Below are positions 1 through 18,038 of a stretch of 18,038 nt of DNA, in pieces. The stretch is from the NCBI GenBank assembly GCA_038867615.1, contig JAWBYA010000013.1, forward strand, positions 1 through 18,038. The letters are read 5' to 3'. The stretch comes from Sulfolobales archaeon (GTDB lineage: Archaea; Thermoproteota; Thermoprotei_A; Sulfolobales; AG1). A program made the position numbers and the translations under genes. The stretch's first letter is position 1. The number at the start of each line of letters is the position of its first letter. The notes beneath the pieces are model-generated. The model saw only the letters and a program-made list of their open reading frames with translations. It was not told where the DNA came from and did no database searches.

Positions 1-64
1 GGTGGGTTAAATAAAAGCCGGGGTGTGGGGGTTTCTCTGCGGCATTGGGTTGGGGTCGAGGGTA

Positions 65-150
65 TGGGCTTCGATGAAAGGATCCCTGGGGCCGGTGAAG
101 CCAAGGACTGAGCAGTTGGTACAAAATACCAAACCACATTGAAATCCGAA
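65..150 (+). ncRNA. Candidate structured small RNA or IS200/IS605 (tnpB) 3'-end remnant
   Basis: GGCTTC (67-72) pairs with GAAGCC (97-102). Box-C-like TCGATGA (71-77) and box-D CTGA (108-111). Hairpin TTGGTA-caaaa-TACCAA (116-132). TATA-like TTAAATAA at 7-14. Frame 2 reads WASMKGSLGPVKP, which from memory resembles crenarchaeal TnpB C-terminal tails (not verified). Confidence 0.3.
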
Positions 151-171
151 CTCCCGCTAAGAACCCCTAAC

Positions 172-179
172 TATATAAG
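172..179 (+). promoter_or_regulatory. Putative TATA box for the CdvB-like gene
   Basis: TATATAAG ending about 24 nt before the TTG at 203. Confidence 0.5.
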
Positions 180-202
180 GGAGTGATGAAGCAAGAGATA
201 GC

Positions 203-832
203 TTGGATGACGTGATTATGATAAACATACTTGGTTCCAATATGCTGGGCTTCGGAGACAATAACAAGTTTAAAAAGAAAAAGGAGAGAGTTGAAAGTAC
301 CCTGATAATGCTCAGAAGCTTCGTATCAAGGATAGATAACTATATACATAGGCTTGAGGAGAGGGAGAAACAACTCTTCGAGAAAGTAGTAGATCTAACA
401 ACGATGGGAGATGATGCTAGAGCTATGATCGTTGCTGGAGAGATTCAGCAGATAAGGAGTGTGCTTAGACACCTCACTGCATTGAGATACATTATGGAAG
501 GCATAGTATTGAAGATAGAGAACTATATAGCGATAGGAGAAGCCATGGGTTCTATAGGTCCCGCATTATCAGCCCTGAGAGAGATAAGAGGGGTTTTTAA
601 GGGCCTGATCCCAAGCATAGAGATGGAGGCCCAGCTAATAGAAAACAGCCTAAGAGATCTTATAAGCAGTACAGGGGAATACATACCACCAACAACATGG
701 TATAGCCCACAAAGCACAAATGAGGCTAAAAAGATATTGGAGGAAGCATATGCGGTTGCCGAGAAAAGATTGAGAGAAACATTCCCCCAGGTGAAAAGAA
801 GCAGCGAGAAAAACAGCATGGAGATCAGATAA
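203..832 (+). CDS. ESCRT-III/Snf7-family protein, CdvB paralog (CdvB1/B2-like)
   Basis: 209-aa all-helical protein with Snf7-core pattern (RLEEREKQLFEKVV...ARAMIVAGEIQQIR...MEGIVLKIE) and C-terminal helix EAKKILEEAYAVAEKRLRETFP. No C-terminal winged-helix extension. Start uncertain: TTG203, ATG218 or ATG242. Confidence 0.85.
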   Translation: MDDVIMINILGSNMLGFGDNNKFKKKKERVESTLIMLRSFVSRIDNYIHRLEEREKQLFEKVVDLTTMGDDARAMIVAGEIQQIRSVLRHLTALRYIMEGIVLKIENYIAIGEAMGSIGPALSALREIRGVFKGLIPSIEMEAQLIENSLRDLISSTGEYIPPTTWYSPQSTNEAKKILEEAYAVAEKRLRETFPQVKRSSEKNSMEIR

Positions 833-1308
833 ACAACACACCATCAATATTAATCTATGCAGAACATCTCTACTATTTAAAACCCTCATCATGTTCGAGA
901 AAATATGCGCAAATCTACCCAAAGAGAAACAAACACGCTAGGAAAACCTTACACCAAGACTCCGTAACACCGTGGCAAGTTGATCCAGTTCCACATAGTT
1001 TGTAGTAGTTATTACCACCCCACATGCTAGATCTCCGTTATCCTATATATACCTATATTCTGAAAATACGTACTACAGGAATGCCACCCACAATATATGT
1101 GTTGCATATAACGAGCTGGTTTGGTTAAAAGTTTTCCGCAATAACAGGCCAGAGACAGAACATAAAAAGGGAATTATGGGCAAGGCCGTGCCGTGTGATA
1201 GCAGCCATGGATCTCGGTGATGATACTACAGATCATCATATGTATTCAAAATAACTCTATTCTATATTCTATATATTACTGTTCGTGTTTTGTCTCATAT
1301 ATTGTAAT

Positions 1309-1345
1309 GTAATATTTATATTACGCCTTAGTATTAAGTAATACT
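1309..1345 (+). promoter_or_regulatory. Promoter of the cstA-like gene with overlapping palindromes
   Basis: TTTATA at 1315-1320 lies inside GTAATA-ttta-TATTAC (1309-1324). A second palindrome AGTATTA-ag-TAATACT spans 1330-1345. Confidence 0.6.
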
Positions 1346-1349
1346 GAAG

Positions 1350-3128
1350 GTGTACAAATTGCTGGACACACCAATGCCTTATATATTAATAGGACTTGTA
1401 ATATACGCGATAGCATATGCTATATATTCAAAGTATATTGATAAGAGGATATGGCAGTCGGATCCAAGCAGACCAACACCAGCTAAGCAGTATTTCGACG
1501 GTGTTGAGTACTTCCCCATAAGCAAATATGTCCTCTACGGATACCAGTTCAAAAGCGTAGCAGCTCTGGGACCAATAGTAGGTCCTCTAGTAGCGGTGGG
1601 GTTCTACGGGTGGCTTCCTGCACTGATATGGCTGATCGTTGGTAACTTCTTCATAGGCTGGGTTCAGGATTACTCAGCTATGATGATGTCAGTAAGAAAT
1701 GATGGGAGATCCATGGGGCCTATAACATACGAGCTTCTGGGTAATAGAGCGAGACAGCTACTCTTAGGATACCTGATAGCCTATCTAATAATAATAACCT
1801 CTGTATTCGCATGGGTTATAACCACGGTGTTTAACCAGATCCCAGGCACATTCATACCAATACTATTCATACTATTCACAGGCGTGATCTTCGGACACCT
1901 AGTATTTCGACTAAAGATCGATGTCCTTATAGCAACAATCGTGGCCTTAGTGCTTGTATTCGCAGGGATCGTTCTCACAGTAACATTCCCACAGCTGAGA
2001 GCCCCGGGAACCAACTTCCTCGACGACCCAAGAACATTGCCGCTCGATGTGAGAACATTCCCAACGCAGCCTGGAACATTTACAGTACTCTTCTGGCTCA
2101 TAGTCCTGGCTATTATATACTATATAGGCGCGGTGACACCGATGCCTAGGTTTCTATTACCAACAGTATATGTTGGATACCTACCAGCAATCATAGCCCT
2201 AATCCTAGTGATCATAGCTGCGCTTGCAACCCCATTTACAGGGTTAAAGATAGCACAAGCCCCGGTAAAGAATTTATGGCCAACAAACCCACTTGAAAAC
2301 CCACAAACAGGCCCATTATGGCCAATACTTTTTGTCACAATAGCATGTGGAGCTATATCTGGGTGGCATAGCCTAGTCTCAAGCGGGCTTACGTCAAAGC
2401 AGCTTGAGTTTGAGACAGATGCCAGACCCGTTGGTGGAGGGGCTATGATCACAGAAGGCATCGTTGGGCTATCCTCAGTAGCCTCAGTAATGATCCTGGC
2501 AACATACCCACTAGCAGCAGGAGCATATGTAACTGGCGCGTCGACACTTACATCAGCCCTAACAGGTATTTCGAGGGATGCTATGAACCTATTCTATGCG
2601 ATGTTCGTAGCAGTTATGGGAATGATAACAAGCATGCTGTTTGTAAGAGTATGGAGAACCGTTTCTGCGGAATTGTTTGAGAGAAACATACTTGGCAATA
2701 GATGGGTCTCCCCACTGGTTCTCATAATAATAATGATCTTCCTAGCATTCACTGGAAGCTGGGTCAACCTATGGCTCCTCTTCGGAGGAACAAACCAGCT
2801 GCTCGCAGGATTAGCACTCCTACTAGTTGCCGTATACCTTGCCAAGGTAAAGAGACCAACGTGGTATGTTATATACCCCGGAATGTTCATGGCAATAACC
2901 ACCGTCGCAGCCCTACTCTGGGAGGCATATACGTATACAGCATATCTACTAGCCAACAGGCCAATCGGTGTCCAGGCAGCGGTTCAAGCAAAATTCGGAG
3001 CAGGTGTGGTTACGGTTTCAAACATGGTTTCAGCAGCGCTTGGTATTATTCTCGCTATCATGGGCGCCTTAATGACATACTATCTCTTTAGAGGCTATTT
3101 CAGGTACAGAGCAGCCGCTAAAGCCTAG
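1350..3128 (+). CDS. cstA: CstA (carbon starvation protein A) family membrane transporter, divergent subfamily
   Basis: 592-aa polytopic membrane protein with CstA motifs RPTPA...DGVEY, GPIVGP, YGWLPALIW, SVRNDGRS, PILFVTIACGAISGWHSLVSSG, GAMITEG, WLLFGGTNQLLAGLAL. Start may be TTG1359 (AGGTG upstream). Confidence 0.9.
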   Translation: MYKLLDTPMPYILIGLVIYAIAYAIYSKYIDKRIWQSDPSRPTPAKQYFDGVEYFPISKYVLYGYQFKSVAALGPIVGPLVAVGFYGWLPALIWLIVGNFFIGWVQDYSAMMMSVRNDGRSMGPITYELLGNRARQLLLGYLIAYLIIITSVFAWVITTVFNQIPGTFIPILFILFTGVIFGHLVFRLKIDVLIATIVALVLVFAGIVLTVTFPQLRAPGTNFLDDPRTLPLDVRTFPTQPGTFTVLFWLIVLAIIYYIGAVTPMPRFLLPTVYVGYLPAIIALILVIIAALATPFTGLKIAQAPVKNLWPTNPLENPQTGPLWPILFVTIACGAISGWHSLVSSGLTSKQLEFETDARPVGGGAMITEGIVGLSSVASVMILATYPLAAGAYVTGASTLTSALTGISRDAMNLFYAMFVAVMGMITSMLFVRVWRTVSAELFERNILGNRWVSPLVLIIIMIFLAFTGSWVNLWLLFGGTNQLLAGLALLLVAVYLAKVKRPTWYVIYPGMFMAITTVAALLWEAYTYTAYLLANRPIGVQAAVQAKFGAGVVTVSNMVSAALGIILAIMGALMTYYLFRGYFRYRAAAKA

Positions 3129-3147
3129 ATATAATCAATTATAATAA

Positions 3148-3153
3148 TTTTTT
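3148..3153 (+). terminator. Putative oligo-T terminator after cstA
   Basis: T6 run about 20 nt after the stop codon in an AT-rich spacer. Confidence 0.45.
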
Positions 3154-3203
3154 AATATAAATCCGATTTTCTAATTTATAGATTAGATAGATCCTTGTTG
3201 AAC

Positions 3204-3211
3204 TTATATTA
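3204..3211 (+). promoter_or_regulatory. Putative TATA box for the small-protein/ATPase operon
   Basis: TTATATTA about 23 nt upstream of the GGTGG RBS at 3234-3238. Confidence 0.45.
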
Positions 3212-3244
3212 ACCCTAGTGGCAGTATTATTTCGGTGGTAAATA

Positions 3245-3541
3245 CTGAGCAGTGGTAATCCAAGCGATACTAGTAGTAAGAAAGGTATTAGAGGCCTATT
3301 ATCACGATTAAGCGAAGCTGTATATGGAATCTCCCTCCATGGGCAGGTCACAGCAATAATGAAGGAGAAGATGTATATAGAGTATCTCTTCATGCTCATG
3401 ACTATAGGGGATATGATGGGGATCCCCCTGCTTCCACCATACTACACGCTCAGGCTCTTGCCATACATGGTTCCTAACATCAAGGGTTGGAAGCTAAGGA
3501 TGCTTCGAGAGAGGGACTTCACCGACATTGTAACCGGGTGA
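3245..3541 (+). CDS. Small CstA/ArsA-associated protein A (98 aa if started at CTG3245; the ORF track gives only 3359-3541)
   Basis: Frame open from 3242 (in-frame TAA at 3239-3241). Aligns without gaps to the 5560-5859 paralog upstream of ATG3359. Core motif G-D/E-x-x-GIP-x4-YY-x-LRLLPY...LRE-R/K-D. RBS GGTGG 6 nt before the CTG. Confidence 0.8.
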   Translation: MSSGNPSDTSSKKGIRGLLSRLSEAVYGISLHGQVTAIMKEKMYIEYLFMLMTIGDMMGIPLLPPYYTLRLLPYMVPNIKGWKLRMLRERDFTDIVTG

Positions 3542-3545
3542 TCCT

Positions 3546-4577
3546 ATGCCGAGGAGCGTTGGATTTAAGTACCTATTTGAGAAAAGACCTGAGCTCAAGA
3601 TAGCTATATTCGCTGGTAAGGGAGGGCTTGGCAAGACGACATCTAGCGCTGCGCTCTCCTATAAACTTTCCAGTATGGGTAAGAGGGTTCTCTGCTTCTC
3701 AACAGATCCTCAGGCCTCGCTGAGCGATATATTTGAGAAGGATCTATTTGGTAAAGGCGAGATAGAGATCTCTAAGAACCTCTATGTCCTAGAGATAGAT
3801 GCTGATAAAAGGATTAAGGAGTATGTCGACTCTATAAGACAGAAGATCAAGGATATGTATAAGATAGAGGAGATCCCCAGAGAAGTTGAGGATTATATTG
3901 AATCAGCTGTGGCCGAGCCTGCTATGTATGAATCAGCTGTATACGATGCAATGCTCGACGTGGTTTCGCAGAATAAGTATGACTTCTATGTCTTCGACAT
4001 GCCTCCCTTCGGACACGGGATAAGGATGGTTGCTATGGCAGATATTCTGAGCAAGTGGGTCGACAAAATAACAGAGGCTAGGAGGCAGGCGTACGAGTAT
4101 GAGAAGGTGGCCTCTAGACTTAAGAGGGAGAAGTATACGGAGAGAGAGGATCAGTTGTTAAAAGAGCTCGAGAGCATAAGAGATAGGATCGTTGGTTTCA
4201 GCAGATTAATAACAGATCCCAAGGGGACTGCATTCACAATGGTCCTGATCCCTGAGAAGATGGCTATAGTTGATACTGAGAAGGCCCTAAAAATGTTCGA
4301 AGAGCTGGGGCTGAGAATGTCTGGCGTTGTTGTCAACCAAGTCTATCCACCAGCGATCCTCGAAGACCCCAGGGCTCCCGAATATCTCAAGAAAAGGGTT
4401 GAGGCTCAGAAACCATTCTTGAGAGAGATATACGAGAAGTTCGAGAACCTCATACTAGCCATAATACCAATGCTCAGAAGAGAGCCTAGAGGACTTGAGA
4501 TGATAGAGGCTGTAGCCAAAGAGCTCTGGGAGTCTACCATAACCCTCGATGATCTTGAGGCTATATCCAAGAGGTGA
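3546..4577 (+). CDS. arsA: ArsA/Get3(TRC40)-family ATPase, subunit 1 (catalytic motifs largely intact)
   Basis: Deviant Walker A GKGGLGKTT, Switch I STDPQASLSD, Switch II DMPPFGH, IPEKMAIVDTE, VVVNQV. Single nucleotide-binding domain. Confidence 0.92.
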   Translation: MPRSVGFKYLFEKRPELKIAIFAGKGGLGKTTSSAALSYKLSSMGKRVLCFSTDPQASLSDIFEKDLFGKGEIEISKNLYVLEIDADKRIKEYVDSIRQKIKDMYKIEEIPREVEDYIESAVAEPAMYESAVYDAMLDVVSQNKYDFYVFDMPPFGHGIRMVAMADILSKWVDKITEARRQAYEYEKVASRLKREKYTEREDQLLKELESIRDRIVGFSRLITDPKGTAFTMVLIPEKMAIVDTEKALKMFEELGLRMSGVVVNQVYPPAILEDPRAPEYLKKRVEAQKPFLREIYEKFENLILAIIPMLRREPRGLEMIEAVAKELWESTITLDDLEAISKR

Positions 4578-4582
4578 TCACA

Positions 4583-5560
4583 ATGCCGATAATTAGAGGA
4601 GAGCAGAAATTCATATTCGTAGGGGGTAAGGGGGGCGTTGGAAAAACGGTGCTAGCATCCGCGATAGGACTTAACCTCGCAGAGCAGGGGTATAAGACGC
4701 TCATAGCCAGCTTCAACCCTGTCCACTCACTATCTTCGGTGTTTGAGCAAAACCTGTCGGGAGGATCTATAGTTGAGGTTAAAGGCGTAAGTAATCTATA
4801 CGCCGTAGAAGTAGAGATCGAGGATGTTGTTGCTAGGTATAAAGAGAGGATAACAAAACTTATAAGGGATTTCCTCAAATGGGCCGAGATCCCGATAGAC
4901 CCAAAGGGGTTTATAGAGATAGCGACAACAAACCCAGCATTCCAGGAAGCAGCCTCCTTTGATAAAATGATGGATCTTATACTCAACGAGTCAGAGAGGT
5001 TCGATAGAATCGTCTTTGACACAGCTGCTGTTGCTAATGCTATAAGGTTAATAGGTCTATCAAAGATCTATGGTCTCTGGCTCCAGAGGGTTATAAAATC
5101 GAGACAGGAGGCATTATCGCTCAGAGCCCAGCTAAGCTTTAGGAAAGATAAAGTGTTGGAAGAGATGAAGAGCGACCCGGTATTGATAGAACTCCTCGAG
5201 CTGTATAAGAGATATACCAGTGTGAAGAGCGTACTCACAGATCCCTCGAAAACCAGCTTTATATTCGTTACAATACCGACAATGCTATCCATATCTGTTG
5301 TGAGAAGGTTCATGGATATGGTGAAGGCCTATGAAATACCCTCCGGAGGTGTTGTAGTAAATATGCTTATACCCAAGGAGGAGGCTGATAAAGACGCTAC
5401 AGGCTTCCTCAAATCCAAGTTCGAGGAGCAGGAGAGAAATGTTGAATATATTAGAAAGCTGTTCGGAAACCAGCTCCTAGGATACATACCCCTATACCCT
5501 GAGGATATCGTTGGTATAGATAGGCTCAAAAGGCTCATAAAGGATCTCGAGGCACGATAA
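4583..5560 (+). CDS. arsA: ArsA/Get3-family ATPase, subunit 2 (degenerate catalytic motifs)
   Basis: Walker A GKGGVGKTV, Switch I SFNPVHSLSS, Switch II DTAAVANAIRL, VVVNML. GAGGTGA at 4571-4577 favours ATG4583; GTG4574 is the alternative. Confidence 0.9.
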   Translation: MPIIRGEQKFIFVGGKGGVGKTVLASAIGLNLAEQGYKTLIASFNPVHSLSSVFEQNLSGGSIVEVKGVSNLYAVEVEIEDVVARYKERITKLIRDFLKWAEIPIDPKGFIEIATTNPAFQEAASFDKMMDLILNESERFDRIVFDTAAVANAIRLIGLSKIYGLWLQRVIKSRQEALSLRAQLSFRKDKVLEEMKSDPVLIELLELYKRYTSVKSVLTDPSKTSFIFVTIPTMLSISVVRRFMDMVKAYEIPSGGVVVNMLIPKEEADKDATGFLKSKFEEQERNVEYIRKLFGNQLLGYIPLYPEDIVGIDRLKRLIKDLEAR

Positions 5561-5859
5561 TGAAAGGGATCACCGGTAGGCTTTCAACAACAGCTGATAG
5601 GGTTAAGAGGATAGTGAGTGACTTTATATTCGGTATGAGCACCTATGAGATATATAGGGAAACGCTCCATATAGCTAGGAGTTACAAGGATTCGGTATAT
5701 CTTCTACTACTAGGTGAATTCCTAGGAATACCTTTTATCTCTAACTACTATGCATTAAGACTACTCCCATACCTAGTGGGCGAGCTTGAGGCTTTTAAGA
5801 GGAGAAGCCTCAGAGAGAAAGATCTATTGGAGGTTGTGAGTGAGCTTGATGCGCACTGA
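5560..5859 (+). CDS. Small CstA/ArsA-associated protein B (paralog of protein A)
   Basis: TAATG stop/start overlap with the second ATPase. LGEFLGIPFISNYYALRLLPYL...SLREKD matches IGDMMGIPLLPPYYTLRLLPYM...MLRERD. Confidence 0.85.
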   Translation: MKGITGRLSTTADRVKRIVSDFIFGMSTYEIYRETLHIARSYKDSVYLLLLGEFLGIPFISNYYALRLLPYLVGELEAFKRRSLREKDLLEVVSELDAH

Positions 5860-6331
5860 GTCAAAGAACGTAGCGATAGCAGTAGGCAACATAATAACAG
5901 GGGTCTATAATTACCTTGTAATATCGATTCCGGTTGATTGGAGGATAGTGGTCATACCGATGAACTCGGATGTTTTTACAAGCACAAAACAAGGAAGCGT
6001 AAAATGGGTAAAAGAAGGGGAAGTAGAGCACGGGCTAGCAACACCTAAGGGTGAGATCATGCTTAGAATCAAGATATGGCCCGGCTTTAAAGAGCAGATG
6101 AGGATCAAGGATCTGAGGAGGGTTGAGAAGATATACGACCTAGTGATCTCTGGACATGGAGCGAAAGCCTATATATATAGGAAGAAACACGGATTAAGAA
6201 CAACCAGAACCCTGGGGATCCATCTATACTGCGGAATCACTGACAGAACCATGCTGATCGAATTTATAGGAGGTGAAGACTGGGTTGATGCCGTGCTAAA
6301 TAGTATAGGAGGTAGTATGTGTCATGTTTAG
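5840..6331 (+). CDS. Hypothetical protein (beta-rich, C-terminal Cys-His)
   Basis: 163-aa ORF overlapping both neighbours in the operon. Contains HLYCGITDRT and terminal SMCHV. No family recognised; start uncertain (GTG5840, TTG5846 or ATG5849). Confidence 0.7.
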   Translation: MSLMRTESKNVAIAVGNIITGVYNYLVISIPVDWRIVVIPMNSDVFTSTKQGSVKWVKEGEVEHGLATPKGEIMLRIKIWPGFKEQMRIKDLRRVEKIYDLVISGHGAKAYIYRKKHGLRTTRTLGIHLYCGITDRTMLIEFIGGEDWVDAVLNSIGGSMCHV

Positions 6332-6710
6332 AACTAAACCCCACAGATCGTCTGCAACTGTTGTAGAGATAATAACAATCAACCCAATAATGCTTGGCCA
6401 CTGCGAACACTGTGAGATCCTCATGAAGGGCTTTGGAGTCGACTATAAACCCCGACAGGTTAGTGAGTACCCGGAGGATTTGCTAGAGCTATCTAAAAAG
6501 CTCACAATATTTATAAACATGATTACACGTAGGGTTTTTGCTAGGGTAGTAATAATAGAAGCACTCACGCTAAGAGGGCTTTTCAAAATGATCATGTATA
6601 GAGGTGGGAGATTACCGATTATTGCTGTTAATGGAAAGAAAATAGCTGTCGGAACTAGGTGGGAGCCAGAAGCTCTAGCTAAAAAGGTTCTCGAGATGAT
6701 TACAAACTAA
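6324..6710 (+). CDS. Thioredoxin-fold-like protein with HCEHC motif
   Basis: CxxC after the first beta strand (VVEIIT...GHCEHCE) and a late Pro-strand motif RLPIIAVNGKK typical of Trx/glutaredoxin folds. GGAGGT RBS upstream and 8-nt overlap with the previous gene. Confidence 0.7.
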   Translation: MFRTKPHRSSATVVEIITINPIMLGHCEHCEILMKGFGVDYKPRQVSEYPEDLLELSKKLTIFINMITRRVFARVVIIEALTLRGLFKMIMYRGGRLPIIAVNGKKIAVGTRWEPEALAKKVLEMITN

Positions 6711-6731
6711 ATAGACGATCTGGGGCTTGTA

Positions 6732-6739
6732 TTTATAAG
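6732..6739 (+). promoter_or_regulatory. Putative TATA box for tfb
   Basis: TTTATAAG upstream of the GGGGTGA RBS at 6781-6787. Confidence 0.5.
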
Positions 6740-6794
6740 CTCTGAAACGCATATTATTTATGCATGCCTAGTTATTAGTGGGGGTGATGGTTTT

Positions 6795-7769
6795 TTGAAC
6801 ATGGTTTCAGGAGTTAACGAGGTTGAGGCAAAGACTGGGAAGGGTAGCGGTAATCAGGATACCAAATGCCCTCCAGATAAGATCGTGATCGACATAGCCA
6901 GAGGAGCATATATATGCGAGGAGACGGGAGAGGTTCTAGAGGAAAGGATCGTCGATCAAGGGCCTGAGTGGAGGGCATTTACGCCTGAGGAGAGGGAGAG
7001 GAGAACAAGATCCGGGTCACCCCTAGCCCCAGCAATGGAGGGTATAGGTTTAGTTACGATAATTGACTACAAGGATAGAGACGCAACCGGCAAGAAACTT
7101 GATCTGAAAAAGAAGATGGAGTACGCAAGGATGAGGAAATGGCAGATAAGAACAAAGGTTCAGAACGCCATAGATAGGAACCTCACACAGGCCAGCTCCG
7201 AGCTCCAGAGACTAGCAAACTCCCTCGGCCTCCCAAAGGAGGTTCAAGAACAGGCTGCAATTATATATAGAAAGGCTGTTGAGACAGGGCTAGTCAGGGG
7301 GAGAGCTATCGAGAGTGTTGTTGCAGCAGCACTCTATGCAGCCTGCAGGATCATGAACGTACCCAGGAGTCTTGATGAGATAGCCCAGTATACGAAGAGC
7401 GGGAGAAAGGAGCTTGCAAGATGCTTCAGACTATTATACAAAGAGCTCGACTGGAAGGATCTCGGGCTCGAGATGCCAAAGCCCGATCCGTTCCACCACG
7501 TTCCAAAGATCATAAGCACCCTCGGCCTTAGCGGAAGCATAGAGGCGACAGCTAAAGAGATACTTAAGAAGATAAGGGATACCGGAATAGGTGCTGGCAA
7601 AGACCCAGCTGGTATAGCGGCTGCTGCTGTCTATATAGCATGCTTACTCAATAACGAGAAAAAGACGCAGAAAGAGATAGCCATGATAGCAGGTGTTACC
7701 GAAGTGACTGTTAGGAATAGGTATAAAGAGATAGTAAAGGCGTTAAAGCTAAACCTGCCTCTAACGTGA
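6795..7769 (+). CDS. tfb: Transcription initiation factor IIB (TFB)
   Basis: N-terminal ribbon CPPDK...[10 protein letters not shown]-reader DQGPEWRAF, and two cyclin repeats ([19 protein letters not shown]; [15 protein letters not shown]; [14 protein letters not shown]). Start TTG6795 or ATG6801. Confidence 0.97.
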
Positions 7770-7788
7770 CGCTATAACTATATAGGGC

Positions 7789-7793
7789 TTTTT
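7789..7793 (+). terminator. Putative oligo-T terminator after tfb
   Basis: T5 run about 20 nt after the stop; a second T5 at 7825-7829. Confidence 0.35.
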
Positions 7794-7833
7794 AACAAGC
7801 AACGCTTCGATAACAATCAGAGAATTTTTCAAC

Positions 7834-7869
7834 TAAGGTAGCGATTGCTATCAGTAACAACCTACCTTA
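7834..7869. repeat. Inverted repeat upstream of the aromatic operon promoter
   Basis: TAAGGTAG (7834-7841), 20-nt spacer, CTACCTTA (7862-7869); perfect 8-bp arms. Confidence 0.55.
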
Positions 7870-7909
7870 AACCAAAGCCTATCACACCTGCCCACACGAA
7901 TAGTAATGC

Positions 7910-7916
7910 TTATATA
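7910..7916 (+). promoter_or_regulatory. Putative TATA box for the aromatic operon
   Basis: TTATATA about 30 nt upstream of the GGTGGGG RBS at 7946-7952. Confidence 0.55.
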
Positions 7917-7954
7917 CCCTTTTTGAATTTACTCAAGGCGAGGTTGGTGGGGCG

Positions 7955-7993
7955 ATGGAATTCCAATACCAATGGGTAATGGCAAAAGCATAG
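7955..7993 (+). CDS. Candidate leader peptide/u[15 protein letters not shown] (or frameshifted N-terminus of transketolase)
   Basis: ATG GAA TTC CAA TAC CAA TGG GTA ATG GCA AAA GCA TAG. Preceded by GGTGG at RBS spacing, out of frame with and overlapping ATG7972. Confidence 0.45.
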
Positions 7994-8766
7994 AAGATCT
8001 CGAACTCCTAGCTATTAGAATAAGGAAGCATATACTAAGAATGTATCTCAACGACCAATCACTCCACCTCGGCTCATCGCTAAGCTCGGTAGAGATACTA
8101 ACAACAGTTGTGTTTAAATACCTAAGAAGAACCGGAGATCCCATTAACAGGGATTGGCTCATACTAAGCAAGGGGCATGCAGCACCAGCCCTCTACGCAG
8201 CACTTGCAGAAGCAGGACTCATACCTCTTGAAGAGCTTGAAAAGATACACAGCATAAATAGCATTCTACAGGGGCACCCGGAGATCTCTATACCGGGTGT
8301 CGATATGTCTACAGGAAGCCTTGGACAAGGGCTAAGTTTTGGCGTGGGTGTCGCTACAGCTATAAAGATCCACGGAGGGTCTGGGAGAGTCTATGTGATC
8401 ATGGGAGATGGTGAACAGGACGAGGGCGAGGTATGGGAGGCAATGACACATGCAGCAGCTAGAAAGCTAGATAACCTTGTAGTAGTGGTTGATAACAACG
8501 GCTTCCAACTCGACGGATTTATAGATGATATCAAGCCAAAGCACTATCTACCCCATGTATGGAGAGCTGTTGGCTGGAAGGTTCATATATGTGATGGTCA
8601 CAGCATAGCAAGCATAGATAGATCTATAAGCGATGCTATAAATAGCAAGGCACCAACAATAATATTCGCAAAAACAGTCAGAGGAAAAGGAGTCGTCGAG
8701 ATAGAGAACACAAAGAGCCAGAAACCAGGTGTTGAGGTTGTTAAGAGAGCTCTCATCAATGCGTGA
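7972..8766 (+). CDS. tkt: Transketolase, N-terminal (TPP-binding) subunit
   Basis: [36 protein letters not shown] and the TPP motif MGDGEQDEG...VDNN. Confidence 0.95.
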
Positions 8767-9700
8767 GACCTTCGGAAAACTCCTCGTATCGCTGGGAGAG
8801 ATCCACAGGGATCTTGTCGTGATCACAGCAGATGTCGGAGACTCAACAAGAGCATCCTACTTCAGAGACCGCTTCCCAGCAAGGTTCTTCAACATAGGAA
8901 TCTCGGAACAACATATGGTGAACTTCGCAGCAGGGCTAGCAGCGACCGGCATGAGACCCCTTGTAACATGCTTCGCAATGTTCCTCATGAGAGCCTGGGA
9001 ACAGATAAGAAACACAACAGCTAGGATGAACCTAAATGTGAAGTTCATAGCAACACATGCCGGGCTGAGTGATAGTATTGATGGCTCAAGCCACCAAGCA
9101 CTAGAAGATATAGCGTTGATGAGGGTGATCCCGAACATGAAGGTGGTTGTCCCAGCAGACTCCTCAGAGATCATGAGAAGCCTTCCAAGGATAATCGCTG
9201 AGGAGAGAGGACCTGTGTATTATAGAATAGGTAGGGACTACTCACCCCCAATAACAATTGATATAAGCGATGAGTTCAGGCTTGGTAGAGCAACAGTTCT
9301 AAGGGATGGAGAAGATGTAACCATAATAGGCGCCGGACCCGTTCTCTGGAACGCGTTAGAAGCGTCAAAAGAGCTCAGCAGAATAGGTATAAGAGCCGCT
9401 GTTATAGACATGGCTAGTATAAAACCAATAGATGAGGATGTAATAGAGAAATATGCAAGAAAAACAGGAGCTATAGTAACGGTTGAGGAGCATAGCATAC
9501 ACGGGGGATTGGGATCTGCTGTAGCAGAGGTTGTGGTGAAGAGATACCCCGTTCCAATGAAGATCCTTGGAACAATAACCTTTGGAAGAACAGCAAAATC
9601 CCAGGAAGAGTTGATAGAGCACTTCGGGCTTGGGAAAAATTCCATCATAAAGGCCGTGGCGGAGGTTATGGGGAGTGGTAGGAGATCTAGAGTCTCTTAG
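8759..9700 (+). CDS. tkt: Transketolase, C-terminal subunit
   Basis: MRETFG start (ATGCGTGA overlap with the upstream gene), [45 protein letters not shown]. Confidence 0.95.
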
Positions 9701-10715
9701 GGCTGAGATAGATAGAGTTGATGAAGCATTGATCGAGATGATCTCGAGAAGGATAGAGATATCGAGAAAAATAGGATATATAAAGAGAGCAATGGGGCTC
9801 CCCACACGAGACCCTGGCAGAGAGCAGGAGGTGGTGAAAAAATGGATCGCCCTTTCGAAAGAAAAAGGACTGCCAGAGGATCTTGCCCAGAATATTGTAA
9901 AGCTACTTATACAGTACTCAATAGCAGCCCAATCGACCAACAGGGCTAGCGGCTTGAGGGTGGCTATAATAGGCTATGGAGGTATGGCTAGAACCTTGGG
10001 GAAGATCATATCCAGAGCTGGATATAGAGTCAGCATAAGCGGAAGGGATCTCGAGAAAGCAGGGAACCTTGCAAAAGAGCTTAACTGCAGCTATGGCGAG
10101 CCAGACGATGTGATCACGGAGAGTGATTACGTGCTATTAACCCTCTCCAGAGAGGCCTTTGCAAAAGGATATTTCGATGTAATTGCAGCATTCATGAAAG
10201 GTAAAGTTGTTATGGATATACTCTCAGCAAAGAGAGAGATCTATCACTTGATAGAACGTGGATCTATGAGGTATGGGTTTAAATATATATCAACACACCC
10301 ATTATTCGGCCCTCTATCCATACCATACGGAGAAACCATAGTGATCATACCATCTTCAACAGGGCTCGACGTTGTTAACGAGGTAGCCTCATTCTGGTCA
10401 TCGGTAGGACTCATACCCATCATAACAAGTTATGAAGAGCATGAGAAAGCGATGGCCATAGTCCAGGTCCTCCCACACATATATATGCTAGCCCTCTCAG
10501 AAGCTGTAGAGAGACTCTCCAAAGACTTCGGCATAGATTACAGGGTATATATGACCTATAACTTCAAAAAGATACAGGACGCCATAGATCGTGTTAAAAG
10601 CAACATGAAAGCCGTACTTGAGATCCAGGAGCATAACGCACACGCTCCTGAAGCTAGAAAGATAGGGCTCGATGCTCTTTTTTCCACAGTTAAAAAGTTT
10701 GGTGGTGATAGATGA
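9675..10715 (+). CDS. tyrA: Bifunctional chorismate mutase (AroQ)/prephenate dehydrogenase
   Basis: N-terminal [19 protein letters not shown]...K...RDPGRE AroQ domain, then Rossmann [31 protein letters not shown]. Confidence 0.92.
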
Positions 10716-11707
10716 TCCTATATGTGATTAAGAAAGGATCAAGTATTGATAACCTAGTAGATAAGCTAAGTAGCATGGGAGCATCCCTCAGAATAGTAGA
10801 GCTATATGGCAGAAAACTGGTTCTAGCATGGCCTGATAACATAGCAGAAGGCTTAACAGATCCTAGTATCGAGGCAACGATAAAAACCAAAAAGCCTTAT
10901 CCCCTAGCAAGCAGAGAGTGGAAGAAAGAAGATACAATAGTAAACGTAAATGGAGTCGAGATAGGGGGTAAGAGGATAGTAATTGCAGCCGGGCCATGCT
11001 CTGTTGAGGATGAGGAGCAGATGATCTCGATCTCTCGAACACTTAAGAGTCTAGGGGTCTCGATGATAAGGGGCGGTGCCTTCAAGCCCCGAACCAGCCC
11101 CTACTCATTCCAGGGTCTTGGCGAGAAGGGATTAAAGATCCTGAGGAGGGTGTCTGAGGAAACCGGTTTACCGGTGGTTAGCGAGATAATGGATCCCAGA
11201 GATGCAGCTCTATTTAAGGAATATGTGGATATGGTTCAAATAGGTGCTAGGAACTCCCAGAACTTCTCATTATTAAAAGAAGTTGGGAGAATAGGAAAAC
11301 CCGTTCTGCTCAAGAGAGGCTTCGGAAACACTGTTGATGAGTGGCTCAGCAGTGCTGAATACATATTGCTAGAGGGTAATGGCTCCGTCGTTATATGTGA
11401 GAGAGGTATAAGAAGCTTTGAAACAGGGACAAGATTCACACTAGATGTGGGAGGCATAGCGCTTGCGAAGAGACTAACACACCTCCCAGTATGCGCGGAT
11501 CCAAGCCATCCAGCAGGTAAAAGAGATCTGGTTGCACCCCTAGCCTTAGCAGCTATAGCTTCTGGGGCTGATATGCTTCTGATAGAGGTGCACCACAGCC
11601 CGGAGAGGGCTCTGAGCGATTCCGAGCAACAGTTAGATATAGCTGGTTTCGCCTCTCTTATGGAGAGGCTAAGATCCGTTGCAAGGATCCTTGGGAGAGA
11701 TCTATGA
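10712..11707 (+). CDS. aroF: DAHP synthase, type I-beta, with N-terminal regulatory-type extension
   Basis: IAAGPCSVE, RGGAFKPRTSPYSFQGLG, QIGARN, LLKRG, CERGIR, ADPSH, ALSDSEQQL. Confidence 0.96.
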   Translation: MILYVIKKGSSIDNLVDKLSSMGASLRIVELYGRKLVLAWPDNIAEGLTDPSIEATIKTKKPYPLASREWKKEDTIVNVNGVEIGGKRIVIAAGPCSVEDEEQMISISRTLKSLGVSMIRGGAFKPRTSPYSFQGLGEKGLKILRRVSEETGLPVVSEIMDPRDAALFKEYVDMVQIGARNSQNFSLLKEVGRIGKPVLLKRGFGNTVDEWLSSAEYILLEGNGSVVICERGIRSFETGTRFTLDVGGIALAKRLTHLPVCADPSHPAGKRDLVAPLALAAIASGADMLLIEVHHSPERALSDSEQQLDIAGFASLMERLRSVARILGRDL

Positions 11708-12762
11708 GGAGATATGTATCAAACCTATGCAGCGCAAAAAGCGTAGTAGTTGTTGGCAGCAACTCTCTAGATGTTCTGAGCGAGATTGAGGGAGAGGTCT
11801 CTGTAATACATAGCTCGAGGATAGATCCCGAGCCTGTTGTTAAGAGGCTTAGGAGGGTATCAAGCATAATAGCTATAGATGATGGTGAGAAGGCGAAAGA
11901 CATATCGGTGGTTCTCGATACTGTGAGAAAGATCCATACGGGATCATCACCAGATCTGGAGTGGATAGCAGCACTCGGAGGCGGAACTATAATGGATGTA
12001 GCAGGTTTCGCTGCATCTATATATAAGAGAGGGATCAAGCTGATCAACATACCAACAACGCTACTCGCAATGGTGGATGCCGCAATGGGTGGTAAGAATG
12101 GTGTTAACATGGATGGTGTTAAGAACATGCTTGGAACATTCTACCAACCAGCCCTAGTAATATCGGATATCTCGTTCCTCAAAAGCCTTTCCAGAGATGA
12201 TCTCGCCAACGGCATGGCAGAGGTTATAAAATACTGCATAACCCTCGATAGGGAGTTATGCGGGCTCCTAGAGGCTAGATATAGAGATATATATAATAAG
12301 GATCCTGGGGCTTTTGAGGAGATAATATTTAGATCCGCCGTTAATAAGATGAGGATCGTTGAGGCTGATGAGAGAGACAACATGGGCATAAGGATCGTGC
12401 TTAACTATGGGCACACAATAGGACATGCCATAGAGGCTAGCAGCGGTTTTAAGATAAGTCATGGGAAAGCTGTGTCGATAGGCATGGTCTGTGAGGCAGC
12501 ACTAGCAGAAGAGCTCGGAGTCGCGGGAAAAGATGTGGTTAGATATCTTGAGGAATTGCTCTCTCTCTATAGCCTCCCAAGATCTTCTAGAGAGCTTGGA
12601 GTCGAAATAGATCTAGACATGGCGATTAAGGCATTGAATATGGATAAGAAGAGAAGAAGAGGAAAGATCCTGATGCCCCTGCCAAGGAAAATAGGTGAGT
12701 GGGAAAGGGTAGAGCTTGACATAGAGATCCTTGAGGGGTTATTGAGAAAATGCCTAGAATAG
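11704..12762 (+). CDS. aroB: 3-dehydroquinate synthase
   Basis: DGEKAKD, ALGGGTIMDVAGFAAS, PTTLLAMVDAAMGGKNG, KNMLGTFYQP, LNYGHTIGHAIE, DKK. Confidence 0.96.
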   Translation: MRRYVSNLCSAKSVVVVGSNSLDVLSEIEGEVSVIHSSRIDPEPVVKRLRRVSSIIAIDDGEKAKDISVVLDTVRKIHTGSSPDLEWIAALGGGTIMDVAGFAASIYKRGIKLINIPTTLLAMVDAAMGGKNGVNMDGVKNMLGTFYQPALVISDISFLKSLSRDDLANGMAEVIKYCITLDRELCGLLEARYRDIYNKDPGAFEEIIFRSAVNKMRIVEADERDNMGIRIVLNYGHTIGHAIEASSGFKISHGKAVSIGMVCEAALAEELGVAGKDVVRYLEELLSLYSLPRSSRELGVEIDLDMAIKALNMDKKRRRGKILMPLPRKIGEWERVELDIEILEGLLRKCLE

Positions 12763-13556
12763 ATAGTACAACAAGGCTCAGCGGACTTATAGGCAGGGGG
12801 ATAAGGTATACACTATCCCCAGCAATACATAACTATGTATTCGATCTAACGGGGTTTAATGCGGTATATCTAGCCTTCGACCTATCTGAAGATATATTTG
12901 ATAATGCTGCAGCCGGGCTTGTGGAGATCGCCCTTGGCCTTAACGTAACAATACCATATAAAGAGAAGATCCTGAGATATATAGAGAGATCCGACTCCAT
13001 AGCATCCAAGATAGGCGCTGTTAACACTATATATAACAAGGTTGGCTATAACACCGATTACCTAGCAATCAAACAACTAGTTGAGGAGAAGATCGGCAGG
13101 CTTAGCGGTGCTAAATGCCTAGTCTTCGGAGCCGGGGGTGCTGCTAAAGCAGCCTCATACGCACTCGGAGATCTAGGGTGCGAGATATATATTATCAACA
13201 GAACCAGAACCAGAGCCGAAGAGCTCGCCCAGAGAATGAAAAGCCACGGCTACCAAGCTGAAGTGATCCAGGAATGCAGCAATATTAAACAAGAGATCAT
13301 AGTTAATGCAACCCCGGAACCATCATCGATACCAAGAAGCTGTATAGAAGGTATAGCAGCAATAGATCTCGTATATAGACCTGTAAAAACATATCTAATA
13401 GATGCTGCAGAGAAGAGAAACATGACCACGATAGACGGTCTTCAAATACTAGTAAGGGGAGCCCTCCACTCCCAAAGCATATGGCAACAGAGAGACCTAA
13501 CACACCTAGAGGATAAGGTGGTGGATTACCTATATGCCGGGAAATACGTTTGGTAG
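12750..13556 (+). CDS. aroE: Shikimate dehydrogenase
   Basis: [43 protein letters not shown]. Confidence 0.95.
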
Positions 13557-14706
13557 GGCTCTGAGGATAACCACCTTCGGAGAAAGCCACGGACCCGCGG
13601 TAGGGGTTGTAATCGATGGTGTCCCAGCCGGCCTCCCACTTAGCGAGAGTGATATAGAGTTCGAGTTATCATTCAGAAGGCCCGGAAGGATCTATGTTTC
13701 TGGGAGGAGAGAAGAGGATAAACCAGAGATCCTCTCAGGAGTATTTAACGGAAGAACAACAGGCGCACCAATAGCTGTAGTTGTGAGAAACATAGACGTT
13801 ATATCCAAACCATATGACGAGATCAGATATAAACCCAGACCAGGGCATGCGGATCTCCCATACATAATTAGATATGGGTATGAAAACTGGGATCATAGAG
13901 GAGGCGGGAGGGCTAGCGCTAGGGAAACCGTGGCTAGAGTAATAGGTGGGGCTATCGCCAAAAAGCTGTTAATGACCACAGATACATGGGTGGCGGGACA
14001 TCTAAAAAGCCTCGGCCCGCTTGAGTTAAACACAGAGCCAAGTTTTGAAGAGATACTGTGTTCTAGAAACAGCCCCGTGAGAGCATGTAGGAAGGATTTG
14101 GAAGAGGCATACCAAGATCTTATAATGAGGGCTGTGAAGGAGGGAGATAGCTACGGAGGGGTTGCTGAGATTATCGTGAGAAACCCCCCAGCAGGGCTTG
14201 GCGAACCTGTCTTCGATAAGATCAAAGCAGATCTGGCTAAGGCTATCCTCTCAATACCAGCCGTAGTTGGTTTCGAGTACGGGCTCGGCTTTAAAGCAGC
14301 TAGGATGAAGGGTAGTGAGGCTAACGATGAGATCATTGTTAAGGATGGAAAGCCTAGGTGGAGATATAACTATAGCGGCGGGATCCTCGGCGGGATAACG
14401 ACTGGTGAGGATATAGTTATTAGATGCGCCTTTAAACCAACCAGCTCTATCAGAAAGCCTCAGAGAACGATAGACCTGAGAACCATGGAAGAGACAACAA
14501 TATCTGTCACCGGCAGGCATGACCCTGCAGTAGCTATAAGAGGGGTTTCGGTTGTTGAGGCTATGGTTGCTCTTGTAATAGCTGATCACATGATAAGATC
14601 CGGGGTTATAAATCCCGTCAGACTCTCCAAAGAAGACATCGATAGGATAGAGAGTAATTGGAGGAGGTATATAGAGGCATGTGGGCATATGCAGGGGTCT
14701 CAGTAG
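13534..14706 (+). CDS. aroC: Chorismate synthase
   Basis: [55 protein letters not shown]. Confidence 0.97.
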
Positions 14707-15458
14707 TAAACGCGATCCCCGCGTGGCTCGGATCCACCATGGCTGTGAATCTGAGGATCGAGGTTTCGTTAGAAGAAGGCTCTGAGTATCATGAGGGATT
14801 AATAGGCACTATTATTGAGCATTTCAGACAAAGCATAGGAATACCTGGACTGAGAGTTTCGGTCAGATCCCCGATACCAGCTGGAAGCGGGCTTAAGAGC
14901 AGTAGTGCTGTTGCAGTAGCCCTCATAGAGGCTATAAAGAATAGATATGGCTTGAGCCACATAGACACACCAAAGCTGGCGTCAGAGCTATCAATAAAGG
15001 CTGGTGTCTCTATAACAGGCGCTTATGATGACTCAACAGCCTCATACCATGGAGGGGTATCATTCACCAATAATAAAGAAAATAAACTGCTAGATCTCCG
15101 AGAACCCCCTAAAGACCTATCGGTGATCATACTGGCTAGGGGGGGAAGAGCCAGAATAGATCCTAGTGCTTTGAGGAGGTTTGAAGACCTCTTCAGAGAG
15201 ATCTTCAATATAGCTATGAGGGGAGATATATTAACAGCAATGAGGCTTAACGGAATAGCTGTAGCCGAGATACTGGGCTATGAGACCGAGCCCATCAGAG
15301 AAGCCCTGAGACTAGGAGCCCTAGCAGCCGGGGTTAGCGGGAACGGGCCCTCGATCTTCGCGATCACCAAGAAAGGGGAAGAAGGACCTGTTATAGATCT
15401 ATTTAGCAGGTTTGGCAGGGTTTTGGTAACAGAGCCTGCTAGTATAACGAGGTCATAG
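14679..15458 (+). CDS. aroK: Archaeal (GHMP-family) shikimate kinase
   Basis: [12 protein letters not shown] motif [38 protein letters not shown] upstream favours ATG14679; the ORF track starts at TTG14658. Confidence 0.94.
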
Positions 15459-15461
15459 GAT

Positions 15462-16712
15462 ATGAAGGTTCGTATAGAGAGATCAATTATCACTGGAGCA
15501 GTCAGAGCACCAAGATCTAAAAGCCATGCCATAAGACTTATATTCGCATCCCTACTATCCCCAGTAGAGATAATAGATCTTCCTCGCTCTGATGATGTAG
15601 ATGCAGCTGTAAGAGCCGTCAAGACCCTCGGAGTCAATGTAGATAACAATATCTATAGGCTAGAGGGAAAGGCATCGATAAAGAATGAAAATATATACCT
15701 GGGAGGCTCTGCAACAAGCCTGAGGATCTTGATCCCGGTGATAGCGGTGATAGGAGGTAAGGTGAACATAGATGGTGATCATAGCCTTAGGAGAAGGCCT
15801 CTCAACGCGATCGCACAGGCTCTGAGTGGTAGAGGCGTCAAGATATCATCAAACCACCTTCCAGTAACTGTGGAGGGGAGATTAGATGATACATGGGTAA
15901 GGATAGCTGGGTGGGAGAGTAGTCAATACATATCAGGCTTCATGATAGCCTTCTGCCTCTCAGGCAGTGGTAAGATATACATAGAACCCCCTATAGTGTC
16001 GAGAAGCTATATATACCTCACAAGAGAGGTGCTCATGGATTTTGGATGCTATTCAGAGATCTCGGGCAGTATCATTGAGGTTGAGAGGAGAGAGAAACCC
16101 AGGTTTGTAAGGGCAAAGGTCGAGGGCGACTACGCACTAGCATCTTTCTATGCCGCCTCAGCCCTAACCACTGGGGGTCAGCTTGAGATCCTGGATCTCC
16201 CTGAGCCAAAGCAATATATAGGGGATCACTTGATAGTTGAGATATATAGGAACATGGGTGCCGAGAGTATCTATGTAGATAAAACATGGATAGTCTCAGC
16301 CAGCAGCCTATACAGAGCTGTCGATGTTGATATAGAGGATATACCAGATCTAGGCTTATCCATAGCACCGCTAGCTGCGATATCAAATGGAGTGACAAGA
16401 ATCAAAGGAGCCGGTAGGCTTAAGATCAAGGAGAGCGATAGAATAGCATCTATAATAAACGTTCTAGACAGCTTTGGTGTCAGAGCATGGACTAACAATG
16501 ATAGCGAGATCTTTATCGAGGGAAGGTCTAACGATAATGCCAAACCTGCAGAGATAAACTGTATGAATGATCATAGGGTTGCTATGATGGCTGCACCGCT
16601 AGCCCTAAGGGCCGGCGGGGTTATATATGGGGCGGAATGTGTTAATAAGAGTAACCCGAGATTCTGGGAGGATCTGGTGAGCATCGGTGGCAGGGTTAGG
16701 ATTGAGGAATAG
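15462..16712 (+). CDS. aroA: 3-phosphoshikimate 1-carboxyvinyltransferase (EPSP synthase)
   Basis: PRSKSHAIR, GSATSLR, SLRRRP, ESSQYISG, VEGDY, IPDL, LKIKESDRI, NDHRVAM, CVNKSNPRFW. Confidence 0.96.
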   Translation: MKVRIERSIITGAVRAPRSKSHAIRLIFASLLSPVEIIDLPRSDDVDAAVRAVKTLGVNVDNNIYRLEGKASIKNENIYLGGSATSLRILIPVIAVIGGKVNIDGDHSLRRRPLNAIAQALSGRGVKISSNHLPVTVEGRLDDTWVRIAGWESSQYISGFMIAFCLSGSGKIYIEPPIVSRSYIYLTREVLMDFGCYSEISGSIIEVERREKPRFVRAKVEGDYALASFYAASALTTGGQLEILDLPEPKQYIGDHLIVEIYRNMGAESIYVDKTWIVSASSLYRAVDVDIEDIPDLGLSIAPLAAISNGVTRIKGAGRLKIKESDRIASIINVLDSFGVRAWTNNDSEIFIEGRSNDNAKPAEINCMNDHRVAMMAAPLALRAGGVIYGAECVNKSNPRFWEDLVSIGGRVRIEE

Positions 16713-17346
16713 AAAACCGATTGTTATCGCATCACTGCCAATAAGATCGCCTCAAGACCTTTTGAAGATCGGGACTGCCGATGACGCGGATCTTGTAGAG
16801 GCTAGGCTTGACTACATGGATAACCCTCTATCGATAGAACCAGATCTTCTGGCAAGATTTAGGGATAGAATTATAGTCACTATAAGAGATAGATCAGAAG
16901 GGGGTTTAAGAGAGGTTAACGAACGCCTCAAAGCTGAATATCTTAGCAGACTTGATAAACTCGGCCTACTATACGACGTCGAGATATCTTTCGTTGAGAA
17001 ACACGGAATCCCGTATAGTGGGAAGATCCTCTCGATCCATTACATATCCAGGCTACCAACAAAAGAGGAAGTTATATCGAGAATAAACGCTTATGCAGAG
17101 AAAGCATTCGCTATAAAAATAGCTGTCAATAATATGAAGGGCTATAAAGAGCTTCTAGCATCTCTCCTAGAGGTTGGGTATGATAACATAGCTGTGATGC
17201 CGATGGGCTCAGATCCTCTGGAAAGAATAGCACTAACCCTCATGGGATCAAAACTCATCTATGGATATATAGAAACACCAACAGCCTCGGGACAGATGCA
17301 CTATAAAGAGATTATAAGAATGCTGAAATGTGTCTATGGATCCTGA
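16687..17346 (+). CDS. aroD: Type I 3-dehydroquinate dehydratase
   Basis: DLVEARLDY, VTIRDRSEGG, YDVE, LSIHY, AIKIA (Schiff-base Lys), PTASGQ. GGTGA 6 nt before the GTG. Confidence 0.93.
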   Translation: MAGLGLRNRKPIVIASLPIRSPQDLLKIGTADDADLVEARLDYMDNPLSIEPDLLARFRDRIIVTIRDRSEGGLREVNERLKAEYLSRLDKLGLLYDVEISFVEKHGIPYSGKILSIHYISRLPTKEEVISRINAYAEKAFAIKIAVNNMKGYKELLASLLEVGYDNIAVMPMGSDPLERIALTLMGSKLIYGYIETPTASGQMHYKEIIRMLKCVYGS

Positions 17347-17532
17347 GCAACTGTGATCCTTAATAGACATGTACAACTCTTGGAGCACGTCATAACCAAC
17401 CGCTTCAGACTTCATAAAGTTTATAAGAGCTAATATTAAATTCGTCGTTTTGCGAGAACATAAGTTTATAGCATGAAGTAAGTATAAGCAGTAGTAAACG
17501 CTGACAGGAAGTAGTGCTCAAGCTTAGAGACT

Positions 17533-17538
17533 AAAAAA
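17533..17538 (-). terminator. Putative oligo-T terminator for the minus-strand gene
   Basis: A6 on the plus strand (T6 on minus) about 17 nt past the stop at 17555. Confidence 0.45.
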
Positions 17539-17554
17539 GAGATTATCTTAGCCC

Positions 17555-18038
17555 CTACTTTGTTGTCATAATTCTCCTTACCTGGAGGAGGGTTAGTAGT
17601 GTGAATATGAATGCTAGCAGTGCTAGCACTATAGCAATAGCTATCGGTGCCATAAGCCCCCCAACACCTGCAGAAACACTATCAACCCTAACACCAAGAT
17701 CCCTGCCAAGGGTATCAAGCCTAGAGCCAAAACCAGCTATCGATGATGACAACCCATCCCTAACCAAACCCACCAAACCCCTAAGATCCGAAGACACAGA
17801 ATCAAGCCTGCTAGATAGAGCATCAAACCTACCAGAAAGATCCCTCTGCCCAGTCAATAAACCACCTATATCCGTTCTCACACCACCTAGATCAGCCCTA
17901 ATACCAGCCATAGCAGCCCTGAGATCCTCAAGAACAGCAAGCCTCGTCCTCAGATCGCTCACACTCGACATAACACCAGCTATAGAGCTATTAAGACCAG
18001 ACACACCACCCCTAAGATCACCAGCCACCCTATCAAGC
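17555..18038 (-). CDS. Partial (3' end) repetitive coiled-coil protein with C-terminal transmembrane anchor
   Basis: Frame is open to the window edge (LDRVAGDLRGG...). Recurring SRLD/DLRG units, then hydrophobic PIAIAIVLALLAFIFTLLTLL and a basic tail QVRRIMTTK. Confidence 0.8.
   Translation of the reverse strand, partial: LDRVAGDLRGGVSGLNSSIAGVMSSVSDLRTRLAVLEDLRAAMAGIRADLGGVRTDIGGLLTGQRDLSGRFDALSSRLDSVSSDLRGLVGLVRDGLSSSIAGFGSRLDTLGRDLGVRVDSVSAGVGGLMAPIAIAIVLALLAFIFTLLTLLQVRRIMTTK

Follow-up and report, generated by a model that had tools for sequence, protein, structure and literature searches.

Genomic context of the tandem ATPase genes

The window (the whole stretch of 18,038 nucleotides analysed, from a Sulfolobales archaeon) contains a tight + strand run of genes encoding, in order, CstA, CstX1, ATPase 1, ATPase 2, CstX2 and proteins of 163 and 128 amino acids. 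The module cstA-cstX-arsA1-arsA2-cstX is found in this order, as an operon, in archaea and bacteria. The cstA gene (1350..3128, +) encodes a CstA-family (carbon starvation) membrane transporter of 592 aa (PF02554, E 7e-100); it is the sole tblastn match to its protein in the genome and is covered by RNA reads. The next gene, cstX1 (3242..3541, +), encodes a small CstX/CC-star-like protein of about 98 aa (NF041419, E 3e-10, 40 bits, below the cut-off of 80), with Atlas feature matches to DUF7990 at 0.95-0.96, and a gene of this type lies immediately 5' of ATPase 1 in nearly all loci of sufficient length. It was delimited as a stop-to-stop frame with no ATG, GTG or TTG near its start (window 3234-3247); GGTGG lies 6 nt 5' of an in-frame CTG at 3245, in a stretch identical in loci L001 and L002, and this non-canonical CTG is probably the start codon. 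The two ATPase genes (hereafter arsA1, 3546..4577, +, 343 aa, and arsA2, 4583..5560, +, 325 aa) are followed by cstX2 (5560..5859, +), a second CstX paralogue of 99 aa that is 34% identical to cstX1. The stop codon of ATPase 1 lies 5 bases upstream from the ATPase 2 ATG, and the stop codon of ATPase 2 overlaps the ATG of cstX2. The CstX assignments are based on size, place and the CC-star model, the score for which was below the cut-off, and not on the sequences used by Castillo and Saier (PMC2963123). An in-frame GTG at 4574 would extend ATPase 2 from 325 to 328 aa, but the ATG at 4583 is the likelier start because GAGGTGA sits 5 nt 5' of it; all ATPase 2 residue numbers given here refer to the 328-aa form.

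The 163-aa protein (5840..6331, +), possibly the CstY of Castillo and Saier, has a predicted PsbP/Mog1-like fold (Atlas structure matches to PsbP at a TM of about 0.6) and co-occurs with the module in many loci. The 128-aa protein (6324..6710, +) carries a CxxC near its N-terminus; it has no Pfam or NCBIfam match and is also linked to the module in many loci. Upstream from cstA lie an ESCRT-III-like CdvB-family gene (203-832; NF041005, E 2e-37, below the cut-off) and an intergenic stretch of 517 bp (833-1349), AT-rich towards cstA, which presumably holds the promoter region of the operon. A promoter and terminator scan with a bacterial model, unsuited to archaea, yielded no more sites than did shuffled sequences. 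Downstream (6795-17346), we read a TFB gene, a split transketolase gene and a full shikimate-pathway cluster from the sequence, without a family scan, and we take these genes to be ordinary. The closest named locus to the window is that of 'Desulfurococcaceae archaeon AG1' (98%).

Of three hot-spring metatranscriptomes, two gave no matching reads; in the third, 246 reads matched positions 900-7000, 140 of them with at least 99% identity. Every bin from 1308 to 5591 (cstA through ATPase 2) was covered and the bins from 5592 to 6815 had zero reads. The reads were nearly all in one orientation, consistent with + strand RNA provided that the library was prepared in the usual stranded manner. Read depth over ATPase 2 was 1.5-4, and part of the reads over ATPase 1 came from other organisms. 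ATPase 2 is, thus, transcribed in the hot-spring metatranscriptome, although this does not imply a single common transcript.

Catalytic motifs of the two ATPases

Both proteins are predicted to have a Get3/ArsA fold, with TIGR00345 scores of 227 (ATPase 1) and 212 bits (ATPase 2), above the cut-off of 135, and PF02374 scores of 242 and 207 bits, respectively. The genome (94% complete) contains no other PF02374 match, and the two proteins are 28% identical across 303 residues. The single-chain AlphaFold2 model of ATPase 2 (pLDDT 87.6) had archaeal TRC40 (3zq6) as its top fold match (E 2e-24) and contained long helices at residues 153-221, which may correspond to a helical groove with the TRC40 insert.

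The preliminary description of this locus presented ATPase 2 as a natural pseudo-ATPase and proposed an asymmetric heterodimer with one active and one degenerate site. The catalytic set of ATPase 1 is retained (K25, D54, D151, G156 and H157), although this protein itself lacks the Switch I His (DPQA). In ATPase 2, the P-loop and its signature Lys (GKGGVGKT) are intact, but Switch I reads SFNPVHSLSS, versus STDPQASLSD in ATPase 1, with an AAC codon (4715..4717, +) placing Asn at the position of the catalytic Asp (yeast D57, MjGet3 D63). No alternative letter was listed for this codon among the RNA reads, the depth of which was low. The Switch II Gly-His is replaced by Ala-Asn (DTAAVAN), so ATPase 2 has neither the catalytic Switch I Asp nor the DTAPTGH of the TRC40/GET3/ArsA subfamily. 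DTAPTGH is the family consensus and not, as had been described, the sequence of ATPase 1, which reads DMPPFGH, with the Asp, Gly and His retained. The low cysteine content reported for the pair was borne out, with none in ATPase 2, one in ATPase 1 (C50) and, thus, no ArsA-type Cys triad; the CxxC zinc clamp was absent from all the ATPase 1 and ATPase 2 homologues described below (0/72, 0/78, 0/120 and 0/120, or 0/390 sequences in four overlapping sets).

The expected chemistry of the Asn site agrees with the earlier statement that this substitution allows ATP binding but blocks hydrolysis, and that the signature Lys acts in trans. The Get3 D57N variant binds ATP without hydrolysing it and is used as an ATPase-negative control (PMC12506534), and the ArsA D46N/D364N variant is non-hydrolysing and closes on MgATP (bioRxiv 10.1101/2025.03.21.644500). 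The signature Lys contacts the ATP of the other domain (bioRxiv 10.1101/2025.03.21.644500; PMC10248533). Castillo and Saier noted that the Asp of the SXD motif 'can be substituted only by N' (PMC2963123). The plain reading is that ATPase 2 would bind ATP without hydrolysing it, because no ATPase 2 sequence has lost the P-loop, the adenine Asn or the Asp of Switch II. Get3d proteins, which have degenerate motifs yet are still active ATPases (PMC10248533), count against certainty concerning the inactivity of ATPase 2.

Conservation and phylogeny of the pair

Conservation was assessed in a locus-derived set of 72 ATPase 1, 78 ATPase 2 (profile scores >380 and >320 bits, respectively) and 26 unpaired homologues, excluding fragments and the window's own copies; in the 120 listed of the 1320 ATPase 2 homologues retrieved at E 1e-40, which, by source name, span Pyrobaculum, Caldiarchaeum, Njordarchaeia, Bacillota and Symbiobacterium; and in a further set of 120 ATPase 1 homologues forming one bacterial-rich clade. 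The Switch I Asn was found in all the ATPase 2 sequences covering the site (119/119 among the 120 listed homologues and 77/77 among the 78 locus-derived sequences aligned), and the listed homologues all read D-x-A-A-V-A-N in Switch II (120/120). The Switch II Gly was replaced by Ala throughout (120/120 listed and 78/78 locus-derived), whereas the His was replaced by Asn in 72 of the 78 locus-derived sequences and retained in the other six. Across the ATPase 2 clades, Switch II is degraded in steps, from DTAPVAH through DTAPTAN to DTAAVAN. Other features of ATPase 2 are retained: the P-loop, the Asp of Switch II and the adenine Asn in every sequence, together with the Switch I His; GKGGxGK[ST] was present in 117/117 and 76/76 sequences, the metagenome part of the 76 being biased, as it was seeded with that motif. 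In ATPase 1, the Asp (71/71) and the Switch II Gly and His (72/72) were invariant in the locus-derived set, as they were in the further homologues (120/120). The Switch I Asp was also present in all 26 unpaired homologues; 14 of the 28 unpaired loci have a cstX gene, all reading DPAH. The 'PE' motif was previously described as degenerate, and IPTMLSISVV is indeed present here, but loss of the Glu is lineage-specific (Glu retained in 46/78 locus-derived ATPase 2 sequences and 5/120 of the nearest homologues listed), ruling it out as a family-wide trait.

Several homologues depart from these patterns. P0242 (Switch I region SLSTLHS), P0387 (SIDFQAS, with an altered Switch II) and P0244 are further-degenerate pair members, possibly extra paralogues or decaying copies. 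P0271, a homologue of 315 aa with the Switch I Asp, groups with the ATPase 1/2 clade and is possibly similar to the pre-duplication state. P0109, an ATPase 2 homologue on an 8-kb contig, carries the source label 'MAG Mycobacterium leprae' and probably comes from a mislabelled bin.

The ATPase 1 profile matched 43 of 401 genomes of the phylum, and all 43 had a second match immediately downstream, identified as ATPase 2 by position and score in the genomes that were not fetched. Among the metagenome ATPase 2 loci, ATPase 1 was found upstream in 51 of 52; the contig of the exception (G213) ends 101 bp upstream, which explains this apparent case of ATPase 2 without ATPase 1. These 52 loci, many of which lie on short contigs, included cstA in 33 cases and two or more cstX genes in 29. 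In two of the 43 genomes, the gene next to an intact ATPase 2 is an ATPase 1 interrupted so as to give two or three frames (L009:466-1489 and L010:250-1480), reflecting either sequencing error or decay to a pseudogene. A separate scan of genome contigs with a single sequence gave only three loci. At L117 (G067:C1:843000-853000), in a member of a family (f18) the other members of which carry the pair, cstX and a divergent cstA are instead accompanied by just one ArsA-like gene, of canonical type.

ATPases 1 and 2 formed sister clades with mirrored branching, with a FastTree support value of 0.996 (145 rows) and SH-aLRT values of 99-100 (47 rows), and their pairwise distances were correlated (r=0.97 over 66 pairs). 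This congruence points to an old duplication that has been kept, rather than to contact between the proteins, as a shared operon history alone would suffice to produce it. The dN/dS values for ATPase 2 relative to loci L001-L003 were 0.035, 0.026 and 0.028 (with dS near saturation for L003), those for ATPase 1 were 0.013 and 0.025, and ATPase 2 was similar to both ATPase 1 and cstA in this respect.

Database names reading 'arsenite-transporting ATPase' would suit a split arsenite pump, and ATPase 2 might otherwise be a decaying duplicate; taken together, these two explanations are scarcely credible. The decay reading, including the strain-specific decay that had been named as the refuting case, is refuted by the fixed Asn, by a dN/dS of about 0.03 and by changes that are invariant across two domains of life. 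The arsenite pump is contradicted by TIGR04291 (arsenical pump ArsA, a two-domain protein of about 580 aa, cut-off 650), for which the two proteins, both single domains, score only 119 and 95 bits, by the absence of Cys from ATPase 2, and by the neighbouring genes, which are cstA and cstX, with no ars genes.

The same conservation data bear on whether the two proteins might form a heterodimer in which both sites turn over, site 2 using another base or hydrolysing slowly, as in two-domain ArsA. The N- and C-sites of ArsA differ in rate but both hydrolyse ATP; the residues retained in ATPase 2 include the P-loop, the Asp of Switch II, the His of Switch I and the adenine Asn; the trans Lys persists in ATPase 1; and a few ATPase 2 sequences keep the Switch II His. 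We nevertheless consider this arrangement improbable, given that substitution by Asn at this position is the usual way of obtaining a non-hydrolysing variant in two proteins of this family and that the Switch II Gly has also been lost throughout ATPase 2.

Complementary changes at the predicted dimer interface

In Get3, R175 forms a bridge with E251, and E245 has a role in trans; neither feature is used here in support of the heterodimer. The interchain bonds of closed Get3 connect E251 and R254 to N61 and D64, the equivalent residues in MjGet3 being E253/R256 and S67/D70 (PMC11170914). In the alignment with MjGet3, D70 corresponds to S55 of ATPase 2, E253 to V242 and R256 to R245. The D64 position is occupied by Asp in all ATPase 1 sequences (71/71 and 120/120) and in no ATPase 2 sequence (0/77 and 0/119), whereas the R254 position is occupied by Arg in all ATPase 2 sequences (78/78 and 120/120) and in few ATPase 1 sequences (13/72 and 0/120), which mostly have Lys. 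At the second acidic position (yeast E251), ATPase 1 always has Asp and ATPase 2 always has Val (78/78 and 120/120), and the R175 position is Tyr in 32 of 72 ATPase 1 sequences. Unpaired homologues generally have both D64 (24/26) and R254 (21/26).

As the Asp and the Arg are split between the two genes, the bridge beside the live site would be complete only in a dimer of ATPase 1 with ATPase 2, in which the dead-site bridge would lack its Asp. This split of the Asp64-Arg254 bridge is the best evidence for a heterodimer. Together with the obligate pairing and the mirrored trees, this complementary division of the cross-subunit contacts supports, on comparative grounds, the asymmetric arrangement initially proposed, and a 1:1 heterodimer with one working and one ATP-holding site appears to be the most likely assembly (probability of about 0.72).

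Two separate homodimers, with ATPase 1 as the working enzyme and ATPase 2 as an ATP-locked closed dimer acting as a holdase or nucleotide sensor for CstA/CstX, would be consistent with the stable closed ATP-bound dimers made by Get3 D57N and ArsA D46N/D364N, with the frequent presence of two CstX genes, one per ATPase, and with the ATPase 1 signature Lys, which is kept in 69/71 locus-derived sequences; homodimers were also proposed by Castillo and Saier (PMC2963123). However, ATPase 2 lacks both D64 and E251, so neither of the published closed-dimer bonds would be possible and an ATPase 2 homodimer would leave its invariant Arg partnerless, yet this Arg and the signature Lys are both invariant. 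We therefore regard separate homodimers as unlikely. An ATPase 1 homodimer is less clearly excluded, as the Lys at the R254 position could pair with the Asp. ATPase 2 might also be an exchangeable regulator, swapping into a functional ATPase 1 homodimer to damp or time its activity: a dead paralogue with an intact interface could, in principle, be dominant negative, and ATPase 1 retains all its cis catalytic residues and the trans Lys and Glu. Such a role is highly improbable in the light of the overlapping or closely spaced frames, which suggest equal amounts of the two proteins, the pairing of ATPase 1 in all 43 genomes in which it was found, and the drift of the ATPase 1 interface (R254 to Lys; R175 to Tyr).

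The signature Lys of ATPase 1, which is predicted to face the dead site in the heterodimer, is only slightly relaxed (its conservation being complete, 120/120, in the further homologues), and the asymmetry of this residue (lost in 2/71 ATPase 1 versus 0/76 ATPase 2 sequences, with a seeding bias) was rejected as evidence because it is too weak. The two ATPase 1 sequences without it (L056:1715-2884 and L066:3921-4892) read GGGGVGKT, as would be expected of a subunit facing a dead site.

Fused two-domain homologues

In 214 two-domain homologues, 410 domain pairings were scored, after the removal of 18 with gaps. Eight domains had a Switch I 'DPQ', as in ATPase 1, and all eight retained their own E251; in every case (8/8), the partner domain had Val in place of E251, as in ATPase 2, whereas the partner lacked E251 in only 3 of the 402 other pairings. 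The partner domains had an altered Switch II (DxAAGAH or DxAAGLH), but kept the Switch I Asp in 7/8 cases, with Asn in the remaining one. This lineage, which represents one event, did not share the D64/R254 split, and its cross-domain pattern looks convergent with that of the ATPase 1/2 pair. The 'DPQ' proteins bear CxxC and have their halves covalently joined. They form a separate clade in both trees and were accordingly rejected as direct fusions of ATPase 1 and ATPase 2. No such fusion was found among 120 longer homologues, those listed of a total of 156 (best identity 34%), which is a weak test; these 120 proteins had Asp in both halves (120/120).

Within the fused CxxC clade, P0258, P0260, P0262, P0264, P0267, P0277, P0279, P0288 and P0295 have a degenerate N-domain (Switch II DxAAGAH, E251 replaced by Val or Ile, one with Asn) and a 'DPQ' C-domain. 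In P0284, the Asn lies in the C-domain instead.

Relationship to known systems

A publication from 2010 (PMC2963123) already described the module and the tandem pair, along with the occasional Asn. The CstA/CstX-associated single-domain ArsA proteins of cluster 15 (Castillo and Saier 2010, PMC2963123) lie in the same operon, with CstA and CstX, sometimes two CstX, and the operon studied here likewise combines CstA and CstX with an absence of ars genes. Adjacent pairs in Pyrobaculum arsenaticum and Symbiobacterium thermophilum were 25-31% identical (PMC2963123), a range that includes the 28% obtained here, and Pyrobaculum and Symbiobacterium proteins were among our ATPase 2 matches. The published account differs from ours in that, in the text available, the Asn is not tied to the second gene, homodimers are proposed, the words 'heterodimer' and 'inactive' are absent, and no experiment is reported. 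In a search with most of the subscription literature outside its scope, no paper was found reading the pair as asymmetric or testing the CstA-CstX-ArsA module; the only searched source dealing with CstA-linked ArsA was PMC2963123, with none from 2011 on, and the accessible part of Farkas 2019 (PMC6593721) makes no mention of CstA or heterodimers.

The pair is neither an arsenic pump nor a eukaryote-type Get3. It shares its predicted fold, the intradimeric Walker A and, possibly, the long helical groove region with eukaryotic and archaeal Get3/TRC40 (MjGet3, 3ug6; M. thermautotrophicus, 3zq6), but those proteins are symmetric homodimers with two active sites, whereas the pair lacks the CxxC zinc clamp and lies in a transporter operon. 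The two-domain ArsA of the ArsAB pump is similar in that it energises a secondary carrier able to work alone and has two sites differing in rate (bioRxiv 10.1101/2025.03.21.644500); it differs in being a single chain with Asp at both sites, both of which hydrolyse ATP, and three Cys that bind As(III), as opposed to two chains, one Asn site and no Cys triad. The mycobacterial proteins BagA and BagB (Rv3679/Rv3680) are encoded by adjacent Get3-like ATPase genes in one operon and, termed 'two interacting ATPases' in a cited title, provide a precedent for a Get3-like heterodimer, PDB 6bs3 containing one chain of each. They belong to a distant family, with no CstA link in the material available: relative to the NF053622 and NF053621 cut-offs of 400 and 521, ATPase 2 scored 39 and 32 bits and ATPase 1 scored 55 and 31 bits. 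Heterodimeric ABC transporters have one consensus site and one ATP-holding site, a logic resembling that proposed here, but they are an unrelated ATPase class and provide an analogy only.

Proposed mechanism and implications

We propose that a Get3/ArsA-like gene associated with CstA was duplicated long ago, yielding the two subunits of a 1:1 heterodimer, in which each ATP site would consist of the P-loop and switches of one subunit plus the signature Lys of its partner. Site 1, formed by Asp54, Gly156 and His157 of ATPase 1 and completed by Lys19 and Arg245 of ATPase 2, would hydrolyse ATP. Site 2, with Asn48, Ala154 and Asn155 of ATPase 2, would bind Mg-ATP, splitting it slowly or not at all, and would help to keep the dimer closed. 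A single hydrolysis per cycle would then open and close the helical groove, which would probably hold the hydrophobic CstX proteins and, through them, gate, energise or assemble the CstA transporter.

The roles of CstX as the client of the pair and of CstA as its target are weakly inferred. The coupling of ArsA-like ATP hydrolysis to CstA by CstX was proposed by Castillo and Saier (PMC2963123). In E. coli, CstA transports pyruvate at the expense of the proton gradient (PMC7730263), and it is not obvious why it should require an ATPase; ArsB likewise works alone but better with ArsA (bioRxiv 10.1101/2025.03.21.644500). For these reasons, we favour a boosting or gating of CstA through CstX, with the Get3-style chaperoning of CstX or CstA into the membrane as the alternative. 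A broader and distinctly tentative view is that these proteins constitute a two-gene family of intradimeric Walker A ATPases with a built-in dead site, in archaea and bacteria, in which single-site hydrolysis and a groove-held CstX adaptor might convert the proton symporter CstA into an importer driven or gated by ATP; on this view, cross-subunit asymmetry would have arisen by the same route, a Gln in one Switch I and the loss of the Glu facing it, a second time in the fused homologues.

ATPases of the Get3, ArsA, NifH and MinD type are regarded as dimers with two sites. If the asymmetric heterodimer is correct, a widespread natural pair has one site switched off, and one hydrolysis would be enough to drive the cycle; the fused and two-gene cases would provide natural tests of one versus two ATP per Get3-type cycle. 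The pair offers a thermostable system for studying the two sites one at a time. Its recognition would also put right the name 'arsenite-transporting ATPase' carried by a large family (with the ATPase 1 profile, 7962 of the 8000 candidates scored passed E 1e-100, not all of them necessarily ATPase 1), and would make the CstA-CstX-ArsA module, known since 2010, accessible to testing.
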